From Escherichia phage JH2: a stretch of DNA of 64,000 bases. The translations under genes and the position numbers were made by a program. Numbering within the stretch: the first letter of the stretch is position 1; every line of letters starts with the position of its first letter. The DNA lies in sequence record KF055347; one strand, written 5' to 3'. Positions 1-64,000 of this stretch are shown piece after piece. The notes beneath the pieces were generated by a model, which saw only the letters and a program-made list of their open reading frames with translations, was not told the origin of the DNA and ran no database searches.

Positions 1-27
1 CAATTTACAGACTTTTATCAGGCTTGT

Positions 28-261
28 CTAGTCTTTTTCAATGATAATTTCATATTGACCATCAACGCTGTCAAAATAAACGCCGTCGCTGTCTTCTGTC
101 TTAAAATAACACTGAATGTCATCACTGGCGGGGTAGTCTTGTCTTGCTATCTGACAGACCTGAACGGCATTTTCTTTACTTCCTGTAAACTCCTCAAGCC
201 CTTTAAAATCACATGAATGGCCATTACAAATAGAAAGGATAAGATAAACGGTTGTAAGCAT
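28..261 (-). CDS. hypothetical early protein, N-terminal hydrophobic segment
   Basis: 77-aa ORF; N-terminus MLTTVYLILSICNGHSC is hydrophobic; same strand as the small-gene array. Confidence 0.4.
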   Translation of the reverse strand: MLTTVYLILSICNGHSCDFKGLEEFTGSKENAVQVCQIARQDYPASDDIQCYFKTEDSDGVYFDSVDGQYEIIIEKD

Positions 262-324
262 GATTGAAGCCCTCTAAATGGCCCTGTGTGGGCCTTAAGT
301 TAAAAGTTGGTGTCTTTGTACTGC

Positions 325-888
325 TTATCCTAAAAAGTCCTTTAAATTGCGTTCTGTGAGGTTTTCCGTGATTTTATCCAGTAGGTCACAAAACACGGAA
401 CTATCACCGCTATTCTGTACAATTTTTGCAATACTCAACAAATCATCGTCAACATATCCCAAATTGCGGTTTTTCGTATCAGGTACAAAGAAAGGTGCAT
501 ACATCGCACTAAATTTCGTTGAGTGGATACTAACAATCCAATTTTTATCAAAGTATCCGGTAAAGCTGGCAATTTCGCTCATGTTGTCACAAGAATAATC
601 GTCCTCTAGTTCTTCCTCTGGGATATCCATTTCAATAACAATTACGTCCTGCGTTTCCATTTGGAAAGCTGCTGTGATAAGCCCCGACTCTAAGGCGCTT
701 TGAATGCAGCGTTCACGGATATAAGAGACTTCCTCATCTTCCAGACATTCCGTTTTGATAACCTTATTCATTGGATAAACATAGAAACAATCGTCCATGT
801 AGGAACAGTTCCAGATACCTTCAGGCTTATCGCCACCATTCAGCAGGTTTACAAAGTTTTTGAGTGTAGTTCCGTGATAGCATTTCAT
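325..888 (-). CDS. hypothetical early protein
   Basis: 187-aa ORF; start preceded on the coding strand by conserved CCTTAAACTAGGAGATTCAAAA leader. Confidence 0.5.
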   Translation of the reverse strand: MKCYHGTTLKNFVNLLNGGDKPEGIWNCSYMDDCFYVYPMNKVIKTECLEDEEVSYIRERCIQSALESGLITAAFQMETQDVIVIEMDIPEEELEDDYSCDNMSEIASFTGYFDKNWIVSIHSTKFSAMYAPFFVPDTKNRNLGYVDDDLLSIAKIVQNSGDSSVFCDLLDKITENLTERNLKDFLG

Positions 889-980
889 TTTTGAATCTCC
901 TAGTTTAAGGACTTGATTTAGTGGTAAAGCTCTTTATCTGGGGCTTACTTTATCGAACTATAAGCCCCTTGTAAAGTACT
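889..980 (-). promoter_or_regulatory. early intergenic cassette type A: GGGGCTTA..TAAGCCCC hairpin plus conserved AGGAGA leader
   Basis: near-identical ~90-bp sequence recurs between consecutive small genes; stem GGGGCTTA (940-947) pairs with TAAGCCCC (961-968). Confidence 0.55.
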
Positions 981-1184
981 TTATCGGTTATTTTTGATAA
1001 CTTTTAAAACTGCGCGGTATCCTAAGCAATAAGAATCACCGAAGAGCGACCGACCCATGAATGAATCCTCTTTGATATCCTTTGCAGTGACAGTCTTTTC
1101 TACGCCGTGAAAAAGAACTATATCGCCAACTTTGATATCTTTGATATGAGTAGTTTCAATGTTTAAACCGTTGATAATAGCCAT
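981..1184 (-). CDS. hypothetical early protein
   Basis: 67-aa ORF flanked by cassettes. Confidence 0.4.
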   Translation of the reverse strand: MAIINGLNIETTHIKDIKVGDIVLFHGVEKTVTAKDIKEDSFMGRSLFGDSYCLGYRAVLKVIKNNR

Positions 1185-1284
1185 TCTTGAATCTCCTAGT
1201 TTAAGGACTTTACTTAGTGGGGAGGTTATCCCTCCCGTTGATTAGTAATTTACTTGTTTTAAAAATCAATGTCAACAAAATTTT
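1185..1284 (-). promoter_or_regulatory. early intergenic cassette type B: GGGAGG..CCTCCC hairpin plus conserved leader
   Basis: GGGAGG (1220-1225) pairs with CCTCCC (1231-1236); same unit recurs at 2048-2134. Confidence 0.5.
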
Positions 1285-1689
1285 TTAGAGTTCTGCATAA
1301 ATTGCATCGCAGATACCACGAAAATCATGATTTGTCAAATTACGTTGTAACCAAGTGGCGAAAAAGTCAGCGATTGCAAAGTTAGCGTCATACTCGACAG
1401 ATAGCCATACTTTAACAGCAAATCTAAGCATTTTCAAATCCAGCTCTCTATTCATTACCTTAGATTTGCCTAACATGTCGGTCATTTCATATTGCGCACC
1501 GTCTAGCGTGATACCGGCTGCAACGTCAGCCAATGAGTTTTTTACGCTTTCAACGTCTAAGATAACACTTTGAATCTTCCCGATAATGTTTTGCAGTGTT
1601 TCGTCTGGCGCTGATGACGTGATAACATTAATCCGGTTGACGGTCAAACGTGCTTTTAAGATTAATAATTCGCGGTTATTAATAGCCAT
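1285..1689 (-). CDS. hypothetical early protein
   Basis: 134-aa ORF flanked by cassettes. Confidence 0.5.
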   Translation of the reverse strand: MAINNRELLILKARLTVNRINVITSSAPDETLQNIIGKIQSVILDVESVKNSLADVAAGITLDGAQYEMTDMLGKSKVMNRELDLKMLRFAVKVWLSVEYDANFAIADFFATWLQRNLTNHDFRGICDAIYAEL

Positions 1690-1774
1690 TTTTGAATCTC
1701 CAATTTAGGATTTAGTGGTAAAGCTCTTTATCTGGGGCTTACTTTATCGAACTATAAGCCCCTTGTAAAGTACT
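1690..1774 (-). promoter_or_regulatory. early intergenic cassette type A
   Basis: repeat of ctctttatctggggcttactttatcgaactataagccccttgtaaagtactttat. Confidence 0.55.
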
Positions 1775-2047
1775 TTATACTAAATGCAGCTTTTTACCTT
1801 TTACTATGATGTAACTTGATGCGCTATTGCTGCAAACATCCTGATAAATTCTGCGCAAACGGCCTTCATAGTATACTTTCCAACTAGTTGGAATCTTTTT
1901 ACCATATCCCGTAGCAGTTTTTTGGAATCCAGCAAGTTGCCAATCCAAAATATGTTGTTCAGCTTGTAAATCCTCGAAGTGCATTACACCGTTCACATAG
2001 TGGCGCAAAGTTACATTTAGAGTACGACCGTTGTTAGTAGTATACAT
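1775..2047 (-). CDS. hypothetical early protein
   Basis: 90-aa ORF flanked by cassettes. Confidence 0.45.
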   Translation of the reverse strand: MYTTNNGRTLNVTLRHYVNGVMHFEDLQAEQHILDWQLAGFQKTATGYGKKIPTSWKVYYEGRLRRIYQDVCSNSASSYIIVKGKKLHLV

Positions 2048-2134
2048 TTTCTAATCTCCTAGTTTAAGGACTTTACTTAGTGGGGAGGTCATCCCTCCCG
2101 TTGATTAGTAATTTACTTGTTTTAAAAACCAAAA
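2048..2134 (-). promoter_or_regulatory. early intergenic cassette type B
   Basis: second copy of the GGGAGG..CCTCCC hairpin unit. Confidence 0.5.
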
Positions 2135-2467
2135 TCAAGAGAAATTTTTTCGTTTGCTCAATTCTTGAACAATTACAGCGTAGTAGTCTTTTAAGTCACT
2201 GATATTTAAAGCATTTATCAGTGAATTATAATCATCGACTAACTGAAAATCATCTTTGAAGATATCACTTATCTGATAGGTTTTCGCTTTGAATCTGAAG
2301 CTCATTTCTAGCCGCTTTATTTGCTCATCACTTAAACGCTCCAGAAAGCTCATTACAAGGCTATTATTGACCTGTTGCGTGATTGCCTTACTTGCCAGAT
2401 TGTAGGCGCTGTAAGCCTTATAAAGTGCTATAATGGCGATGATTGCAGTGATGCCCATCATTAGCAT
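2135..2467 (-). CDS. hypothetical membrane-associated early protein
   Basis: 110-aa ORF; N-terminus MLMMGITAIIAIIALY is hydrophobic. Confidence 0.5.
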   Translation of the reverse strand: MLMMGITAIIAIIALYKAYSAYNLASKAITQQVNNSLVMSFLERLSDEQIKRLEMSFRFKAKTYQISDIFKDDFQLVDDYNSLINALNISDLKDYYAVIVQELSKRKNFS

Positions 2468-2757
2468 GGTGTTACCTCTCTGCGTGATACTTTACCATTT
2501 ACAGTTATCTCATAAGCTTCTAATAAATCACTTTCAGATTTAACAGGACTTTTAAAAGTATCATCATAAACATTAATTTGCAATACAGGCTTTTTATACT
2601 CCCTGCAACTATTCCATAAGCAAATTACTACGCGACGGCCTTTTATTTTGCCGTGTAACCATTCCATAACATCATGACTATTTCTTGATGTCTCGATAAA
2701 ATCAATTTTATTGAGTAATTTGCTTAGATTTTCACGCACTTGATTTGATAATTTCAT
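2461..2757 (-). CDS. hypothetical early protein
   Basis: 98-aa ORF; 7-nt overlap with the downstream gene. Confidence 0.45.
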   Translation of the reverse strand: MKLSNQVRENLSKLLNKIDFIETSRNSHDVMEWLHGKIKGRRVVICLWNSCREYKKPVLQINVYDDTFKSPVKSESDLLEAYEITVNGKVSRREVTPC

Positions 2758-2849
2758 TTTTGAATCTCCTAGTTTAAGGGCTTTATTTGATAAATCTCTT
2801 TATCTGGGGCTATCCTACCAGCTTGTTAGCCCCGTGTAAAGAAATCTAT
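2758..2849 (-). promoter_or_regulatory. early intergenic cassette, type A variant
   Basis: same leader; hairpin variant ggggctatcctaccagcttgttagcccc. Confidence 0.45.
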
Positions 2850-3362
2850 TTAGTTCTTAAAGATATTCATCACTGAATCTTTCAACGATTCCAAACGTTC
2901 TAATACTTCAGATTCTGCGTCTGCGTTGTTCACCTCTTCTTTTAGTCTATCCTCTAAATCATCGCCGTCACGATAGCGCCAATCGAAAGCGTAACCAAGA
3001 TAAAAACTTTCTAAAACCGTGCTACCGTTTGCATCCACAACTTTCGCGGCAAGGCTATACTCTGAAGCCTCTAAATCTCTTTCTAGTTCTTTCTGTAAGC
3101 TTGTGTAAGCCTCTTTCGATGGATTCTCACGGCCTTGTTTTGCATAGTCACTTGAAAGCTGCTTAAGGCTGTAATGCAAAGGGATTGCATATTTAAACTC
3201 ATTACGCTGACAGTTGGTGTTTTTAATAGTTACACCGCCTTGATGGTCATCTGTAAACTCCCAATTATCCATATTATGGCTTGCTTCGTAGCAATTAACA
3301 GCCTCATAAATGATGGAAAATTTTTCTTTTACAACTTCAAAGGTAGCGTCTACAGTTTTCAT
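2850..3362 (-). CDS. hypothetical early protein
   Basis: 170-aa ORF. Confidence 0.5.
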   Translation of the reverse strand: MKTVDATFEVVKEKFSIIYEAVNCYEASHNMDNWEFTDDHQGGVTIKNTNCQRNEFKYAIPLHYSLKQLSSDYAKQGRENPSKEAYTSLQKELERDLEASEYSLAAKVVDANGSTVLESFYLGYAFDWRYRDGDDLEDRLKEEVNNADAESEVLERLESLKDSVMNIFKN

Positions 3363-3457
3363 TTTTGAATCTCCTAGTTTAAGGACTTGATTTAGTGGTA
3401 AAGCTCTTTATCTGGGGCTTAAGATATCAACTTTTAAGCCCCTTGTAAAGTACTTTA
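3363..3457 (-). promoter_or_regulatory. early intergenic cassette type A, GGGGCTTAA..TTAAGCCCC variant
   Basis: ggggcttaagatatcaacttttaagcccc followed by ttgtaaagtactttat. Confidence 0.55.
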
Positions 3458-3730
3458 TCAGATTAAATTGCCAGTTAATGATAAGTGCATTTTATAGCCT
3501 TTTTTGGTAAAAACGTTCACTTTACCGAGTGATTTTACACCTTTAAAAATGTTGTTTGAACTGCGTTTTAAGGTTAGTTGCTTATCAGCTTTCACGCCCC
3601 ACCTTACAGCAGTTTGTTTTCCGTTGTCAACCACTTTTCCGCATAACTTTTTAGCCATAACGCGAGCGTCATCACGAGTCTTTGCAGTAATTACAACGTT
3701 TTTGATAATAGCCATTTTTAAGTTCTCCAA
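3458..3730 (-). CDS. hypothetical early protein
   Basis: 90-aa ORF, basic. Confidence 0.45.
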   Translation of the reverse strand: MENLKMAIIKNVVITAKTRDDARVMAKKLCGKVVDNGKQTAVRWGVKADKQLTLKRSSNNIFKGVKSLGKVNVFTKKGYKMHLSLTGNLI

Positions 3731-3804
3731 TTTAGGATTTAGTGGTAAAGCTCTTTATCTGGGGCTTACTTTATCGAACTATAAGCCCCTTGTAAAGTAC
3801 TTTA
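3731..3804 (-). promoter_or_regulatory. early intergenic cassette type A
   Basis: repeat copy. Confidence 0.55.
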
Positions 3805-4185
3805 TTAGTTAATTTTGAAAATTGTCACATAACCATCGCTCCCGATGATTTGTGATACCCCAGCTTTCTCTACTTGATAGCCCATATTTTCAAGATGGTA
3901 AACAGCATCATCGTAACCATATGCGCCACCCTGATAACGTCGCTTATCACATTTTATCAGGTTTTTACCGCGTCCAGCAAGTGCATTCAGTACGGCTTTT
4001 TCACTTGATAGTGTACCATCTATCATGGTTGCCGTGTAATGGTTGATTTTATTCCCATTAATATCATACTTAAAATTGAATGCGTGAACAATAATCAATT
4101 TACCGTTAAATTTTTCATCAAGTGACTTCTCCAGTGCGTTGCGGAAGTTGTCTTTATTGATGAATTTCGGTGCACGATAAGCCAT
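3805..4185 (-). CDS. hypothetical early protein
   Basis: 126-aa ORF. Confidence 0.5.
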   Translation of the reverse strand: MAYRAPKFINKDNFRNALEKSLDEKFNGKLIIVHAFNFKYDINGNKINHYTATMIDGTLSSEKAVLNALAGRGKNLIKCDKRRYQGGAYGYDDAVYHLENMGYQVEKAGVSQIIGSDGYVTIFKIN

Positions 4186-4273
4186 TTTAGAATCTCCTAG
4201 TTTAAGGTAAGTTAGTAAAGCTCTTTATCTGGGGCTTAAGATATCAGCTTTTAAGCCCCTTGTAAAGTACTTT
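4186..4273 (-). promoter_or_regulatory. early intergenic cassette type A
   Basis: repeat copy, ggggcttaagatatcagcttttaagcccc. Confidence 0.55.
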
Positions 4274-4480
4274 TTATATATCGTAATAGTAAACCGCTGT
4301 CTGTTTTATATGTCGCTTTGTATTCTTTGTTAGGTAGCAATTAGAGTTAATTGCCGTTTCTACATAGTTGCAATAATCAGCTTCTGATATTCTACGCCAT
4401 GCGCCGCACACTTGCATATAAAAACGTTTTGCCTTTGTGTTAACGTTGGTTGTAACCATCAATTCGCGACTGTACATCAT
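4274..4480 (-). CDS. hypothetical early protein
   Basis: 68-aa ORF; first gene downstream of the repeat-rich non-coding region. Confidence 0.4.
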   Translation of the reverse strand: MMYSRELMVTTNVNTKAKRFYMQVCGAWRRISEADYCNYVETAINSNCYLTKNTKRHIKQTAVYYYDI

Positions 4481-4987
4481 TTTGGATTCTCCAGTTTAGG
4501 AAGTGGGCTTGCTTGCCCGTCTGATGCAAATATTAGATAACCATACTCAAAGAGTCAATAGGAATTTTAAAAATATTTTTGCAAAAAACTGTAATGAAAC
4601 GGGCGCACGCGACTACCACAAAACAGAACTACAATCAAGAATTATTTTTCAATCCGCTACAAATTTTTCTGTTGACTTTTCTTTTCGGATGTGGTAGCCT
4701 TGTGAGAAATGGCGACATCCCCACCTACACCCACCTACCTGCACAATTCTAAAATGATTTTTCTTGCCCGACCTGAGTGGGTTCTGCACGTTTTGAAAAT
4801 GAAAAAGCTCTTTGGAGATTACCTGCACAGTTTGAAAATGAATTTTCTCTTTGGAGTTCAAAATTCTCTCTACAGATTTCTGTCCAGAACTCTACCTGCA
4901 CAATCCTGAAATGAAAAAACCCTCCTTACCTGAAAAATTTACCAGATAAGAAAGGCTTAGTCTATTGTGAATATTCTACAGAGTTTC
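4481..4987. repeat. ~500-bp non-coding region with four direct repeats of CTGCACA(A/G)TT(C/T)TGAAAATGA
   Basis: repeat copies begin near 4737, 4784, 4821 and 4894; only short low-complexity ORFs; a GGGC..GCCC hairpin near 4504-4517. Confidence 0.5.
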
Positions 4988-5773
4988 TTAGTTCTTTGCG
5001 TCTAAGAAGGTAACTTCCGGTGAAGAGAAAATTTCCTCGATATCCTCATCAGTTCTTGCATAGATATACGTATCTGCATCACTGCCAAATGTTACTGCAA
5101 TCTTGTGATTGCTCTTCGACAGGTGGGTAACTAGGGCGTTACTTAGAGACATCTTTTCAACCGGAGGGTTACTTTGATGTATCTTGCCTTTTCTTCGTCT
5201 GAAGAGGGTAACTGCATCATCAGTGAACACTACTACACCTGCAAAGTATTCTGGTTCACAGTAGTTCTTCCAACCTGAGCGTAACTTGTGGTACATCTCT
5301 CCTTCGTAGACATACAGATACACATCTACACTCTTCATCAACTGATTAATGATAACGGTGACGGCTTGAGGGTCTAGCCCACCGATACCTGCACCAATCA
5401 TAGGTAACCCAACTTTCTTCAACTGATTAACTTCACAGTATCTGTTAAGCTGTTTCAAAGATGACTCTAAAGCACTATATCGGGCATCTTTACCAGTCTT
5501 AAGCTGAGTGTAAAGATTAGCTATACGGCCTTGTTCTAAACGTGCTACAGAGAAATTGCCTAGTAAATTTTCACAGGGTTTGTTACGAATGCCACCTGCA
5601 AACAGGTAAACTTCTGTGTTAGTATCATACACTTTTGGATAACGCTTAGAAATAGTTGCTGCAATACCTGCACCCATGAAATTCATACAGTTGCAACCAT
5701 GACCAATGATATCAAATTTACCTTTATCAAAGGCGTCAAAGATATCACCTTTGATGATTTTTACAATACCCAT
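4988..5773 (-). CDS. putative macro-domain (ADP-ribose binding/processing) protein
   Basis: 261 aa; N-terminal DIIGHGCNCMNFMGAGIAATISKRYP resembles the macro-domain Gly-rich ADP-ribose binding loop; C-terminal half unassigned. Confidence 0.4.
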   Translation of the reverse strand: MGIVKIIKGDIFDAFDKGKFDIIGHGCNCMNFMGAGIAATISKRYPKVYDTNTEVYLFAGGIRNKPCENLLGNFSVARLEQGRIANLYTQLKTGKDARYSALESSLKQLNRYCEVNQLKKVGLPMIGAGIGGLDPQAVTVIINQLMKSVDVYLYVYEGEMYHKLRSGWKNYCEPEYFAGVVVFTDDAVTLFRRRKGKIHQSNPPVEKMSLSNALVTHLSKSNHKIAVTFGSDADTYIYARTDEDIEEIFSSPEVTFLDAKN

Positions 5774-6010
5774 TTAACATCTCTCCCAAGATTCTTTATC
5801 TTCTGAAGGTTTTACACGCTGTCCTTCATGGTCTACCCAGATACATCCACAACCTTCACAGATTACTGGCATTGCATAGCCAGCTTTAAAGTCGTCTTCA
5901 GTGATAAGACCTTTTAAGTCACCTGTATCACGTCCGAACATTTCGATAGCACAGTCTTTACAGAAGTCAGCCATGAATAATTGCCTCTTGAATGATGATG
6001 CCTTTACCAC
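5774..6010 (-). CDS. hypothetical Cys-rich protein
   Basis: 78 aa with CKDC..CEGCGC. Confidence 0.4.
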   Translation of the reverse strand: MVKASSFKRQLFMADFCKDCAIEMFGRDTGDLKGLITEDDFKAGYAMPVICEGCGCIWVDHEGQRVKPSEDKESWERC

Positions 6011-6200
6011 AACGACTTTTAAAATCTTCTAATGGTTCAGAGAAGAAGTTACGGAAATGGTTACTGCACTCACGTTTCATCACCTTCTTGTAAGTTAACG
6101 CATCTTCTCCTGCAAACGGAACGACTTCATGTCTCCCTTTGAATACTGCTGAACTTACAATCTTACGTGTCTTTTTATCTCTGGCTAGTATTACTTTCAT
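5967..6200 (-). CDS. hypothetical protein
   Basis: 77-aa ORF; 44-nt overlap with the downstream ORF. Confidence 0.35.
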   Translation of the reverse strand: MKVILARDKKTRKIVSSAVFKGRHEVVPFAGEDALTYKKVMKRECSNHFRNFFSEPLEDFKSRCGKGIIIQEAIIHG

Positions 6201-6507
6201 AGTTTACCTTCTCAGTTAGCTCATACAAATCAACATGCTCAATACTATCAATGTTGATACCAATCTTTTTGAAGCGTTCTATCACTTCGTTGTCAGTCAT
6301 CCATATCAGACACCAATGATTGTGGATGGATTCTTCAAGAAGGTCAACACAATCTTTAAAAGTCTTTGTGTCACTTCTTGTTCCGACTACTGCGATTGTC
6401 CCATACAACCACTTACCATTACCATATGATACTTGTGCTACGCCAACTTCTTTATCTTTCTCGTAGTAAACGGCTACAAAGTCTCTTCCATTAATCTGCA
6501 TAGTCAC
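6175..6507 (-). CDS. hypothetical protein
   Basis: 110-aa ORF. Confidence 0.45.
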   Translation of the reverse strand: MTMQINGRDFVAVYYEKDKEVGVAQVSYGNGKWLYGTIAVVGTRSDTKTFKDCVDLLEESIHNHWCLIWMTDNEVIERFKKIGINIDSIEHVDLYELTEKVNYESNTSQR

Positions 6508-6773
6508 TTCCTCGTTTTAAGAACTGCTAAGATTTCTTTAGAGTCTGGTAAGAACCATGTGTAGTGATTCTCTTTGATTTCTGGATGAGTGTCAACCTTT
6601 ATTTTACACTCTTTACCAACATGCTTAAGCTGTGCTGTGACACCTTGCATAAAGATATGACACATCACGTTGTCCATAATGGTTGGTGAGAAATCAACCC
6701 GCATATAAGTTTCTTTTGGTCGTGGTAGCAGTAAGTACCCTTCTACATAGAAAGTGTCTTCATTCTCTGTCAT
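6504..6773 (-). CDS. hypothetical protein
   Basis: 89-aa ORF, 4-nt overlaps at both ends. Confidence 0.45.
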   Translation of the reverse strand: MTENEDTFYVEGYLLLPRPKETYMRVDFSPTIMDNVMCHIFMQGVTAQLKHVGKECKIKVDTHPEIKENHYTWFLPDSKEILAVLKTRK

Positions 6774-7039
6774 TGCTGTTTGTTTCCTAATAAAATCATA
6801 TCAATAAGGTTATTAGCTTTGATTGTGCACTGGTAAAAACCATCACGATAAAACTCAAGGGCTGCTGCCACATCACTACCAGTATTACCTTTGACAGTGA
6901 ATCTTGATTCTTCTTGAGTATACTTGTCACTCTCACTTACTTGGGAGTTTTTGAATGTACTGTTCACTTTGCTCGTTGAACACCCTGACATAATTATCAG
7001 TAACACAAACATTATAAAACTCTGGCTTAGTCTTTTCAT
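6770..7039 (-). CDS. putative o-spanin (outer-membrane lipoprotein, Rz1-like)
   Basis: 89 aa; signal peptide with lipobox IMSG-C; overlaps the 3-prime end of the upstream TM protein gene out of frame. Confidence 0.45.
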   Translation of the reverse strand: MKRLSQSFIMFVLLIIMSGCSTSKVNSTFKNSQVSESDKYTQEESRFTVKGNTGSDVAAALEFYRDGFYQCTIKANNLIDMILLGNKQQ

Positions 7040-7280
7040 ACGTTAGTACCTCTTTTGTATGCTTATTCTTAGCAAGCACATCTTTCAAATCATTTTTGTA
7101 ATTGGTGCTGAGTGTGGCTAAACCTTCCTGATAAGCATCTTTGGCAACACTTATTAGTTTCTCATTATTTAGCTCAGCTTCAGCAACTTGATAATCTCTG
7201 TAAGAGTATCCTCCCCAGACACCTGCCCCAACTAAGAAAACAATTATGAAAGTAGCTTGACAAAACTCTTTAAATGTCAT
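6933..7280 (-). CDS. putative i-spanin (Rz-like, N-terminal TM plus periplasmic helical domain)
   Basis: 115 aa; single N-terminal TM ATFIIVFLVGAGVWGGY then charged helical region; overlapped by a lipoprotein gene. Confidence 0.45.
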   Translation of the reverse strand: MTFKEFCQATFIIVFLVGAGVWGGYSYRDYQVAEAELNNEKLISVAKDAYQEGLATLSTNYKNDLKDVLAKNKHTKEVLTYEKTKPEFYNVCVTDNYVRVFNEQSEQYIQKLPSK

Positions 7281-7299
7281 TTAACAATCTCCTGAAATG

Positions 7300-7320
7300 A
7301 AAAAGGCTCCCGAAGGAGCC
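7300..7320 (-). terminator. rho-independent terminator-like hairpin
   Basis: GGCTCC-CGAA-GGAGCC (7305-7320) followed by a T-run on the minus strand. Confidence 0.5.
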
Positions 7321-7332
7321 TGTATCTTAACC

Positions 7333-7812
7333 TTAACTGAGGACTTTAGCAAGGATATTCGCAGCCATCGAAGAAGCTTTTGCAGCAGCAACTACGCCAG
7401 CTTTGACAGTGCCACCCTTAATAGCAGATACCGTTGCAGCATCAGTAAAGAGATAAGTGATTGTTTTAGAACCACTTGTAAAGGAAAGCATAAGAGTAGT
7501 TTCCAGATTGAAAGAGCGATACGGAGCACCTTCTTTAACGATACCTTCAGCACCTAACTCTGAAGCCTTACCCATATCATAGATAGTCATCAGGTTTTCT
7601 TTGTGTGCAGTCGTTGAACCAGCACCTTTTACGTGCTTCTTAACATTTAACAATGCACGATATTCACGAATGCTGCCATCAGCTTTTACATTAACAGCAC
7701 GGAAAATTTTACCTTCAAAGTTACCTTGAATCATTTTACGAACTACTTCAGATTTGTTTGCCGTATCGTCCAGTGCTACCGTAATGATATTGTTCATAAG
7801 TTTTTCTCTCAA
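7333..7812 (-). CDS. hypothetical protein
   Basis: 159-aa ORF. Confidence 0.5.
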   Translation of the reverse strand: MREKLMNNIITVALDDTANKSEVVRKMIQGNFEGKIFRAVNVKADGSIREYRALLNVKKHVKGAGSTTAHKENLMTIYDMGKASELGAEGIVKEGAPYRSFNLETTLMLSFTSGSKTITYLFTDAATVSAIKGGTVKAGVVAAAKASSMAANILAKVLS

Positions 7813-8504
7813 TGTTTAACTAACATGGTTTTAATGTGTGGAAGGATTCTGTTTACCTTCTGAACATTCTTCTCTGTATCTTCTATAAAGCATACTATAT
7901 TAAAGTAAGGAAGAATGCAAGACTGTATCATCCTCACTTTTAAACTTTCTGCACTTATAGAGTTAGTTCCAAAACCACGCATAAAAAGCATGTAATCATG
8001 CTCTATGTTATGCCTTAAAAACATCTCAGTAGGTATTCTCTGAGATTCACCTCTAGCTGTCAAGAGTCCAATGGCAGCATGATTAGCAATTGCATCAATA
8101 ATACTAAAAACATATGTTGGTTTTGCTCTTACAGAGTCAAGAAGATTAGTGTACTGTGAGAATGACCCATCAGTCAATTCCGTTGAGCAATCTTCGTGAT
8201 TAAAATTTGTAAGAACACCATCAATATCTGCTAAGATGAGGTTACCTTTTTCTACAAGGTCTTTATTGACTATGACTAAACTGTCACGTCTTACACCTAT
8301 AGATTGTCCGGTCTCTTTGTCCACAACGTTCACAATTGGTTCTGATGTGTGAAACTCTTCAAGTGAACATACAACTTCTCTTGCAGTATCTTCAAAATCT
8401 CTGCACTGTTCTGGAGTCCATACACAGTAATCGAGACCTAGCTCATGAGGATGCAAGTCGTAAGCATGACACAGTACTTCATCAGACTTTCTTAATTTTT
8501 TCAT
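7809..8504 (-). CDS. HAD-superfamily hydrolase-like protein (putative phosphatase)
   Basis: 231 aa; LILADIDGVLTNF matches the HAD DxDG(T/V) phosphoryl-acceptor motif. Confidence 0.45.
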   Translation of the reverse strand: MKKLRKSDEVLCHAYDLHPHELGLDYCVWTPEQCRDFEDTAREVVCSLEEFHTSEPIVNVVDKETGQSIGVRRDSLVIVNKDLVEKGNLILADIDGVLTNFNHEDCSTELTDGSFSQYTNLLDSVRAKPTYVFSIIDAIANHAAIGLLTARGESQRIPTEMFLRHNIEHDYMLFMRGFGTNSISAESLKVRMIQSCILPYFNIVCFIEDTEKNVQKVNRILPHIKTMLVKH

Positions 8505-9030
8505 GATTTACCTTAGAAATGTTTGTTGCAAATTCACATTGAGCGATAACTTTCATATTGTTATAGACATCTTGAGAGTATTTCTTAGCTTTAGGAATTT
8601 TGTACGAATACCCAGCATTATATGACGCTAAAACTTTTTGTAAAGTCTTCTTTGACTTTGGTTGACCATGTACCTTCGTCCAAAACTCAAGCTCTTTGTG
8701 TGTTTCCTTTGCAGCATAGTCGAAGTCTTTTAAGAGTTTCTTTTTAGCCACATTAGGACTGATTTTGTTACGCTTTACAACAGTCTTCAAGTGATTCTGG
8801 AAGATACCATAGTCATGGGTCTTTTTATTCTCCATATTCAGACCTAACTCTGACTCTTGTAAGGCTATAGCAGCTAGAGTGATGCCCCACCCTTTACCCA
8901 TATTATTCTCACCATACTGGTAAGCTTTTAACATATTTACTTTTTGGCTAATTGATAGCTCTGGGCAGTCAACTGCATAAGATAAGTGTGCTGTAAACAT
9001 TAAGCACAAACCTAGAATCAATTTCTTCAT
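8482..9030 (-). CDS. signal-peptide lytic transglycosylase-like protein (candidate endolysin)
   Basis: 182 aa; Sec-type signal MKKLILGLCLMFTAHLSYA; AIALQESELG...DYGIFQ resembles the family 1 lytic transglycosylase catalytic motif. Confidence 0.5.
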   Translation of the reverse strand: MKKLILGLCLMFTAHLSYAVDCPELSISQKVNMLKAYQYGENNMGKGWGITLAAIALQESELGLNMENKKTHDYGIFQNHLKTVVKRNKISPNVAKKKLLKDFDYAAKETHKELEFWTKVHGQPKSKKTLQKVLASYNAGYSYKIPKAKKYSQDVYNNMKVIAQCEFATNISKVNHEKIKKV

Positions 9031-9061
9031 TGGTTCTCCTGTTTAGTTTATCGTGACCACA

Positions 9062-9090
9062 ATTATACAGCACTCTGCACAAAATACAAA
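9062..9090 (-). promoter_or_regulatory. sigma70-like promoter candidate (TTTGTA-N17-TATAAT)
   Basis: on the minus strand a perfect TATAAT (plus 9062-9067) lies 17 nt after TTTGTA (plus 9085-9090), upstream of the transglycosylase gene. Confidence 0.4.
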
Positions 9091-9095
9091 TAAAA

Positions 9096-9115
9096 AAGGC
9101 CGCCGAAGCAGCCTT
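9096..9115 (-). terminator. terminator-like hairpin downstream of the rIIB-like gene
   Basis: AAGGC..GCCTT stem with GC-rich interior, flanked by A/T runs. Confidence 0.45.
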
Positions 9116-9130
9116 TTAAGAAATTACTTA

Positions 9131-10240
9131 TTAGATTTCACGTTTACGTTGGGAGATGAGTTCTCCAGCAGTGCCAACGATGATATGCAAAGCTTCAGTA
9201 TTACCATCCCATGCTTTCAGCACTTTACGTTGATTATCAACGATTGCTGCAACTTCATAACGAGAGGAACGCATCTTCATATCGTTGTAATCAGTTGGAA
9301 CAGATACAACATCTCGTGGATGGACACGAACCTTCAGGATGGTATCACCTGAGAAGTAACGAACATAACCCCAAGCACCAACATGAAGACCTTGAGAGCA
9401 AGTTACGTTACGATTGTTATCAACCATCCAACGTGGCATCTCTACAATGTTACCCAAATCATTAGGTACTTTGTAGGTGTGAGAGTCAACCAGCTTGCCT
9501 TCATGAGTAGAGACTTTCTTCCAACCAATGATGTAGCCTTCTTCATCAATTTCAACATCAAGGTGAGATACAAATCCCCAAAGTTGTTCTACAGAGTCTT
9601 TAGATGGGTTTTCCATCAGTTTTTCGAAGAACATTACAAGTCGTTCAAAACCTTTATCGCCAGTCTTCATCATGTGAAGGATACGGTCAACCAGAGTAGA
9701 ACGCATCTCAACAGCACCGTAGAATAACTTATCACCTTTGATTGTGATAGCACCCTGAGTGAAGTTTTCGATAGACTTACGAATGTTCATCAGTTCAAAG
9801 GCTTTCTTGAACTCACCTTTCACAACATGAACTACAATCTCTTGATAGTTCGGATGAGTAGACTCAACAATTTCAGATTCTGAACCATAAGTCATAATTA
9901 CAGAATCACCAGTAATCATGTATTCAATCTTGTCATCTTTCTGCATAGCTTCATGCAGTTTATTTACCGGAGCTTTTTGTACAGCCTCTTTAACAACCTT
10001 TTCAACTGGTTTTCCAGCTTTCTTTTTAACTGACTTAGCAACTTGCTTCAAAGTCTTCGTAGCTGGTTTAGAAGCTGCCTTTTTCTTACCTTTTAAGGTT
10101 GCTTCATGACGCTCTACAGCACGACCAACTGAACGGGTTGAAGTATTGAACTTCTGTGCAATAGCTGTTTTAGTCAGCTTACCTTCTTTAACCAGTTTGT
10201 AAATTTCTGCGTCAATCTGTGCTTTAGTTTTAGTAGTCAT
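9131..10240 (-). CDS. rIIB: rIIB-like protein
   Basis: 369 aa directly downstream of the rIIA-like gene; C-terminal CSQGLHV...VHPRDVVSVPTDYNDMKMR resembles T4 rIIB as I recall it. Confidence 0.6.
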   Translation of the reverse strand: MTTKTKAQIDAEIYKLVKEGKLTKTAIAQKFNTSTRSVGRAVERHEATLKGKKKAASKPATKTLKQVAKSVKKKAGKPVEKVVKEAVQKAPVNKLHEAMQKDDKIEYMITGDSVIMTYGSESEIVESTHPNYQEIVVHVVKGEFKKAFELMNIRKSIENFTQGAITIKGDKLFYGAVEMRSTLVDRILHMMKTGDKGFERLVMFFEKLMENPSKDSVEQLWGFVSHLDVEIDEEGYIIGWKKVSTHEGKLVDSHTYKVPNDLGNIVEMPRWMVDNNRNVTCSQGLHVGAWGYVRYFSGDTILKVRVHPRDVVSVPTDYNDMKMRSSRYEVAAIVDNQRKVLKAWDGNTEALHIIVGTAGELISQRKREI

Positions 10241-10284
10241 CTTATTACTCTCTCTTGTTAGTTAATAAATCATTTTGTGAGGTT

Positions 10285-10314
10285 ATTCTAAGGGGCTTCA
10301 AAGCCCCTTGTCAA
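10285..10314 (-). promoter_or_regulatory. sigma70-like promoter candidate with palindromic spacer (TTGACA-N18-TAGAAT)
   Basis: minus strand TTGACA (plus 10309-10314), spacer holds GGGGCTTTGAAGCCCC, then TAGAAT (plus 10285-10290); between rIIA and rIIB. Confidence 0.45.
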
Positions 10315-10319
10315 ACACT

Positions 10320-12686
10320 TTAATCGTAAATTGTAGTCCCTTCTGGAACACACTTCACATCAAAGCCTAAGAACTTACTCACTTCGATGGGTGACACTTT
10401 ATTCCAATCTAAATGAGAAAGCAAGAAGTTTTCTTGTTTTCTTTTTGAAAGATAGTTTGTCACCTTAATGACCATACGGTCACCAGCTTTCTTGATTTTC
10501 TTGTACAGCTTTGTATCGTTGTCAAGACATTCTTTCAAAGTTTGCAATCTACTAATAGTATAAGTGTATGCAAACGGTGCAGCAACGTATTGGATTTTAC
10601 CAAACATTGCCTCAACAGCATCTTCATTACCTTCTAAGAAGATGGTTTTGTTTGTGTCTCGTGAATAGCAATAGCCACGAGAAATCTTTCTGTTATTGAA
10701 CGTAAAGTTTCTGGCAATAATCCAACTGCTTGTAAGGTCGAGGACACCATCCATATAGATACGTGTCATATATCTGTTATGATTAATCCAATGAACATCA
10801 GTTAAGCTGTCGTTCAAGAGCTTCTCATCTACTTCAATCCAGTCTTCTGGTATCTTTTTCCAATTTGCTTTTCGGAAAACATATACTGTCTTTCCAATGA
10901 CATTGGCAACTGACTTAGCTACATCTTCTGGAGATGAGCAAAAACATTCGCCATCAACTGTGTCGCCTACTGCCTTAATATAAAGCTGAGGCTCTTCAAT
11001 CGTATCTAAGTCTTCTGACACCTCTTTGTATGAAGCTACACCTTCTGCTGGAACAGCTTTCCAAAGTTTTACAACACCTCTTACAGCTTCTTTACGCTGA
11101 TAATGATGTTCCTTATCAGACATCTTCACAATCTTTAACAAGCTTTTATCAAGTTTGTGCAGATTGATTAGGTTGTCTAACTCTTTTTCAGTCGAGAATA
11201 CAAAGACAATACCATTGTACCTGTGAAACATACTTGACTCGCTGGCATAGTCTCGACATGCACCACGCAGAATCTGGTTGCGTCCTACAGTTTTCTCAGT
11301 ACCATTTTTATTGCGACGGTCATTGATAACAAACAGAAACTGTTCAATTTGGCTTTTGCGCATTGCACCAAAGATATTGAACATACTTGCCTCTTGAGTG
11401 TAGGAAAGCGATGTTGCACGAATCTTACTCTCTAAAGAGTTGAACTTGACATAAGCAACTGGATTATAAAGATAATCTACTTTAGGGATGTTGTTTCCAT
11501 TCCTATCAACCTTAATATTACCTTTGCCGTCACGTTCATAGATGACTGAGCCGTCTTCTGCGTAGATAATTCCACGACGAATGTTTAGTAATTCTTCTTC
11601 CAGAGAATCAAGCTTAACACCTCCCCACTCTAGCTTTGGACACACAGCATTAAACATCTCTCGTGAGTTCAAGCGTAACTCAGCATAAGCCTGTGCAGCA
11701 TCCATGAGTGTAGGTTGGCTATTAACTTTCTTGATAACATCCTTTGTAATTGCTTCAGTTATCTTTTTAGTAGCCTCAATGATAACATTTTTTGTCGTAT
11801 CATTCATCTGCAATGCTTCACGAGAAGCTGCAATAGCAACTGAACCAATAGGCATGTAGATGTTTACAAGGTCTACGCTCCTACGGAAAAATTCTGGCAA
11901 TACTTTGAAGAAATCATCACCAAGTAATGCTTCCATATTAACAGGGTAGGCAATGTTACCCATCACCACATTAAACTCTGTCCTGTTACCACTAGAACGC
12001 CAGCTTTGCTTATGAATCATGGCATCATAAACACCTTCTTCACGGGCAATGACGTTCATATCTGCTAATACATCGTCATACTCGATATTACTTTCTGGTT
12101 TTACAGCAAAGTATGAGTATACGTGACCAGCCTCTTCAAAGAACTTTGAGATACGATGGTCAGCAACTGCTACACGTACAGCTAAACCATTAGGTTCTTT
12201 TGTTGGGTTGGTGGTCAGCTTAGTTACTTGAGGGATACCATTCTCAAGGTAAACAGAGTACTTATTAACAACACCATCAACATAGCTAGATACTGTGAAT
12301 GACTGAGCAATTGCAAATGGAGATTTTGAGCCGATACCCATTGCACCAATGTAGTCATTAGAGTCATTCTTCGTAGAAGCTCCGTAGTTTAGATACAAAC
12401 TCATAACTTTATCATGAGTCAATCCAGTTCCAAAATCACGAACTTCAAAGTAAGGCTCAAAACGAGTAGGTAAATGCACATGGAAAGGGGTGTTCTCTTT
12501 TCCAGCTTCTTTCTGAGCATCTACTGCGTTACATGACAGTTCACGAATAACTGCCCTTTCTTTAAAGGTATATACACCAGAACTCAAAAGGCTGAACATT
12601 TCAGGTGTCATTGTAATCTGTGCTTGAGACGTCTCTAAAGAAGTTGAACTCTTAATCACTTCTGCGTGGTCGTTTACCATGCGCAT
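10320..12686 (-). CDS. rIIA: rIIA-like protein with N-terminal GHKL-type ATPase domain
   Basis: 788 aa; ELSCNAVDA, DFGTGL and GAMGIGSKSPF match Bergerat-fold N/G1/G2 boxes; size and adjacency to rIIB fit rIIA. Confidence 0.65.
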   Translation of the reverse strand: MRMVNDHAEVIKSSTSLETSQAQITMTPEMFSLLSSGVYTFKERAVIRELSCNAVDAQKEAGKENTPFHVHLPTRFEPYFEVRDFGTGLTHDKVMSLYLNYGASTKNDSNDYIGAMGIGSKSPFAIAQSFTVSSYVDGVVNKYSVYLENGIPQVTKLTTNPTKEPNGLAVRVAVADHRISKFFEEAGHVYSYFAVKPESNIEYDDVLADMNVIAREEGVYDAMIHKQSWRSSGNRTEFNVVMGNIAYPVNMEALLGDDFFKVLPEFFRRSVDLVNIYMPIGSVAIAASREALQMNDTTKNVIIEATKKITEAITKDVIKKVNSQPTLMDAAQAYAELRLNSREMFNAVCPKLEWGGVKLDSLEEELLNIRRGIIYAEDGSVIYERDGKGNIKVDRNGNNIPKVDYLYNPVAYVKFNSLESKIRATSLSYTQEASMFNIFGAMRKSQIEQFLFVINDRRNKNGTEKTVGRNQILRGACRDYASESSMFHRYNGIVFVFSTEKELDNLINLHKLDKSLLKIVKMSDKEHHYQRKEAVRGVVKLWKAVPAEGVASYKEVSEDLDTIEEPQLYIKAVGDTVDGECFCSSPEDVAKSVANVIGKTVYVFRKANWKKIPEDWIEVDEKLLNDSLTDVHWINHNRYMTRIYMDGVLDLTSSWIIARNFTFNNRKISRGYCYSRDTNKTIFLEGNEDAVEAMFGKIQYVAAPFAYTYTISRLQTLKECLDNDTKLYKKIKKAGDRMVIKVTNYLSKRKQENFLLSHLDWNKVSPIEVSKFLGFDVKCVPEGTTIYD

Positions 12687-12714
12687 AATACTTTCCTCTT
12701 AGTTTACTGTTAAA

Positions 12715-12891
12715 TTACTTATTAAACATTTTACCAGAACCGCCACACATAGGGCAACAACCTGCCCTTATGTACCCCTCTCCGTTACAGTAGTCACATT
12801 TTTTGTGCTCTGCAAAGTACTTACAAAGAAGGTAAACAAACACTGCTACACTACCAAGTGACAGTAAAATTTCTATCCAATATGCTTGCAT
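12715..12891 (-). CDS. small TM protein with C-terminal CxxC..CxxC zinc ribbon (not in ORF track, under 60 aa)
   Basis: hand translation MQAYWIEILLSLGSVAVFVYLLCKYFAEHKKCDYCNGEGYIRAGCCPMCGGSGKMFNK; overlaps the 3-prime end of the upstream ORF by 19 nt. Confidence 0.3.
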   Translation of the reverse strand: MQAYWIEILLSLGSVAVFVYLLCKYFAEHKKCDYCNGEGYIRAGCCPMCGGSGKMFNK

Positions 12892-13208
12892 GACTCACCT
12901 CTCATATTTTTGTAAAGTATAAAGCTTCTGTCATGGACGATACTTGTAGATACTGCAAAGTTACTTTCAAGCATCTGTTTGTTTGGATTGTAGAAGCTTT
13001 CTTTAAACTCGTCAAGTGCAAATTGGTGATTGTCTGGAAGACCTTTTACACACACCTTTATTGTAATTGCTGCTGCAACCTTGCCAGTCAGTTCTTCTTT
13101 AGCTGCTACTAAAATTTTGTTAAGGAACTTATGACCGTTTTCAGGTTTCTTGATGTTCTCCCAGCGTTCTTCTAAGACAATATTGATATTCATTTCTTTG
13201 ATTTTCAT
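12873..13208 (-). CDS. hypothetical protein
   Basis: 111-aa ORF. Confidence 0.5.
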   Translation of the reverse strand: MKIKEMNINIVLEERWENIKKPENGHKFLNKILVAAKEELTGKVAAAITIKVCVKGLPDNHQFALDEFKESFYNPNKQMLESNFAVSTSIVHDRSFILYKNMRGESCKHIG

Positions 13209-13225
13209 AATCTTCTCCAGAAATT

Positions 13226-13246
13226 AAAAAGGCTCCCGTAGGAGCC
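13226..13246 (-). terminator. rho-independent terminator-like hairpin after the NAMPT-like gene
   Basis: GGCTCC-CGTA-GGAGCC (13231-13246) followed by a T-run on the minus strand. Confidence 0.5.
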
Positions 13247-13261
13247 TCTTATCATATACTT

Positions 13262-15043
13262 TTAAAGCTGCTTGTCAATATTATTTCGAATATCACCAAG
13301 AGTTGTGTAACCAAACTGCTCAGAGTCACTAAAGACTAAGCGTAAAGTACAAGCTGGATGTTCAAGCGCATCTGCAAAGCTCTGGAAACCATAGCCATCT
13401 ACAGCTTTCAGCTTATCACCATCCCACATAGGCGCTACACCACCAAAAGCAGACTTCTTAACACCACTATCTGTTTTAGGGTCTTTTGCAAGCATAATCT
13501 CTTTGCCACCAATACTTGCAAGAGTTGCTTTGACAGCAAATGCAAAGGTGTCACGAGTCATATACTGGTAAGTGTAAGAGCCTACACCAAATACTACGTT
13601 AGAGCTTGCAAAACCCATTTCATACAAACGCTTCAGGATTTCGTTTGCACGTTCCAACGTGATAGAGTCACCATAGATAAGTCCAATGTGCTCATCCAGT
13701 ACCTTAAAACCTTTAGAGTTGATAGTCCCTCCAAAGATGTTATACAGGGTCTTAATAGCCCCATCAATCTCTGCTACAGGACGTGTTACAACGTTTGCAG
13801 AACCAACCATATAAGCATTTTTCAACAGCACTGTATCAGCAACTTCAAAGTCTTCTCTGTCAACAACCATTTCGTAGCCTTCTGACAGTAGCCATCCAGC
13901 AATACCATAGTTGATATCCTCAAGCTTCATGTTCAGAACAGCATTCAGCATTGTGTCGCTGGCTTCCAGCTTGCTTAGGTGTTCGTAATAAGCCTTTTTA
14001 GCACACTCTAAGTGGATTGCTTTATAACCTGTGACAATATGTACAGGGTCGCCAGAGTCAGGACGAATTACCAGTTTGCCATCACGTTCCATAATCTCTT
14101 TACGAAGTGCTGGTAAGATTTCTGATACAGTTCTCCAGAAATTATAAGTGTCTGAAACAACACTTGCAATACCTGTTGGGTAAGTTTCTGTTAAGAAACG
14201 ACGGAAGGTTTGTAACTCACCTTTAAAGCGTCTTTCTTCTTCAATCAACTCATTACCACCTTCCCAAGCAATGTTTGCACACATTACAGAGTGTTCGGTG
14301 GCTGGTACAGAGCTACCAATATCAGAGATTGGGTAGGACTGTCCATAGATGCGTTTAGCTGTATACACAGCAGGGAAGCTATCAGTTCCTTTAAAGCTGG
14401 TTAAGTGGCCTACAGCGTTAAATGCGTCATCGGTAAAGCCGGACATACCACGCATAGCAAAATCATGGCACTGATAAGGCAAATGCAAGTCGTTGTCACA
14501 AGTAAGGTCAGACCACTTCTTACAGATACGTTTGTAGTGCAATGCAATAGTTGCAATGGTACAAGCCTTCCAAATCTCAGCAGAGAAAGCATCTTCCAGA
14601 TACCCAGCTACCCAATGGAAACCTGAAACAGTGTTCTGGAAGACAATCATTGGTACACGCATAGGGACAACTGTGCCTTCTTCTACAGCGTATACTTCAA
14701 CTGGTAGATAACCTAAATCGTGGAGTGCTTCCCAATGTTCTCGACCAATAGCATCTTTACCCAGAACACCATTCATGACTTCTAAGATTTCGTCAATTGC
14801 TTCTTTTTTGTCACGTTCAAAGAAGGTAGCGTTCCAGTGGTCTATCAAGTAATCTTTAACAAAGCGTTGAATACCAAAAGCCACTACACCGTCAATTGCT
14901 AAAGGGCTGTTAAACCATTTATCGCTACGTGGTGTCAGGTTAAACATCAAGTACTCTGTTGCACTAGGGTACTGGTAAACATGACCAGATTTGTAAGCAT
15001 CTGCATTAAGACCTGCTGGTACTGCGTAAAGTGACTTACTCAT
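13262..15043 (-). CDS. nicotinamide phosphoribosyltransferase-family protein (NadV-like; possible Namat-type enzyme)
   Basis: 593 aa; family-level resemblance to NAMPT/NadV; encoded directly next to a PRPP-synthetase-family gene. Confidence 0.7.
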   Translation of the reverse strand: MSKSLYAVPAGLNADAYKSGHVYQYPSATEYLMFNLTPRSDKWFNSPLAIDGVVAFGIQRFVKDYLIDHWNATFFERDKKEAIDEILEVMNGVLGKDAIGREHWEALHDLGYLPVEVYAVEEGTVVPMRVPMIVFQNTVSGFHWVAGYLEDAFSAEIWKACTIATIALHYKRICKKWSDLTCDNDLHLPYQCHDFAMRGMSGFTDDAFNAVGHLTSFKGTDSFPAVYTAKRIYGQSYPISDIGSSVPATEHSVMCANIAWEGGNELIEEERRFKGELQTFRRFLTETYPTGIASVVSDTYNFWRTVSEILPALRKEIMERDGKLVIRPDSGDPVHIVTGYKAIHLECAKKAYYEHLSKLEASDTMLNAVLNMKLEDINYGIAGWLLSEGYEMVVDREDFEVADTVLLKNAYMVGSANVVTRPVAEIDGAIKTLYNIFGGTINSKGFKVLDEHIGLIYGDSITLERANEILKRLYEMGFASSNVVFGVGSYTYQYMTRDTFAFAVKATLASIGGKEIMLAKDPKTDSGVKKSAFGGVAPMWDGDKLKAVDGYGFQSFADALEHPACTLRLVFSDSEQFGYTTLGDIRNNIDKQL

Positions 15044-15089
15044 ATTTTATATCTCTCTCAAAATGGGGCTTTTAAGCCCCTATAAAGTT

Positions 15090-15986
15090 TTAATCAAGGT
15101 TTGCTACAGTAACTTGGGCATAATGTGTTAAGCCACGGTCTTTAGCTTCCCCTAAAGAGTTTGTAGTGTAGATGTGGTCAATACCATTGTCAAGTAAGTT
15201 TTCAACACCTTTAGAGAAGATACCATGTGTTACATAGAGTTCCACACGTTTTGCACCTGCTTCACGAAGATGTTTAGCTGCTTCTATGAAGGTTCGACCA
15301 CCATCACAGATATCATCCAGAATCATGACGGTTTTATCTGTCAAATCAACATCATCAAGGATTCGCATACCAGTAATTTCACCAGTCTTAAGGTTACGTA
15401 CTTTAGACATTGTGATGTATGGCTTATCCACCTCTTTAGCAGTCTCTTCAGTCTTCTTAGCTGCACCTGCATCTGGGGCTACCAAGAAATCAATGCGTGG
15501 GTCACTTGCAAAGTGTGCTGCCACATCTTTTTGCTTCATGCTCTGAAAGCACTTAAATAAGTTTTCTGCAACATTACTGTGAGGGTCAAGAGCACATACT
15601 GCATCAAAGCCCATTGCATTAACGAGGTTGGCAAAAGCTTTCAGTGCTGCTGAATCACCTTTGAACATATGGCGGTCATATCGAGCATTCGGTAAGAACC
15701 CGAAAACAACGGTTTTCATCGCTGATTTATATGGAACAAGACTGTCAATGGCATCCTTAGCCAAAGCTAATGCAAACAGTGTATCTTTATCATATCCCTG
15801 CACAGTAAGTATAACATTGTCAATCTTACCAGCATTACGCTCAGTAAACTTAACAAAATCTTCAGAGAAGTTTCCACCAATTTCTCCAGATGGGAATTGG
15901 ATGATATTAAATTTTTCTGTGTGGAAGAATTTCTCTTGTGCGGTGACAACGGCTTCAATAATAGTTTTCATAGTTTTCTCTCTCAA
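15090..15986 (-). CDS. ribose-phosphate pyrophosphokinase-family protein (Prs-like; possible Adps-type enzyme)
   Basis: 298 aa; FPSGEIGG resembles the Prs FPDGE motif; VMILDDICDGGRTF is a PRPP-binding loop. Confidence 0.7.
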   Translation of the reverse strand: MREKTMKTIIEAVVTAQEKFFHTEKFNIIQFPSGEIGGNFSEDFVKFTERNAGKIDNVILTVQGYDKDTLFALALAKDAIDSLVPYKSAMKTVVFGFLPNARYDRHMFKGDSAALKAFANLVNAMGFDAVCALDPHSNVAENLFKCFQSMKQKDVAAHFASDPRIDFLVAPDAGAAKKTEETAKEVDKPYITMSKVRNLKTGEITGMRILDDVDLTDKTVMILDDICDGGRTFIEAAKHLREAGAKRVELYVTHGIFSKGVENLLDNGIDHIYTTNSLGEAKDRGLTHYAQVTVANLD

Positions 15987-16520
15987 TCAAAAGTTACGTT
16001 TGTTACTGCCATTGTAAGTTGCCTTATAAACTGTCTCGAACTTCAACAGGAGAGATATTGCCAAATCTGTATAGTTGTTGTCAAGCACATCTGGCATATT
16101 ATTTTTGATATATTTCTCTTGCTCTTCATAGGTCATCTTAGGGATGCTTAGAAGACTATCTCCTTGCTTCTGATTATCAGCTTTAGTCTGAATAAACCAG
16201 TTTGCGCAGTGATGTTCACCACCTTTTGTAACAGGTTTGTGGTGACCTAATGTGAAGGACTGGTTACCTGTGTATCTACAAAGCTTATTGAGCACTGCAA
16301 TGGTGTTCTTCACAACAAAACATTCATACAGATTATCTATGGTGTAATGTGGGTAATAGCGGAATAGTGCTCTTTCACGAGTACTATCACGATTCCAGAG
16401 AATCATGTGATTAGAGTTAGAAGGGTCGTATTGGTGGGAGTCAATGAACTCTTGACGTTCTTCAAAGCTGAGTCTTAGAACTGACATTGCAACCGAACGT
16501 TTCAGATTTGACAGGTACAT
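15987..16520 (-). CDS. hypothetical protein, weak HNH-like signature
   Basis: 177 aa; GHHKPVTKGGEHHCANW is loosely HNH-like but lacks the usual Cys ligands. Confidence 0.4.
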   Translation of the reverse strand: MYLSNLKRSVAMSVLRLSFEERQEFIDSHQYDPSNSNHMILWNRDSTRERALFRYYPHYTIDNLYECFVVKNTIAVLNKLCRYTGNQSFTLGHHKPVTKGGEHHCANWFIQTKADNQKQGDSLLSIPKMTYEEQEKYIKNNMPDVLDNNYTDLAISLLLKFETVYKATYNGSNKRNF

Positions 16521-16571
16521 GTTATCTCCAAAATAAAAAGGGAACCTTTACAGTTCCCTTATAGTATCTGT

Positions 16572-16892
16572 TTACTGAGCTACTTTCAAGATGCTTGTGA
16601 ACGAGATTTCACTCTCATCCATAAACTCTTTTGCTTCTCCAGTAACTTTCACAAAGTTATCTAGGCAGATAATCTTCTTATCTTTCTTGCTGTAGGTTAG
16701 CTTAACCTTTTCAATATCTTTCTTAGAGCTTTTCTCTTCATTGAAGAGTTTTACAGCCTCTTTGAATGGTAGATATGAGCCGTCATTATCACTGATGAAC
16801 CCTGTACCGCAATAGTAGCAGTTGTACTCTTTAGCCATAAACTGGCACAGTACGAAAATCTGTAATTTACGAGTGTTATAAACTTTGCTCAT
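16572..16892 (-). CDS. hypothetical protein
   Basis: 106-aa ORF. Confidence 0.45.
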   Translation of the reverse strand: MSKVYNTRKLQIFVLCQFMAKEYNCYYCGTGFISDNDGSYLPFKEAVKLFNEEKSSKKDIEKVKLTYSKKDKKIICLDNFVKVTGEAKEFMDESEISFTSILKVAQ

Positions 16893-16894
16893 GA

Positions 16895-17161
16895 TTATTT
16901 AGCCTTCTTGTTACGTTTACGGTTACGAGCTTTCTTAGCTGCACGTTTAATTGCTGCTGCACCAGTTGGTCGATGTGCTTGTTTTTTACCACCTTTTCCA
17001 CGTCCTACGTGGATGTAAGGCTGATGTTCAATTTGGTTTGCAAGAACTTGTGCAACTGCTGAAGCATCTACACCAACCTGCTTTCCAGTCGTAGAAATGA
17101 TTGCTGCTGCTTTTGCCAGTGCCTTCAAGAAGCCAGCCTTCATATTACCTAAAATTCCCAT
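16895..17161 (-). CDS. hypothetical highly basic protein
   Basis: 88 aa; Lys/Arg-rich C-terminus KRAAKKARNRKRNKKAK. Confidence 0.45.
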   Translation of the reverse strand: MGILGNMKAGFLKALAKAAAIISTTGKQVGVDASAVAQVLANQIEHQPYIHVGRGKGGKKQAHRPTGAAAIKRAAKKARNRKRNKKAK

Positions 17162-17176
17162 TTTTAGTCTCTCTCA

Positions 17177-17533
17177 TTAAAGTTTAATACAGAACTTATG
17201 AAGTTCTTCTTCAGTGATACCTATCGGAGTGATACCTCCTCTGATATTTTGAATCCTGTAGAAGTCTCCAAACTTATCTGATTCATGAATGACAAACGTG
17301 ACATTCTTTACAATCATTGCAAGAGCACATAATGAATGTGAACCAAATTTTTCTCTAGTATAAATCATCCAAGCATCTAACTTGTTGATGTCGTAAGTCC
17401 ACTTACCAGAATAATCATTCTGCTCGCCATTGACAATCACCTTGCCACCCATACTCTTTTCTCCAGAGGTTTTGGTTATCAGAACCACGATATGGTTTAA
17501 CTGTTGGTTTAGAAGAATCATACTTACCATCAA
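17177..17533 (-). CDS. hypothetical protein (true start probably internal)
   Basis: 118-aa ORF overlapping the 3-prime end of nrdG by ~119 nt in another frame. Confidence 0.3.
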   Translation of the reverse strand: MMVSMILLNQQLNHIVVLITKTSGEKSMGGKVIVNGEQNDYSGKWTYDINKLDAWMIYTREKFGSHSLCALAMIVKNVTFVIHESDKFGDFYRIQNIRGGITPIGITEEELHKFCIKL

Positions 17534-17900
17534 TCACCACGTCAACATATTTCATCACATCTAAGTGGATTTTTTCGTGCAGTTGAAAACCTGTCCAAAG
17601 CCATATAGACTTTTCTGGATAAACAGTTTTAATACGCTTACATATGTTAGTGACCTCTTGAATGTTTCTGTCATCCAGAGGCTCCCCACCAAGTATTGAC
17701 AGCCCACTGATAGCATTATCATCCATTAACTTAATGATGCCGTAGAGGTTTGCATAAGTAAACTCTTTACCAGCATTAAACTTCCAAGACTCCCTGTTAA
17801 AGCAGCCTTCACAGTGATGTTTGCAGCCAGCTACGAAGAGGCTTACCCGAACCCCTTCACCATTAGGTGTGTCAAATGGTCGAATCTCCATGTAATTCAT
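17415..17900 (-). CDS. nrdG: anaerobic ribonucleotide reductase activating protein (radical SAM)
   Basis: 161 aa; CKHHCEGC is a CxxxCxxC cluster motif; GGEP and RGSDNQNLW resemble T4 NrdG. Confidence 0.8.
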   Translation of the reverse strand: MNYMEIRPFDTPNGEGVRVSLFVAGCKHHCEGCFNRESWKFNAGKEFTYANLYGIIKLMDDNAISGLSILGGEPLDDRNIQEVTNICKRIKTVYPEKSIWLWTGFQLHEKIHLDVMKYVDVVIDGKYDSSKPTVKPYRGSDNQNLWRKEYGWQGDCQWRAE

Positions 17901-17935
17901 ATAGTTACCTCACCAATATTATTTAAGCCTTTTAC

Positions 17936-18331
17936 TCATTCAAACACTACCTGACAAGGAACCTGTTTAGTAATAAACTCTTCACAGTGTTCTTTAATGA
18001 AGTTTTGTAATGGCACACTGTCTTGTGCACAAGTCATTAGCATAATGTACTCTGGATTCATGATATTTTCAAGGGTGTAGAAGACAACATCGTCAGATAA
18101 TTCATGACCATCTTCTTCAGACCAAGTTCCAGTGACTACAGCTAGTTTATCAAGTAACTCATTAGGCAACGCTACACCGTCTTCTACGGAATCACTTAGA
18201 ACATTGTCGCTGATGTACAATGTGAAGACTGTATGGAATGTTGAGTATTTTACGTGATTCTTTTCGCAAGAGCCACACTCTGAGGCGTAGTCTTTAACCC
18301 ACTCTAACTGTTTTTGGTTCAACTTAATCAT
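17936..18331 (-). CDS. hypothetical protein
   Basis: 131-aa acidic ORF. Confidence 0.45.
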   Translation of the reverse strand: MIKLNQKQLEWVKDYASECGSCEKNHVKYSTFHTVFTLYISDNVLSDSVEDGVALPNELLDKLAVVTGTWSEEDGHELSDDVVFYTLENIMNPEYIMLMTCAQDSVPLQNFIKEHCEEFITKQVPCQVVFE

Positions 18332-18543
18332 AATTTCACCCTAGTTGGTAATGCACTGAATGCTATAGCTAACCCTAAAAATGGTTTGAAGCATGACCAT
18401 AAATCCATTTGTCCATGATATGATAAACTCCATTGTGGGTCTGAAAAACCCCATACCATAACACTAACCCCAAAGAAGAAGATTGCTATGTGTAGTATGG
18501 GTGCTAATACCCTTAAGAGTGTTGTCATTGTTAATTCCACCAT
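18328..18543 (-). CDS. hypothetical small membrane protein
   Basis: 71 aa, two hydrophobic segments. Confidence 0.4.
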   Translation of the reverse strand: MVELTMTTLLRVLAPILHIAIFFFGVSVMVWGFSDPQWSLSYHGQMDLWSCFKPFLGLAIAFSALPTRVKL

Positions 18544-18917
18544 ATAGTTTTACCATTATCACATGTGTAAAGATACTCTACAGAAGTTTGTGGGACAAGT
18601 ATAGTGGTGTTCCCACTAAGTACACTCACAAAATAAGTAACTTCACGATGTTGATGAGTTTTTACACAATTGTTTGCCTCCATCCATATCACAGTTTTGT
18701 ATGAATAGAACACCGCCAAGACACAAAGTGTAATAACCCCAACTATCATGGCAAACTCAGGCAAAAAATCTGACTGTATGATGTCCCTAAATCTCATTAT
18801 TCCAAGAATAAATAAGATTATCAGACATACAATCCCACAAACTGCTACATAAAGCCACAAGTCCATGATGCAACTCCAAATAAAAAGGTGATGTAAGCCT
18901 ATCAAGACCCACACCAC
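18531..18917 (-). CDS. hypothetical membrane protein
   Basis: 128 aa with several predicted TM segments. Confidence 0.45.
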   Translation of the reverse strand: MVWVLIGLHHLFIWSCIMDLWLYVAVCGIVCLIILFILGIMRFRDIIQSDFLPEFAMIVGVITLCVLAVFYSYKTVIWMEANNCVKTHQHREVTYFVSVLSGNTTILVPQTSVEYLYTCDNGKTIWWN

Positions 18918-18928
18918 CTTGTCAAGTT

Positions 18929-19495
18929 TTACATAAACTTATTTTTCTTACAATTGTCAAAATGGTAACGAGTCATGTTACCAGCACCACCAGTCATGCC
19001 ACAATGAGGGCAAGTTTTCTTTTCCTTTGGCTTTTTCCCAGCTTCTGACATCTTCTTCCTTGTTTCTATAGACCTTTTACATCCTTTTGATTTTGTATTA
19101 CCTATTTGGGCTTCTCCTAACCGTCTTCGATGTTCTTCAGTGAAAACCCTACCTTTATTCACAATAGATAAAGCTTTCGAGTTTAAAGCCCTTATCTTTT
19201 CATAGTCTCTGGATGATATTTTCCTGTCTAGTCCATCATGAGCTAACCTGTGCCATGCAAACCATAACTTATGGTTGTCTGGATACATCTTAACCAGCAA
19301 TTTATGAGCTATATAATGCTCTCTAGGTGTAAGTAAAGCAATATTGTCTCCACTAATTTTATCACCACCTAAGCATACTGGTATAATATGGTGTCTTTCA
19401 TAACCTTTGCCTTGACATTTGTAGTATGTGAGAGGCACACCCCTTTCAGAATGTGCCTTCTTAATAATTGCATTATAGATTAGTTCGTAATTCAT
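18929..19495 (-). CDS. free-standing HNH homing endonuclease-like protein
   Basis: 188 aa; ERHHIIPVCLGGDKISGDNIALLTPREHYIAH is an HNH motif; lies between nrdD exon 2 and nrdG. Confidence 0.65.
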   Translation of the reverse strand: MNYELIYNAIIKKAHSERGVPLTYYKCQGKGYERHHIIPVCLGGDKISGDNIALLTPREHYIAHKLLVKMYPDNHKLWFAWHRLAHDGLDRKISSRDYEKIRALNSKALSIVNKGRVFTEEHRRRLGEAQIGNTKSKGCKRSIETRKKMSEAGKKPKEKKTCPHCGMTGGAGNMTRYHFDNCKKNKFM

Positions 19496-19502
19496 TTAGA
19501 TG

Positions 19503-20450
19503 CTACATAGAAACCCTATCCTTAATTTCTGCCATCTTAGCGTCATTCATTCGAGACTGACCTTTAATTTTTGTGAATGACAAGTACCCGCACACCCTGT
19601 TAATCACAGAGATATCATGTGAATGGCAAACCTCACATTCTTCAACATCAGCCTTTGGTCTGTTACCGCAATGCTCACAGATTGCTAAGTCAAAGTTAAG
19701 TCCCTGATAAAAACCTTTCAACATCCCTCTTGTAATACAACTTTTAAGTGCTGGTAAGTTTTCTGGGTTAGCTACCCTCACATACTGGATTCTGCCACCT
19801 CTACAGATATGGAAGAATGGCTCTTCTAAGTCCTGCTTCTCAAATGGTGAGATGTTTGCTGCAACATTCATATGGAAACTGTTTGTAAAGTATTCCTTGT
19901 CAGAGACACCTTTAATAACGCCAAACATATCTCTGAACTGTTTTAACTGAGTTCCACAAAGTGATTCTGCTGGAGTGCCATATACCGCATACAAGAAGCC
20001 ATCTTCGTTCTTAAACTCTTCAGTTTTCATGTTAATGTATGCCAGAACATCGTATGCAAAACTATAGCTTCCAACTTCATGAAGTCGTTTACCTTCAGCA
20101 AGAACAGACAACTCATCAAGAGCAGTAACCCCAAAAGAGGCTGTGAAAGACTTCACAATATCCCAGCCAACCTTGTCAGTAGGTTTCTTAGTCCCTTTGT
20201 ACAGACCACCTTGTGTGAATGCAAGAGGGTTAGAACTTGCTGGCATATTAGCAATCATCTCGTAGCGTTTCTTGTGGAAGCTGCGAATCATCTCTAGGTA
20301 CTTATCAAGCTCCTTCCAGAAATCTAAACCATTCTCTTTAGAATATTGGTAAATCATTGGTAAGTTCAAAGATACAGCACCAATGTTAGCACGACCTACA
20401 TAAAACTCTTCACCATCTTCGTTATGATATGGTGATAAGAACGCTCTACA
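19503..20450 (-). CDS. nrdD: anaerobic ribonucleoside-triphosphate reductase NrdD, exon 2
   Basis: reading frame is open upstream of the annotated Met to CRAFLSP at 20450, continuing T4 NrdD ..PMG/CRSFLS; contains TNSFH and C-terminal Cys cluster. Confidence 0.75.
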   Translation of the reverse strand, partial: CRAFLSPYHNEDGEEFYVGRANIGAVSLNLPMIYQYSKENGLDFWKELDKYLEMIRSFHKKRYEMIANMPASSNPLAFTQGGLYKGTKKPTDKVGWDIVKSFTASFGVTALDELSVLAEGKRLHEVGSYSFAYDVLAYINMKTEEFKNEDGFLYAVYGTPAESLCGTQLKQFRDMFGVIKGVSDKEYFTNSFHMNVAANISPFEKQDLEEPFFHICRGGRIQYVRVANPENLPALKSCITRGMLKGFYQGLNFDLAICEHCGNRPKADVEECEVCHSHDISVINRVCGYLSFTKIKGQSRMNDAKMAEIKDRVSM

Positions 20451-21192
20451 CTTGTTGTTCAGGTAAGTTCGCTACGCTTACCCCGCTTTATTCAAGCTGC
20501 TTACTGTCACCAGTAAGTCCAGACTATATCTTCTACTTATTTCTAAGTAGCGTACCATTTCGAGTCGCTTGACCCTACACCGCTACATTCATCACGGTTA
20601 GTCGTTCGGCATTTAAATGTACTCAAAATCATGTTCAAAGTTATTATGCTCTTTTACACACTTCAATATTGAAGAGATAGTCTTGCGATTATACCCAAGT
20701 ACATTAGATAACTCTCGTATTGACTTAGCAACAATAACTTCTTTTGTCACTTTATGTGTAGCCTTCACAGCATATGAACGCTTACAAAACTTGTAGCAAC
20801 CATTCTCATAGCCTTCTTTAACATTCTCAGAATGAGTTCCCCATTCTAAGTTAGAAGCATGGTTGTTCAGTTTGTTATCATCTTTGTGTTTTACAATTGG
20901 AAGATTGTTAGGGTTAGGTACATACTTTTCAGCAACTAACCTATGGACATACATGTCACGATTCTTCCTTCCATAAAACCTTACTTTCATATAACCAGTG
21001 TTGGATTTCCACTGCGTAAGTTCTACACCATTTTTCCTAAAGACTCTTCCGTCCTCAGTAACATGATAATTTGGCATGTAATACTCCTATTTTATATAGT
21101 TTCTTACATCGTACATCATTTAGCACAGGATTGTCTACACCTGTAGAGTTTCCCTGTTTAGGCACGTTTTAGATGAGCTATAGAGCTTGTTA
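20451..21192 (-). mobile_element. group I intron in nrdD carrying an HNH homing endonuclease ORF
   Basis: exon 1 ends ..ISPMG with a U then an in-frame stop; conserved core element AAGATATAGTC on the minus strand (plus 20522-20530); intron ends in G before TGT. Confidence 0.7.
20613..21077 (-). CDS. intron-encoded HNH-family homing endonuclease
   Basis: 154 aa; HKDDNKLNNHASNLEWGTHSEN is an HNH_3-type motif; located inside the nrdD intron. Confidence 0.65.
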   Translation of the reverse strand: MPNYHVTEDGRVFRKNGVELTQWKSNTGYMKVRFYGRKNRDMYVHRLVAEKYVPNPNNLPIVKHKDDNKLNNHASNLEWGTHSENVKEGYENGCYKFCKRSYAVKATHKVTKEVIVAKSIRELSNVLGYNRKTISSILKCVKEHNNFEHDFEYI

Positions 21193-22389
21193 ACCCATCG
21201 GTGAAATAACCTTACCAGAACGCTCAAAAGCCTCTGCTACAGCACCGTGACCAGATACACTTAAGAAATCTGGATACATTGCTTTAGAGCAACACTCAAC
21301 GGCTTTACTGTACAGGTGTCCTTGACAGATATTCTCATTGTGTCTCTTCTGGTCATGAATATAAACCAGTTTAGGGAATACAACAGGCTTCTTACTCTTA
21401 CCTTGTCCATTCATGCGAACATCAAGAATGGTGTTTGCAATCATGTATTGCAGTCGGTTGTCTTCATTAGACATATCTGAGTCAAGTAAACCAAATGTTA
21501 AAGTTGTGAATGCAAAATCACCACGGCTACAAGGTACAGTATTTAGTTTCATTTCGAGTGACTGGAAGCCTTGAGTTAATTCAATCTGTAGCTGCTCCAT
21601 GACATAATTATGGTAATGTTCTTTAGGAATACCGTAAGATGCTGCTTTCTCAGCATGATAGCGTAGAGACTTCTTAGCATACGGTACAAGCACCTTATCA
21701 ATCTCTGCTAAAGTAAATCCACCAAATTGCTGTGCAGTTGCTGAAAGAACTACATCACCGATAACTTGTAAGGCTGACAGTACAGACTTCGGTTCACAGT
21801 ATTCGATGCCAGACATTTCAAAGCCGCCTTTCAGTACTTTACCAATGTCAAACAAGCAACAGTTAATACCGCCAAAAATCAGGTCTCTCAAATCGTGGAT
21901 ATAGATAAACCCTTTTTCAATGGATTCAAGTTCCTCTGGTGTTAAATGGTACTGTTTAAAGATTTCTTTAGTCAGATAACCACGAATAATTGAACCTTTT
22001 GTAGAAATTAAACTACTGTCAAAGTTAGCATTTTCACGGTCACCTAAGAAGAGTGTGTCTTTAGTCTTTTGGTAAAGCTCATCCCAATTTTGAGCAACCT
22101 CTTTACGATAATTTCTATATGTTGAGTAAGACTCATAAATCTCGTGATTTACTTCTGCCAAAGCACCCTCAACAATACTGTGAATATCGTTTACTGAGAT
22201 GAGCAAATTATTCTGCTTAGTGGACTTTACCAGAATCCTCATAAATGCTGACTCAAGAGCTTGAGTAACATCTGGTGGAAGTTCTTTATAACCAACCCTG
22301 TTAGCTGACTTTGTGACTGCTGCTAAAACTTTTTTGATATCAGGTTCTTCGAGTGAGCCATTCTTTTTAATAATCTGTACTTTGTTCAT
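21193..22389 (-). CDS. nrdD: anaerobic ribonucleoside-triphosphate reductase NrdD, exon 1
   Basis: N-terminal ATP-cone-like region; IYIHDLRDLIFGGINCCLFD aligns with T4 NrdD HVHDIDY..NCCLVD; ends ISPMG. Confidence 0.75.
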
Positions 22390-22413
22390 TATTGCCCCTT
22401 TACATGCTAAAAA

Positions 22414-22429
22414 GGTCTCCGAAGAGACC
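22414..22429 (-). terminator. terminator-like hairpin
   Basis: GGTCTC-CGAA-GAGACC followed by a T-run on the minus strand. Confidence 0.45.
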
Positions 22430-22437
22430 CTTTCATT

Positions 22438-22644
22438 TTAAATCTTTTTAGAAAACTTCACAAAGAGTTTTCTTAACTTTTCGGTGATGCCCAGATGTAT
22501 CTCTAGGATTTCAAATATAACCCATAGTAACATGACTCCAAACAACAAACCTTGTTTAAAGTCAGTAAATAGGTTAGCAATAAGCATACCAATTACAATA
22601 ACTGGTGCATCAATAACCAAACCTTCCCAAAGGCGTTTAAGCAT
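22438..22644 (-). CDS. hypothetical small membrane protein
   Basis: 68 aa, two hydrophobic helices. Confidence 0.4.
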   Translation of the reverse strand: MLKRLWEGLVIDAPVIVIGMLIANLFTDFKQGLLFGVMLLWVIFEILEIHLGITEKLRKLFVKFSKKI

Positions 22645-22879
22645 TATTCACCTCTGCCATAAAATTCTGTAGCGTCCCAACAGGTTTTAGGTTTTGTCCA
22701 TCAGTTTTCATGATGAATGGCATCTGACGAACTGGCATCTGTGCAATGTCCATTAATTCCGATAGCTCATAGTCCTGCCCTAACATTCTCACAACATGGT
22801 CAATACCACGAGCTTTTGCAAAATTCTTTGCAGTCTCACACTGATGGCATCCAGTTTTGGAATAAATTACATAAGTCAT
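22637..22879 (-). CDS. glutaredoxin-like protein (NrdH/NrdC-like redoxin)
   Basis: 80 aa; CHQC redox motif near the N-terminus; sits between RNR genes. Confidence 0.6.
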   Translation of the reverse strand: MTYVIYSKTGCHQCETAKNFAKARGIDHVVRMLGQDYELSELMDIAQMPVRQMPFIMKTDGQNLKPVGTLQNFMAEVNNA

Positions 22880-23952
22880 TAAGGAACCTCTAAAAATCCA
22901 CTATTCAAATCATCTACAACAGTATTCAATAAATACGCACCGTTCTGTTGCTCCTGATTAGCATTCTGCTCTTTATCAATTTCCATCTTCTTAATCATAT
23001 ACTTCAAAGGTGGTTCTTTAGGAGCTACAAAATCTCTGGGAATGCCAAACATATCATACAGTGGGGCAGCATTATAGTAAACCCACTCATGAAGAAGCTT
23101 TGTATTTAACCCAACTACAGCACGTCCTTCGGAGAAGATATAATACGACCATTTCTCTTCACTTTCAACTACTTCATCTAAGATTACTTTAATCTCTGGA
23201 AGAATTTGTTGGAAAGCTTTTTGCCACTCATCATCTCTTAAAGTTTCTTTTAAAACTTCAATATCAATTTTAGTGTGAAGGATTTCGTCAAGCATAATTT
23301 TCTGGACAGCTTGAGCAATACCTTGAAATTTATCTTGAGCATCAAGTGCAAAAGTACATGCAAAGGATGCCATAAAAGAAATACCTTCAAGTGCAGTCAC
23401 TGCAAATAGACCTTTTAGAATCACTTTATGGAAGTGTAAAGGGTCTTTGTCCAGAAGCGAGTCGCGGACATAACTCAGACGATAGTTTATACCTTCATCT
23501 AGTAATTCTTCAAGAACACGGTTCACAGTTTTTAATCGGTCTTGTACAGCAATGTTCTGGTTAATCTCATCTAAGATTGTTTCAGGATTTTTAATACATT
23601 GCCTTACAATCTCTGAGTAAGTAAGAGCATGTAGGTTTTCAATCTCAGACTGCTTCATAATTGCAGTTGCATAAATGTCATCAGAGATGAATGGTGCAAA
23701 GGCAAACGCTAAGCTCTTAGCAACTTGGGTATCTGCTTCCCACTGCCACTTAAGAATCTCAAGCATTACACCTGACATTGATGCTGGTACACTCTCAAAA
23801 TCAAGACGTGATTGTTCAAAAGGGAACTCATCTTCTGACCAGTCTTGTGCTTTTTGTTGTTTATATAGTTCAAAGATTTTTGGGTAGTGTTTATTAAGTG
23901 AGTCAAACGTCTTTCTCTCACCACCTAAAAAGATTGGGTGTTGGTTAATCAT
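22879..23952 (-). CDS. nrdB: ribonucleotide reductase class I small subunit
   Basis: di-iron ligand-like ExxH spacing (LDEILH); start at internal Met 23952 (MINQHPIF) has an AGGAG RBS and avoids overlap; longest ORF runs to 24012. Confidence 0.75.
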   Translation of the reverse strand: MINQHPIFLGGERKTFDSLNKHYPKIFELYKQQKAQDWSEDEFPFEQSRLDFESVPASMSGVMLEILKWQWEADTQVAKSLAFAFAPFISDDIYATAIMKQSEIENLHALTYSEIVRQCIKNPETILDEINQNIAVQDRLKTVNRVLEELLDEGINYRLSYVRDSLLDKDPLHFHKVILKGLFAVTALEGISFMASFACTFALDAQDKFQGIAQAVQKIMLDEILHTKIDIEVLKETLRDDEWQKAFQQILPEIKVILDEVVESEEKWSYYIFSEGRAVVGLNTKLLHEWVYYNAAPLYDMFGIPRDFVAPKEPPLKYMIKKMEIDKEQNANQEQQNGAYLLNTVVDDLNSGFLEVP

Positions 23953-24206
23953 AGTGTGATTTCTCCTTTCTTTATCATCTCTAAGGCTTGTTTTCTGTCT
24001 AAAACTTCCCAATTTTCTTTGTTAAACATCTCATAAGGTCTTGCGTAGATTTTACCATCTGCTGTAGAGATGTAAGAGATACCAGCAACCCATGAGTCAT
24101 CCTTTTGTTTTATCATCATATCTGTGCTACTCACATAGTACAGCGTTTTCCGAGGTTTATGGAGCAAATATATGGGCCACTCGTGATTTGCTATTAAGTC
24201 TTTCAT
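23949..24206 (-). CDS. hypothetical small protein between nrdA and nrdB
   Basis: ORF 23949..24290 trimmed to internal Met at 24206 (GGAGA RBS); stop overlaps nrdB start as ATGA. Confidence 0.35.
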   Translation of the reverse strand: MKDLIANHEWPIYLLHKPRKTLYYVSSTDMMIKQKDDSWVAGISYISTADGKIYARPYEMFNKENWEVLDRKQALEMIKKGEITL

Positions 24207-24261
24207 AGTTTCTCCAAAGTTAATTTTAGAGGGTCTTTTACGACCCTCATAGTTATTAAAA

Positions 24262-26496
24262 CTAAACACCACAACCCTCGCAATAAGCATCTTGCAGTGC
24301 AGATTTACCTACACCAATGCGACTGTTAAGGTAGTACATGGTTTTCATACCTACTGAGTTGGCATAAATCATGTACTTCAAAGCTTGAGCCAATGATACC
24401 TTCTTAGACTTTGCATAGTCAACATAGAAATCTGAAGAGATAGCTTGACCAGTGAACTTTTGAACAATTGCATAACAATCAATCAGGTCAAAGGTGTCAA
24501 TATCCCAAGCAATTTCATAGACATACTTCAACTCTTCGTAATCTGGAACAATAAACAGTACGTTACCAGTTGCAGACTTTTTAGTTAAAATAAAGTCACG
24601 AATTGGGTACAAACCATTTGTTGTATTAGTTGCCAGTGAAGAACTCTCATTAGGCATGTAAGCTTCTAATACAGAGTTACGGATTCCACCATTTTCTTTA
24701 ATACGTTGTGCTAAGTCATCCCAATCATAACGAAGTTTTGCATCATGCTTCTCATCAATCTTCCTGTTAGCTGTTTTCGGAGGAACCCAACCTTCAGGAT
24801 ACTTAGTGAACTGCATATACTCAGGTACACCACGTTCTTTAGCAAGTCTTAAAGAAGCTTCGTGTAAGTAGTAAGAGTGCATTTCAGCAAGCTCATGAAG
24901 CTTCGTCTTACCTGCTCTTGAAGAGTAGTTCACGTAGTTTTTCGCAAGGTAATGAGCCACATTTGTAAGGCCAATCCCAACAGAACGACGCTTCTGAACA
25001 TGGTTGCGCATCGACGGATACGGATAATCCATAAGGTCGATAACGGAGTCAACCATTGCAAGAGCATAATAAGCAACGTCAGCGTATTCATCTTCTGAAA
25101 TTCTCCCTGCAACCAAACTAGCTAGGAAGCAAAGGGCTACCTCACCATCCTCTTTCACAGCATCATCTCTGTAAAGGTCTGTCTCTTTCTCAAAGCCGTA
25201 CACTGGCAACACAATTTCCATACAAAGATTTGACATCTTCAAAGGTTCTTTAAATGGTGTATGTGTGTTTGCATTATTCGTGAAGAATGGATACACACGA
25301 CCTGTTGCATAACGCTGCTGGATAAACAGTTTAGCAATTTCACGAGCCTTCACCCGTCTGTGCTTAACACCTGAATGTACTGCATGACCAACTGCCATAG
25401 CAAACTCATCAGCAGATGCTGTGTAGAACATGTCATAGAGTTTTGGCGCATCCTTGTAAGAGAATAGCAACCAGTCTGTATCATATTGAACACACTGCCA
25501 GAAATAATCATTTGTACCAAATGAGTAGTCCATCTCGTTAATACGTTTTGAAGGAACCGTTGTAGGGTGCTTCAAACGTAGTAAATCTTCAATCTGCGGG
25601 TCTAGAGCAGTGTAGAAGTTGTTAGCTGAACCACCACGACTCTTCTGTTTGTTTGCCTCTACAGATGAACGTACAAGCTTGTAATAAGGTAGTTTACCCA
25701 TGTGCTCAATAGTATTTTGACGAATACCATCACCAATAGTGCGAGTCTCCATCAACATACCAATACCAGCTTGCTTTGTAGTCATATCATAAGCAACCTT
25801 TGCAGCAATACCTAGAGATTCAGCAGTATCATTTGCCTTAATCAAACAGCATGACGCATAACCTGATTTAGTAGCTCTTAAACCATTCAGATAAGGCGTA
25901 GGAGCGTTAATCTTCAGGTCAGATAGGTAAGTGTACAGCTTGATAACATCTTGCAGTCTACGGTGCTTTGGTTGCTTCTCGAAGGCTTTCATAGCCATAC
26001 CCATAAACATAAACTGCGGTGACTCAAAAAGTCTTCCCGTTTTAATATCACGGATACCATACTTGTCTCTGAACTGTTTCAGGACTGCATAGCCGTAAGA
26101 GATATCTTTTGAGTGTACGATGTAACCTTGCAGATATTCAAGTTCTTCCTGTGAATAATCCATCTTCTCCCAAAGTCCTGCTCTCTCCATATTTTTAACG
26201 AAGGTAACCAGCGTAGGAACCTTAGTAAATCCTCCAAAGGCTTCTTTGTAGATAATACCCAGAAGTAGCCGTCCAGCCATGTCTGAGTACTCTTGAGTTT
26301 GTTTATCAACACAAACATCAATCATGGCTTGGTGCATCTCTTTTGTGGTACAACCCTCATAGACACGTTTCATAGCTTCCATAGTGACTTCTGACCAGAT
26401 AATTCCACGCTTATCTGCCCATGATGCCCACTTATTCAGTCTTTCTGGGTCAAAGCTTACTACTGTACCGTTTGATTTTTTAATTGTCTTAATCAT
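24262..26496 (-). CDS. nrdA: ribonucleotide reductase class I large subunit
   Basis: 744 aa; N-terminal ATP-cone-like region; active-site SNLCMEI motif. Confidence 0.85.
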   Translation of the reverse strand: MIKTIKKSNGTVVSFDPERLNKWASWADKRGIIWSEVTMEAMKRVYEGCTTKEMHQAMIDVCVDKQTQEYSDMAGRLLLGIIYKEAFGGFTKVPTLVTFVKNMERAGLWEKMDYSQEELEYLQGYIVHSKDISYGYAVLKQFRDKYGIRDIKTGRLFESPQFMFMGMAMKAFEKQPKHRRLQDVIKLYTYLSDLKINAPTPYLNGLRATKSGYASCCLIKANDTAESLGIAAKVAYDMTTKQAGIGMLMETRTIGDGIRQNTIEHMGKLPYYKLVRSSVEANKQKSRGGSANNFYTALDPQIEDLLRLKHPTTVPSKRINEMDYSFGTNDYFWQCVQYDTDWLLFSYKDAPKLYDMFYTASADEFAMAVGHAVHSGVKHRRVKAREIAKLFIQQRYATGRVYPFFTNNANTHTPFKEPLKMSNLCMEIVLPVYGFEKETDLYRDDAVKEDGEVALCFLASLVAGRISEDEYADVAYYALAMVDSVIDLMDYPYPSMRNHVQKRRSVGIGLTNVAHYLAKNYVNYSSRAGKTKLHELAEMHSYYLHEASLRLAKERGVPEYMQFTKYPEGWVPPKTANRKIDEKHDAKLRYDWDDLAQRIKENGGIRNSVLEAYMPNESSSLATNTTNGLYPIRDFILTKKSATGNVLFIVPDYEELKYVYEIAWDIDTFDLIDCYAIVQKFTGQAISSDFYVDYAKSKKVSLAQALKYMIYANSVGMKTMYYLNSRIGVGKSALQDAYCEGCGV

Positions 26497-26518
26497 TTTT
26501 GAATCCTACAGGTGAAAA

Positions 26519-26536
26519 GAGCCTCCGAAGAGGCTC
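26519..26536 (-). terminator. terminator-like hairpin
   Basis: GAGCCTC-CGAA-GAGGCTC followed by a T-run on the minus strand. Confidence 0.45.
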
Positions 26537-26542
26537 CGTAGT

Positions 26543-26881
26543 TTAAATCTTGAAAATTTGCTCGTTCTGCCACATATCGTAAAACTTATCACTTACCTTT
26601 ATGACTGATGAAGTGTGCATACAATTCAGGGAGAACCATGATGGTGTATTATCATCCATAAGTGTTTCAAGTTTTTGTGTAACGTCCACATCCATGTCTG
26701 CAACAACGTAATTGCCTCGCATCTTGCAAACAATTCTTCCAAACAAGATTGCACTTCTGCCTCTTCGGTCATCACAGTACATAACTGTGTCACCGTGCTT
26801 AACATCTTGTCCGATACTATCAACACCTAATTTAGCACCTGAGATAATGTCATCATAAGATAGCTTTTTTGCTTTAGACAC
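26543..26881 (-). CDS. hypothetical protein
   Basis: 112-aa ORF. Confidence 0.45.
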   Translation of the reverse strand: MSKAKKLSYDDIISGAKLGVDSIGQDVKHGDTVMYCDDRRGRSAILFGRIVCKMRGNYVVADMDVDVTQKLETLMDDNTPSWFSLNCMHTSSVIKVSDKFYDMWQNEQIFKI

Positions 26882-27206
26882 GGTATTTCTCCAAGTTTCT
26901 TTTTAGATATAACCAACCATAGTCAGTTCTTTCTACACCCATGAATAGTGGAGCCATCACAACTTTACCGAAAGTATTCCTGTGTTGGCAGATTTCAAAG
27001 GAATACTCTTTCTCGATATCAATCCCGTATTTGTACAGAACTGCTTTTAAAACTTGTTCATTATCCAGAAGTGTATCTGGAGTCTCACCATACTTCTCAA
27101 GTAACGGGTCATACATAAACACCGTCATAGAGATATTGTAGTTTGAGAAGTGGCTCTTCTGAGCCACAACCTCTTTATTAATGCTCTGTGAATCCATTAT
27201 AACCAA
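26874..27206 (-). CDS. hypothetical protein
   Basis: 110-aa ORF. Confidence 0.45.
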   Translation of the reverse strand: MVIMDSQSINKEVVAQKSHFSNYNISMTVFMYDPLLEKYGETPDTLLDNEQVLKAVLYKYGIDIEKEYSFEICQHRNTFGKVVMAPLFMGVERTDYGWLYLKRNLEKYRV

Positions 27207-27933
27207 CCCCTTTTAACCAGCACTTCAGGTTATTAGCATCATAATTCAGTTTCGGGTATGAGGTTACATGGAACTGCTCACCATCATAGTAGACAATATC
27301 TGCAATCCATAGTCCATTCTCTTTACAGAAATCTTTATCTGCTTTAGAGGTAATTGGATTAACTTCTACAAAACCATCTACACCCAAATCCTTTAAGCTA
27401 CCTACAATACCTTTGCAGATAACGCATGTCTCAGATACTACCACAAAAAGTTCTTGGCTTTCAAGCTCTACAATGTATTCACCAAGCTGTACTTTAGGGA
27501 GATTTGACTGCTTCATAATCTTCCCATCGGCTGCACGAACAATTGCATACCATTCTTTACCATCAACTACTGACATTCTGATAACACACTCTTGACCAGT
27601 ACGCTTCTCAATATCTGCAAGACGTTTCAAAGCTTCTTCATAGTCGTCTGTGTACTTCAGGTCATTATTATGGCAAACAGCTTTCATAGCACCGTTATGG
27701 TCATGTTGTGACAGATAAATCAGACCATCAAGAACATATTGCAAATCTGCCTGAGCATCCAGTGTCTCAATGGGGTCTTTCTCTTCAATTGCTTTTACAA
27801 GCTCTTTTGCTTCTTCAAGCATACACAGGGACTGGGATTTTAAAGATTCCCAATACTCATCACTGTAAGGTTGCTTTTGAGTGTTTCCACAACGAAGATT
27901 CCAGTTTTTTACTGCTTCTCTTGAGTTAAACAT
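27178..27933 (-). CDS. MazG-like nucleotide pyrophosphohydrolase domain protein
   Basis: 251 aa; LEEAKELVKAIEEKD...DLQYVLD resembles the MazG E-E-x-x-E...D signature; extra C-terminal domain. Confidence 0.5.
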   Translation of the reverse strand: MFNSREAVKNWNLRCGNTQKQPYSDEYWESLKSQSLCMLEEAKELVKAIEEKDPIETLDAQADLQYVLDGLIYLSQHDHNGAMKAVCHNNDLKYTDDYEEALKRLADIEKRTGQECVIRMSVVDGKEWYAIVRAADGKIMKQSNLPKVQLGEYIVELESQELFVVVSETCVICKGIVGSLKDLGVDGFVEVNPITSKADKDFCKENGLWIADIVYYDGEQFHVTSYPKLNYDANNLKCWLKGVGYNGFTEH

Positions 27934-28171
27934 TTGGACTCCTTAAAAATCTGTTAACCTTTAGCTCTCGTGTTTCAATATATTCCAGATGCTCACGTAA
28001 CTCTTGACGTTTGAGCATTAGGTGCTGCATTTGAGATTCAACAGCTTCAACTTCTTTAATTATTGACTCTCTGGCATTTGCAAGAATGCGCTCAAGTTCT
28101 TCAATCTTGCTGTCAACCTTTGCTACATGACTCACAGCTTTACTTTTGTTAAACATTTTATTCTCTCTCAA
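27926..28171 (-). CDS. hypothetical coiled-coil protein
   Basis: 81-aa charged helical ORF. Confidence 0.4.
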   Translation of the reverse strand: MRENKMFNKSKAVSHVAKVDSKIEELERILANARESIIKEVEAVESQMQHLMLKRQELREHLEYIETRELKVNRFLRSPNV

Positions 28172-28177
28172 TAGTTA

Positions 28178-28675
28178 TCAAGCACAGTTTGCTTTCATTA
28201 CCTTATGGATTCTTCTTTCAGCATCTTCATAAGTTTCTTTAGTGATAAACTTAATTGCTGCAATGTTGGCATTGTAGAAGAGTCTGAGCTTAGAGTCAAT
28301 CCTTTTTGTCATTACATCGAATTTATGTTGGAGGTTTGCTTCACCATAAACTAGACCACCTTTCGTGTAGTAGGTTTGGATAATGTAAAAGTCAAAAAAT
28401 TCTTTTCCAAAGCTCTCAATATCTTTTTTAACATACTCAGAAGAAGTCTCATAAGTCATCCAATCACTCTCCTTAGTGACTACCTTCTTCCGAGTCTTGC
28501 CAGCAACTTTTCTTTTGGTCACGCTATTAAACTGTTTCTTTCCTATATAATATTGTCCGGTTTTCTTACAGTATACTAAATAGACAAAACCAAAATGTTT
28601 AGTGGGGTCAACTTCCCCACATAAAGATACCCAATGACCATAGGTAGGACAATTGCCAAATCCTTTAATCTTCAT
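28178..28675 (-). CDS. GIY-YIG nuclease-domain protein
   Basis: 165 aa; FGFVYLVYCKKTGQYYIGKK matches the GIY-YIG motif. Confidence 0.6.
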   Translation of the reverse strand: MKIKGFGNCPTYGHWVSLCGEVDPTKHFGFVYLVYCKKTGQYYIGKKQFNSVTKRKVAGKTRKKVVTKESDWMTYETSSEYVKKDIESFGKEFFDFYIIQTYYTKGGLVYGEANLQHKFDVMTKRIDSKLRLFYNANIAAIKFITKETYEDAERRIHKVMKANCA

Positions 28676-29705
28676 TCATACACGGCTCCCAATTATATTT
28701 CTTAAAAGAGAAATTATCTTTTGGATTTCTCTCTTGATATGCTACCCAGAAATGCTGCTCCATTAACTCTAATGGTGTTTTTGTAACAGTCTGTCCATCC
28801 CATGATACATAGGTATAAGACTCTTTTTTAGCATAGAGTTCATATATAGCGTCAAGACACTCTTTATAGGTCTCTTTACCATCTAAAGCATTCACCACAG
28901 CTACTTTTCCAGCACCTTTAAGGCCGAAGTAGTTGTCTGCATTATCTCCAGCAACAGCCTGATAACACAAGAATTTAAAACCTACACCAACTGTTTTTGC
29001 AGCTTTTGGTTTTGATTTGATAGGACAATCCCAGATATCACCAACATTATTATCAGCGATAAAAATTAGTGGTGATTTTTCATAAGTCATATCAATACAA
29101 TAGGTTCCTTCAGCTTGTCGAAGGTCTTTGTCAATACTCATAAGAGCAGCTTTCTTACCCATCTTTTCAGCTTTAGCAATTACGATGGAATCGGCTTCGA
29201 AGCCTCCCTTTAAGAGCTTGAACTCTGGTCTGGATAAAAGATATTCACGACAAGCGACTAAGTGTGTTGGTGTGACAGCATCTTTACGGTTACCTTGATA
29301 TTGGTGCTCAAGACCTTTAATGTCTTTATGTTTATGCACACCCTTCTCTGTTAAGTAACCTACCCAAGTTCTTTCTTTACCAACAACCTTAAGCCATTCC
29401 TGAAGAACCTGCTGAGTAGCCATGATAGCTTCTTTTTCACTCTTAGCTTCTTTCCAAGTCTGCCTTTCCCATTCATCTTCATCAAATGTTAGACCAAGCT
29501 CTTCCACAAAGATTCTCTGGTCTGCTAACCATCTTGCAGCATCTTTTGCATTATCAAATGGTTCAGATTCTTCTGCTGTGAGTTTATTGACGTATTTATA
29601 TTTTGCTTTCTCAACTACACAAGCACCTTTATAGGCAATACTGTCAGAGTCAATAAAGACATGTGTAACTGAATCGGGAAGTTTTGTTAGTGTATACTTC
29701 TCCAT
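28665..29705 (-). CDS. putative 5-prime-to-3-prime exonuclease / flap endonuclease
   Basis: 346 aa; acidic N-terminal VFIDSDSIAYK region; position among replication genes. Confidence 0.45.
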   Translation of the reverse strand: MEKYTLTKLPDSVTHVFIDSDSIAYKGACVVEKAKYKYVNKLTAEESEPFDNAKDAARWLADQRIFVEELGLTFDEDEWERQTWKEAKSEKEAIMATQQVLQEWLKVVGKERTWVGYLTEKGVHKHKDIKGLEHQYQGNRKDAVTPTHLVACREYLLSRPEFKLLKGGFEADSIVIAKAEKMGKKAALMSIDKDLRQAEGTYCIDMTYEKSPLIFIADNNVGDIWDCPIKSKPKAAKTVGVGFKFLCYQAVAGDNADNYFGLKGAGKVAVVNALDGKETYKECLDAIYELYAKKESYTYVSWDGQTVTKTPLELMEQHFWVAYQERNPKDNFSFKKYNWEPCMNED

Positions 29706-29767
29706 TGTGACTCTCCATATGAAAAAGCCCCATACTAAGTACAGGGCTTTAAAGTAACTTTTAGAGA

Positions 29768-30625
29768 TTAGTCTTCTGTATCGAAGTCTTCATCTTCTTC
29801 GTCATCTGGGTCTGGCAAGTCTTCATCGTCACCATCATCAGAATCATTAGAAGGTTTGTGGTCTTTTGCGTCTTCTTCAGTGATTTCACCGTTATCTTCA
29901 ACACCATCAAGACCAAGCATAGCCAGTTCGTCTTCATCCAGTTCAGGTTCACCGTTAGCACCGTTACCACCAGTGTAAGGTACAAGGGTATCAATGATAA
30001 ACTGTTCCTGAATAGGTTTTGTCAGAACATTGTTCTCAAAAGTGTAGAAGTGAGTAGAAAGAATCACACTACCAAAAGAACCGTTACCGACTGCAATATC
30101 TGGATGAATTACATCATAGTTCTTGTCATCTTCATGTTTGTCAGATGCTTGAGCTTTGATTTTCTTCATCGGCTGTTTAACAGCTACACGCTTACCATTT
30201 ACTTCTTCAATCAGCATTACAGGGAATGACTGTTTAGCTGTCCACACAGCACCATCTTTATAAGCTGCTGCACGACTTACTTTCAAGATGTGGTAAGTGT
30301 CTGCTTCAAATGGTGGTTTGCAACCAAACTTCTCTTCGAAGTCATCTGCATCAACTGCTTCAGTAGTAACTTTATCCCAACCTTCTGGGTTTTTCTTAGA
30401 CTTAGTAAACTCTTTAAACAGCTTGTTACCATCCTCTGCCAGAATTGAAACACTGTAGTTACAATCTTTTCCTGGGAATTTCTTATCAATGGATTTACCT
30501 TTTGCCGGACGTGGTGAAGTGTTCAGGTAATAAAACCAAACATCTTTCAGCAGGTAACGCAGAGTTTGACGTTCAGTACCATTGTACTTCTCTACCGGGG
30601 CTTTCATTTTAACAACTTTAGACAT
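29768..30625 (-). CDS. single-stranded DNA-binding protein, T7 gp2.5-like
   Basis: 285 aa; long acidic C-terminal tail ..DDEEDEDFDTED typical of gp2.5-type SSB. Confidence 0.6.
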   Translation of the reverse strand: MSKVVKMKAPVEKYNGTERQTLRYLLKDVWFYYLNTSPRPAKGKSIDKKFPGKDCNYSVSILAEDGNKLFKEFTKSKKNPEGWDKVTTEAVDADDFEEKFGCKPPFEADTYHILKVSRAAAYKDGAVWTAKQSFPVMLIEEVNGKRVAVKQPMKKIKAQASDKHEDDKNYDVIHPDIAVGNGSFGSVILSTHFYTFENNVLTKPIQEQFIIDTLVPYTGGNGANGEPELDEDELAMLGLDGVEDNGEITEEDAKDHKPSNDSDDGDDEDLPDPDDEEDEDFDTED

Positions 30626-30697
30626 TATTTAAACCTCTATCTCAATTTATGAAGAGTACCAATTCTAATTTGTTGATACTCTATTGTCAAACATTAA

Positions 30698-30847
30698 TTA
30701 CTGGAAGTTGTGCTTATCTTTAGAAGCTGCTTTACGTGCAGTTTTTCCAGTTCTTACACGCTTCTCTTCATAGTATTTTGCTGGTTTACCAGCAGTGGCT
30801 TTTAAGGAATCCCCAAAAACTTTTTCAAATGCTTTAGAGTGTTTCAT
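30698..30847 (-). CDS. small basic protein (not in ORF track, under 60 aa)
   Basis: hand translation MKHSKAFEKVFGDSLKATAGKPAKYYEEKRVRTGKTARKAASKDKHNFQ; GGAGA RBS; start overlaps upstream stop as ATGA. Confidence 0.3.
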   Translation of the reverse strand: MKHSKAFEKVFGDSLKATAGKPAKYYEEKRVRTGKTARKAASKDKHNFQ

Positions 30848-31137
30848 GATATTCTCCGATATACTTGATATTCAAACCCATTTTCTTTAATTATAAACAG
30901 CCAACTAATATTATGCTGAGGCAGTGTAATGATGACTGTAATCGTGCTTTGGTAGAAATCTTCTTTTATCTCAACTTCTCCATTGCATTTCATGAGGAGC
31001 ATTCTATAGAACCTATCAACCTTTGTCAAACACTCTTCATGAAATTTATTTAAACTTTTTTCTTCAAAGAAGGGTGTGAACCCCTCTCTTTTATAACTGT
31101 CACTCAGTTTCAAATGGGCAGTCATCTGCATCCTCAC
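30844..31137 (-). CDS. hypothetical protein
   Basis: 97-aa ORF; 38-nt overlap with the primase-helicase 3-prime end. Confidence 0.4.
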   Translation of the reverse strand: MRMQMTAHLKLSDSYKREGFTPFFEEKSLNKFHEECLTKVDRFYRMLLMKCNGEVEIKEDFYQSTITVIITLPQHNISWLFIIKENGFEYQVYRRIS

Positions 31138-33091
31138 TTAATACGGGTGGAATCGTTGAGCTTTGACGCTGTTCTTCAGTATAGACTTCACCAGTCTCAC
31201 GGTCAAACACTTCATCCTCATAATGAGGTAAAGAGTCATCATAATGGTCTTCAGCTTCACCAATGCCAAACTGTTGGCGAATATTTTCTGCTGCGCCATC
31301 AATGTCAACACCACATCCCGAAGCTTTGATGAGGCGTCCTGTGTCTGGATTGTACCAAGTATGACCAGCGATACCTGTTGACTTACCATGACGACGACAC
31401 TTAGTTAACTTGATTTTTGTCAAGTTTTTCTTAACAGGGTCTGGGTCAACCTTGTTACGCATTAACAGAATGTTATTCATAGAAATCTGGAAATACGCAC
31501 CAGAACCCTTAATATCCTCTTCAGAAATATCCCCACCTTCAGAGTTAGCTTTCTGACCACCTGCACTCTTACGAACGTGACAGACGTTCACCTGTGCATA
31601 CTGGTAGCGTTTGCAACGACGCAATAGCTCAGACAAAACTTCCTCTTCATCCGTATCTGAGCGTGACAGAGCCAACGTGATAGGGTCAAGAATGATAATC
31701 TTACAGTCTAAACTGTTAACAAGATAGTCAACAAACTCCAGCAAATTATCTTGGTCAATTGCCCCTTGATGGTCAACGATATGTATACGACGGCCTTTAG
31801 ACAGTTCTGCGTGTGCTTCCTTCAATTCATCCCAATCTCGTTCATCATAAGGAATCTCAGAAATCTGCTTGCTCAGGTGAATTGCACAGAGCATCTCCAT
31901 CAACTCTTCATAGGTATCTTCAACTGGAATTACACCAATATTGTAATCGGTTTCCTTCCAAGCAGTGTAAATCATTTCACGGGTATATGCTGATTTACCT
32001 ACTGAAGATGGTGCTGCCAGAGTTGTAATCTCACCTAAACCATAACCACCATAAGTCAACCTGTTCAAATCCCCGAAAGATTCTGGGAAAGGAATCAATG
32101 GAATCTGACCACGATTCTTCATTGCCTCAAAACCATCTGCGAAGTTCTTGATACCAGCAGGGCAGTAACGAGGTGCGTTGTAGATACGCTGTTTAAATCC
32201 TTCCAGAACTGTGTCTTTCTCTTTATAGAACTTTGTCCACCATTCGTTAAGGTCTTTTACGCCTTCTGGATACTGGAATAAACGAACCTTCTCAATAGGT
32301 AGTATGCCAGCCGCCTCTTTGGTAGCTTTAGCACCTGCTTCATCGTTATCAAAGCACAAGTAAATCTCATCAAATGATGTGATGTACTGATAGTTGTCTT
32401 TGATGGACTTAATGTTTGCACCTGATGGAACAGATACGTGACAGTAATTCTTACGACGAGACTTATCTTTAATCGCCAAAGAAGTCATGTAGATAGCTGT
32501 CGCACATTCCATCTCACCTTCCCAGATGAACAGTCGGTTCCCACCTTCTGGAGCAATCCATGAACCGAACATTGCCAGTTCACCTTTAATATCTCCAACA
32601 CCACCTGAAAAGTCTTTTAACTTACCACGTAGGTGTTCTTTTGGATGGTCTTCTGGGTAACGGTGACGAACACGATAACCAACATGTTCTAGCTTGCCAT
32701 CTTCATTACGCTTGTAAGTCGGATAGAAATGTGCATCAATTTCACCGTCACTATCAATATCAACCTTGATACCTAAACGTTCAAGGACTTTTGCAGGAAT
32801 CTTCCTATCTTTCAAGTCCATTGCTTCTAGGTTTTCTTTTACATCGTCTAAATCCATTCCACGGAAAGTACGGTTTTTATTATCTGAACCAGTAGAATAA
32901 GTGCTCACGATTTGTCCTTTATCAAAATCCCACTCTGGGAAACCTTTGTTACAACTAAAGCAAGTCATCGAATAAGAATCATCGTCATGATGGTAGATTG
33001 AACCAGCATCTGATGAACCACAACGTGGACATGCACAATGACCAATAAACTGACCAGCCTCTTTCAATTTACGACCTTTAGACATTAGCAC
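31100..33091 (-). CDS. DNA primase-helicase, T7 gp4-like
   Basis: 663 aa; N-terminal zinc ribbon CACPRCG...CFSCN; helicase Walker A GLGEITTLAAPSSVGKS. Confidence 0.8.
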   Translation of the reverse strand: MLMSKGRKLKEAGQFIGHCACPRCGSSDAGSIYHHDDDSYSMTCFSCNKGFPEWDFDKGQIVSTYSTGSDNKNRTFRGMDLDDVKENLEAMDLKDRKIPAKVLERLGIKVDIDSDGEIDAHFYPTYKRNEDGKLEHVGYRVRHRYPEDHPKEHLRGKLKDFSGGVGDIKGELAMFGSWIAPEGGNRLFIWEGEMECATAIYMTSLAIKDKSRRKNYCHVSVPSGANIKSIKDNYQYITSFDEIYLCFDNDEAGAKATKEAAGILPIEKVRLFQYPEGVKDLNEWWTKFYKEKDTVLEGFKQRIYNAPRYCPAGIKNFADGFEAMKNRGQIPLIPFPESFGDLNRLTYGGYGLGEITTLAAPSSVGKSAYTREMIYTAWKETDYNIGVIPVEDTYEELMEMLCAIHLSKQISEIPYDERDWDELKEAHAELSKGRRIHIVDHQGAIDQDNLLEFVDYLVNSLDCKIIILDPITLALSRSDTDEEEVLSELLRRCKRYQYAQVNVCHVRKSAGGQKANSEGGDISEEDIKGSGAYFQISMNNILLMRNKVDPDPVKKNLTKIKLTKCRRHGKSTGIAGHTWYNPDTGRLIKASGCGVDIDGAAENIRQQFGIGEAEDHYDDSLPHYEDEVFDRETGEVYTEEQRQSSTIPPVLSEDADDCPFETE

Positions 33092-33278
33092 CTCTTCGTT
33101 GTAGTTCTGCCTTCAATCCGTTTTCAATCTTGTCCAGTTCATGAATTTCATCTGCAATCTCTTTCCTTCGTGATTCAACTCTCTTAAGACGTTCAATCAT
33201 TACCTCATTGGAAAGAGATGAGAGTTCCACTAAACGATGGTCAATAACTTTAAAATTATCTTTTACTCTCATCTTCAT
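33078..33278 (-). CDS. hypothetical coiled-coil protein
   Basis: 66-aa ORF. Confidence 0.4.
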   Translation of the reverse strand: MKMRVKDNFKVIDHRLVELSSLSNEVMIERLKRVESRRKEIADEIHELDKIENGLKAELQRRGANV

Positions 33279-33286
33279 CCTCTCTT

Positions 33287-34045
33287 TTAAATTTTCAGGA
33301 TAGCTCTTAGCTTGCTTTCAAGGTCTTCAAGAGTACCATTATTCTGAATAATGTCACGCGCATATTTGGTAGAAATTCCATTTTCTGAAACATGTGATGA
33401 AACCTTGTCCACATTGTCTCTTTTTACTTCAATAGTCTGGTGTGCAAATCTACTCAGCCACTCAGCTTCAGAGTCAAACCTTAAGTCACTGATTAAAACA
33501 ACACCTTCTTGATTCCTAAGTGAGCAAACGTCAAAGAAATTTGCCATTCGTTTTTCTAGGTCTTTAGCCCAGAACTTGTCACCCATAACTTTACGGATAA
33601 CTTCAGTACCCCAAATCTGTTGAATTTGCCTTGATGAGAATTTATACTTTTTACCAAATCCCAGACGTGTTAATAGAGTTGGTTTAGCAACCCTCTTAAG
33701 TTCCATGATTAATCGTCCGGTTAACTCAGACATAAGCTTAAAGTCCATATGGTAACGTTCATCTCTGAAGGTGAACTCCATAGCTTCCGTAACTTTACTC
33801 ATAAGTTCAGGGTATGATAAATCAAAAACCTGTGGGGTCTCTTTAGTTTCTCCGTAAAGGTCATTCCATGTCAAGTCAAATATCTTTGATGCAGATAGCT
33901 TAAGATTGTCTGCATAAGCCATTACTGCAACATTGTAGCCATACTCATCTTCTAAGATATTCTTAACAATAGAACATGAGGTGTCTTTTCCAGAACGTGC
34001 CTTTCCAGTAAATGCAATAATACTACTCATTCTATTTCCCTTCAT
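33287..34045 (-). CDS. deoxynucleoside monophosphate kinase-like protein
   Basis: 252 aa; P-loop IIAFTGKARSGKDT at the N-terminus. Confidence 0.6.
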   Translation of the reverse strand: MKGNRMSSIIAFTGKARSGKDTSCSIVKNILEDEYGYNVAVMAYADNLKLSASKIFDLTWNDLYGETKETPQVFDLSYPELMSKVTEAMEFTFRDERYHMDFKLMSELTGRLIMELKRVAKPTLLTRLGFGKKYKFSSRQIQQIWGTEVIRKVMGDKFWAKDLEKRMANFFDVCSLRNQEGVVLISDLRFDSEAEWLSRFAHQTIEVKRDNVDKVSSHVSENGISTKYARDIIQNNGTLEDLESKLRAILKI

Positions 34046-34091
34046 TACTAAAAAGCCCCCAACTAAGGAGGCTTGTAAGGTTTATAAAGAC

Positions 34092-34904
34092 TTAGTGCAG
34101 TTGGCCACTGGTAATCTGTGAATGCTCTTTTTCAGCCATAGCTGAGATTTGCTTCACAAAATCATCACCGAAGTTAATGCGTAGCTTCTCTTCAATGATT
34201 GAAGCGCCAATGTTTACCAAAACATCATTGATTGCTTGCATACTTACACCGCCAGTCATCTCCTCAACGAACTCAATGGTTACCCCCAACATCTGAGAAA
34301 GTTGGATTAGTGCAACGATATTCATCATTGTAGAGATAGCTGGAATCATCAGAGCAACCTTCACCTGTAGTGGTTCTACATCAGCTACAGAGTCATCTTT
34401 CACAGCTTCTTCTAAAGAGTCTTTAGTTTGCTGGATAATCTCTTGGATTCGTGGGTTTAACTCTTCTACACCCCAATCAAGTTTTTCATATCGTGACAGC
34501 TTCTCTTCCATTCGCTTCTCAAGAGCAGCCATAACAGAACTTGTTGATGAAATTATCATGGAAACTAACTCATTATCACCTAATGAGAGTAACAAGTCCT
34601 TTTCTTCAGAGTTAAGGGAGATATAGTCATTTTTCTGCATCTCATAAAAAATGAACTCTGCAAGAGCATCAACACCTACAACGATAGATGCTAAGGCAAG
34701 TGTTTTGTCAGACAGCATCATATTAACCTGTTCTGCAAAAGCACCGTTATCAGACTTATCTTTAGGCAAGTTATAGCTTGCAGGCATAAACTGCTCTGTG
34801 TAGTTGTTTCCACGAAGAATCATAGCCATGCTTTCTACGGCATTGATTAAGAAAGCTTCGTCAACACCTTTTTCTTTAAGCATCTGGTCTACAGTAGTAT
34901 TCAT
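34092..34904 (-). CDS. hypothetical protein
   Basis: 270-aa ORF. Confidence 0.5.
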   Translation of the reverse strand: MNTTVDQMLKEKGVDEAFLINAVESMAMILRGNNYTEQFMPASYNLPKDKSDNGAFAEQVNMMLSDKTLALASIVVGVDALAEFIFYEMQKNDYISLNSEEKDLLLSLGDNELVSMIISSTSSVMAALEKRMEEKLSRYEKLDWGVEELNPRIQEIIQQTKDSLEEAVKDDSVADVEPLQVKVALMIPAISTMMNIVALIQLSQMLGVTIEFVEEMTGGVSMQAINDVLVNIGASIIEEKLRINFGDDFVKQISAMAEKEHSQITSGQLH

Positions 34905-34905
34905 A

Positions 34906-35328
34906 TTATTTCTCTCTCAGTTGGTTAAGTTTCTTTCTAGAACATTTTAAGTTTTCAGATGAAGAAAAGTCAAGCGTCTTTTCAGAACGTGGATAGTAAT
35001 GTCTATCCCAAGAAGTTTCAACATCGTTAATCAGTGACGCTAGACTACACAGGTCTGTACCACTTTGCAACCTCTTTTTAAGAGAATCTAGTAAAGCAAC
35101 TGTGTCTTTAGCTTTACGTCTCGCTGTAGCAACATCTTTCATATGCTCAAATACAGAGCATTTTAAGTCATCTTCGTAGTTTTCAGACAACTCTATTTCA
35201 TGTTGTATATCAACCATTCTCCTGTGATGGTGAGCATATTCCCGTTGAGCAGCAATGTCAAGTTCTTCCAACTTCTGCAAAGCCCTAACAAAGTCAGCTA
35301 TGTCTGGGTGAACAAACATTTTCTGCAT
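34906..35328 (-). CDS. hypothetical protein
   Basis: 140-aa ORF; last gene before the divergent intergenic region. Confidence 0.5.
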   Translation of the reverse strand: MQKMFVHPDIADFVRALQKLEELDIAAQREYAHHHRRMVDIQHEIELSENYEDDLKCSVFEHMKDVATARRKAKDTVALLDSLKKRLQSGTDLCSLASLINDVETSWDRHYYPRSEKTLDFSSSENLKCSRKKLNQLREK

Positions 35329-35585
35329 GTAAGCCTCTTTTAAGTAACTATTAAGTTTTAATCTTTTATCTTAACGTATTCTATACGTTATACTTTAAAG
35401 CTTTTTAAAAGCTATTAAATAATCTTTTAAGAGTTTTAAAGTATCTGTATAGTTAAACTGTTAAGTAACCTTTTAAGTAAAAACCCACTTCGCAAAGATT
35501 AACACCTTGTCAAGTACATTGTCAACTTGCTTTTTATAATTTTTTGCAGTAATGTATGTGGTTAATGATTTTAGAGGGAGTAAAA
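35329..35585. promoter_or_regulatory. divergent AT-rich intergenic control region
   Basis: 257 bp between divergent gene blocks; repeated CTTTTAAG motifs, duplicated TTGTCAA, TATAAT hexamer; GAGGGAG RBS before the polymerase start. Confidence 0.45.
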
Positions 35586-37728
35586 ATGGAAAACGTAGAT
35601 TTTAAAAACTTACATTTAGTTGGCGATACAGAAACTGATGGTTTACTCCTTGAGTTCACTAAAGTGCACGTAATGGCTTTCGCAGACTATAAATCTGACG
35701 ATGAAGAGCCACCTGTATGGGTCTTTACAGATGAGCCTATCCTCGGCCACAAGTATACCAAGTACATTAAAGGTGGTTTGCGTGAAGGTGTCGAGTTTGC
35801 GTTAAAGGCAAAACGGCTTTGCATCCATAATGGTCTGGGGTATGACTGGTGGGTTTTCAATCACATTGCACCTGATTTGTGGAACTTTGATAATCCAAAG
35901 TGTAAACCGTGGAGTAATTTCTTTCAGGATTCTCTTATCCAGTCTCGTGTTCAGTGGATGGATAGACCAACTCCAAAGGGTTATAAAGGTGCTCATGGTT
36001 TGGCTGCATGGGGTGCTCGTGTTGGTGTACGTAAACCAGAGATTGAACATTGGGGTGTGTGGAATGCAGAAATCTTCACTCGTGTTGTAGAAGATATCCG
36101 TATTAACGCCAAAACTAAACGTGCACTGGATAATGAATATCTCAAGCTGAAGAAGTGTGGCGTAGATACTTATGAAACCTACATGCGAGCTAAAGAAACA
36201 TCTTTCTGGATGAGTCAACAAGCTATCAATGGTTGGAAAGCTGATAAAGAACTTATGGAGTTCCATGTAAAGGAACTTGACAAGTTGACTAATGAGCTTG
36301 CTTCAGAAGTTGAACCACATCTTCCTCCAACTATTAAGACCAAAGGTAAAGTCACTGGAGAAGAGTTTGCAAAAGCTTGGAATGAGTATGTTGAAGCATT
36401 CGGTCATGCAGATGGACTGAAGAGAATTACCAAGTACCCTAAGACAAAGTATCGTCAGCAGGTACGTAACGGTGAGATGCAGACATATGAAATTAAGCCA
36501 TTTGGTAAGCCAACTACAAAGATTTTTAACATTGAAAAGCGGAATTGCTATACACCAACCAACTCTGTAACTGGTGAAGAGTACAAGGAAGGTTTTGTAG
36601 CAATGAAGGATGCTCGTGCAATTTGCAATGAGTTGAATGCAAAGATTGGTAAGAAATGCAAAGACTGGAAGCCAGTAAAAACAGTTAAAACTGTGAAGTA
36701 CTATAACAGTCATGTTGTGAACCACTTTGAGCTTGAGTCAAGTCGCTACACAGGTTTGATTGATGCACCATATACACCAATTGAGTTTGAAGTTTCTCGA
36801 ATGACTCAGGTGGCTGTTGTGAAGGACTACTTGAAATCAGTTGGTTGGATTCCTGATGACTGGAACTATAAGAAAGACTCTGATGGTCGTCCTGTTAAGG
36901 TTTGTCGTTTCAAAGACAACAAAAAGATGATTACCAAACATCCTAAATGGGATGAGATGGTTGAACGGTGCGGTTTGAGTTATGTTGAACATGAAGGTGT
37001 ACAGTACATTGAGCATAACTGGTCTGTTAAGAAGTACACAGATTTGCTTGAACCTTGCTTAATCCGTACTTCACCAAAACTTACTGAATCATCTTATGAT
37101 ACGATTGAAGGTGAGCTTGGGCAGAAGATTGCAAAATACTATACCTTGATGCACAGACGCAGAACTATTGAGAACTCAAAGGATGATGAAAAAGGTTGGT
37201 TAAACCAGATTCGTCCTGATGGTCGCCTTAGTGCTGGTGCAATGGTGTTTGGTACTTCAACTGGACGTATGACACAATATGGTATTGTAAACGTACCGTC
37301 TGGCGCTGCTGTCTATGGAGCACCCATGAGGGAAGTTTGGACTTGTGAAGAGGGTACTAATATTGTTTCAGCCGACATGAATAGCGCCCAACTTGTGCTG
37401 CTGTGTAACTTTATGGGTGATAAAGATTTCACTAAAGCGGTGACAGAGGGTAAAGAAGAGGTTGAGTTTGTCAAACAAGAGGATGGTAGATACTATTGCA
37501 AACATTTTAACCAGTATCTAAACCCAGCTATTGACAAGTATTTACATTATGATTCTGAAAATGACTTATACGTGGTGTACTCAGGGACTGATGCACATAC
37601 TTTAAACAGTATCTACTTCAGCCTTAATAAAGAGGAAGACATCTTGACATGTCGAGCTACTCAGGATGCAAATCTTCTTCAAGAAATTAGTAAAGGCCGT
37701 AAGAAAGCCAAAAATGGCATTTATGCGT
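35586..37728 (+). CDS. DNA polymerase family A, exon 1 (3-prime-5-prime exonuclease plus polymerase through first half of motif B)
   Basis: Exo I motif LVGDTETDGL; ends ..RKKAKNGIY inside motif B; start moved to ATG 35586 with RBS. Confidence 0.75.
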
Positions 37729-38530
37729 CAGTGGCGCATGTAAAACGTTGTGAATTGCTGGAAGCCTAAGTCTGTAAAGATATGGTAATCAGCAGCGAAG
37801 TCTCTGTTAGGACTCCTAAAACAAAGGAGAGAGACAATGGCAGGTTACGAAGAGAGATTATGCACTGAGTGTGGTACGGAGTTTAAACCATATCAATACA
37901 ATCAGAAACGGTGCAGAAGTTGTGTATTAAAGTTTGACAGAAGGGCAGAACACAGGGTTCTTACTAAGAAATGCCCTAGTTGTGAGAAGGTGTTCATGCC
38001 GAGAACAGCAAGGCAAGTTTATTGTTCGTCACATTGCGGTGAGAAAGGTAGAGTTAAGAATTACTACCTAAGAACATATGGATTGGAAAGAGAAGAGGTT
38101 GAGTCTCTACTCCGTGACTGTGATTACAAATGTCAAATTTGTGGCGGCGAAGGTTTTATCATGAATGGTTCACGACACAAGGCTAAACTTGTTGTTGACC
38201 ATGACCATAAAACCGGAAAGGTAAGAGGTATGTTATGCCACAATTGCAACAGAGCTTTGGGGTTGCTTGCAGATAGTGTTGATAACATGCAAAGAGCGAT
38301 TGACTATCTAAGCAAATGATATAACTATAGAGATTCCTAACAGAGAAACGTTCAGAGACTATCGAAAAGCATACTTAACGTATGAACTGAGTAGAGTAGG
38401 GTGGTAAGCTAATGACCATCCCCAAGTGCAACGGTAGCATCACTGCTACGTGATATAGTCCGACACTCCGTAGAAATGCGGAGAAGTTCATAAGAGAACT
38501 GGTACACCTTGCGAGTGTATTGACCAGATG
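37729..38530 (+). mobile_element. group I intron in the DNA polymerase gene carrying an EndoVII-type HNH ORF
   Basis: polymerase motif B split (..KNGIY / ..LFGAGDEKFAK); exon 1 ends in U at 37728; intron ends in G at 38530; conserved GATATAGTCC at 38452-38461; boundaries inferred. Confidence 0.65.
37837..38319 (+). CDS. intron-encoded HNH endonuclease, endonuclease VII-like
   Basis: 160 aa; VVDHDHKTGKVRGMLCHNCNRALG typical of EndoVII-type HNH; several CxxC pairs; good RBS. Confidence 0.65.
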   Translation: MAGYEERLCTECGTEFKPYQYNQKRCRSCVLKFDRRAEHRVLTKKCPSCEKVFMPRTARQVYCSSHCGEKGRVKNYYLRTYGLEREEVESLLRDCDYKCQICGGEGFIMNGSRHKAKLVVDHDHKTGKVRGMLCHNCNRALGLLADSVDNMQRAIDYLSK

Positions 38531-39087
38531 TATTGTTCGGGGCTGGCGATGAGAAATTTGCTAAGACGATTAAAGCATCTACAACTGAGGAAGGTGCTTT
38601 AACTAAGCAAACATACTTTGTACGTCTCCCTAAAATTAAGAAGTTGATAGATAATTTAGAAGCAGACTTCAAAGCCACTAAGAAGGCTCTTGAAGAGGTA
38701 TTTGGTAAGACTGCCGCAATCTCTAAAGGGGGGTTTGTAAAGGTTGCTGGAGCTTGGTTGTGGTGTAAATCTCCACATAAGTTATTGAATTATTTGCTTA
38801 TGGGTTCGGAAAGTCAGGTTCAGAATGAAGCCATCAACCTCGCTTGTAGAAGAACTTGTGAAGAGGGTCTTACAAAGTTGAATGGTCGAAAACCAGCTAT
38901 TGGCGCTAGATTGCTTTTAGCATATCACGATGAGAATAGTTGGGAGTGTCCAGAAGACATGACGCAGGATGTTAAAGCAGTAATTGACTGGATGTATGGT
39001 CAAGCATCAAGAAATTTAGGGCTTAAGGAGGAAACTCTCGTAACTGGCACTGGTAAAGTTGGTAAAAATTGGCTTGAGGTACACTGA
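38531..39087 (+). CDS. DNA polymerase family A, exon 2 (second half of motif B through C-terminus)
   Basis: begins LFGAGDEKFAK aligning with T7 gp5 ..YGAGDEKIG; no ATG start, consistent with an exon. Confidence 0.7.
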
Positions 39088-39148
39088 TTAGTATTGACAA
39101 GGTGCTCATGGAAGAGTACCTTATACAATATCTTATATAGGAGGTCAC

Positions 39149-39367
39149 ATGACGCTTTCAGAGATTGAAGTTCAGTTGCAATGTGCAGGTTATTCTCAAA
39201 AAGAGATTGAAGGGATGTTTATTGTTCTTTGCAGTAGCTGTAGGAATTTGAAGGTAAAACCTGAAGTTCTACGTAGAGTCGATATCTTTATTGCTGGAGG
39301 CAAAATCGCAAAAGATAAGACGGGTTACTTAAAAGGTGAGCGTGTAAACATTGAGACTTTACTATGA
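39149..39367 (+). CDS. hypothetical small protein, paralog A
   Basis: 72 aa; AGGAGG RBS; C-terminus IAGGKIAKDKTGYLKGERVNIETLL similar to ORF 39570..39782. Confidence 0.5.
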   Translation: MTLSEIEVQLQCAGYSQKEIEGMFIVLCSSCRNLKVKPEVLRRVDIFIAGGKIAKDKTGYLKGERVNIETLL

Positions 39368-39573
39368 GCCACCGTGGAAGAACCCATGCAGCAATGATGA
39401 AAGGTGCTTCAAAGGAAACTATCAAGAATCGTAAACAGAAGTTGTTTGAGAGGATGAACAGGTTAATTGACAATTCATCTCTTTCAGGTTCTGAGAAGGT
39501 TTTCTTGAAAGGTAATCTGAAAAGCATTGCACAAGAACTTATTGACATTGAGTATTGGAGACACCAAAAATGA
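39364..39573 (+). CDS. hypothetical basic protein
   Basis: 69-aa ORF, ATGA coupling at both ends. Confidence 0.4.
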   Translation: MSHRGRTHAAMMKGASKETIKNRKQKLFERMNRLIDNSSLSGSEKVFLKGNLKSIAQELIDIEYWRHQK

Positions 39574-39782
39574 CACTTGCAGACGTTATTCAGCAACTTC
39601 ACAACAACTGCTACACTCCAGAGTTGATTCAGGAGATGCTCATTGTAGTAATACCTAGTAAGTTCGTAAAAGGTTTTAATCGTGACTCCTTAATGTCTGC
39701 ACATATCATTATTGTTGACGGTAAGATTGCAAGAGACCGTACAGGAGTCCTTAAGGGTGAACGTATTAGCATTGACATCTGA
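39570..39782 (+). CDS. hypothetical small protein, paralog B
   Basis: 70 aa from ATG 39570; IVDGKIARDRTGVLKGERISIDI parallels paralog A; upstream DNA motif repeated at 39774-39803. Confidence 0.5.
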   Translation: MTLADVIQQLHNNCYTPELIQEMLIVVIPSKFVKGFNRDSLMSAHIIIVDGKIARDRTGVLKGERISIDI

Positions 39783-39799
39783 GTATTGGAGATACCAAA

Positions 39800-39955
39800 A
39801 TGAAACGCAAAGTAAAATTCTTTAGTTTATATGGAAGAGTCGGTAAAGGTTTTGATTGGCAACTCCTACGTTCAGATGTTAAAAGCAACGAGTTAGCACA
39901 GCTTATTATAAACTATCGACGAACGTACAGAGAAGTAGAACATCGTGAACAGTAA
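39800..39955 (+). CDS. small basic protein (not in ORF track, under 60 aa)
   Basis: hand translation MKRKVKFFSLYGRVGKGFDWQLLRSDVKSNELAQLIINYRRTYREVEHREQ; preceded by the duplicated leader motif. Confidence 0.3.
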   Translation: MKRKVKFFSLYGRVGKGFDWQLLRSDVKSNELAQLIINYRRTYREVEHREQ

Positions 39956-39968
39956 CAGGAGAAGTATT

Positions 39969-40205
39969 ATGTGGAAAGCAGTAATTGTGCTTAGTGTTAT
40001 CTTTCTATCTGGCTGTAATCCCTCTTACGAGGACAAAAACGCTTCTTATAGCCTCCCACCAGAGATGCAAGATTGCAAAGTCTATAAGTTACATGGTGAT
40101 GCCATAAGCAGAGACATTGTTGTTGTCAGATGTCCAAACTCTCAAACAACAACATCTTATAGCTATGGTAAAAATGGTCAATCACACACTACTGTTATTG
40201 AGTGA
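39969..40205 (+). CDS. putative lipoprotein
   Basis: signal peptide MWKAVIVLSVIFLSG-C with lipobox; start at ATG 39969 behind AGGAGA RBS; longest ORF begins 39945. Confidence 0.5.
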   Translation: MWKAVIVLSVIFLSGCNPSYEDKNASYSLPPEMQDCKVYKLHGDAISRDIVVVRCPNSQTTTSYSYGKNGQSHTTVIE

Positions 40206-40215
40206 GGTGTTCAAG

Positions 40216-40422
40216 ATGGAAGTTCTAGTAAACTATATCTACTGTTATGATACTGTTCACTCCACTACAACGGTAGCCCAACGTAACCCAATCGTCCCAC
40301 GAGAAGGTGAGTTGGTTCGAATCGAGGGTTGGACTTACACTGTGGAAAGCATCATTCATAAGTTTGATGTTGCTGGTGATGTTCAAGTTATTGACGTAGA
40401 GATTGGTGGTAAGAGAAAATGA
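40216..40422 (+). CDS. hypothetical small protein
   Basis: ORF 40117..40422 trimmed to internal Met MEVLVNY to avoid overlapping the lipoprotein gene. Confidence 0.35.
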   Translation: MEVLVNYIYCYDTVHSTTTVAQRNPIVPREGELVRIEGWTYTVESIIHKFDVAGDVQVIDVEIGGKRK

Positions 40423-40578
40423 AACCTAAGCAAACAATGACAGATGCAACCTTCACAGTACACAGTTTCGATAGATTGCACATCAAAGACACAAAAGATA
40501 CACCAAAATGCGTTGTACATTTTATTAAAAGGCATAGTAACATGTCCTATATGAAATCTGACAAAGGCAATATCACAA

Positions 40579-40770
40579 ATGAATAAAGAAGACAAGCATA
40601 AAAATGCTGTACGGACTCCTGATGGAAAGGTTCAATCCTTCATCCTGACAGTTGGTGGAAATCCGTTTCGTTGCCACTGCGGAGCAAACTGTTTTCATAA
40701 ACCAGATAAAAATGACTTAGAGCTTTACGCATGTAATGCTTGCAATACTTGGTATCACTCAGAGGAATAA
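40579..40770 (+). CDS. hypothetical Cys-rich small protein
   Basis: 63 aa; CHCGANC...CNAC. Confidence 0.4.
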   Translation: MNKEDKHKNAVRTPDGKVQSFILTVGGNPFRCHCGANCFHKPDKNDLELYACNACNTWYHSEE

Positions 40771-40771
40771 A

Positions 40772-41875
40772 ATGACAATACTGTACAAACAAAATAAAGA
40801 CGGCTCTTTTAGCGTCTGGTCATGCGTTGCTGTAGGTGACAAAGTTGTTACCACGTATGGCAAAGAAAATGGCAAGATGATGTTTGAAGAGTATACAGCA
40901 GAACCTAAAAACATCGGTAAAAAGAATGAGCGTAACGCTGAACAACAAGCTCTCTTTGAAGTTGCTGCAAAGTATAAAAAGCAGGTTGACCGCAAAGGTT
41001 ATGCTTACACAAAAGAGTCTGCACAGAATACTGAGAAGGTAGGTGTACAGCTTGCTCATGATGCTGCAAAGGTTAGCCATGCAAAGTATCTGAAGTTCCC
41101 TGCTGATGCTCAACCGAAACTTGATGGTGTCCGTTGTAGGATTTCAAGGCACTTGAGTATTGGCAGTGTATTTACAGCATATTCTCGTGAGAATACTGTT
41201 TACAAAATCCCTACTGAACTAATACCTGACATTATGGCAATGTTAAGGCTCCACAAAGATGTTGATGAATTTGATGGAGAGATTTATGCTCATGGGTGGG
41301 ACTTAGAAGATATCGTCTCCATGATTAAAAATGAAGACAATCCTGACAGACACTTGCTCAAGTTTTACTGGTATGATATCTGCGACAGTACTAAGACGTG
41401 GCCTGAGCGTAGAGATATCATTGAGACTTCACCATTGAATGACTTTAGAGACGGCTGTAAAGTTGTTCCTGTTAAGTCTCGTCGTGTGAACTCTTGGGAA
41501 GAGTTTGATGAAGCTCATGATAAGTGGGTTGAAGCTAAGTTTGAAGGTGCAATGTACCGTTCAATCTCTGAAGAATCTTTCTACGAGTGTTGTCACCGTT
41601 CATACTTCTTGATTAAGCACAAGAAGATGCACACTGAAGAGTTTAAAGTGACTGGTGTCAAGACCGATAAACGTGGTCATGGCAAGTTCGTTGTAGAGAC
41701 TCTTCCTAACGTCTTTGTAGATGTATCATGGAAGACTACTCATGAGAAGAAACAGTATCTTGCTGAGCATCCTGAAGAGTTTATCGGGAAACCTTTAACG
41801 GTTCAGTTCCAGAAGATGACTCGTAAGGGGTCTTTACAGTTCCCTGTTGGTCTAGTTATACGAGATTATGAATAA
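40772..41875 (+). CDS. ATP-dependent DNA ligase
   Basis: adenylation motif KLDGVRC (KxDG); start at ATG 40772 after GAGGA RBS; longest ORF begins 40736. Confidence 0.75.
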   Translation: MTILYKQNKDGSFSVWSCVAVGDKVVTTYGKENGKMMFEEYTAEPKNIGKKNERNAEQQALFEVAAKYKKQVDRKGYAYTKESAQNTEKVGVQLAHDAAKVSHAKYLKFPADAQPKLDGVRCRISRHLSIGSVFTAYSRENTVYKIPTELIPDIMAMLRLHKDVDEFDGEIYAHGWDLEDIVSMIKNEDNPDRHLLKFYWYDICDSTKTWPERRDIIETSPLNDFRDGCKVVPVKSRRVNSWEEFDEAHDKWVEAKFEGAMYRSISEESFYECCHRSYFLIKHKKMHTEEFKVTGVKTDKRGHGKFVVETLPNVFVDVSWKTTHEKKQYLAEHPEEFIGKPLTVQFQKMTRKGSLQFPVGLVIRDYE

Positions 41876-41881
41876 AAGTTG

Positions 41882-41909
41882 TTGACATAGAAAATTTGGT
41901 GAGTATACT
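41882..41909 (+). promoter_or_regulatory. sigma70-like promoter candidate (TTGACA-N16-TATACT)
   Basis: TTGACA at 41882-41887 and TATACT at 41904-41909; inverted repeat GGTGAGTA / TACTCACC spans the -10. Confidence 0.45.
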
Positions 41910-42043
41910 GAGCAGCATAAACCAACGGGTACTCACCAGCATCACTTAAGAGTCTTCTAAAAGGGTTTTTAAGTGAGGTTCAGTGTTGTATGTTTTGGTA
42001 TGGTTTGGTAAGGTAGGGTTTGGTATGGAAGGATGGCAGTAGC

Positions 42044-42107
42044 CTTATAAAAATCTGCCAAATAAGCTATAAAATCTGTTGACAAGTCAGGTGTTATAGC
42101 TTATTTT
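42044..42107 (+). promoter_or_regulatory. promoter/operator candidate: TTGACA flanked by a perfect 12-bp inverted repeat
   Basis: AATAAGCTATAA (42061-42072) and TTATAGCTTATT (42094-42105) bracket TTGACA (42079-42084); direct repeats of TATAAAA(A)TCTG; TATTTT 17 nt after the -35. Confidence 0.45.
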
Positions 42108-42151
42108 TATACTCAATGTAATACAAAATTTAATATAACTTTGAGGTCATT

Positions 42152-42535
42152 ATGAAAAAGATTTTATTAGCTGCTGCAATGGTTATGGCAATGAATTTAC
42201 CAGTCAATGCAACAGAACTCCCCAATGTGGACTTATCAGGTGTTCCAGAAGACACTTGCCAGATTGTAAAAGGTGTTGCTCTATCTAATGGTGAGTTACT
42301 TAAACCAATCTCTGAAGAGTCTTTGACAGAGATGACTGATAAGGTAACTGACTATCAGTATCGCGTTCTTGCAGAGTATTTCCTGCAATCTGCAAATATT
42401 AAAGAGAAACACCATGATGATATTGATGTACAGGCTATGCTCAACCATCGTATTCAGTTTAAAGAAGATTTGATGCAAAAAGCTATGTACGGTGTTGAGT
42501 ATTTCTTAGAAAACAGAAGCTGCACAGGTATTTGA
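42152..42535 (+). CDS. hypothetical secreted protein
   Basis: 127 aa; Sec-type signal MKKILLAAAMVMAMNLPVNA. Confidence 0.5.
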   Translation: MKKILLAAAMVMAMNLPVNATELPNVDLSGVPEDTCQIVKGVALSNGELLKPISEESLTEMTDKVTDYQYRVLAEYFLQSANIKEKHHDDIDVQAMLNHRIQFKEDLMQKAMYGVEYFLENRSCTGI

Positions 42536-42536
42536 T

Positions 42537-42749
42537 ATGGCTCTTAAAAAGTTACATCCCAGAAGCGGTTATGGTAAGATAATTGATGATACAGATGGCT
42601 TTACAGTCTTTACAGTTATCTGTCAAGATGATTCACAGATTGAAAAGGCTCTTGACGATTATCTTAATGATGAACGTGAAAAGGTTAGGGCTACAAACAT
42701 AGATTCATTGATTGACACTTCACGTAAACGGAAGAAGAAAGATGAATGA
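42537..42749 (+). CDS. hypothetical protein
   Basis: 70-aa ORF, Lys-rich C-terminus. Confidence 0.4.
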   Translation: MALKKLHPRSGYGKIIDDTDGFTVFTVICQDDSQIEKALDDYLNDEREKVRATNIDSLIDTSRKRKKKDE

Positions 42750-43041
42750 GGTTTTTGACCCTTATGCTCCACAAGATGATTGGGAGGCTGACAGAGAGGC
42801 TGAAATGGAGAGTTATATTTGTCCAATGGATGTAGACGAAATGAGAGATTTCGTTGCACATCGTTTTAAGAGAGAGATTAAATCCAGAGGTCTTTCTCAA
42901 GAGCAAGTTGCTAAAATTTGTGGTATCTCTCAGGCTCGTGTATCCAACATAATCAATCTCACTGGTAATGTCTCTCTTGAGTTTATGTTGGAAGTATGTG
43001 AAAAATTTGGTGTTAATTTTAATTTAAGGTTGGCAGATTAA
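42742..43041 (+). CDS. helix-turn-helix (XRE/Cro-like) DNA-binding protein
   Basis: RGLSQEQVAKICGISQARVSNIIN is a classic HTH; acidic N-terminal region; start at internal ATG 42742. Confidence 0.55.
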   Translation: MNEVFDPYAPQDDWEADREAEMESYICPMDVDEMRDFVAHRFKREIKSRGLSQEQVAKICGISQARVSNIINLTGNVSLEFMLEVCEKFGVNFNLRLAD

Positions 43042-43042
43042 T

Positions 43043-43402
43043 ATGAAACGTGAAAACATTATCCACTCCGAAAACTTTGCATTAGGCTTTTATGGTGTAC
43101 CTACTCACCTTGAAAAGTATTATGGTGTGAAGATTCTTTCCAACCTCATTATGGCTTACAAAGATGGTAAGATTAAGCATACTGAGAAGAAACGTGTCAT
43201 GGGTTACATGGCTGTAGGTTCAGCAATCTCAAACATTAAGCTGGAAACAACTAGCAGCCAGATTGTGAAAGACCACTTCATCAAAGAGCTTTACCACAAT
43301 CTTGATGGTGTAGATGTTCAGGCTGTTTGGCTGGATGTTGACGGTCACAACTACACAAGCTTCGTTTTCAAAAACGATGACATTAAATGTTTGTTCCCAT
43401 AA
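43043..43402 (+). CDS. hypothetical protein
   Basis: 119-aa ORF. Confidence 0.45.
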   Translation: MKRENIIHSENFALGFYGVPTHLEKYYGVKILSNLIMAYKDGKIKHTEKKRVMGYMAVGSAISNIKLETTSSQIVKDHFIKELYHNLDGVDVQAVWLDVDGHNYTSFVFKNDDIKCLFP

Positions 43403-43415
43403 TAGGTGATTAACT

Positions 43416-43931
43416 ATGATTGATATCTACTTACAAGATGCTCATGCAGACTTCCTTAAAGTGATGCTTAAAAAGTTTATGGCTTCACAGTATGAGAATG
43501 AAGCATCTTTTAAAATAGTTACATGTGGCGATGAAGCTGGTTTTGTTGAGATTGAACATGAAGGTACTGGAAAGACTGTTTGCAAGTTACCTGATAGTAT
43601 GTTCTCTAGCACGTTCTTAGCAAAGACTAGTATAAATGTTAAGCTTGTTCCTCAGATTGAAACATACTCTGGTACAGATTATCCTAAAGGCTTTAAGTCA
43701 CTGATGAAGTACTTCTTAGATGACTTTGTGAGCAATCTTATTAGTGAGGTAACAGAAAGCCGTACAATATTAACTGTAGAGAATATCGGAGGGACTATCA
43801 GGATTACTTCTGACCGCTACTCTATGAGTCTCTTCGACTTCGTTCCTAAGAACTTTGATGGTATTCTGGATGAAGAAGATGACTGTGTAGACTTTATATT
43901 GGTTCTTGAACCAGTTTTTGAGGTTAAATAA
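43416..43931 (+). CDS. hypothetical protein
   Basis: 171-aa ORF. Confidence 0.45.
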   Translation: MIDIYLQDAHADFLKVMLKKFMASQYENEASFKIVTCGDEAGFVEIEHEGTGKTVCKLPDSMFSSTFLAKTSINVKLVPQIETYSGTDYPKGFKSLMKYFLDDFVSNLISEVTESRTILTVENIGGTIRITSDRYSMSLFDFVPKNFDGILDEEDDCVDFILVLEPVFEVK

Positions 43932-44192
43932 ATGAAAATTGAACACTGCTATGAGTCTGATGGAACACCCATTCGTTGTCCACATTGTGGGTGTACAGAC
44001 TTGCAAGGTGAAGTTCATATGATTGTTAATGGTCATATAGCTGAAGAAAGTACTACATGTGTTGGTTGTGGTGAGCATCTATCATTCTGGGCTTATGGTT
44101 CATACCAACCTACACCACACTTAATCTACCATAGCAATAAAGCTGTGAAGAATGTTATCAACTGGTTCATTAAGAAAGGATTTACAAAATGA
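43932..44192 (+). CDS. hypothetical zinc-ribbon protein
   Basis: 86 aa; CPHCGC...CVGCG. Confidence 0.45.
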   Translation: MKIEHCYESDGTPIRCPHCGCTDLQGEVHMIVNGHIAEESTTCVGCGEHLSFWAYGSYQPTPHLIYHSNKAVKNVINWFIKKGFTK

Positions 44193-44734
44193 TTAAATTA
44201 ATCTTTGCAAGTGGTGAAAATGGTGAGTTTGGTACTCCAACTGGTATGCCGTGGCCTCGACATAAACAGGATATGCAAGAGTTTAAGAGACTCACTAAAA
44301 ATAACTTAGTAGTGATGGGGAATGAGACTTTTAAGACTCTGGGTAGTAAACCTTTACCAGAACGTGCAAACCTCATCTTAACAAATTCTGTACCATACTT
44401 AGGCATAGACTTTGGCAAAGATGACGTAATGTATGCTAAAGCCAGTAAAGAGTCATTTGGAGCATTTTTGAAATATCTTGATAGCTCTATTGATGAAGAT
44501 ATCTTTGTAATTGGTGGTGCAGGTGTCCTTGTCAATGCTTTACCGTATGCTAGTGTGGTGTTCCATACTGTTTTCCATAAAGTTACTGAAGAAGCCACTG
44601 TGTATTTACCTTTTGAAAACTTCTTTGAGAAGCTGTATGATAACCGTGTATTTACAAAGGTACAGTCAAAACCATCAGAGGATGGTAAAGCAACTTTTGA
44701 AATTTATGTTCCACAAGTAAAAGGACACTTTTGA
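44189..44734 (+). CDS. frd: dihydrofolate reductase
   Basis: 181 aa; N-terminal IFASGENGEFG..GMPW resembles the DHFR fingerprint; immediately upstream of thymidylate synthase. Confidence 0.75.
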   Translation: MIKLIFASGENGEFGTPTGMPWPRHKQDMQEFKRLTKNNLVVMGNETFKTLGSKPLPERANLILTNSVPYLGIDFGKDDVMYAKASKESFGAFLKYLDSSIDEDIFVIGGAGVLVNALPYASVVFHTVFHKVTEEATVYLPFENFFEKLYDNRVFTKVQSKPSEDGKATFEIYVPQVKGHF

Positions 44735-44735
44735 T

Positions 44736-45635
44736 ATGTCACAAGCAGATACAAGTTACAAAAATATCCTGAACCATGTTTTATCCGTTGGTGAACTGCG
44801 TACTACACGAACTGGAGATGTTATCTCTGCATTTGCTCCACCTCAGTTTCGTTTTGATATGCGAACTGGTTTCCCGCTCTTAACATCTAAACAGGTGTTT
44901 ACACGGCAAGTTATTGGGGAAGCTTTATGGTTCCTGAATGGTGAGAATAAGCTTGGTGAACTCCGTTATCGTACTTGGGGTGAAAATGATGGGGAACGCT
45001 GGACTATCTGGTCAGATGATTTTAAACGCTGGTTAAGCTCTAATTATTCTTCTGAACAAGATTGGTTAGAAGATGCAGGTGGAAGAATCTATGGGGTTCA
45101 GTGGAGAAACTTTGAAGGCCATAACGGTTGTGTTGTAGACCAGTTAGATGCCTTAGTAACAAAGATGAAGGGTGATATCACAGACCGTTACATGCTTGTT
45201 AATGCTTGGAATGCAGCAGACATTGCAGCAAACTCAATGGCTTTAGCACCTTGTCATGTTCTGTTTCAGATTTATATCACTAATGAGGGTGAAGTTGACT
45301 TACAATGGTATCAGCGTTCAGTAGACACCTTTTTAGGACTTCCATTTAATATTGCATCTTATGGTTTTATTCTGGAAGTTCTTTGTAAGATGACTGGATA
45401 CACTCCACGGTACTTGATAGGTGTCTTTGGGGATACTCAGATTTATCAGAACCATATGAAACAGGTTTATGAACTGATGAACAATGAAGAGTTCCATGCA
45501 CCAACTTTTGAGATTGGTCTACAACTTAATACTTTAAGTGACCTAAAACATCTCACTGCAAGTGACTTTATCGGTGGCATTAACAACTACCAACATGCAG
45601 GAAAGATTGAAGCACCTTTATCAGTAGGTAAGTAA
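44736..45635 (+). CDS. thyA: thymidylate synthase
   Basis: 299 aa; catalytic-Cys context ALAPCHVLFQ; adjacency to DHFR; a dCMP hydroxymethylase-type relative cannot be excluded. Confidence 0.7.
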   Translation: MSQADTSYKNILNHVLSVGELRTTRTGDVISAFAPPQFRFDMRTGFPLLTSKQVFTRQVIGEALWFLNGENKLGELRYRTWGENDGERWTIWSDDFKRWLSSNYSSEQDWLEDAGGRIYGVQWRNFEGHNGCVVDQLDALVTKMKGDITDRYMLVNAWNAADIAANSMALAPCHVLFQIYITNEGEVDLQWYQRSVDTFLGLPFNIASYGFILEVLCKMTGYTPRYLIGVFGDTQIYQNHMKQVYELMNNEEFHAPTFEIGLQLNTLSDLKHLTASDFIGGINNYQHAGKIEAPLSVGK

Positions 45636-45644
45636 AACAAAAAA

Positions 45645-45664
45645 GGCTCCTTTTTATGGGAGCC
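45645..45664. terminator. bidirectional terminator-like hairpin between convergent blocks
   Basis: GGCTCC (45645-45650) pairs with GGAGCC (45659-45664), A/T-rich flanks. Confidence 0.5.
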
Positions 45665-45671
45665 TTAAATT

Positions 45672-46043
45672 TTACTTTTCAGTATTCTTTGTGTTCTTTT
45701 CAGTAATAGCTTGGAGGGCTGATACTGATTGAGCCAGATTGTTCACACTATCAGAGAATTTATCAAGGGTCTTAGTAAGTTTTGCGTTCTCACCCTTAAC
45801 ATTCTCTAACTGGACTTTCTGGTTCTCCATCCCTAGCTGAAGCAGCCTCATATCAGACTGTAAATCACGAATAGCTGAATAATTACTTTTGGAATAATTA
45901 TCTAACTGCTGTAACTTTGTTGTGATAGACACTTCTTGTTTACCACTTGCAACCTGCATTGTGGTATACATCCCAATAACACTAAAAATACCAACTACAA
46001 TTGCACCAATATTGTTTTTAAAAGCTTCCTCTAGCCACTTCAT
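45672..46043 (-). CDS. hypothetical membrane-anchored coiled-coil protein
   Basis: 123 aa; N-terminal TM IGAIVVGIFSVIGMY then helical region; last gene of the late block. Confidence 0.45.
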   Translation of the reverse strand: MKWLEEAFKNNIGAIVVGIFSVIGMYTTMQVASGKQEVSITTKLQQLDNYSKSNYSAIRDLQSDMRLLQLGMENQKVQLENVKGENAKLTKTLDKFSDSVNNLAQSVSALQAITEKNTKNTEK

Positions 46044-46237
46044 TTATTCTCCCCCTTAAAAGCTTTTTCTAAGTTATCTACGAACTCATCATCAATAGGT
46101 GTGTCTGTTTTACTCGCAAGGTATCTTGCAAGTCTAAAGAACACTTTCTCAATCATGTATTCACTTAGAAGGGATAAAATGAGTTTCCAGAAGAAGCTAC
46201 CTAGATTTTTTAGAAGAATTGCTAGGATTGTAGGCAT
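46040..46237 (-). CDS. hypothetical small hydrophobic protein
   Basis: 65 aa; hydrophobic N-terminus then acidic tail. Confidence 0.4.
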   Translation of the reverse strand: MPTILAILLKNLGSFFWKLILSLLSEYMIEKVFFRLARYLASKTDTPIDDEFVDNLEKAFKGENK

Positions 46238-46316
46238 TTAATCACCTCATCAGCCAAGATGGTGAGAATACCCATAAAGAATATTAACACCATCTTAACA
46301 ATCAGTCAACAAGGGA

Positions 46317-48662
46317 TTAAGCAGTTCTCACCCAAGCCATTAACTTATAGAACTGGTTAATTACACTAAATGCTGAACCAGAACCTGTACCACCAGTGTT
46401 ACCACTTACTGTGTGGCTGTGAGCACCAATACCAACTGAGTGAGCGTGGTTACCATTTGATGCAGCAGTACCACTTACTGAGTGTGAGTGATTCCCAGCA
46501 CTACCCGTTTGTACGGTATTTCTGTTACCATCAGAATCCCAATCACCCCTTGTACCACTTGGTTGCGCACCAGTAATATAACCATGTGTATGAGCACCTG
46601 TTGTATTCGTTGAACCACTCACTGAGTGGGTGTGAGCACCAGTAGTGTTAGTGGTTTTAGTACCGTAGTCAAAGCTAGAGGTTGTCGCAGAGAAACTATG
46701 CGTGTGTGAAGGTAAGTTACCAACAGCTAACGTCACAGAATCTGAACCACCTGTTGTAGCAACATCTGAACCGTTTGCTGCTGCAATTCTGATAGTTCTA
46801 CCAACACCATTGTTGAGGTACGTCCAAGTTAGACCAGGAAGTGCTGTATTAGGGTTAACATTGCTGTTAAACCAAGTTACAATACCTACTGGATAGATTT
46901 TATTAAGGTCTGTAGAGTCACTAATTGCCTGTGCAATCTTCTGGTCAGTTTCAGCTTTAGTGTATGCACCAATATCTGAAGGGGTTGGTTTAAAATCAGT
47001 TGTGTAAAGCTGTGCTTCCCCAGCATATCTGCCGTCTTTGTCATAGGCATAGGTGAATGTTGCCAGTCCATTTGAGCCATACACAAAAGAGATTCCTCTT
47101 GCATGTGCAGCAGTCTTATTAGAGTGAGCAACATGAATTGCCAACTCTTTCAGTCCACTAGTAACAGCATTGTTTCTGACAAAACCTGAGTACCCAAGAT
47201 TAAACCCTGAAGGGTTTTCAAGGTTATCTACAGATAATGTCATTAAGGATTGGTTTAATAACTGAGTTTTAACAAAATATCTAGCATCTAAGTTAGAAAA
47301 GTTCGAAGGTTGAACTTGACCAGTGATTGCTAAATTCTTATTCGCAACAATTGCTGATGGTTCAAGGGCAATTTGAGTACCAGAGTAACTATTGTTTAAG
47401 GTTACCACATTAGAGTTTGGGCCACCTACACCTAACCACCACCTCGATACGTTCGCGGTATCCACACCACGGATATATAGCGGTTGCCCCTGTGTCAAGT
47501 TTCTTAATACTAAACCTTCGTTATTTGATACGATAGTCTGCACATTCACGAAAGTGTTTGCCACATTAAGTTTAGGGAGATTACTCAAAGTAGCTGCTGG
47601 AATATATCTAGAGTCAATATTAGCCCAATCAGAAGGTTGAACTTGACCAGTGATTCTGAAGTCCTTGTTTACTGCGACATGCCCATTGTCAAGTCTAAGA
47701 TAAGAACCATACACATAGTTGCTGATGAATACAGCAGGTGTATTATCACCATTTCCTACATACCACTTACCAGAACCATCATTAGCTTCGGCTTTAACGT
47801 ATAGTGCAGCATTTGCTACAGTATTTTTCAACCTTAAAGCAGCACTGTCACTAATAATAAGTAGGTTTCTGCTAAACGTGTTAGTGCCAGTGAAATTGTT
47901 ATTAGCAGCTAACTGTGCAAATCTCTGATTAGCAACTGTCTGTGTGAAGTATCTAGCATCTAAGTTAGAGAAGTCAGAAGGTTGAACTTGACCAGTGATT
48001 GCTAAAGACTTATTAACAGAGACATTGCTTGCAATAGTCAAAGCTGAGTCATATTTATTATTGTACAGTTGCACTGCATCAGAGCCATTTTTACTAATAC
48101 CAACCAACCATCTAGCTGAACCATCTAGGTTTACACCTTCAATATATTGTGCATTGTTTGCATTTTGGTTTCTAAGGCGAAGTAAGTTAACATCACCTTG
48201 AATGTTCTGAGTTCCAGAGAATGTGTTTGTGACAGCAAGCCTTGCATATCTTGCATCATTCTCTTCATTAGTTCTCATACCAAGCTCATTAGGGCTTGGC
48301 TTATTCAGAGTATGATAAACAGTTGCCGACCTTGAAGCATCTGCAATAGTTAGTTTAAGACCATTTGCGTTGATTTTAAAAGTCTTTAAAACATCCCCAA
48401 TATTAATCTCAGAAGAACCTGTAGGGTCAAAGACTGCCTTACCACCATAAAGTAACTTAACAATACCTAAGTCACCCGTCATAGTACTACCAGCAATCTG
48501 AACAAATCTCTCAAGTTTAAAAGACGCTAAGAAGTCTTGATAGGTCATTCGACGGTCTTCATCACCTAGCATTTCAGGTCTCTTTTTAACCCTGACATGA
48601 AGAAGGTCATCTGAACGGATTGTGTCGATTGAGTTTAATTCACTCAACTTGTAATCTGCCAT
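46317..48662 (-). CDS. long tail fibre protein with triplicated internal module and His-rich C-terminal tip
   Basis: 781 aa; ITGQVQPS(D/N)(F/W)(S/A)N(L/I)D(A/S)RY occurs three times; C-terminal HTHS/HSHS/HAHS motifs shared with the neighbouring fibre gene. Confidence 0.7.
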
Positions 48663-48682
48663 TATAAATTTTCCTCTTAAAA

Positions 48683-48698
48683 GGGGCTATAAAGCCCC
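48683..48698 (-). terminator. hairpin between the two fibre genes
   Basis: GGGGCT-ATAA-AGCCCC followed by a T-run on the minus strand; preceded by TTTACA. Confidence 0.4.
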
Positions 48699-48708
48699 TG
48701 TAAAGAAA

Positions 48709-49878
48709 TTAAGCTGTTCTTTGCCATACATAAACTACAAAAGATGGTTGCTCAACACTAAATGCTTGACCAGCACCAACAGACCCTGTAGTTCCTGAAT
48801 GGGTGTGTTCTCCAACTCCAGTAATGCTAACCGTTACATTGTGTGAATGTGCCCCGATAGCAACAGTGTGTGAGTGCGAGCCAATAGCCACCGTGTGATT
48901 ATGATTACCATTAGACGCAGCAGTACCACTGATGGAGTGAGAGTGGTTACCAGCACTATCTGTCTGAACAGTATTCCTGTGCCCATCCCTATCCCAGTCC
49001 CCTGACGCACCAGTATCTTGGTAACCAGTGACATATCCATGCGTGTGAGCACCTGTTGTATTTGTTGAACCACTCACAGAGTGTGTATGAGCACCAGTAG
49101 TGTTTGTGGTCTTAGTACCGTAATCAAATGACGAGGTTGATTTAGTACCATAATCAAACGCACTAACTGAGACATTTGCACCATGACTATGATTTCCACC
49201 TGTTAGGTAGATAGAATGACTGTGTGATGGTAAATTGTTGCTAGACAAACTAACACTACTAGAGCCAAAGTTACTACCGACTGGCCTTGAGTTATCACTG
49301 TAGCCTACTAATGCCCGACCTTTTGATACCAACTCCCAAGTACCTCCACAAATTAGGTAGGTAGCTGGGTTAGCAGAGTTCATCGAAAGGTGCAATGTAC
49401 CAACAGGATAAGAAGCCTGAACAGCCTTATACAAGTTATTTACTGCTCTTGCTGTAGCGTACTTATCTGCATCCTCATTATAAAGGTTAGATGTTGTCCA
49501 GTTCTGGACATTACTTAAACCAACCTGCGCCTTAGTTGTATTGTGTGGGTTGCTCTTGTCATTAATATGCTGTTGAATAAGGCTATTAACCTCTTCTGAA
49601 GACATAATCTGTAGATTTGCTCTTGCCTCAGCTACATTAACAATATCTGATAAGTTATTTGCAGCAACTAACTGAAGAGCATTAATAACATTGTCTAGAC
49701 CAATTTGTGTCTTAGTAACACCATGAGGGTTATTTCTTAGGCTTGAGTGTGGAGCAAGTAGTTGCTCAAGAGTACATCTCTTATCCTCAATACCCTGCTT
49801 AAGATGGAAGATATCACTAAGGTCAATTGGTAAGGCTGCTTGAGGCAAGGCACTAATTTGAATTTCACCTACTGCCAT
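48709..49878 (-). CDS. tail fibre protein with His-rich C-terminal tip
   Basis: 389 aa; C-terminal ~120 aa near-identical to the long fibre tip with repeated HxH motifs. Confidence 0.65.
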   Translation of the reverse strand: MAVGEIQISALPQAALPIDLSDIFHLKQGIEDKRCTLEQLLAPHSSLRNNPHGVTKTQIGLDNVINALQLVAANNLSDIVNVAEARANLQIMSSEEVNSLIQQHINDKSNPHNTTKAQVGLSNVQNWTTSNLYNEDADKYATARAVNNLYKAVQASYPVGTLHLSMNSANPATYLICGGTWELVSKGRALVGYSDNSRPVGSNFGSSSVSLSSNNLPSHSHSIYLTGGNHSHGANVSVSAFDYGTKSTSSFDYGTKTTNTTGAHTHSVSGSTNTTGAHTHGYVTGYQDTGASGDWDRDGHRNTVQTDSAGNHSHSISGTAASNGNHNHTVAIGSHSHTVAIGAHSHNVTVSITGVGEHTHSGTTGSVGAGQAFSVEQPSFVVYVWQRTA

Positions 49879-49880
49879 TA

Positions 49881-57911
<8,031 letters not shown>

Positions 57912-57912
<1 letters not shown>

Positions 57913-58151
57913 TACATTTTTCCTGCTCTTCTAAGTTCGTTGTAAGCAATTTCCTCTTTATACGACCTCTGAATTTCAAGAAATTGTCTCAATGATAATA
58001 AATCAGAGAATGTCATAGCAAAGAGTTGGTCAAGTGTTTCTTTACACCCTTCCATACCATAAATAGCAAGCACAAATTTCATCTCGTCTGCTTCTTCATA
58101 GGTTGACTCTACAGCAGCATCAGTTAGTGGTGTCTGTAGAGTGTTACCCAT
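57912..58151 (-). CDS. tail assembly chaperone ORF 2 (possible frameshift extension)
   Basis: 79 aa; its frame stays open upstream into the 3-prime end of ORF 58154..58552, offset -1. Confidence 0.45.
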
Positions 58152-58153
58152 GT

Positions 58154-58552
58154 TTACTGAGAAGTTAGGCTTTTGAAAATGCTTGCTTCGAAAAAACTTC
58201 CGAAGTTTGCCTCCAGCGCAAATGCTAAGTAATCAATAAATTCACCATAGTTTGCTTGGAAGTATGTATCAATATTAAGTGGGAAGTCATCAACAGTTGC
58301 CCCTTGAAATAACATGGTAGCCATTTCTTCAAGGTTAATTTCTTCAATTCTGTCAAAACAAGCTTCAACAAGTTCTTTAAATGGAACCATTGGAACATCT
58401 TTCTTACCTTTATCAGTCAGACTTGATAGCATCTGTGCAAAAGTTGGAACAACAATTTTACCCAACTTCATAGACATCTTAATACCATCTCTTGCCCCAA
58501 GCAGAATGATATTTACTTTCTTACCATTAATTACTCTAGATTCTGTTTTCAT
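58154..58552 (-). CDS. tail assembly chaperone
   Basis: 132 aa between tube and tape measure; slippery U_UUU_UUC heptamer near its 3-prime end. Confidence 0.55.
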   Translation of the reverse strand: MKTESRVINGKKVNIILLGARDGIKMSMKLGKIVVPTFAQMLSSLTDKGKKDVPMVPFKELVEACFDRIEEINLEEMATMLFQGATVDDFPLNIDTYFQANYGEFIDYLAFALEANFGSFFEASIFKSLTSQ

Positions 58553-58625
58553 TGTGATTCCTTAATACTTTTAAAAGAAACAAAAAAGGGGAAGACCTTT
58601 TAAAGTCTCCCCCTTATAGGATATA

Positions 58626-59072
58626 TTAAACACTTGACGCTGGAATTGTAGAAGTGTAGTCTAGCTTCTCACAACCAAAAATCCAAGTTTTAGAGTTCTG
58701 GTCACGACCAAGTTCAATCTGTGGTAATTCCTGCAACCAAGCATTAATACCAGTTGCCAGAACAGAGCCTGATGGGTCGTAGATTACGAAGTTAGAAGAG
58801 ATATCTTCTTCAAGTTCCATATTGTCTTGTTTAGCTTGAATTGCAGAAAGCATCTGGTTAGAGAGAGAAGTCTGCATTAGCTCAATCTCAATAGTACCTG
58901 TCTTGTCTGCATTTCTTGTCAGAGCAACTTGACCACCTGCACCTACAACTGGTGTAATAAGTGGTGATGTTCTCTGTAGACGTAAGAATGAGTCTGGGGC
59001 AAAGCCTTCAATAGCAATGCCGTTCCAGCTACATACAACGTCTTTAGGGGAATATTGCTGATACATAGCCAT
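58626..59072 (-). CDS. tail tube protein
   Basis: 148 aa immediately after the sheath gene. Confidence 0.6.
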   Translation of the reverse strand: MAMYQQYSPKDVVCSWNGIAIEGFAPDSFLRLQRTSPLITPVVGAGGQVALTRNADKTGTIEIELMQTSLSNQMLSAIQAKQDNMELEEDISSNFVIYDPSGSVLATGINAWLQELPQIELGRDQNSKTWIFGCEKLDYTSTIPASSV

Positions 59073-59087
59073 TCCAATTTACCTCTA

Positions 59088-60440
59088 TTATTCGTAAGCC
59101 ACTGTACCTTTCAAGTCAACATCCAAGATAGCGCCTGCTAAGATACCTGCAAAGGTAATGTCTTTCAGGATACGAGCTTTCTTGTCTGCCAAAGCAACTT
59201 GAGAGGCTTTAGGAACATTAACTGTGTAAGATGACAGGAAGTTTCTGTTGACTGCTCTTTGTAGAGAGGTTTCAATGACTTGACGAATACGAGTAATACC
59301 AGTATCATCATAAGTAATCTTACCACCCTTCTGGTTAATTAGCAAGTCTCTCAGAGAAGTTTTCAGGTCTGATTCTAACCAGTCAACACCACGGATGATA
59401 TCAATCCATTCCCCACCAGAAGTAATCCCTCTACGAACCACTGGAACACCACCATCAAGGTCAATAAAGTTACAGTGACGTGCATCTAAAGCTGACTTCT
59501 GAATACTTGTCAGAGGTCTCTGATTAGATGGTTGTAGAGAAGCAGCTACACCAGTTAACTGTGCGTTACCCCAAGCAATTGAACCTGCATCATATGGAGC
59601 ACCATAAGCAATGTATGCCATTTCTGGATAATCTTCTGCTGCTGTGTGATGCCATAAGCAAACTGTACGAGTGTACTTATTCTTAGCAAGTTGTGCTGGA
59701 ACATCATTTGCACTGGCTAATTCTGTACCTTGCAGTGCTGCTACATCAGAGTTAGCTGTAAAGAAAATCTTCTTGCGAGCCTGAATCTCAGAAGCCATTG
59801 CTAAGACAAACTGTTGAGTTCTATCTTCTGCTGCAATGAAATACCAGTCGGTAGAATAAGCTTCGATGGCTGCCAGAGCAGTTGATGCTGTATCAGCAGT
59901 TGTGCTTGCAATAAATACAGTCTGTGCTATAGTTGTTACTTTCACGAAATCATTGTCACCAGCTTTGGTAATAATCATTGTGGCAGAACCAGCACTACCA
60001 GTTACGTTCACAGAAACCTTATCTTTGATTGTTGGGTCAGCTTCAATCTGTGTTTTAAACTGTTGCAATACTTTTTCAGCAGTGTCTGAGCTTTTCGCTG
60101 TATACTGATATGGTTGAGAAACTCCACCGCCCACAGCTACAGTTAAAGAATAATCGGTACTTTCAGTAACAGAGTCAGGAATTGATACAGTATACTGCAT
60201 AGCACGTCTACCAATATAAAGCTGAGTTACTTTAGGAGTTTGACTCCAAAGTTGTTTAGCAGCCTTATATGCAGCAGACTTCTCATCGAAATCTTCAGCA
60301 ACTTCAGTTAAGGAAGTGTAACCACGCACTCTTTCTTCAAAGTTATCTGTTGAAGCTAAGAATAGTGGCAAACCAAAACCTTCTCTTGTAGTTCCTGCGG
60401 TGTTCAATGTAATATCTACATTAACAATTGGATTCCACAT
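59088..60440 (-). CDS. tail sheath protein
   Basis: 450 aa immediately before the tube gene. Confidence 0.65.
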   Translation of the reverse strand: MWNPIVNVDITLNTAGTTREGFGLPLFLASTDNFEERVRGYTSLTEVAEDFDEKSAAYKAAKQLWSQTPKVTQLYIGRRAMQYTVSIPDSVTESTDYSLTVAVGGGVSQPYQYTAKSSDTAEKVLQQFKTQIEADPTIKDKVSVNVTGSAGSATMIITKAGDNDFVKVTTIAQTVFIASTTADTASTALAAIEAYSTDWYFIAAEDRTQQFVLAMASEIQARKKIFFTANSDVAALQGTELASANDVPAQLAKNKYTRTVCLWHHTAAEDYPEMAYIAYGAPYDAGSIAWGNAQLTGVAASLQPSNQRPLTSIQKSALDARHCNFIDLDGGVPVVRRGITSGGEWIDIIRGVDWLESDLKTSLRDLLINQKGGKITYDDTGITRIRQVIETSLQRAVNRNFLSSYTVNVPKASQVALADKKARILKDITFAGILAGAILDVDLKGTVAYE

Positions 60441-61040
60441 TTATTTTACCCCTTTGGAGTCTACATCTAGATGGATAGTATATTCTGGTGGCTCTTGTCC
60501 TTCTTCATAAACTAACTCACCATCAACAATGACACGCTCAATAATACTTCCACGTTCATCTTTCAGGACTGAGTTTTTTACAAGAGTTACAACAAGAGGT
60601 GCAGAATTTTCGAAATCTGTATTGAGATAAGTGTAATCATTCGGGATTGCTCCAGTGTCTAGTACTGTAGCTCCTGTCTCTTCAAGAATTAAATCTCTGA
60701 CTGAACTCATCTCTAATCGTTGTTTAAGCTCAAGCATAATACTGTGAGCACCTTTACCATTCACCGTAATCAATACAGGAATCTGAAAAGCAATTCTGTA
60801 GCAAACTACATCATCCTCAACAAACTTATCAAGAACCCAACCATAAGGTGTTGCAGCATCTTGACAATATACGGTGATAAATGGCTGGTCAGGTTTTAAA
60901 CCTTTGTCATTTGAGTTATCAGAAGGGTAAGCTCTAATTACATTTGGTCTATTATTTTTATCACGAGCTAGTCTGTGACCAATAACATCCACTAAGGTTC
61001 TAACTAGACCTTTTTCAAGTTCTGCTGTTTCTAACTGCAT
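60441..61040 (-). CDS. putative neck / tail completion protein
   Basis: 199 aa between head genes and sheath. Confidence 0.4.
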   Translation of the reverse strand: MQLETAELEKGLVRTLVDVIGHRLARDKNNRPNVIRAYPSDNSNDKGLKPDQPFITVYCQDAATPYGWVLDKFVEDDVVCYRIAFQIPVLITVNGKGAHSIMLELKQRLEMSSVRDLILEETGATVLDTGAIPNDYTYLNTDFENSAPLVVTLVKNSVLKDERGSIIERVIVDGELVYEEGQEPPEYTIHLDVDSKGVK

Positions 61041-61416
61041 TCATTTTATCCCTTCTAATAATGATATATTCATAATGGGACGTATGGGCTAATTGCTGTG
61101 ACCAATCCATAGTCATAAATACTTCATACTCATGACCATCAATCATAACAATGTCAGACTCATTCCACTCTACATCGTCTGAAGTTCTAAGTTTGTATGT
61201 AGTATACAGGATTCTTGTGTCGGTAAGTCTAATACCTTCCGGTAAAGCAATCTGTGTACCATTCTTTACAGAACCTTTGATATATGGCTGGATATTACCT
61301 TTACAGTTAACCTCTACAATATCTTGTGAAGCTACCCAATCACCATCATCATTATAATAACCGTCTTCAGAGACTTTACGCTTTACTACAAAGCTGTGCC
61401 TGTTTAAGAGTCTCAT
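61015..61416 (-). CDS. putative head-tail joining protein
   Basis: 133 aa; small overlaps with neighbours. Confidence 0.4.
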   Translation of the reverse strand: MRLLNRHSFVVKRKVSEDGYYNDDGDWVASQDIVEVNCKGNIQPYIKGSVKNGTQIALPEGIRLTDTRILYTTYKLRTSDDVEWNESDIVMIDGHEYEVFMTMDWSQQLAHTSHYEYIIIRRDKMNAVRNSRT

Positions 61417-61895
61417 TTTTTAATACCCTTCTTAGTAGAAATTTTATAAGCAAGGTTATCCCTTAAGTCACCTGTCTCAACAAGAGGTGCGTTAAAGCCT
61501 TTTTTCTTGACTGTGGAAGGTGCGTTAGGAGGGAGGATAGCAGAATTACCAAAACCTCTTTTAATTGCCTTCTGAGCATTCTTTGCAAATGCTTCTAAGG
61601 TATTTGAAGGGTCTGTGTTGAGACTGCTAAGTTGCTTATATAGATTCTTCTTAGTCTGCTCTAACAAGGTCTGTTTGTTTAGCATCATAGTGATTTCAAA
61701 CAACCTACGATATACTTTACCAGAAGCTGAAGGAACCCCAATAACTTCTTGTAAATACATTAAAGCAGGATAAGAAAAACCAGAGCTATGTTGACCTTGT
61801 TCTTGAAAATACCCAACTTGAGCATTAGCCGTGTGCAAGTTCTTCATAGCCCCGACTAATTTTGCTCTAGCGGGGTGAATAACCCTTTTAACCAT
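61413..61895 (-). CDS. putative head-tail joining protein
   Basis: 160-aa ORF. Confidence 0.4.
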   Translation of the reverse strand: MVKRVIHPARAKLVGAMKNLHTANAQVGYFQEQGQHSSGFSYPALMYLQEVIGVPSASGKVYRRLFEITMMLNKQTLLEQTKKNLYKQLSSLNTDPSNTLEAFAKNAQKAIKRGFGNSAILPPNAPSTVKKKGFNAPLVETGDLRDNLAYKISTKKGIKK

Positions 61896-62344
61896 TATTC
61901 ATCTCGCTCGATAATAAATACGCCATTAACACGGTTGCAGTAATCTCTGCCTTCGTATCTGGCAGCATCACCATATTCTGTGTATTTCTTGACAGAGCAA
62001 GGATTCTGACGACGCATGTCAATATCACACTGGCTAATACCACCCGCATAGGGTAGTCCTGAAACAGAGCTTTTAATAAGGTCGTCATAAACAGCTTTCA
62101 GAGATTTGAATCTGGAAGAGTTACGTAAGTAAACACCACCAACTTTCTCATCTCCCATCTTGGCTACTTGAAAGAGTAAATATTTAAGAGCTTTGATGGC
62201 TGCTTTCTTTTCATCCTTTCCAGATTCTAGATAGAACCACTCTAGCACAGACTGCTCAATAAGAATTTCATCATTATTGGTGTCTGTGCAGAGGATTCTT
62301 ACTCTATCAAGAGGGTTATTGGCTGGGTCGCCTGTATAACACAT
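61895..62344 (-). CDS. putative head-tail adaptor protein
   Basis: 149 aa directly after the capsid gene. Confidence 0.4.
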   Translation of the reverse strand: MCYTGDPANNPLDRVRILCTDTNNDEILIEQSVLEWFYLESGKDEKKAAIKALKYLLFQVAKMGDEKVGGVYLRNSSRFKSLKAVYDDLIKSSVSGLPYAGGISQCDIDMRRQNPCSVKKYTEYGDAARYEGRDYCNRVNGVFIIERDE

Positions 62345-62364
62345 TCATAACCCTCCTAAGTTTA

Positions 62365-63471
62365 TCAGCCACCTTGAGCGTCAGCGCGAACATCTACCAG
62401 CAACTGAGGGCGAGTGCAGTATGGCAGCATGTAAGAGTGAGCTTCGAAGTCAATACCTTCGTCACGGTCTTTTTCGTATTCAAATACGTACAGTTCCTGA
62501 CCAAGTGTATTTGCATAACCCATCTTAGGACATGGGCCATATGCCACTTCGAAGATGTTGTTAGCTTCACCCAGCATAGATACGTTAGGGAAGGCATGAC
62601 CAACACCAACAGTTGCTGCTACATCATCAATGCCCACCAGAGTGTGAACCTTACCACGCTTGTCTTTGAACTTACCGTTGTACTGGACAAACTTAACACC
62701 ACCGTAGTAGAAGGTGTTCATGTGAGCCTGAACGCCGTCAGTACCACCAGTTCTCAGAGAACCAGTAATCTGTTGCCAAGCCAGCGGAGTCTGCTGTGCA
62801 AGATAAGCGTCACGAATCTTAGGATGCTTAACCAGTTTGCTGAAGAATACACGGTCAACAACTACGTGAATTTCTTCGCCGTTGATTACAGTGCCAGTCT
62901 TAGCTTCGTCTTCCATGTGCATACGCAGTTCTTCGATAGAAGCGTCGATGTCAGCATTAGGGTTGGCAAGGTCGAAGTAAACAGTCTTCTTCTCAACGTC
63001 GAACTGCTTGTACAGGTCAGCGTACAGAGTACCACGAGCATCAACAACTTTACCCTTCAGAGCTTGCATAAACAGGAACTCACGAGTAATATCGAACTTG
63101 GTACGAATCTTCATCAGCTTCTTAGCACGTACTACAGCTTCAGTAGTCAGTTCGTTTGCAGTGCCTGGCTGACGTACACCCTGAATCTCATCAGGAGTAA
63201 TGCTTTCAACTTCTTTGAAGTACATCATTGGGAAGCTGATTTGACGAACACGCTCAGGTGCGCTAGTCTCTGCTTTACGGCTATCACGGTCTACCGCATC
63301 AAGTAAGCTAACATCCCAATCAGTCAAGTCCATAAGGAAAGTGGTTTGGGTGATTGGTGCTGAACGGAACAGACCTAAGTTGGAAATATACCCATAAGTA
63401 TTTGGGATAGACTGGACTTCACCAGTCAGGTCAGCAAGGAAAAATCTGCTTTTTTCAGAATTAGTCAACAT
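62365..63471 (-). CDS. major capsid protein
   Basis: 368 aa; size and position after a decoration-like gene. Confidence 0.6.
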   Translation of the reverse strand: MLTNSEKSRFFLADLTGEVQSIPNTYGYISNLGLFRSAPITQTTFLMDLTDWDVSLLDAVDRDSRKAETSAPERVRQISFPMMYFKEVESITPDEIQGVRQPGTANELTTEAVVRAKKLMKIRTKFDITREFLFMQALKGKVVDARGTLYADLYKQFDVEKKTVYFDLANPNADIDASIEELRMHMEDEAKTGTVINGEEIHVVVDRVFFSKLVKHPKIRDAYLAQQTPLAWQQITGSLRTGGTDGVQAHMNTFYYGGVKFVQYNGKFKDKRGKVHTLVGIDDVAATVGVGHAFPNVSMLGEANNIFEVAYGPCPKMGYANTLGQELYVFEYEKDRDEGIDFEAHSYMLPYCTRPQLLVDVRADAQGG

Positions 63472-63504
63472 TGTAAAATTCTCCAGAATGTCTTATTATT
63501 GTTA

Positions 63505-63882
63505 TTACAGGCCAGTTGGTACGAAATCAATACCTTTAGCAGCCAGAGCTTTCTTGACTTCAGCAGCATCAACGCTTGATTCAAGAATTAGCAGGTCTTT
63601 TAGCTCTGCATCACGGTGGATACCAACAACTTTCAACTGACCGTGGTAAGACAGTTGCAGGTCTGCATAAAAGTTAACGATACATACAGAATCAGCCTGA
63701 GATTCTTCTCCTGCTGCAACTTTAGAGCCATCTGCTTTCAGAACTTCACCTACACGGTATTCTGTAGAAGCTTTTGGAGTATACTCTTTACGAGAGTGGC
63801 CTGTTGGGGTAACCTGTTCCCAAAGAATGATATCATTCAGAGGTTCTCTTTTACCTAGCTTAGTAAAACCTTCATATGCCAT
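63505..63882 (-). CDS. putative head decoration protein
   Basis: 125 aa immediately upstream of the capsid gene. Confidence 0.4.
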   Translation of the reverse strand: MAYEGFTKLGKREPLNDIILWEQVTPTGHSRKEYTPKASTEYRVGEVLKADGSKVAAGEESQADSVCIVNFYADLQLSYHGQLKVVGIHRDAELKDLLILESSVDAAEVKKALAAKGIDFVPTGL

Positions 63883-63893
63883 TATTGTGTTCC

Positions 63894-64000
63894 TTATTTA
63901 ATAAGAGATTTTAGAGCATTCTGGAGAGCCAGTTTGCGTTGTTCAGCGGTGTCTTCGGAAGCATTCTTAGCTGGTTCTTTTTCTTCTTCAACCAAATCAG
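63894..64000 (-). CDS. 3-prime fragment of a gene running off the window (possibly scaffolding protein)
   Basis: open frame to the window edge; hand translation ..LVEEEKEPAKNASEDTAEQRKLALQNALKSLIK then stop at 63894-63896. Confidence 0.35.
   Translation of the reverse strand, partial: DLVEEEKEPAKNASEDTAEQRKLALQNALKSLIK

What the first reader, a model, noticed from the sequence alone, without database searches (positions are those of the whole stretch)
45672..46237. Two small membrane proteins at the distal end of the late operon
After the tail fibres, the last two genes encode a 65-aa protein with a hydrophobic N-terminus and a 123-aa protein with one N-terminal TM and a coiled-coil domain, followed by a bidirectional terminator. 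This position and size pattern fits holin or antiholin-like proteins, or a fibre-associated membrane factor.
Basis: inference. Interest (0 to 1): 0.35.

Follow-up and report, generated by a model that had tools for sequence, protein, structure and literature searches.

The report
Felix O1-type phage lysis gene pair
The two small genes after the tail fibres of this Felix O1-like phage are real and are most likely a cell-lysis pair: a homologue of the PM2 phage lysis factor P18, plus a candidate holin; both links are already in the literature and databases, so the finding is sound but largely ordinary.

Summary
Two translationally coupled minus-strand ORFs (46040..46237, 65 aa; 45672..46043, 123 aa) follow the gp37-like tail fibre and end at a bidirectional terminator. 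The window is a Felixounavirus, and the 123-aa protein is 100% identical to phage JH2 gp076.

The 65-aa protein belongs to Pfam PF26925 'Phage_PM2_Gpl' / phrog_402, the family of corticovirus PM2 P18. Secondary sources report that P18 is needed for outer-membrane disruption during lysis. A Felix O1 homologue of P18 was already noted in 2007. In other phages this gene lies directly next to endolysins of four Pfam families, or next to holins (T in RB49-like phages, P17 in PM2). Its 92%-identical SUSP1 orthologue is a fitness gene in a published CRISPRi-ART screen, with about 15-fold smaller plaques.

The 123-aa protein has one N-terminal TM helix and a roughly 85-residue helix. It sits where T4-type phages carry holin T, and many records annotate it 'holin'. 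It matches no validated holin family, and its SUSP1 orthologue scored 'Not Fit'.

The lysis reading is supported by homology and context. The 'fibre-associated factor' reading is not. The finding is already known, and the mechanism of the P18 family remains open.

The parts
46040..46237 (-). 65-aa PM2 P18 / gp l-family lysis protein (Felix O1 gp78, SUSP1 agp027 orthologue). Predicted as three helices: a hydrophobic N-terminal helix, an amphipathic FF helix, a T-x-T-P-x-D-D turn and an acidic C-terminal helix.
   Evidence: phrog_402 E 4e-22, and PM2 P18 itself hits phrog_402 at E 8e-14. Near-identical proteins carry the precomputed Pfam hit PF26925 Phage_PM2_Gpl. hhalign of the family alignment against PM2 P18 gives probability 88%, E 3e-6. 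Invariant residues are F33, F34, T44, T46, D49 and D50.
45672..46043 (-). 123-aa bitopic membrane protein: TM helix ~12-32 plus a long helix/coiled coil. It is the candidate holin (Felix O1 gp79, JH2 gp076, SUSP1 agp028 orthologue).
   Evidence: phrog_4038 E 2e-71 with no Pfam family. It is 100% identical to JH2_076 and named 'Holin' by UniRef and several GenBank records. Hydropathy is and the AF2 model. The family is narrow, with only 2 real distant relatives among 1.8 billion representatives.
45643..45666 (.). Bidirectional intrinsic terminator shared with the convergent thymidylate synthase gene (44736..45635 +).
   Evidence: equals t79/t80 in Felix O1 Table 2.
46281..46309 (-). Conserved sigma70-like promoter element (TTGACT, 17 nt, TG-TAATAT) upstream of the 65-aa gene.
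   Evidence: a consensus match only; the count in the region is not above shuffles. It is invariant in the window, FelixO1, JN01, Mijalis and SUSP1.
46244..46316 (-). Strong conserved RNA hairpin in the fibre/65-aa intergenic region. Its outer stem pairs with the Shine-Dalgarno sequence of the 65-aa gene.
   Evidence: Folding energy -28.2 kcal/mol, z = -5.5. The 9-bp arms AAGATGGTG/CACCATCTT are invariant. Function was not tested.
6770..7280 (-). Overlapped two-component spanin pair of the same phage: i-spanin 6933..7280 and o-spanin lipoprotein 6770..7039. This is context: the phage already has a canonical outer-membrane-disruption system.
   Evidence: tblastn with the Mijalis i- and o-spanins gives 77-81% identity. 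This is the JH2 spanin family of Kongari 2018.

Best explanation
The two genes form a lysis module of a Felix O1-like myovirus.

The 65-aa protein is a member of the PM2 P18 (gp l) family. It is a small three-helix protein with a hydrophobic N-terminal helix that would hold it on or in the cytoplasmic membrane. It is inferred to act at the end of infection, together with the holin and endolysin, to complete envelope breakdown. In PM2 the homologue is reported to be required for outer-membrane disruption after the holin P17 has permeabilised the inner membrane.

The 123-aa protein is a bitopic inner-membrane protein whose long helix probably oligomerises. It is the most likely holin, or holin-like partner analogous to P17. 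It would accumulate in the inner membrane and, on triggering, let the soluble T4-lysozyme-type endolysin (encoded elsewhere in the genome) reach the murein. The spanin pair at 6.8-7.3 kb then also acts on the outer membrane.

Shown here: family membership of the 65-aa protein, the gene contexts, and the architecture of both proteins. Shown by others: the lysis role of PM2 P17/P18 and the fitness defect of the SUSP1 orthologue. Inferred: that either protein acts in lysis in this phage, that the 123-aa protein is the holin, its membrane topology, and the step at which the 65-aa protein acts.

Sub-claim confidences: 65-aa protein is a P18-family member, 0.9. 65-aa protein acts in lysis, 0.7. 123-aa protein is the holin, 0.45.
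For: (1) Homology. The 65-aa protein and PM2 P18 hit the same PHROG, phrog_402, at 4e-22 and 8e-14. hhalign gives probability 88%. Near-identical proteins are precomputed as PF26925 Phage_PM2_Gpl.

(2) Literature. P17 is described as the holin and P18 as required for OM disruption in PM2 (PMC9502842). P18 homologues in Felix O1 and RB49 were stated in PMC1950889.

(3) Context. In 9 independent lineages the P18-like gene abuts an endolysin of family Phage_lysozyme, GH108, Peptidase_M15_3 or M15_4. In RB49-like phages it lies between gp37/gp38 and Phage_holin_T, followed by a bidirectional terminator, which is the same layout as here. In PM2 it follows P17. In one contig it precedes a spanin-like lipoprotein pair.

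(4) Recurrent partner. Small TM-plus-coiled-coil proteins flank the P18-like gene in PM2, SU10-like phages and marine contigs. The SU10-like one hits phrog_1009, and the 123-aa protein hits it weakly, E 0.015.

(5) Need for a holin. The Felix-type endolysin is a soluble Phage_lysozyme with no N-terminal TM or SAR segment.

(6) Function. SUSP1 agp027 (92% identical) is 'Fit' (score 2.27, p 0.0007). A single guide gave EOP ~0.3 and plaques of 52-69 versus 616-1201 units. The authors report no major polar effects.

(7) The curated CPT annotation calls the 123-aa homologue 'putative holin' and the 65-aa homologue 'putative cytoplasmic membrane protein'. Whichard 2010 lists gp79 among holin candidates.
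Against: No experiment addresses lysis for either protein in any Ounavirinae phage.

The 123-aa protein has no detectable similarity to T holin, PM2 P17 or any Pfam holin family.

Its SUSP1 orthologue agp028 was 'Not Fit' (0.20, p 0.6, only 3 guides). The same screen also missed T4 endolysin, so false negatives occur.

The phage has a canonical spanin pair, so an additional OM-disrupting factor looks redundant.

In 7-11-like and SU10-like podophages the P18-like gene sits among head/tail genes rather than next to an endolysin.

Felix O1 RT-PCR put ORF79 maximal at 5 min and ORF78 at 25 min. That is odd for lysis genes, although the same table also places the capsid gene at 5 min.

The primary PM2 paper could not be read, so its claims are cited second-hand.
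Confidence: 0.6

Rival explanations
1. The roles are reversed. The P18-like 65-aa protein is the essential membrane-permeabilising (holin-like) component. The 123-aa coiled-coil protein is an accessory regulator, for example of timing, or is dispensable.
For: Several phages carry a bare two-gene [endolysin][P18-like] unit with no other TM protein nearby (L012, L065, L066/L068, L067). That layout is the usual signature of endolysin plus holin. In SUSP1 only agp027 is Fit and agp028 is not. Most family members have a genuinely hydrophobic N-terminal helix, with KD 1.9-2.1 in several.
Against: In PM2 the holin function was assigned to P17 and OM disruption to P18. PM2 P18 lacks the N-terminal hydrophobic extension. 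The hydrophobic helix here contains two Lys and is borderline for a TM helix. In cassettes the gene lies downstream of the endolysin, which is the spanin position rather than the holin position.
Confidence: 0.18
2. The 123-aa protein is a spanin-like periplasm-spanning protein (a second i-spanin type) rather than a holin.
For: It has an N-terminal TM plus a long helix of about 13 nm, the i-spanin architecture. It gives weak PHROG hits to Rz-like spanins (E 0.012 and 0.066).
Against: There is no partner lipoprotein. The embedded +1-frame lipobox ORF (45902..45994, MVFLVLLGC) is interrupted in Mijalis and absent in Zyzzx. A complete i/o-spanin pair exists elsewhere in the window. The PHROG hits are non-significant coiled-coil matches.
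Confidence: 0.08
3. The pair, or the 65-aa protein alone, is a tail-fibre assembly or fibre-associated membrane factor, the positional equivalent of T4 gp38.
For: It lies immediately after gp37-like fibres in Felix-like and RB49-like phages and next to fibre genes in SU10-like phages. A knock-down giving small plaques with near-normal EOP could also reflect poorer adsorption.
Against: Most homologues are next to endolysins, far from fibres. RB49-like L048 and Hafnia phage Zyzzx carry a separate gp38-type adhesin as well as the P18-like gene. The fibre C-termini of carrier phages are not consistently related. gp78 and gp79 are not in the Felix O1 virion proteome. PM2 has no tail.
Confidence: 0.06
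4. They are superinfection-exclusion or immunity-type membrane proteins, like T4 Imm/Sp, expressed from their own promoter.
For: They are small membrane proteins. A conserved sigma70-like promoter lies upstream. RT-PCR maxima are early or middle in Felix O1.
Against: A fitness defect appears in a simple single-phage infection. The family is tightly linked to endolysins. There are no PADLOC or NCBIfam hits.
Confidence: 0.04

Closest known systems
Corticovirus PM2 lysis factors P17 (gp k) and P18 (gp l) (Krupovic, Daugelavicius & Bamford 2007, cited via PMC9502842 and PMC1950889)
   Same: The 65-aa protein is a sequence homologue of P18: same PHROG, Pfam PF26925, and the shared motif LL-x-E-x-x-I-...-A-x-x-L/I-A-x-K-T/S-x-x-T-x-x-D-D/N-E. 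In both phages the P18-type gene is adjacent to a small single-TM protein with a coiled-coil tail, at the end of the late/structural gene block.
   Different: The gene order is reversed: P17 then P18 in PM2, P18-like then the 123-aa protein here. The 123-aa protein is not detectably homologous to P17 (hhalign probability 0.2%) and is more than twice as long. The 65-aa protein has an extra hydrophobic N-terminal helix that PM2 P18 lacks. PM2 has no spanins (it is on Kongari's spanin-less list), whereas this phage has a full spanin pair.
T4-type holin T, and the gp37 - gp38 - t arrangement (RB49-like Krischvirus variant)
   Same: The layout is identical: gp37-like fibre, then P18-like gene, then a single-N-terminal-TM protein, then a bidirectional terminator. 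T is also a one-TM (class III) holin with a large C-terminal domain.
   Different: There is no sequence or profile similarity to Phage_holin_T (PF11031). The C-terminal domain here is predicted as one long helix, not the domain found in T. No RI/RIII antiholin partners were identified.
Two-component spanins (lambda Rz/Rz1; JH2-type in this phage)
   Same: In many phages the P18-like gene occupies the position downstream of the endolysin where spanin genes normally lie, and PM2 P18 is reported to do the spanin job. The 123-aa protein resembles an i-spanin in architecture.
   Different: Neither protein has a lipobox or cysteines. No o-spanin partner is present. The genuine spanin pair is encoded 39 kb away in the window.
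phiKT gp28 'disruptin' (cationic peptide replacing spanins; recalled from memory, not tested here)
   Same: It is a small non-lipoprotein factor proposed to disrupt the outer membrane after holin/endolysin action in a spanin-less phage.
   Different: gp28 is strongly cationic. The 65-aa protein is net neutral (9 K+R, 9 D+E) with an acidic C-terminus. No similarity was tested or expected.

Membership tests
PM2 P18 / gp l family (Pfam PF26925 Phage_PM2_Gpl; phrog_402): 65-aa protein | Significant match to the family profile, shared with PM2 P18 itself | tested here: met
   phrog_402 E 4e-22 for the 65-aa protein and 8e-14 for PM2 P18. hhalign of the family alignment against P18 gives probability 88%, E 3e-6 over 42 columns. 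Proteins 97-100% identical carry precomputed PF26925. The local Pfam copy lacks this model, so no direct Pfam hit was possible. Pairwise BLASTP alone finds nothing.
PM2 P18 / gp l family: 65-aa protein | Small stand-alone protein (about 50-85 aa) with the conserved FF ... T-x-T-x-x-D-D core | tested here: met
   In the 30-sequence alignment A4, F33, F34, T44, T46, D49 and D50 are invariant and E26 is conserved in at least 90%. All 178 relatives are 56-85 aa.
PM2 P18 / gp l family: 65-aa protein | Encoded within or next to lysis genes | tested here: met
   Here it is coupled to the putative holin only. Elsewhere it is adjacent to endolysins of 4 Pfam families, to holin T, to P17 or to a spanin-like pair in 12 of 14 lineages examined.
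PM2 P18 / gp l family: 65-aa protein | Required for outer-membrane disruption at lysis | not testable with these tools
   The only indirect evidence is the SUSP1 orthologue knock-down, which gives ~15-fold smaller plaques and EOP ~0.3.
Holins (functional class): 123-aa protein | Small phage membrane protein with at least one TMD and a hydrophilic, charged C-terminus | tested here: met
   One TM at ~12-32 (KD 1.72). The C-terminal 90 residues are hydrophilic and the protein has 15 K+R and 13 D+E.
Holins (functional class): 123-aa protein | Membership of an experimentally validated holin sequence family | tested here: not met
   No Pfam holin family matched. The best 'holin' PHROG is phrog_1296 at E 0.043. 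hhalign against T holin gives probability 0.2% and against PM2 P17 0.2%.
Holins (functional class): 123-aa protein | Gene linked to the endolysin gene | tested here: not met
   The endolysin is not in the window. In Mijalis it is about 33 kb away. Felix-like lysis genes are described as scattered.
Holins (functional class): 123-aa protein | Lethal, timed permeabilisation of the inner membrane; loss abolishes or delays lysis | tested here: inconclusive
   This could not be run here. Published knock-down of the SUSP1 orthologue agp028 was 'Not Fit' with only 3 guides. The screen also misses T4 e.
T4 holin T family (PF11031): 123-aa protein | Match to the Phage_holin_T profile | tested here: not met
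   There is no hit, whereas the positional equivalent in GEC-3S scores 4.5e-61.
i-spanin (Rz-like): 123-aa protein | N-terminal TMD plus a periplasmic coiled coil | tested here: inconclusive
   The architecture fits. The topology is undetermined because the flanking charges are balanced.
i-spanin (Rz-like): 123-aa protein | Cognate o-spanin lipoprotein gene embedded, overlapping or adjacent | tested here: not met
   The embedded lipobox ORF is not conserved. The neighbours are the P18-like gene (no Cys) and a terminator. The true spanin pair is at 6770..7280.
Antiholins (T4 RI/RIII type, lambda S107 type): either protein | Sequence similarity to a known antiholin, or a dual-start motif on a holin gene | tested here: not met
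   No PHROG lysis-inhibition family matched among the hits. Each gene has a single ATG start with its own SD.

The most novel reading that the evidence does not exclude
P18-family proteins are a widespread, third kind of phage envelope-disruption factor. They are neither spanin nor cationic 'disruptin', have no lipid anchor and no cysteines, and act from the inner membrane. On this reading they are non-redundant even in phages that also carry spanins. That would explain why the SUSP1 orthologue is a fitness gene while the annotated holin, endolysin and spanins were not scored Fit. In Felix O1-like phages the 65-aa protein, not the 123-aa 'holin', would then be the key lysis determinant.
Probability: 0.2. 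Interest if true: 0.6.

Novelty: already known. Interest (0 to 1): 0.28.

Why it matters
Felix O1-like phages are widely used for Salmonella typing, detection and biocontrol, yet their holin has never been identified experimentally. Published genome notes disagree: 'putative holin' for Moogle/Mijalis, 'holin not identified' for Meda.

Three things can now be tied together for the 65-aa gene: the PM2 P18 family, the systematic linkage of that family to endolysins, and the unexplained fitness phenotype of SUSP1 agp027. The authors of that screen listed agp027 as a gene of 'completely hypothetical function'. The link gives it a concrete, testable function.

More broadly, how P18-type proteins break the outer membrane is unknown, as is why they coexist with spanins. 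That is a modest open question in phage lysis. It is not a new kind of system.

Tried and rejected
(1) Embedded o-spanin inside the 123-aa gene (45902..45994, MVFLVLLGC). Rejected: the frame is broken in Mijalis and absent in Zyzzx.

(2) Homology of the 123-aa protein to T holin, PM2 P17 or the SU10-like 101-aa TM/coiled-coil neighbour. hhalign probabilities were 0.2-3%.

(3) Full HMMER search of the 123-aa protein against 1.84 billion representatives. It found only two true distant relatives (114 and 128 aa, 25-28% identity) plus coiled-coil noise, so no link to a wider family.

(4) The word-based homologue search of the 123-aa protein returned only proteins at least 96% identical.

(5) Foldseek of the 65-aa model against viral structures returned only uncharacterised family members and small cyanophage proteins.

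(6) NCBIfam and PADLOC gave nothing meaningful.

(7) Co-variation of the P18-like gene with a particular fibre C-terminus was not seen.

(8) SUSP1 agp089 (Fit, near the spanins) as a rival holin. Rejected: it is an acidic soluble 53-aa protein.

(9) The primary PM2 lysis paper (Mol Microbiol 2007) is not held, so PM2 functions are cited from secondary sources.

(10) The UE-M6 holin paper concerns a different kind of phage lysis system.

Full report
**Identity of the window.** Megablast of 44000-49000 finds 254 phage records. These are Felixounavirus and relatives: ~92% nucleotide identity to KhF1 and 88.6% to Salmonella phage Felix O1. The local gene order is identical to Felix O1 ORF76-81: two tail-fibre genes, two small genes, then convergent td and frd. 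The 123-aa protein is 100% identical to Escherichia phage JH2 gp076.

**Checking the observation.**
- The ORFs are exactly as described: 46040..46237 (-) is 65 aa and 45672..46043 (-) is 123 aa.
- They overlap by ATGA, and each has a strong Shine-Dalgarno sequence.
- The 123-aa protein has one hydrophobic segment at ~12-32 (KD 1.72) followed by ~90 hydrophilic residues.
- AlphaFold gives helix 2-30 and a single helix 37-122, at low confidence (pLDDT 66). Pfam gives only sub-threshold coiled-coil-type hits.
- The 65-aa protein has a hydrophobic N-terminal helix with two lysines (KD 1.56, borderline). With a 30-sequence alignment it is modelled as three helices at pLDDT 86.
- The hairpin at 45643-45666 has T-runs on both strands (-20 kcal/mol, z = -5.4). 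It matches terminators t79/t80 listed for Felix O1 in 2010.
- The upstream gene is a gp37-like fibre.

**The 65-aa protein.**
- It hits phrog_402 at 4e-22.
- All near-identical database proteins carry the precomputed Pfam family PF26925. The context tool names this family 'Phage_PM2_Gpl'. The local Pfam copy lacks the model, which is why one search found nothing.
- I fetched PM2 and translated gp l/P18 (51 aa) and gp k/P17 (53 aa).
- P18 hits the same phrog_402 at 8e-14. It aligns to my family alignment with hhalign probability 88%, E 3e-6 over 42 columns. Plain BLASTP is blind to this.
- According to PMC9502842, P17 is a distinct class of holin and P18 is required for outer-membrane disruption in PM2.
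- PMC1950889 (2007) states that P18 homologues occur in PaP3, Felix O1, RB49 and three cyanomyophages. The homology is therefore already published.

**Genomic contexts of the family.** I used tblastn on annotated phages, a profile search, contig look-ups with Pfam-annotated neighbours and a viral-contig scan.
- The P18-like gene lies directly beside an endolysin in nine independent lineages.
  - Phage_lysozyme: a Shewanella prophage, Vibrio P22-like contigs, marine contigs, and phages where the pair sits between gyrB- and topoIV-like genes.
  - GH108 + PG_binding_3: Vibrio phage 1.061.O and L067.
  - Peptidase_M15_3: L065.
  - Peptidase_M15_4: L057.
- In RB49-like Krischvirus it lies between the distal fibre (or the gp38 adhesin) and Phage_holin_T, followed by a bidirectional terminator. 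This is the same layout as in the window.
- In PM2 it follows P17.
- In one contig it precedes a 92-aa protein plus a lipoprotein that looks like a spanin pair.
- Only in 7-11-like and SU10-like podophages does it sit among structural genes. In the SU10-like case it is preceded by a 101-aa TM-plus-coiled-coil protein.
- A small TM/coiled-coil protein recurs next to the P18-like gene in PM2, in SU10-like phages and in marine contigs. In the marine contigs the TM is sometimes C-terminal.

This linkage is strong guilt-by-association for a lysis function. It argues against a fibre-specific role.

**Published functional data.** The CRISPRi-ART screen of phage SUSP1 (PMC11879866) covers the orthologues.
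- agp027 is 92% identical to the 65-aa protein.
  - It is one of 19 'Fit' genes (score 2.27, p 0.0007, 6 guides).
  - A single guide gave EOP ~0.3 and plaque sizes of 52-69 against 616-1201 for the control.
  - The authors list it among genes of 'completely hypothetical function'.
  - They report no major polar effects.
- agp028 is the orthologue of the 123-aa protein.
  - It was 'Not Fit' (0.20, p 0.6, 3 guides).
  - The SUSP1 endolysin and spanins are also not among the Fit genes.
  - The same method missed T4 endolysin, so this negative result is weak.

**The 123-aa protein.**
- It belongs to phrog_4038 (unknown function) and has no Pfam family.
- A full HMMER scan of 1.84 billion representatives finds only two true distant relatives: 114 aa at 25% identity (a Hafnia phage Zyzzx type) and 128 aa at 28% identity.
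- Profile comparison shows no similarity to T holin, PM2 P17 or the SU10-like 101-aa protein.
- A weak shared hit to phrog_1009 (0.015 here, 7.5e-5 for the SU10-like protein) hints at a distant link.
- Many GenBank and UniRef records call it 'holin' or 'putative holin'. The manually curated CPT genome Mijalis does so too.
- Whichard et al. named gp79 as one of five holin candidates. The Meda announcement says no holin was identified.
- The case for a holin therefore rests on four things: its architecture, its position equivalent to T, its coupling to the P18-like gene, and the need for a holin. That need follows because the Felix-type endolysin is a soluble Phage_lysozyme.
- It is not an i-spanin of a two-component system. 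The phage has its own overlapped spanin pair at 6770..7280 (the JH2 family of Kongari 2018). The embedded lipobox ORF inside the 123-aa gene is not conserved.

**Mechanism proposed.** The pair is a lysis module.
- The 123-aa protein most likely acts as the holin or holin-like partner in the inner membrane.
- The P18-family protein acts with it at the final stage of envelope disruption.
- Alternatives considered: reversed roles (the P18-like protein as the real permeabiliser), a spanin-like role for the 123-aa protein, a fibre-assembly factor, and superinfection exclusion. Each is less well supported.

**Regulation, noted in passing.**
- The 79-bp gap upstream of the 65-aa gene carries TTGACT-17-TG-TAATAT and a 9-bp inverted repeat. 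Both are invariant from Felixounavirus to Mooglevirus and Suspvirus.
- As RNA the gap folds into a -28 kcal/mol hairpin (z = -5.5) whose outer stem pairs with the Shine-Dalgarno sequence.
- Felix O1 RT-PCR placed ORF78 and ORF79 at different times from ORF76/77.
- The pair may therefore have its own promoter and translational control, rather than being merely the end of the late operon.

**Verdict.**
- Both annotations pre-exist in the literature and databases, so novelty is 'already known'.
- The residual interest is the unresolved mechanism of the P18 family and the connection to an unexplained fitness gene in SUSP1.

Noticed in passing
window 46244-46316 (-), intergenic between the fibre gene and the 65-aa gene: A sigma70-like promoter (TTGACT-17-TG-TAATAT) and a 9-bp inverted repeat are invariant across Felixounavirus, Mooglevirus and Suspvirus. 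As RNA the gap folds at -28 kcal/mol (z = -5.5) and the fold sequesters the Shine-Dalgarno sequence of the 65-aa gene. This could be a translational or transcriptional switch for the lysis pair.
   Followed up: partly
window 6770-7280 (-): An overlapped i-spanin (115 aa) / o-spanin (89 aa, lipobox LIIMSGC) pair of the JH2 family lies 39 kb from the candidate holin. The endolysin lies outside the window. This confirms the scattered lysis genes typical of Felix O1-like phages.
   Followed up: yes
L006 (GEC-3S 153806-154735), L048: RB49-like T4 relatives carry a 79-aa P18-family gene exactly between gp37/gp38 and holin t. It is annotated only as hypothetical and might be an unrecognised lysis component of these T-even-like phages.
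   Followed up: partly
L053/L054 (4663-4890), L057 (745-969), L069 (Vibrio phage 1.061.O gene 64, 40960-41292): A recurrent class of small proteins has an N-terminal coiled coil and a C-terminal TM (tail-anchored topology), encoded in or next to lysis cassettes. In L053/L054 and L057 these proteins sit directly beside the P18-like gene. The Vibrio one is about 13 kb from that phage's P18-like gene and hits the holin PHROG phrog_689 at E 1e-4. These may be mirror-image analogues of the 123-aa protein.
   Followed up: partly
L069 (Vibrio phage 1.061.O, whole 41.7 kb record): No credible lipobox ORF was found anywhere in this P18-carrying phage, which is consistent with it lacking an o-spanin. 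PM2, PaP3 and the cyanophages reported to have P18 homologues are all on Kongari's spanin-less list.
   Followed up: partly
protein hits P0056, P0089; records MG065664 and MG065668: Near-identical copies of the Felix-type proteins occur in assemblies labelled Phocaeicola plebeius and Staphylococcus hyicus, and in records labelled 'Campylobacter phage A132/A126'. These are probably contamination or mislabelled records.
   Followed up: no
window 46317-48662 (-): The tail fibre combines three gp37_trimer repeats with a C-terminal His-x-His repeat region (GAHTHS..., Phage_fiber repeats). It is only ~40% identical to the Mijalis fibre although the downstream small genes are ~90% identical. The fibre and the lysis pair therefore evolve at very different rates.
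   Followed up: no

Follow-up and report, generated by a model that had tools for sequence, protein, structure and literature searches.

The structure of the receptor-binding tip of phage T4 gp37 (PDB 2XGF) was reportedly determined by Bartual et al. in 2010, and the T4 fiber tip requires the chaperones gp38 and gp57A. The HxH motifs of this tip bind Fe and its head binds LPS/OmpC (PMC12609058, PMC5221442); the host-range mutations of T4 also map to the head (PMC5221442). For Felix O1, the C-termini of gp76 and gp77 were recognized in 2010 as homologous to T4 gp37, and mass spectrometry of the virion detected gp77 with 31% coverage and gp76 with 9% (PMC3185647). More recently, cryo-EM of Bas63 (Escherichia phage JohannRWettstein; Sci Adv 2025) resolved two tail fibers, the short one (STF, gp26) and the long one (LTF, gp27), together with the baseplate (PDB 9NDY); both fibers have a T4 gp37-like collar, HxH needle and head, with the chain doubling back (PMC12609058). 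That paper leaves the relation between the tips of one genome undiscussed, and PMC10612097, PMC6669636 and PMC8300805 hold nothing specific on this relationship. Within the papers searched, we found no description of a paralogue-to-paralogue conversion dynamic.

Here we analyzed a 64,000-nucleotide stretch of Escherichia phage JH2 (KF055347; hereafter the window), which by sequence is a Felixounavirus, i.e. a Felix O1-like myophage. Felixounavirus genomes match the region at 86-95%. The genes on one strand are arranged in the order wedge 2, wedge 1, LTF platform, STF and LTF, which is likewise the order in Felix O1 and agrees with the baseplate structure 9NDY of Bas63, a phage of the same genus. 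The genes considered here are:

46317..48662, minus strand: long tail fiber gene (LTF, 781 aa), an intact ORF, orthologue of Felix O1 gp77 and Bas63 gp27
48709..49878, minus strand: short tail fiber gene (STF, 389 aa), an intact ORF, orthologue of Felix O1 gp76 and Bas63 gp26
49881..50183, minus strand: LTF-platform protein (100 aa), the long-fiber attachment point on the baseplate, by its match to PDB 9NDY chain S, 'LTF platform protein (gp025)' (E=1.5e-63)
50183..51040, minus strand: baseplate wedge protein 1 (285 aa), by its match to PDB 9NDY chain J, 'Wedge protein 1 (gp024)' (E=6e-182)

The LTF matches phrog_4277 over the full length (1-781 of 780, E=0), contains three Pfam gp37_trimer (PF20744) matches and is syntenic with Felix O1 ORF77, and the STF matches phrog_2097 (E=5e-142). 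The initial annotation, which had called both proteins tail fibers, is borne out. Both genes appear functional, and their orthologues are virion proteins (PMC3185647, PMC12609058). Each gene is preceded by a ribosome-binding site (GAGGAA 5' of the ATG for the LTF, AGGAG for the STF), and the start of the STF adjoins the stop of the upstream gene. The N-termini of both fibers share 95-98% nucleotide identity with relatives. In a survey of 38 related genomes, His-rich ORFs are intact at both fiber positions in 34; L019 and L032-L034 lack an LTF call, and that of L005/Si3 is truncated. The hairpin AGGGGCUUUAUAGCCCCU between the STF and LTF was rejected as a terminator, being weak (z = -1.65) and located where the terminator scan made no call. 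A pair of small ORFs lies downstream (65 aa and 123 aa); they match PHROGs of unknown function and were rejected as chaperone candidates. From the ORF list and PHROG matches, the surroundings of the window fiber genes show no evident fiber chaperone gene. The 123-aa ORF is annotated as a holin in relatives.

As the HxH motifs had been taken to indicate, homology links the His-rich region to the metal-binding needle in the tip of T4 gp37. Residues 146-360 of the STF align to residues 18-230 of the 2XGF chain (E=4.6e-28), and residues 651-758 of the LTF to residues 105-216 (E=2.5e-14); the T4 residue equivalences given below are from these HMMER alignments. The two tips are composed of the following parts:

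46713..46904, minus strand: LTF collar domain (aa 587-650, YPVG...GNL), scoring 25.8 bits with Pfam Gp10_C (cutoff 27) and aligning with the STF collar
46584..46679, minus strand: LTF ascending needle arm, shared core (aa 662-693); HxH motifs H677/H679 and H691/H693
46494..46583, minus strand: LTF head domain (aa 694-723), aligning to T4 gp37 head residues 932-959; head type T3
46407..46493, minus strand: LTF descending needle arm (aa 724-752); HxH motifs H725/727, H739/741 and H748/750
49231..49419, minus strand: STF collar domain (aa 154-216), within a Pfam Gp10_C match at aa 154-270 and matching the T4 gp10 chains 5HX2/2FKK
49141..49212, minus strand: STF-only extra ascending needle segment, IYLTGGNHSHGANVSVSAFDYGTK, recognized as an alignment gap against the LTF and as an internal repeat
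49039..49134, minus strand: STF ascending needle arm, shared core (aa 249-280), by alignment to the LTF arm
48949..49038, minus strand: STF head domain (aa 281-310), GYVTGYQDTGASGDWDRDGHRNTVQTDSAG, sharing 21/30 residues with the LTF head
48862..48948, minus strand: STF descending needle arm, shared core (aa 311-339), by alignment to the LTF arm
48799..48861, minus strand: STF-only extra descending needle segment, AIGAHSHNVTVSITGVGEHTH, an alignment gap against the LTF that adds two HxH motifs

In both tips, two blocks of HxH motifs flank a His-free head, as is expected of a chain that runs out and back. The LTF has six such motifs, three ascending (starting at aa 653, 677 and 691) and three descending (aa 725, 739 and 748), among which H653/H655 lies just upstream of the shared-core arm. 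The STF has nine, four ascending (aa 219, 230, 264 and 278) and five descending (aa 312, 326, 335, 344 and 358); the ascending extra segment contributes one HxH and one FDYGTK repeat, and part of the descending one aligns to the seventh HxH motif of T4, SHGHT. The collar sits just N-terminal of the needle in both fibers: Pfam Gp10_C (PF21939) scores 68.5 bits in the STF against the cutoff of 27, and the LTF collar, just below the cutoff, aligns with that of the STF through the pattern YPVG...NP.T...TW...GR...NLPSH. Pfam Phage_fiber is also matched in both.

By homology, each fiber would be a homotrimer, the C-terminus of which folds into a gp10-like collar, a six-stranded needle and a small head at the apex, as in T4 gp37. 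Each chain would run out along the ascending arm, turn in the head and return along the descending arm, and at the stacked HxH motifs six His residues from the three chains would coordinate a single metal ion in octahedral geometry (Fe2+ in T4). The LTF head is predicted to be the receptor-contacting apex at which the chain reverses. Counting motifs, the long fiber would have six metal sites (3+3) and the short fiber nine (4+5), because the STF has one extra collar-proximal segment per strand. A monomer AlphaFold2 model of the STF tip, built on an alignment of the STF and LTF tips only, had a mean pLDDT of 33.8 and a pTM of 0.13, too low to be of use. Trimerization and metal binding rest on homology.

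The similarity between the two tips, from which the initial annotation had started, is real. Composition-adjusted BLASTP of the whole proteins gave 119/235 identities (E=7e-55) with two indels of ~21 aa, and an ungapped core of 91 aa (LTF aa 662-752, nt 46407-46679; STF aa 249-339, nt 48862-49134) shares 77/91 residues (84.6%) and 76% of its nucleotides. The description of the tips as near-identical, however, was overstated: the C-terminal 29 aa of the LTF and 50 aa of the STF bear only a loose resemblance to each other, and two additional needle segments are present in the STF. Nor is the DNA closely similar, at 76-77% identity (77% for the repeat 46408-46684/48863-49139). The quoted His-rich stretch was found as described, likewise GNHAHS in the LTF and GNHNHT in the STF; GAHSHTV, said to occur in both, is exact in the LTF, whereas the STF has GSHSHTV and GAHSHNV instead. 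The similarity extends beyond the HxH motifs, with identities of 32/32 in the ascending arm, 24/29 in the descending arm and 21/30 in the non-His head (68% at the nucleotide level).

This last pattern bears on whether the similarity might reflect nothing but compositional or structural constraint on low-complexity HxH/Gly/Ser/Thr sequence, or one copy might be a decaying remnant. The region is indeed rich in His, Gly, Ser and Thr, with internal repeats (FDYGTK and GxHxH units), and the arms are alike in all fibers of the genus. Nevertheless, the E-value of 7e-55 already allows for composition, and in the non-repetitive head LTF and STF agree at 21/30 residues, compared to only 3-4/30 with the Felix O1 heads, which are under equal constraint. 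Neither gene looks like a remnant, given that each ORF is intact and has a ribosome-binding site, that virions of Felix O1 were found to contain both orthologues (PMC3185647) and that cryo-EM showed both Bas63 fibers (PMC12609058). We regard this explanation as refuted and give it next to no credence. Judged by alignment, the needle arms are conserved throughout the genus and even with T4, which is one source of the similarity, and the likeness specific to LTF and STF is one rare head type common to both, 'GDWDxDGxRNTVQT'. The specific link between the two fibers of the window rests mainly on these ~30 head residues.

The exchange had also been taken to be recent, which the synonymous sites contradict. 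Between the LTF and STF of the window, pS is 0.44 in the ascending arm, 0.71 in the head and 0.70 in the descending arm, each value coming from only about 20-25 synonymous sites, compared to a backbone baseline of 0.08-0.17 between the window and related phages in the conserved fiber N-termini. The longest DNA run identical between the two cores is 17 nt, and LTF and STF of the window show no near-identity at synonymous sites that would mark a recent gene conversion or duplication. The LTF-STF relationship in the window is old, not recent. Synonymous sites are near saturation, and the two heads have settled as stable sub-alleles that differ at 9/30 positions.

A recent duplication or domain swap, by which a single receptor-binding module on both fibers binds the same receptor interchangeably, would fit the fully identical ascending arm and the 84.6% identity of the core, and such events are known in relatives, namely the head tract of UAB_Phi87 and the Felix O1 heads, which are 28/30 identical. 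At the DNA level, it is contradicted by the pS values, far above the backbone baseline, and by a head that retains only 68% nucleotide identity and identical runs of at most 17 nt. Moreover, the nine head substitutions are kept as distinct LTF and STF sub-alleles in the window, HK3, mio and JLBYU28, and map near the T4 host-range sites (PMC5221442). We consider this reading very improbable.

Instead, we are fairly confident in an explanation that combines the short and long fibers of a Felixounavirus, gp37-type tips, an old transfer of the head cassette, and targets that are related but not identical. The shared head type would most likely derive from transfer of the head cassette between the two fiber genes, long ago in the window phage, for which the conserved needle-coding arms would serve as homology; we infer both the direction and the mechanism of this transfer. 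A core tree built by a distance method joins LTF and STF as sisters, with bootstrap support of 99% for the window group and 94% for the Felix O1 group, and the orthology groupings receive 0%.

Recent conversion between LTF and STF is demonstrated in relatives. In UAB_Phi87, the DNA of the two heads is 100% identical, with an identical run of 113 nt and a head pS of 0.00, compared to 0.62-0.73 in the segments flanking the head. In mio, the STF arms are homogenized, with LTF-like DNA (96-100%) and LTF-like synonymous sites (pS of 0.11 in the descending arm); the STF nonetheless retains S-type residues at nearly all differing head positions. That these residues persist despite LTF-like arms suggests that selection keeps the heads different. 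The two cases together show that the mechanism exists in the genus.

The tips also move between phages. The LTF tip of the window resembles that of mio (94-99%) and not JLBYU28, whereas the STF tip resembles those of HK3 and JLBYU28 (88-99%) and not mio; JLBYU28 bears the window head type on the STF only. Such mobility speaks for a scenario with no LTF-STF transfer at all, in which the two genes obtained their tips separately, through horizontal recombination with phages of the same host, and the head family appears twice because both fibers are selected for the same host surface. Also consistent with this scenario are the LTF-subtype head in the unrelated temperate Citrobacter phage phiNP and the occurrence of the Felix O1 head type among Salmonella phages that are T4-like or P2-like. 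However, 20 head types occur among 34 genomes, only two of them in both fiber genes, and LTF and STF heads are matched in 8/34 genomes; every LTF in this sample with a T1 or T3 head is paired with the same type on the STF (8/8 genomes). Together with the direct conversion in UAB_Phi87 and mio, this pairing makes independent acquisition unlikely, though less so than a recent swap.

The head cassette appears, from the alignments, to carry essentially all type-specific variation. Compared to Felix O1 and JLBYU28, the LTF of the window is at least 90% identical except at about 46463-46636, where identity falls to 41-58%. The cassette also seems to follow the genus of the host, even among phages that are unrelated. 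Of 86 phage records with the Felix O1 head type (T1), 80 are Salmonella phages, including the T4-like and P2-like ones, and only 5 records have the window head type (T3), among them E. coli phages, a single Citrobacter phage and an entry that bears the name Campylobacter phage A132.

We infer that the head contacts the receptor, and it is likely to be the determinant of the LPS-core epitope bound. The S-subtype residues of the STF head recur in HK3, JLBYU28 and mio, and several of the differing head positions fall at or beside the T4 host-range residues 938/939/941/953 in the alignment to T4 (PMC5221442), equivalences that are approximate because the head alignment falls in a variable region. 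The proposal of a shared receptor-binding module thus stands insofar as the same head family is present on both fibers, but nine conserved differences in 30 residues, held in four phages and lying near T4 host-range residues, make identical specificity doubtful. The two fibers probably recognize related, not identical, targets.

A broader reading, offered tentatively and at a little under an even chance, is that the His-rich needle-coding arms act as built-in homology arms around a hypervariable head cassette of ~30 codons and enable both LTF-STF and cross-family conversion, with selection in the window keeping two sub-alleles. Within one genome, this would be conversion between the two fiber genes, recent in UAB_Phi87 and mio and ancient in the window; among unrelated phage families, it would place the same heads in T4-like, P2-like and phiNP-like phages. 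If true, one virion would probe two related LPS-core epitopes in sequence.

Overall, the observation is real but largely already described: the architecture is ordinary and known, and the dynamic of the head cassette is of modest interest. Its practical value lies in host-range engineering, for which the cassette of ~30 residues is delimited (LTF nt 46494-46583, STF nt 48949-49038): being variable, host-tracking and flanked by conserved arms that already serve for swapping in nature, it is an obvious target for designed swaps. It also raises the question of whether the two fiber sets of Felix O1-like phages have to bear matched or complementary heads.

Two fibers of unequal length, each with a gp37-type metal-stacked needle, have been textbook for the genus since the Bas63 structure. 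Compared by description, Bas63 has seven di-His motifs in the STF and six in the LTF (PMC12609058), against nine and six in the window. The T4 gp37 tip likewise has two HxH blocks around a non-His head and shares the FDYGTK repeat, and its seven HxH motifs (3+4) all align with counterparts among the nine of the STF; it differs in the head sequence and in sitting on a four-protein jointed fiber. The tail collar fiber of the Citrobacter rodentium temperate phage phiNP (OR565852, WOZ57167) carries the same rare head in its LTF subtype, with 85.7% identity over 42 aa, on a 282-aa protein with T4-gp37-like arms and C-terminus, encoded by an unrelated 45-kb phage and followed by a tail fiber assembly (Tfa) gene. 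Felix O1 gp76 (ORF76) and gp77 (ORF77) are the positional orthologues of the window STF and LTF. Their needle arms are identical to those of the window at 25-31 of 29-32 residues, whereas their heads are of a different type, with 3-4/30 identities. The two heads of Felix O1 are 28/30 alike (head pS 0.15) and its arms have diverged, which is opposite to the pattern in the window.

The fibre region of the window aligns with >250 Felixounavirus genomes at 86-95% identity, none of the records in the collection being identical to it, and has the gene order wedge 2, wedge 1, a 100-aa protein, short tail fibre (STF) and long tail fibre (LTF), as in Felix O1 ORF73-77:

51043-52512, wedge 2, baseplate J-like, placed as in Felix O1
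50183-51040, wedge 1, 285 aa, matching 'Wedge protein 1 (gp024)' of 9NDY (E=6e-182)
49881-50183, LTF platform protein, 100 aa, matching 'LTF platform protein (gp025)' of 9NDY (E=1.5e-63)
48709-49878, minus strand, STF, intact ORF of 389 aa
46317-48662, minus strand, LTF, intact ORF of 781 aa

From this order and the matches of both neighbours to 9NDY, the baseplate structure of phage Bas63, we assign the predicted 389-aa product as the STF (Bas63 gp26, Felix O1 gp76) and the 781-aa product as the LTF (Bas63 gp27, Felix O1 gp77).

Both fibres end in a tip that matches the receptor-binding tip of T4 gp37 as resolved by crystallography (PDB 2XGF), with E=4.6e-28 for the STF, over collar, needle and head, and E=2.5e-14 for the LTF. 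Pfam detected the gp10-like collar and a phage-fibre repeat. Read against the 2XGF alignment, the collar of each tip is followed by two HxH-bearing arms, first ascending and then descending, which are separated by 30 His-free residues aligned to the T4 head (residues 932-959). The HxH motifs are distributed as follows, a 3+3 and 4+5 pattern found across most of the genus in a set of 34 genomes:

LTF, six motifs: ascending, first His 653, 677 and 691; descending, 725, 739 and 748
STF, nine motifs: ascending, first His 219, 230, 264 and 278; descending, 312, 326, 335, 344 and 358
STF-only needle segments: nt 49141-49212 and 48799-48861, one per needle strand, on the collar side of the core

The STF-only segments fit an STF needle that is longer than that of the LTF. 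By homology to T4, both tips probably trimerise and bind metal; a monomer AlphaFold2 run gave a pLDDT of 33.8, too low to be informative.

BLASTP aligned LTF and STF with 119/235 identities (E=7e-55) and two gaps of ~21 aa, which are the STF-only segments, and thus the similarity of the two adjacent His-rich C-termini, pointed out in the initial annotation, far exceeds chance. It centers on an ungapped 91-aa core of arms and head (LTF aa 662-752, nt 46407-46679; STF aa 249-339, nt 48862-49134), in which 77/91 residues are identical, and appears in the DNA as a direct repeat (46408-46684 versus 48863-49139, 77% identical). The description as near-identical in protein and closely similar in DNA was too strong at 85% and 76%, respectively; the quoted motifs are present, but GAHSHTV is exact in the LTF only.

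The initial annotation also suggested a recent exchange of the tip. We divided the core into three segments and computed the synonymous divergence (pS) between the two window genes, each value resting on only ~20-25 synonymous sites.

Divergence between the LTF and STF cores of the window
Ascending arm: 32/32 aa identical, pS 0.44
Head: 21/30 aa identical, pS 0.71
Descending arm: 24/29 aa identical, pS 0.70

For comparison, the conserved fibre N-termini of the window differ from those of Felix O1 and the related phages HK3, mio and JLBYU28 by a pS of 0.08-0.17, and identical DNA runs shared by the cores reach at most 17 nt. Therefore, the two modules split long before the backbone of the genus radiated, and a recent exchange is not supported for the window. 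Purifying selection has kept the modules alike, with a pN/pS of ~0.07 in the ascending arm.

Alignment of the cores of the 34 genomes revealed conservation of the needle arms in every fibre of the genus, and recognisably in T4, as against a hypervariable head. Compared to Felix O1 or JLBYU28, the window LTF has a narrow trough at ~46463-46636, which corresponds to the head and drops to 41-58% identity, between flanks of at least 90%. Automatic typing with a simple heuristic, which mis-delimited a few STF types (T8, T11) in a partly redundant sample, gave 20 head types, 18 of them restricted to LTF or to STF and two, T1 (the type of Felix O1) and T3 (that of the window), found in both; matched heads occur in 8/34 genomes. 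In a neighbor-joining tree of the cores, LTF and STF are sisters within the window group (window, HK3 and mio; bootstrap 99%) and independently within the Felix O1 group (94%), with 0% for the groupings expected from orthology, a signal that derives mostly from the head. The specific feature of the window is therefore head family T3 on both fibres, not a copy of the whole tip. The window is a mosaic, with an LTF tip like that of mio (94-99%), an STF tip like those of HK3 and JLBYU28 (88-99%) and a proximal LTF shaft like that of Felix O1 (94-99%).

Relatives do provide examples of exchange between LTF and STF. The head DNA of the two genes is 100% identical in UAB_Phi87, within an identical run of 113 nt, flanked by arms with a pS of 0.62-0.73; likewise, pS in Felix O1 is 0.15 in the head and 0.62-0.64 in the arms. 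Phage mio presents the opposite pattern: its STF matches its LTF at 96-100% in the arms, and the synonymous sites of the STF head are LTF-like, but the STF-type residue stands at 8/9 differing head positions, with the isoleucine of the LTF at the other. We propose that short-patch conversion, for which the conserved arms might serve as homology, operates together with selection that would maintain two different heads on LTF and STF. Less probably, the two heads of the window were acquired independently from outside donors.

The differences between the two window fibres are enriched in the head (9/14 in 30/91 positions; hypergeometric P=0.01), at core positions 35, 38, 40, 41, 43, 44, 49, 52 and 59. 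In the HMMER alignment, these correspond to T4 residues near 933, 936, 938, 939, 941, 942, 947 and 953, a mapping that is approximate because the alignment falls in a variable region; host-range mutations of T4 affect G938, T939, V941, G943, Y949, Y953 and A955 (PMC5221442). Head type tracks host: 86 phage records carry T1, and 80 of these are Salmonella phages, T4-like (Lv5cm, GRNsp7) and P2-like (SEN1/4/5, RE2010) ones among them; T3 was found in only five, namely mio, HK3, JLBYU28, 'Campylobacter phage A132' and phiNP, a temperate phage of Citrobacter rodentium. From this pattern and the LPS-core dependence reported for Felixounaviruses (PMC8594841, PMC12892995), we expect the host to be E. 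coli or a close relative, and LTF and STF would be expected to recognise related, non-identical LPS-core features. The A132 record aligns to Felixounavirus genomes; it and A126 (MG065664 and MG065668) are unannotated, 82-88% identical to the window fibre region and carry a T3 head at the STF position. Their Campylobacter naming looks doubtful. In two Felixounavirus genomes (IMG/VR copies L013 and L016, 88.4 kb and 87.4 kb), the LTF head is nearly the same as that of T4 gp37, which indicates head exchange with T4-like phages.

Both genes look expressed. Shine-Dalgarno sequences precede each, an STF-type ORF is present in 38/38 related genomes and a full-length LTF-type ORF in 33/38, both orthologues were detected in Felix O1 virions (PMC3185647), and cryo-EM shows both Bas63 fibres (PMC12609058); the reading of one gene as a non-expressed remnant was rejected on these grounds. 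The LTF is uncalled in L019 and L032-L034 and truncated in Salmonella phage Si3 (L005, 84,419 bp), where only a 311-aa C-terminal ORF represents the LTF, which is thus disrupted or mis-assembled; the Bas63 paper likewise calls the Si3 LTF incomplete (PMC12609058).

The LTF shaft has three ~110-aa units with a recurrent end motif, matched three times by Pfam gp37_trimer (PF20744), and a 68-nt DNA repeat (47275-47342, 47602-47669 and 47947-48014; 74-91% identical). Its middle (46997-47264; more loosely 46950-47900) is essentially unalignable, at 9-35% in MAFFT windows, against Felix O1, HK3, mio and JLBYU28, with flanks of at least 90%, and is a further recombination mosaic within the gene; LTF β-helix repeats were also described as unexpectedly variable in the Bas63 paper (PMC12609058). 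In the N-terminal half of the STF, the motif NPHxxTKxQ[IV]GLxNV occurs twice, as NPHGVTKTQIGLDNV and NPHNTTKAQVGLSNV (49687-49731, aa 50-64; 49507-49551, aa 110-124), in a stretch matched by many unrelated PHROG tail-protein families. The 46-nt intergenic gap that follows the STF holds a hairpin, AGGGGCUUUAUAGCCCCU followed by UUUU (48680-48697, minus strand; 71-nt fold -17.6 kcal/mol, z only -1.65), placed after the STF stop codon and before the ribosome-binding site of the LTF, at which the terminator scan called no terminator. Downstream of the LTF are two small membrane-anchored proteins of 65 aa (46040-46237) and 123 aa (45672-46043), the latter annotated as holin in relatives; the label 'L-fuculose phosphate aldolase' on the 65-aa homologue of JLBYU28 looks like an annotation error. 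Plus-strand thyA and the minus-strand late/lysis genes converge on a terminator-like bidirectional hairpin, AAGGCTCC...GGAGCCTT (45643-45666), which has a T-run on each strand. No fibre chaperone gene adjoins the fibre genes.

The finding as initially annotated is already known, since a 2010 publication noted gp37 homology at the C-termini of the two Felix O1 fibres (PMC3185647) and the collar, needle and head on both fibres of a Felixounavirus were resolved structurally in 2025 (PMC12609058). The T3/T3 configuration is present in GenBank in HK3 and mio. For the movement of head cassettes between the paralogues and the matched-head state, no description was found in the searchable literature; supported by the 34-genome sample, they represent a modest addition. 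Compared to Bas63, the window shares the same collar, needle and head architecture and differs in the number of motifs, with nine and six in STF and LTF against the seven and six counted in that paper (PMC12609058).

What the first reader, a model, noticed from the sequence alone, without database searches (positions are those of the whole stretch)
46317..48662. Long tail fibre contains three tandem copies of a ~110-aa module
The motif ITGQVQPS(D/N)(F/W)(S/A)N(L/I)D(A/S)RY(F/I) recurs three times at regular spacing, and the DNA shows the matching repeat (ggttgaacttgaccagtgatt near 47310, 47640 and 47980). Tandem modules in a fibre shaft can expand or contract by recombination and change fibre length.
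Basis: seen in the sequence. Interest (0 to 1): 0.45.

Follow-up and report, generated by a model that had tools for sequence, protein, structure and literature searches.

The report
Three-module shaft of a phage tail fibre
The long tail fibre gene of coliphage JH2 does contain three tandem ~110-residue shaft modules, a published feature of its genus; nearly all relatives have exactly three, module bodies are swapped between phages at the conserved joints, and rare uncultured relatives have four or five.

Summary
Observation confirmed. The window is Escherichia phage JH2 (Felixounavirus). Gene 46317-48662 (-) is its 781-aa long tail fibre. It holds three tandem homologous modules (aa 136-234, 235-349, 350-458), each ending in [12 protein letters not shown]. 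The matching 21-mer occurs three times; none is expected by chance.

The feature is already known: Pfam PF20744 matches three times, and the 2025 Bas63 cryo-EM paper describes five beta-helix shaft domains. These modules most likely correspond to its domains 2-4.

The expand/contract reading is only partly supported. DNA similarity between modules is limited to a 68-nt joint (24-30 nt exact). 240 of 242 orthologue clusters have exactly three modules, as do all 28 complete IMG/VR loci and 7 of 8 complete metagenome loci.

Copy number is not invariant, however. Syntenic uncultured Ounavirinae-like contigs carry four modules (one lineage) or five (one lineage, two independent samples, with a 3-module sibling).

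The commoner outcome is in-register cassette exchange. Module bodies fall into discrete types that assort independently between phages, with breakpoints in the conserved joint and linker. Bodies have occasionally moved between positions 1 and 3.

The parts
46317..48662 (-). Long tail fibre (LTF) gene of phage JH2, 781 aa plus stop codon
   Evidence: ORF. PHROG 4277 matches 1-781 of the protein to 1-780 of the profile, 1311 bits. 100% identical to the JH2 putative tail fiber protein.
48258..48662 (-). aa 1-135: conserved N-terminal part, probably the baseplate-binding domain plus the first shaft domain. It ends in the linker [19 protein letters not shown].
   Evidence: 90-96% DNA identity to all Felixounavirus loci. 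No sequence homology to the three modules. The domain assignment is inferred from the Bas63 paper.
47961..48257 (-). Module 1 (aa 136-234, 99 aa): short linker [13 protein letters not shown], a five-strand beta core, and joint [13 protein letters not shown]
   Evidence: AF2 core residues ~150-225 have pLDDT 73-91 and five strands. Body type 3.
47616..47960 (-). Module 2 (aa 235-349, 115 aa): linker [25 protein letters not shown], a beta core, and joint [13 protein letters not shown]
   Evidence: AF2 core residues ~260-340 have pLDDT 76-88. Body type 1.
47289..47615 (-). Module 3 (aa 350-458, 109 aa): linker [22 protein letters not shown], a beta core, and joint [13 protein letters not shown]
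   Evidence: AF2 core residues ~370-445 have pLDDT 82-91. Body type 0, the commonest type at position 3.
47947..48014 (.). Joint J1: 68-nt DNA repeat copy at the module 1/2 boundary
   Evidence: Family D2 (91% to the J3 copy). Shares 30 nt of exact identity with J3 and 27 nt with J2.
47602..47669 (.). Joint J2: 68-nt DNA repeat copy at the module 2/3 boundary
   Evidence: Family D2 (74% to the J3 copy). Shares 24 nt of exact identity with J3.
47275..47342 (.). Joint J3: 68-nt DNA repeat copy at the end of module 3
   Evidence: Reference copy of family D2.
46983..47288 (-). aa 459-560: fifth shaft domain, not homologous in sequence to the modules. It is also a swappable cassette.
   Evidence: DNA identity to JH2 falls mostly into high (83-89%) and low (33-42%) groups across loci, with a few intermediate values of 58-67%. 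hhalign finds no homology beyond the overlapping joint.
46320..46982 (-). aa 561-781: collar, HxH needle and head, i.e. the receptor-binding tip of the T4 gp37 type
   Evidence: phmmer hit to 2XGF, E 2.5e-14, with HxH motifs aligned. Pfam Phage_fiber (above cut-off) plus weak, below-cut-off matches to Gp10_C and gp37_C.
48709..49878 (-). Upstream short tail fibre gene (389 aa). It shares the needle region with the LTF.
   Evidence: 277-nt direct repeat at 77% identity, 46408-46684 versus 48863-49139. PHROG 2097 and Pfam Gp10_C.

Best explanation
The gene encodes the trimeric long tail fibre of the Felixounavirus JH2. After a conserved N-terminal part come three homologous shaft nodules. Each has a five-stranded beta-sheet core per chain that probably packs as a triangular trimer, like the P domains of T4 gp34 and the pyramid domain of T7 gp17.

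The nodules are joined by a conserved joint (GQVQPS-x-F/W-x-N-L/I-D-x-RY) that probably forms the short central helix-and-turn keeping the three chains in register. A fifth, unrelated shaft domain and a gp37-like HxH needle tip follow.

The three modules come from an old triplication. Their bodies have diverged beyond DNA recognition, and the joint is held constant by structural constraint.

Because the joint and adjacent linker are the only stretches still similar at DNA level, they serve as crossover points. Between co-infecting relatives this usually happens in register and swaps whole module bodies as cassettes. Rarely it happens out of register. That has moved bodies between positions 1 and 3, and in two uncultured lineages it has added position-3-type modules to give 4- and 5-module fibres.

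Shown: the repeat, the family match, the near-fixed copy number, the mosaic and its breakpoints, and the 4- and 5-module genes.

Inferred: the trimeric fold, the helix role of the joint, that recombination rather than convergence produced the mosaic, and that three modules is the selected length.
For: Repeat and homology.

Family: Pfam PF20744 gp37_trimer, three stretches, 251 bits against a cut-off of 21.7.

Fold: the AF2 module cores are confident (pLDDT 73-91) with five strands each, and the linkers are low-confidence with short helices. The top Foldseek PDB hits are T4 gp34 5NXF (E 5e-5) and T7 gp17 4A0T/4A0U (prob 1.0). phmmer gives a weak hit of module 2 to 4A0T. The gp34 paper describes five-stranded antiparallel sheets forming triangular domains. 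[quoted passage not shown]

Copy number: 240 of 242 clusters, 28 of 28 complete IMG/VR loci and 7 of 8 complete metagenome loci have three modules.

Mosaic:
- Relative to JH2, the N-terminus and collar are 90-96% identical in DNA.
- Each module body is either 72-100% or 43-63% identical, independently of its neighbours. For example L010 is 100/58/46, L004 is 48/79/77 and L008 is 52/81/49.
- There are 45 body types in 70 architectures, and 22 of the 25 combinations of the five commonest position-1 and position-2 types occur.
- Identity switches sharply inside GQVQPS...DxRY plus the linker up to NxF.

Out-of-register exchange:
- SeKF_63 module 1 versus P0352 module 3 is 91/112 aa identical. P0042 module 1 versus P0014 module 3 is 93/112. 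In both cases the N-terminal linker stays position-specific.
- Five modules are seen in L001 and L040, which are 99.2% identical across all five modules, come from different samples and assemblers, and carry different dom5 cassettes. The sibling L002 has three modules.
- Four modules are seen in L032, carried by 3 contigs.
- All these loci are syntenic with the window.
- The longest internal exact repeats in these genes are 18-23 nt, shorter than the k=31 that Logan assemblies use (own knowledge).
- All extra modules carry the position-3-type linker.
Against: - No recombinant has been observed directly; the mosaic is inferred from comparison.
- The homologue sets are the top 120 hits of three searches and include metagenome assemblies, so type frequencies are biased.
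- Fibres with one or two modules would score lower and could have been missed.
- The AF2 model is a monomer with mean pLDDT 55, so the trimeric fold rests on analogy and on the Bas63 paper, which itself fitted AlphaFold models into weak density.
- The test for intragenomic gene conversion was negative. JH2's J1-J3 identity (90%) is in the upper tail, but within the range seen between genomes (maximum 91%).
- Within the genus Felixounavirus itself no copy-number variant was found.
Confidence: 0.75

Rival explanations
1. The three copies form an actively unstable tandem array: unequal recombination between them frequently yields shorter and longer fibres within JH2 populations, as a way to vary fibre length.
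For: Joints share 24-30 nt of exact identity, and their spacings of 327 and 345 nt are in frame. JH2 has the longest joint identity of the three genes compared (30 nt, against 23 in L001 and 21 in L002). Fibres with 4 and 5 modules exist in relatives. T4 gp37 is reported to gain host range by duplications of a small domain (Tetart 1996, cited in PMC3157838).
Against: Module bodies are 34-48% identical in protein and not alignable in DNA. Three modules are found in 240 of 242 clusters, in 28 of 28 IMG/VR loci and in Felix O1. The Bas63 paper reports no repeat-number variation in the genus. The extra modules in L001 are 64-75% identical in protein to their nearest relatives, so they are not recent duplicates.
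Confidence: 0.08
2. A frozen ancient triplication only. The joint is conserved purely for folding, its DNA similarity is a by-product, and it plays no part in recombination. Body diversity would then reflect relaxed constraint and accumulated point mutation, which is the first of the three possibilities in the Bas63 paper.
For: The joint motif is nearly invariant in protein across all relatives, so structural constraint is real. Copy number is almost fixed. The intragenomic conversion test was negative.
Against: Body identity falls into a similar group and a dissimilar group with a gap between them, with flanks at 90-96%, and neighbouring bodies vary independently. Gradual mutation would not give sharp switches at the joints. 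It would not give 22 of 25 type combinations, or near-identical bodies at different positions in different phages.
Confidence: 0.1
3. The 4- and 5-module genes are assembly artefacts of mixed phage populations, so true copy number is always three.
For: They come only from metagenome or SRA assemblies, and no isolate has them. L040 has only 7x coverage according to its contig name.
Against: The 5-module arrangement is seen in two different samples and two assembly pipelines at 99.2% identity, with 14 differing codons. The 4-module protein sits on 3 contigs. The longest internal exact repeats are 18-23 nt, below the k=31 of Logan assemblies (own knowledge), so there is no ambiguous path within the gene. 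The ORFs are intact and the loci fully syntenic.
Confidence: 0.07

Closest known systems
Long tail fibre gp27 of Escherichia phage Bas63 (JohannRWettstein), cryo-EM 2025 (PMC12609058)
   Same: Same genus and the same gene order, with the short fibre gene upstream of the long one. [quoted passage not shown] It notes unexpected variability of repeats 2-5 and no variation in repeat number.
   Different: The paper does not mention recombination ('recombin' occurs 0 times). It offers mutation tolerance, host recognition or defence escape as explanations. Here the variability resolves into discrete, independently assorting cassettes, and 4- and 5-module relatives are found outside the ICTV genus set. 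I did not align JH2 to Bas63 gp27 directly.
T4 proximal half-fibre gp34, C-terminal region (PDB 5NXF/5NXH; PMC5537660)
   Same: It is the top Foldseek hit (E 5e-5). Its P3-P5 domains have five-stranded antiparallel sheets, one per chain, forming triangular cores, and it also has alpha-helix-containing repeat motifs. JH2 modules are predicted to have five strands each.
   Different: Only 14% sequence identity. The gp34 domains are embedded in a long triple beta-helix and are not three clear sequence repeats. Pfam files the JH2 modules under PF20744, not under Gp34_trimer PF21446.
T7 tail fibre gp17, C-terminal region (residues 371-553) (PDB 4A0T/4A0U)
   Same: Foldseek probability 1.0. A weak direct sequence hit aligns module 2 residues 283-345 to chain residues 55-117.
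   Different: T7 has a single such region next to the tip, not a tandem array in a shaft. The sequence E-value is only 0.009.
Recombination at conserved motifs in T-even distal fibre and adhesin genes (Tetart 1996, 1998; Trojet 2011, PMC3157838)
   Same: Conserved motifs separate hypervariable segments. [quoted passage not shown] The JH2 family shows the same logic: conserved joints, variable bodies and rare module gain.
   Different: In T-even phages the shuffled parts lie in the receptor-binding end, and recombinants were obtained experimentally. Here the shuffled parts are shaft nodules of unknown function and the recombination is inferred.
[quoted passage not shown]
   Same: Tandem domain repeats in a virion protein of the same phages.
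   Different: Hex-Dec repeat number does vary among Felixounavirus species. The fibre module number does not.

Membership tests
Pfam PF20744 (gp37_trimer, tail fibre protein gp37 trimerization region) | Whole-protein score above the curated gathering cut-off | tested here: met
   251.3 bits against a cut-off of 21.7, E 4.7e-76, three matched stretches. Precomputed PF20744 on all close homologues.
Felixounavirus long tail fibre (PHROG 4277; Felix O1 ORF77 / Bas63 gp27 orthologue) | End-to-end sequence match to the family profile | tested here: met
   Residues 1-781 match profile positions 1-780 of 780, 1311.6 bits. 75-100% identity to 120 clusters.
Felixounavirus long tail fibre (PHROG 4277; Felix O1 ORF77 / Bas63 gp27 orthologue) | Conserved gene order: baseplate wedge, 100-aa ORF, short fibre, long fibre, two small ORFs, then convergent td and frd | tested here: met
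   Window ORFs compared with the Felix O1 annotation and loci L001, L002 and L032.
Felixounavirus long tail fibre (PHROG 4277; Felix O1 ORF77 / Bas63 gp27 orthologue) | Five shaft domains along a 630-A trimer attached to the LTF platform | not testable with these tools
   Only three of the five domains are recognisable by sequence. The AF2 monomer shows further strands in aa 70-115 and 474-551 at low confidence.
T4 gp37-type receptor-binding tip (collar, HxH needle, head) | Sequence homology to the solved tip, with repeated HxH motifs | tested here: met
   2XGF, E 2.5e-14, query residues 651-758, HxH motifs aligned. Pfam Phage_fiber repeat.
T4 gp37-type receptor-binding tip (collar, HxH needle, head) | Iron coordination by the HxH motifs in a six-stranded needle | not testable with these tools
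   The AF2 monomer has pLDDT below 50 across the tip.
Triangular beta-sheet fibre domains (T4 gp34 P3/P4, T7 gp17 pyramid) | Five-stranded antiparallel sheet per chain | tested here: met
   Five strands in each module core at pLDDT 73-91. Foldseek hits to 5NXF and 4A0T/4A0U. Definition taken from PMC5537660.
Triangular beta-sheet fibre domains (T4 gp34 P3/P4, T7 gp17 pyramid) | Three sheets packing around the three-fold axis of an intertwined trimer | not tested
   Only a monomer was predicted. A trimer prediction or a solved structure is needed.
Unstable tandem-repeat array (copy number changing by unequal recombination) | High DNA identity along the whole repeat unit | tested here: not met
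   Only 55-77 nt per pair are alignable (78-91%), the longest exact match is 24-30 nt, and TRF finds no array.
Unstable tandem-repeat array (copy number changing by unequal recombination) | Copy-number differences among close relatives | tested here: inconclusive
   None were found within Felixounavirus. There is a 3-versus-5 difference between L002 and L001/L040, whose flanks are 92-95% identical in DNA. One 4-module lineage exists.
Cassette exchange at conserved motifs (T-even gp37/gp38 type) | Conserved motifs flanking segments that occur in discrete, independently assorting variants, with breakpoints at the motifs | tested here: met
Cassette exchange at conserved motifs (T-even gp37/gp38 type) | Recombinants recovered experimentally, with a change in phenotype | not testable with these tools
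   Requires phage crosses.

The most novel reading that the evidence does not exclude
The shaft of the Ounavirinae long tail fibre is a combinatorial cassette system. About 100-nt conserved joint-plus-linker sequences let co-infecting phages exchange each nodule body independently. Exchange is occasionally out of register, which moved bodies between positions 1 and 3 and built 4- and 5-module fibres. The cassettes would be kept diverse because the nodules do something that is under diversifying selection, such as side-on contact with the host surface or escape from a defence that senses the fibre. The recombinational part is well supported here. The functional part is untested.
Probability: 0.3. 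Interest if true: 0.55.

Novelty: already known. Interest (0 to 1): 0.33.

Why it matters
The repeat itself is catalogued (a Pfam domain, and a cryo-EM paper on a congener), so the finding as written is ordinary.

What adds value is the bearing on a question the Bas63 authors left open: why shaft domains 2-5 are so variable. The comparison here argues against simple mutational drift and for discrete, recombining cassettes bounded by conserved joints.

That gives natural junction points for engineering chimeric fibres. It also supplies natural 3-, 4- and 5-module fibres for testing whether shaft length or shaft surface affects adsorption, fibre retraction along the sheath, or host range.

Tried and rejected
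- Tandem Repeats Finder found nothing at the modules; the copies are too diverged.
- Self-BLASTP of the whole protein returned only the identity hit, so the modules were cut out and compared pairwise.
- Intragenomic gene conversion between joints was tested. JH2's J1-J3 DNA identity (90%) is high but within the between-genome range (maximum 91%, 90th percentile 83%), so there is no support.
- I tested whether the first and fifth shaft domains are diverged copies of the module. hhalign finds nothing beyond the shared joint residues.
- The 2.8-kb match in Felix O1 looked like a longer fibre. It was the long fibre plus the adjacent short fibre joined by BLAST; the Felix O1 gene is 2349 nt with three modules.
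- Assembly looping was considered for the 5- and 4-module genes. It was rejected because internal exact repeats are only 18-23 nt and the arrangement recurs in independent assemblies.
- The 'VpaE1_ev' phages were considered as possible laboratory-evolved recombinants. I found no evidence for this and did not pursue it.
- Look-ups that failed: the Bas63 supplements are not held, PMC5899708 is not held, and my guessed Bas63 accession turned out to be Bas51.

Full report
**What the window is.** The 781-aa product of ORF 46317-48662 (minus strand) is 100% identical to the 'putative tail fiber protein' of Escherichia phage JH2. JH2 is an ICTV species of the genus Felixounavirus. The DNA matches 232 phage records, almost all Felix O1-like phages of Escherichia and Salmonella. 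Local gene order is the same as in Felix O1: baseplate wedge, a 100-aa ORF, a 389-aa short fibre, the long fibre, two small ORFs, then convergent td and frd.

**The observation.**
- The 21-mer occurs at 47308, 47635 and 47980 and nowhere else in 64 kb, even with two mismatches; 0 hits are expected from shuffles.
- The repeat finder extends this to a 68-nt direct repeat at 47275, 47602 and 47947, with spacings of 327 and 345 nt.
- Cut at the D(A/S)RY motifs, the modules are aa 136-234, 235-349 and 350-458.
- They are 34-48% identical, with BLASTP E-values of 2e-18 to 1e-23 and profile-profile E-values of 4e-40 to 4e-53.
- A fourth DARY at aa 136 closes the preceding linker, so the three modules are bounded by four such motifs.

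**What the modules are.**
- Pfam PF20744 (gp37_trimer) matches three times at 251 bits against a cut-off of 21.7.
- An AlphaFold2 monomer model is poor overall (mean pLDDT 55), as expected for one chain of an intertwined trimer.
- The three module cores are nonetheless confident (pLDDT 73-91) and each has five strands. They are separated by low-confidence linkers with short helices at the joints.
- Foldseek against the PDB gives T4 gp34 (5NXF, E 5e-5) and T7 gp17 (4A0T/4A0U, probability 1.0) as the only significant hits.
- The gp34 paper describes P domains built from one five-stranded antiparallel sheet per chain around a triangular core, and notes similar domains in podovirus fibres.
- The C-terminal 130 residues align to the T4 gp37 tip (2XGF, E 2.5e-14) with its HxH motifs.

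**What was already published.** The 2025 cryo-EM study of Bas63, in the same genus, describes its long fibre as follows.
- Repeats 2-5 are unexpectedly variable.
- Alignments and AlphaFold 3 models of all Felixounavirus fibres show no variable repeat number.

The first and fifth domains show no sequence homology to them. The feature itself is therefore known.

**Can the copies recombine?** DNA similarity between modules is confined to the joint. Each pair has 55-77 alignable nt at 78-91% identity, with exact runs of 30 nt (J1-J3), 27 nt (J1-J2) and 24 nt (J2-J3). From my own knowledge this is near the lower limit for RecA-type homologous exchange, so it is marginal rather than impossible. Any exchange between joints would be in frame.

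**Is copy number invariant?** Nearly.
- Counting with a module HMM, 240 of 242 long-fibre orthologues have exactly three modules at the same positions. These are 90%-identity cluster representatives from three searches plus five 50%-identity representatives.
- So do all 28 complete loci from IMG/VR. These include more distant Ounavirinae at 47-56% aa identity to JH2.
- So does Felix O1.
- So do 7 of 8 complete loci from a metagenome scan.

A profile search of 1.84 billion representatives also found two exceptions.
- The first is a 1015-aa protein with five modules.
  - It lies on a 77-kb contig (L001) that is fully syntenic with the window.
  - Its closest relatives have three modules; one of them is L002.
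  - L002's module 3 aligns twice to L001, which marks a 651-nt insertion of two modules.
  - The same five modules recur at 99.2% DNA identity in L040, from a different sample and assembler. L040 has 14 differing codons and a different downstream cassette.
- The second is a 901-aa protein with four modules.
  - It lies on L032, also fully syntenic with the window, and three contigs carry it.
  - Its true start is 30 codons upstream of the called start, giving 931 aa.
- The longest internal exact repeats in these genes are 18-23 nt, so an assembly loop is unlikely.
- The wedge proteins of both lineages are only 66-72% identical to any isolate. They are therefore uncultured Ounavirinae-like phages, not members of the genus Felixounavirus.
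- All extra modules carry the linker typical of position 3. This fits out-of-register exchange between the second and third joints (inference).

**What recombination mostly does.**
- With the joint stripped and clustered at 75% identity, module bodies fall into 45 types forming 70 architectures. JH2 is 3-1-0.
- Of the 25 combinations of the five commonest types at positions 1 and 2, 22 occur.
- At DNA level, against JH2, the N-terminus and collar are 90-96% identical in all Felixounavirus loci.
- Each body is either 72-100% or 43-63% identical, independently of its neighbours. Examples are L010 at 100/58/46, L004 at 48/79/77 and L008 at 52/81/49.
- Codon-by-codon comparison places the switches inside GQVQPS...DxRY and the linker up to the NxF motif.
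- Types are mostly position-specific, with exceptions. The usual position-3 type occurs four times at position 1, and one position-1 type occurs four times at position 3.
- Direct alignments confirm this. SeKF_63 module 1 and P0352 module 3 share 91 of 112 residues, and P0042 module 1 and P0014 module 3 share 93 of 112. In both pairs the linker remains position-specific.
- This pattern is hard to explain by accumulated point mutation alone, the first possibility raised in the Bas63 paper.
- It matches the logic long described for T-even fibre and adhesin genes, where exchanges occur at conserved motifs and small duplications arise.

**Limits.**
- No recombinant was observed directly.
- The homologue sets are biased towards top hits and include metagenome assemblies.
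- Fibres with one or two modules might have been missed.
- The trimeric fold is inferred.
- A test for gene conversion between joints within a genome was negative.
- The function of body diversity is unknown.

**Verdict.** The annotation as a long tail fibre is correct. The repeat is a published feature of this genus. The idea that the array expands and contracts is supported only as a rare evolutionary event in related uncultured lineages, not as a property seen within the genus or as likely instability of JH2. The more informative result is in-register cassette exchange at the conserved joints. Interest is modest.

Noticed in passing
window 46408-46684 and 48863-49139; also 48836-48897: The long and short fibre genes share a 277-nt stretch at 77% identity covering the HxH needle region. 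The short fibre gene also has a 27-nt tandem repeat (2.3 copies) that encodes repeated HSHTVAIG-type HxH units. This shared stretch could allow tip exchange between the two fibre genes.
   Followed up: partly
window 46040-46237 (-) and 45672-46043 (-): Two small conserved ORFs lie just downstream of the fibre gene. One is a 65-aa hydrophobic protein (PHROG 402; its counterparts in L001, L002 and L032 carry Pfam PF26925 Phage_PM2_GpI). The other is a 123-aa protein with an N-terminal hydrophobic stretch and a coiled-coil-like remainder (PHROG 4038). Their function is unknown; candidates are lysis or fibre-assembly roles.
   Followed up: no
window 46983-47288 (aa 459-560); L040 3538-3999 versus L001 8038-8319: The fifth shaft domain is also a swappable cassette. 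Its DNA identity to JH2 is mostly either 83-89% or 33-42% across loci. The two 5-module phages L001 and L040, otherwise 98-99% identical, carry unrelated versions of different length.
   Followed up: partly
L021, L027, L039: Three public contigs have the long fibre gene split by a frameshift (for example one module plus two modules in L039). This could be sequencing error or real pseudogenes; the cause was not resolved.
   Followed up: no
P0303 and P0418: Likely database mislabels. A 779-aa Felixounavirus-type fibre on an 88-kb contig is filed at NCBI under the archaeon Methanobrevibacter gottschalkii. A 795-aa fibre is named 'protein tyrosine phosphatase (PTP) superfamily phosphohydrolase (DUF442 family)' by JGI.
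   Followed up: no
L032 6001 (gene call) versus 5911: The public gene call for the 4-module fibre starts 30 codons too late. The in-frame upstream sequence MAEYNLSQLNTTTEV... matches the conserved N-terminus.
   Followed up: yes
P0129-P0270: The same module family (PF20744) occurs in one to a few copies in many unrelated-looking phage fibres of 80-2400 aa. It is combined there with Gp34_trimer, Phage_fiber_2, Collar or Peptidase_S74 domains, so it is a general fibre building block with variable copy number across families.
   Followed up: partly

What the first reader, a model, noticed from the sequence alone, without database searches (positions are those of the whole stretch)
57912..58552. 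Candidate programmed -1 ribosomal frameshift joining the two tail chaperone ORFs
The two small ORFs between tube and tape measure are in the classic chaperone position. Near the end of the first ORF the mRNA reads AGU UUU UUC, a U_UUU_UUC slippery heptamer (plus-strand gaaaaaa at 58190-58196). The -1 frame is open from there through the whole second ORF, so a slip would yield a fusion of about 210 aa (..NFGSFF then RSKHFQKPNFSVNMGNTLQ..).
Basis: partly seen in the sequence, partly recalled or inferred. Interest (0 to 1): 0.6.

Follow-up and report, generated by a model that had tools for sequence, protein, structure and literature searches.

The report
Tail chaperone frameshift site, already known
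The window is a Felix O1-like phage, and the slippery T_TTT_TTC at the end of its first tail-chaperone gene is almost certainly a real programmed -1 frameshift site making a 213-residue fusion protein, but this is a textbook phage feature that databases and papers already record for close relatives.

Summary
On the minus strand, T_TTT_TTC (window 58196..58190) sits in X_XXY_YYZ phase at codons 119-121 of a 132-codon tail assembly chaperone gene. The -1 frame is open from there through the next ORF, giving a 213-aa fusion. Within the window alone this is only moderately unlikely (about 8% for any heptamer in the permissive zone). Comparison settles it.

- All 80 related loci from IMG/VR (20 clusters at 50% identity, down to 23% identity), plus GenBank Ounavirinae and Vequintavirinae, keep T_TTT_TTY in the same phase.
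- The -1 frame is open for 69-123 codons in every one of them.
- Several lineages have no start codon at the head of the second ORF.
- Synonymous-site identity rises from 0.49 to 0.91 exactly at the heptamer.
- No conserved 3' RNA structure was found. A GAGG/GGAGG Shine-Dalgarno-like motif 13 nt upstream is enriched and may stimulate the shift.

The feature is not new. GenBank records of Salmonella phage Mushroom (same genus) and Citrobacter phages Moogle and Michonne annotate the joined CDS. Michonne's slippage coordinate falls inside this heptamer. A 2025 paper reports the conserved GTTTTT site across 231 Andersonviridae. I found no experimental proof. Verdict: interpretation supported, ordinary, already known.

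The parts
59088..60440 (-). Tail sheath gene (450 aa), context
   Evidence: PHROG 205 tail sheath, E 2e-124; Pfam DUF3383
58626..59072 (-). Tail tube gene (148 aa), context
   Evidence: Pfam KPP10_Orf10 and PHROG 280. It sits directly after the sheath gene. In Bas63 the tube is gp14 and the tape measure is gp17, which leaves two genes between them.
58586..58615 (-). Terminator-like hairpin (13-bp stem followed by a T run) between the tube gene and the chaperone gene
   Evidence: A terminator is annotated at the equivalent place in Michonne. The sub-threshold Rfam hits all lie on this hairpin.
58154..58552 (-). ORF1: short tail assembly chaperone (TAC-N, analogous to lambda G), 132 aa, product of standard decoding
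   Evidence: Pfam PF21822 Phage_TAC_15, E 7e-19; phrog_1613, E 2e-48
58210..58214 (-). GGAGG, a Shine-Dalgarno-like motif 13 nt 5' of the heptamer; a candidate 5' stimulator (inferred)
   Evidence: Sequence read. The Glu codon here is GAG in 15 of 18 clusters, against 79 of 199 Glu codons elsewhere in the same genes (Fisher p 7e-4). The review states that such stimulators of -1 shifts act at 9-14 nt.
58190..58196 (-). Slippery heptamer T_TTT_TTC (U_UUU_UUC in the mRNA), spanning codons 119-121 (Ser-Phe-Phe) of ORF1
   Evidence: Conserved as T_TTT_TTY in 80 of 80 IMG/VR loci and in all GenBank relatives examined. Michonne's annotated slippage coordinate falls inside it.
58154..58189 (-). Dual-coding overlap: the last 11 sense codons and the stop of ORF1 in frame 0, and the linker of the fusion (RSKHFQKPNFSV) in frame -1
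   Evidence: The identical-codon fraction at identical residues is 0.91 for codons 118-129, against 0.49 for codons 1-117. Only a 41-nt island (58167-58207) aligns by blastn in the Erwinia phages.
57912..58190 (-). The -1 frame extension of the fusion: 92 codons plus the stop. The first codon is CGA at 58190-58188, which re-reads the C of the heptamer. Full fusion CDS = complement(join(58190..58552, 57912..58190)), 213 aa.
   Evidence: Same length as the joined CDS annotated in Salmonella phage Mushroom.
57912..58151 (-). ORF2 as usually annotated (79 aa from the ATG at 58151); this is the C-terminal domain of the fusion
   Evidence: phrog_4963 tail assembly chaperone, E 6e-55. There is no SD-like sequence before the ATG. 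The first ATG is not positionally conserved among genera.
58106..58142 (-). Hairpin about 48 nt 3' of the heptamer; probably not part of the frameshift signal
   Evidence: It is seen only in Felixounavirus, Suspvirus and Mooglevirus, and it lies too far away for a canonical 5-9 nt spacer.
55669..57912 (-). Tape measure protein gene (747 aa). Its ATG overlaps the stop of the fusion/ORF2 by 1 nt (TAATG).
   Evidence: phrog_4036, E 0; Pfam TMP_3

Best explanation
This is the programmed -1 ribosomal frameshift site of the tail assembly chaperone gene of a Felix O1-like myovirus.

Most ribosomes translate ORF1 to its stop and make the 132-aa short chaperone. A minority slip on U_UUU_UUC. With tRNA-Phe on UUU in the P site and tRNA-Phe on UUC in the A site, both re-pair one base back on UUU UUU. 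Decoding then resumes at CGA. The product is a 213-aa protein with the chaperone domain (residues 1-121), a linker and the helical ORF2 domain.

By analogy with lambda G/GT, both forms would bind the tape measure protein encoded immediately downstream, and the extra domain of the rare long form would recruit the tube protein. Neither form would stay in the virion.

Shown here: the signal, its phase, its deep conservation, and coding constraint on the -1 frame that starts at the heptamer.
Inferred: that the shift is ribosomal, that its efficiency is low, that the upstream GGAGG helps, and the chaperone mechanism itself.
For: Identity of the locus:
- The window is a Felixounavirus, 99% identical to phages REP8 and BPS17W1.
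- ORF1 is a Pfam/PHROG tail assembly chaperone. ORF2 is a PHROG tail assembly chaperone. The flanks are sheath/tube and tape measure genes.

The signal in the window:
- The heptamer is in X_XXY_YYZ phase and the -1 frame is open for 92 codons after it.
- It is the only such case among 56 in-frame heptamers in the window.

Conservation:
- The same heptamer, phase and open -1 frame occur in Mooglevirus, Suspvirus, Kolesnikvirus, Yersinia P778, Hafnia Zyzzx, Pectobacterium Wc4 and the Vequintavirinae CR8 and W70 at about 27% identity.
- 80 of 80 IMG/VR loci in 20 clusters at 50% identity have T_TTT_TTY.
- The preceding codon is AGT, TCT or TGT, so it always ends in T, and the first Phe codon is always TTT. 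Elsewhere in the same genes TTT is 38% of Phe codons and NNT is 34% of Ser/Cys codons, so 0.13 per cluster is expected.
- The -1 frame is open for 69-123 codons, against a median of 13.5 for the +1 frame. It ends within a few bases of the tape measure start in most clusters.
- phiEa21-4 and Wc4 have no annotated ORF2. In Zyzzx, CR8 and W70 the annotated start lies far inside the conserved -1 region.

Coding constraint:
- Synonymous identity is 0.51 just upstream of the heptamer and 0.91 from the heptamer onward.

Independent annotation and literature:
- Joined CDS are annotated in Mushroom, Moogle and Michonne, and Michonne's slippage coordinate lies in this heptamer.
- The published statements agree.
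- In E. coli, UUN codons and all-pyrimidine heptamers are frameshift-prone.
Against: - No experimental evidence for the fusion protein was found for any Felix O1-like phage.
- No significant or conserved RNA structure follows the heptamer at the usual 5-9 nt (z = +0.94 for 50 nt; no consensus structure).
- U6-type heptamers are much less shifty than A_AAA_AAG in E. coli. Motifs without a stimulator gave at most about 10 times a 0.055% background in reporter assays. Efficiency could therefore be very low unless an unrecognised stimulator acts.
- The protein made by transcriptional insertion of one U would be identical, so the sequence alone cannot tell the two mechanisms apart.
- In this genus ORF2 has its own ATG 2 nt after the ORF1 stop, so some independent translation cannot be excluded.
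- The clusters share ancestry, so the 0.13^20 figure overstates independence.
Confidence: 0.85

Rival explanations
1. Transcriptional slippage. RNA polymerase adds one extra U on the T6 run, possibly helped by a nascent hairpin just upstream, as in intrinsic terminators. Standard translation of the U7 mRNA then gives exactly the same 213-aa fusion.
For: - The signal is a homopolymer: T6 in 72 loci and T7 in 8 loci, one of which has a run of 8 T.
- No 3' ribosomal stimulator was found.
- The terminator scan flags a hairpin plus T run exactly here (58216..58200 followed by AAGTTTTTTC).
- Conservation of the T at the third position of the Ser codon would also be expected if run length were under selection.
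Against: - Efficient bacterial RNA polymerase slippage is described for runs of 9 A or T. The RNA:DNA hybrid is 9-10 bp, and T5C5 does not slip without context. T6 is short.
- The upstream hairpin has no covariation support in 41 distinct sequences (shuffles reach the observed values in 375/500 and 496/500; the alternative register is no better).
- Upstream folds are not more stable than shuffles (mean z -0.37).
- Z is C in 72 of 80 loci although TTT would also encode Phe and would lengthen the run.
Confidence: 0.07
2. No recoding. ORF2 is a separate small protein translated only from its own ATG at 58151, for instance by termination-reinitiation after ORF1. The heptamer merely encodes a conserved Ser-Phe-Phe.
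For: - Most GenBank records annotate two separate genes.
- An ATG lies 2 nt after the ORF1 stop in this genus.
- Ser-Phe-Phe is a conserved peptide.
Against: - Codon choice at Ser-Phe-Phe is fixed to T_TTT_TTY in 20 of 20 clusters against 0.13 expected.
- phiEa21-4 and Wc4 have no annotated ORF2. The first ATG differs in position between Felixounavirus, Suspvirus and Mooglevirus.
- The -1 frame stays open between the heptamer and the annotated ORF2 in all loci, over more than 60 codons in CR8.
- Synonymous constraint starts at the heptamer, upstream of the ATG.
- No SD-like sequence precedes the ATG.
Confidence: 0.04
3. Mixed expression in this genus. The frameshift fusion is made, and in addition a free 79-aa ORF2 protein is made from the ATG at 58151, giving three products.
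For: - The ATG is placed 2 nt after the ORF1 stop, which would allow coupling.
- A hairpin starts about 10 nt after that stop in Felixounavirus, Suspvirus and Mooglevirus, with some covariation.
Against: - The ATG is not conserved in position or presence outside the genus.
- There is no SD-like sequence.
- No known role exists for a free C-terminal domain in the lambda paradigm (established knowledge).
Confidence: 0.2

Closest known systems
Phage lambda G/GT tail assembly chaperone frameshift, and the conserved frameshift of dsDNA phage tail genes (Xu, Hendrix and Duda 2004, as cited)
   Same: Two overlapping ORFs lie between the tail tube gene and the tape measure gene. The second ORF is in the -1 frame. 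A slippery heptamer sits near the end of the first ORF. A long fusion is expected at a low level, and neither product is in the virion.
   Different: The heptamer is U_UUU_UUC rather than lambda's G_GGA_AAG (the lambda sequence is from my own knowledge). The host phage is a contractile-tailed myovirus. There is no detectable sequence similarity to lambda G (the Pfam family is Phage_TAC_15). No experiment exists for this group.
Annotated chaperone frameshifts of the Felix O1-like phages Mushroom (Felixounavirus), Moogle, Michonne and Mijalis (Mooglevirus)
   Same: Same genes, same heptamer, same fusion length (213 aa in Mushroom). Michonne's 'ribosomal slippage (47149)' coordinate lies inside the T run.
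   Different: Nothing of substance. Most other records of the genus simply omit the join.
TAC-N/TAC-NC frameshift of Pakpunavirus Adele and Vandenendeviridae, with the same motif reported in 231 Andersonviridae (PMC12846349)
   Same: A conserved GTTTTT motif near the 3' end of TAC-N, and an uninterrupted -1 frame through the 'intergenic' region and the downstream ORF. That paper explicitly extends the motif to the family that contains Felix O1-like phages.
   Different: That work is also purely bioinformatic. This analysis adds the codon-phase argument, the synonymous-site step at the heptamer, the Vequintavirinae and uncultured lineages, the negative result for RNA structure, and the enriched GAGG 13 nt upstream.
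E. coli dnaX -1 frameshift (mechanistic comparison only)
   Same: A homopolymeric heptamer with a Shine-Dalgarno-like sequence upstream, within the 9-14 nt range quoted for -1 stimulation. Here GGAGG lies 13 nt upstream.
   Different: dnaX uses A_AAA_AAG plus a 3' stem-loop and shifts about 50% of ribosomes. No 3' structure was found here, and U6 heptamers are much less shifty.
T4-like phage tail chaperones (Vladimirov et al. 2022, known here only through citations)
   Same: A short and a long chaperone form are needed for a contractile tail.
   Different: According, some T4-like phages encode the short and long forms as separate genes rather than by frameshifting. In this window the two ORFs are in different frames and joined by a slippery site.

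Membership tests
Tail assembly chaperone gene pair with programmed -1 frameshift (lambda G/GT type) | Two small ORFs located between the major tail/tube gene and the tape measure gene | tested here: met
   The order is sheath, tube, ORF1, ORF2, tape measure on the minus strand.
Tail assembly chaperone gene pair with programmed -1 frameshift (lambda G/GT type) | The first ORF encodes a recognised tail assembly chaperone domain | tested here: met
   Pfam PF21822 Phage_TAC_15, 69 bits against a cutoff of 22; phrog_1613, E 2e-48
Tail assembly chaperone gene pair with programmed -1 frameshift (lambda G/GT type) | The second ORF is in the -1 frame relative to the first, and that frame is open across the 3' end of the first | tested here: met
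   The -1 frame is open from 58232 to 57915. The same holds in all relatives.
Tail assembly chaperone gene pair with programmed -1 frameshift (lambda G/GT type) | A canonical X_XXY_YYZ slippery heptamer in zero-frame phase inside the overlap | tested here: met
   T_TTT_TTC at 58196..58190, offset 2 mod 3 from the ORF1 start
Tail assembly chaperone gene pair with programmed -1 frameshift (lambda G/GT type) | Slip site and frame arrangement conserved in diverged relatives beyond what the protein sequence requires | tested here: met
   20 of 20 clusters against 0.13 expected per cluster. Synonymous identity is 0.91 against 0.49.
Tail assembly chaperone gene pair with programmed -1 frameshift (lambda G/GT type) | The fusion protein is actually produced, at a low ratio to the short form, and is required for tail assembly | not testable with these tools
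   No proteomic or genetic data were found for Felix O1-like phages.
Tail assembly chaperone gene pair with programmed -1 frameshift (lambda G/GT type) | The chaperone products are absent from the mature virion | tested here: inconclusive
   In the Bas63 cryo-EM paper the tube is gp14 and the tape measure is gp17. Chaperones are not discussed as virion components, and no mass spectrometry is reported.
Stimulated -1 frameshift cassette with a 3' stem-loop or pseudoknot | A stable, conserved RNA structure starting 5-9 nt after the heptamer | tested here: not met
   For 50 nt downstream the MFE is -3.2 kcal/mol, z +0.94. The alignment fold finds nothing downstream. Rfam gives no match.
dnaX/IS-type frameshift with a 5' Shine-Dalgarno-like stimulator | An SD-like sequence 9-14 nt 5' of the shift site | tested here: met
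   GGAGG at 58214..58210, 13 nt upstream. GAG is preferred at that codon in 15 of 18 clusters against 40% elsewhere. Its function is untested.
Programmed transcriptional slippage | A homopolymer run long enough to fill the RNA:DNA hybrid (about 9), or a shorter run with a conserved upstream nascent-RNA hairpin | tested here: not met
   The run is T6 (T7 in 8 of 80 loci, one with 8 T). The upstream hairpin lacks covariation.

The most novel reading that the evidence does not exclude
The long chaperone form in this very large phage group (Ounavirinae, Vequintavirinae, Pakpunavirus-like and uncultured relatives) may be made at an invariant U6Y site without any 3' RNA structure. Two non-textbook routes remain open. 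One is ribosomal slippage driven only by a conserved internal GAGG/GGAGG 13 nt upstream. The other is RNA polymerase stuttering on the short T run, in part or in whole. Either would be a stimulator-poor or non-ribosomal route to the conserved chaperone ratio, distinct from the textbook heptamer-plus-structure cassette.
Probability: 0.12. Interest if true: 0.35.

Novelty: already known. Interest (0 to 1): 0.15.

Why it matters
In practice it is an annotation matter. Most of the roughly 300 Felix O1-like genomes in GenBank list two separate 'chaperone' or 'hypothetical' genes and miss the 213-aa fusion, which is probably essential for building tails of the correct length. These phages are widely used for Salmonella and E. 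coli typing and biocontrol. Knowing the essential recoding site helps when engineering or refactoring them, because synonymous recoding of Ser-Phe-Phe would probably be lethal. Scientifically it adds nothing new in kind. It is another instance of the conserved tail chaperone frameshift, already predicted for this family.

Tried and rejected
- Downstream stimulatory structure. Single-sequence folds of 50 and 90 nt and an alignment fold of 12 diverged sequences found nothing at the right distance. A hairpin about 48 nt downstream shows partial covariation only in three genera and lies too far away.
- Upstream terminator-like hairpin as a slippage stimulator. It was flagged but has no covariation in either register and no excess stability.
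- Rfam search of the region. Nothing reached threshold, and the weak hits all lie on the tube-gene terminator.
- Solved-structure and NCBIfam searches with the fusion, and a Pfam search with the -1 part. No hits.
- Structure prediction. The single-sequence model of ORF1 was unusable (pLDDT 44.6). The -1 part gave pLDDT 66, with a disordered first 22 residues and confident helices at 45-90. I ran no fold search because the models are too weak.
- The single-frame match in Salmonella phage GE_vB_B3 looked like a natural fusion. The record is marked UNVERIFIED and is full of indels, so I discarded it.
- The Vladimirov et al. 2022 paper on T4-like chaperones is not held and is known here only through citations.
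- I did not run the large protein database searches, because the answer did not depend on them.

Full report
**What the window is.** The region is 99% identical to Felix O1-like myoviruses (Felixounavirus, Ounavirinae) such as Escherichia phage REP8 and Salmonella phage BPS17W1. Homologous DNA occurs in about 293 phage records. The genes lie on the minus strand in this order:
- sheath, 59088-60440 (PHROG 205, DUF3383)
- tube, 58626-59072 (KPP10_Orf10, PHROG 280)
- ORF1, 58154-58552 (132 aa; Pfam Phage_TAC_15, E 7e-19; PHROG tail assembly chaperone)
- ORF2, 57912-58151 (79 aa; phrog_4963 tail assembly chaperone)
- tape measure protein, 55669-57912 (phrog_4036)

**Checking the observation.** The minus strand reads ...GCA AAC TTC GGA AGT TTT TTC GAA GCA AGC ATT TTC AAA AGC CTA ACT TCT CAG TAA AC ATG GGT....
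- The heptamer T_TTT_TTC occupies 58196..58190. Its first T is the third base of a Ser codon, so it is in X_XXY_YYZ phase.
- After a -1 slip the next codon is CGA (58190-58188). The frame then runs through the ORF2 ATG to the ORF2 stop.
- The fusion is 213 aa, with the junction ...NFGSFF|RSKHFQKPNFSVNMGNTLQ....
- The -1 frame is closed 13-14 codons upstream, so only about 26 codons are permissive.

**Is it more than chance?** Within the window the case is only moderate.
- There are 56 in-frame XXXYYYZ heptamers in 17,400 codons. That gives about 8% for any heptamer in the permissive zone and about 1.5% for an A6/T6 type.
- This is the only T_TTT_TTC in the window. It is also the only heptamer followed by a -1 frame open for 50 codons or more (92; next best 38).

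Comparison with relatives is decisive.
- The same heptamer in the same phase, with the -1 frame open into the ORF2 homologue, occurs in Mooglevirus, Suspvirus, Yersinia phage P778, Kolesnikvirus phiEa21-4, Hafnia phage Zyzzx and Pectobacterium phage Wc4. It also occurs in the Vequintavirinae CR8 and W70, which share only about 27% protein identity.
- A scan of IMG/VR with a peptide pattern, which does not constrain codon choice, returned 80 loci in 20 clusters at 50% identity, down to 23% identity to the query.
- All 80 have T_TTT_TTY (72 TTTTTTC, 8 TTTTTTT).
- The preceding codon is AGT, TCT or TGT, never a synonym that ends in another base.
- The -1 frame is open for 69-123 codons in every locus, against a median of 13.5 for the +1 frame.
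- Elsewhere in the same genes TTT is only 38% of Phe codons and NNT only 34% of Ser/Cys codons. The expectation is therefore 0.13 per cluster, against 20 of 20 observed. The clusters are related by descent, so the joint probability is overstated. The switches between the AGT and TCT serine codon boxes that keep the final T still argue for selection on the nucleotides.

**Evidence that the -1 frame is translated from the heptamer.**
- Among seven diverged Ounavirinae, the fraction of identical codons at identical residues is 0.49 over codons 1-117 and 0.51 over codons 106-117. It rises to 0.91 over codons 118-129, which is the heptamer plus the overlap.
- In the Erwinia phages only a 41-nt island (window 58167-58207) is similar enough for blastn to align.
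- phiEa21-4 and Wc4 have no annotated ORF2. In Zyzzx, CR8 and W70 the annotated ORF2 begins far inside the conserved -1 region. The first ATG sits at different places in Felixounavirus, Suspvirus and Mooglevirus.
- In the window no Shine-Dalgarno-like sequence precedes the ATG at 58151.
- In most clusters the -1 ORF ends within a few bases of the tape measure start.

**Stimulators.**
- Nothing stable or conserved follows the heptamer at the usual distance, and Rfam has no match.
- A hairpin about 48 nt downstream (58142..58106) is limited to three genera and lies too far away.
- Upstream, GGAGG lies at 58214..58210, 13 nt before the heptamer.
- The Glu codon that forms it is GAG in 15 of 18 clusters, against 40% of Glu codons elsewhere in the same genes (p 7e-4).
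- The recoding review gives 9-14 nt as the working distance for such stimulators of -1 shifts. This is a plausible but untested 5' stimulator.
- In E. coli reporters, UUN codons and all-pyrimidine heptamers are frameshift-prone, but U6 heptamers are far weaker than A_AAA_AAG. A low efficiency is expected, which fits the lambda paradigm of roughly 30:1 short to long form.

**Rivals.**
- Transcriptional slippage would give the same protein. However, efficient bacterial polymerase slippage is described for runs of 9. The terminator-like hairpin that a scan flags just upstream has no covariation or excess stability across 41 distinct sequences. Most lineages keep C rather than T at the seventh position. 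I give this 0.07.
- Independent translation of ORF2 with no recoding is contradicted by the codon-level conservation, the missing or shifting start codons and the synonymous-site step. I give it 0.04.
- Additional free ORF2 product alongside the frameshift in this genus cannot be excluded.

**Comparison with what is known.** This is the conserved tail assembly chaperone frameshift of dsDNA phages (lambda G/GT; Xu et al. 2004, cited). It is already recorded for this very group.
- GenBank records of Salmonella phage Mushroom (Felixounavirus, 94.6% identical fusion), Citrobacter phage Moogle and Citrobacter phage Michonne carry a two-piece joined CDS.
- Michonne's note 'ribosomal slippage (47149)' falls inside the same T run.
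- The Moogle and Mijalis genome announcements mention the frameshift.
- A 2025 paper on Pakpunavirus Adele reports an invariant GTTTTT site and an open -1 frame in 159 Vandenendeviridae. [quoted passage not shown]
- Most other records, including the window's closest relatives, still list two separate genes.
- No experimental demonstration was found. In the Bas63 cryo-EM paper the tube is gp14 and the tape measure gp17, and chaperones are not discussed as virion components.

**Verdict.** Novelty is 'already known' as a prediction, and interest is low. This analysis adds the following modest points:
- the codon-phase and synonymous-site evidence
- the extension to Vequintavirinae and many uncultured lineages
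- the absence of a 3' structure
- the enriched GAGG 13 nt upstream

Noticed in passing
window 58586-58615 (minus strand): A strong terminator-like hairpin (13-bp stem followed by a T run) lies between the tube gene and the chaperone gene. It could lower chaperone and tape measure expression relative to sheath and tube. A terminator is annotated at the same place in Citrobacter phage Michonne.
   Followed up: partly
window 58106-58142 (minus strand): A hairpin (CTCTACAG...CTGTAGAG) lies at the start of ORF2, about 10 nt after the ORF1 stop and about 48 nt after the heptamer. It shows some compensatory changes among Felixounavirus, Suspvirus and Mooglevirus but is not conserved in deeper branches. 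Its role is unknown.
   Followed up: partly
window 57910-57914: The tape measure ATG overlaps the stop of ORF2 and the fusion by one base (TAATG). The same tight abutment (offset -4 to +6) is seen in most of the 20 diverged clusters. This suggests translational coupling of the tape measure to the -1 frame.
   Followed up: partly
window 325-888 (minus) and 2135-2467 (minus): Two other in-frame slippery heptamers lie close to ORF ends. TTTAAAG is at codon 182 of 187, with the -1 frame open for 38 codons. AAAAAAT is at codon 107 of 110, with the -1 frame open for 23 codons. Both are probably chance.
   Followed up: no
GenBank MG065664.1 (Campylobacter phage A132) and GU169904.1 (Staphylococcus phage SA1): Records labelled as Campylobacter and Staphylococcus phages contain DNA 97.5-98.6% identical to this Felix O1-like locus. 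This looks like mislabelling or contamination of those records.
   Followed up: no
L010 (MG969406.1, Salmonella phage GE_vB_B3): An UNVERIFIED record in which the two chaperone ORFs seem fused in one frame. The locus is riddled with indels (ORF1 breaks after 44 aa), so this is sequencing error and not a natural fusion.
   Followed up: yes
L013 (Cronobacter phage CR8) and L014 (Escherichia phage W70), heptamer at locus position 1248 in both: rV5-like Vequintavirinae have the same T_TTT_TTC at the same place in a chaperone of 156-158 aa. The -1 frame after it is about 120 codons long, and the annotated downstream 'hypothetical protein' covers only its last half. No frameshift is annotated in these two records.
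   Followed up: partly
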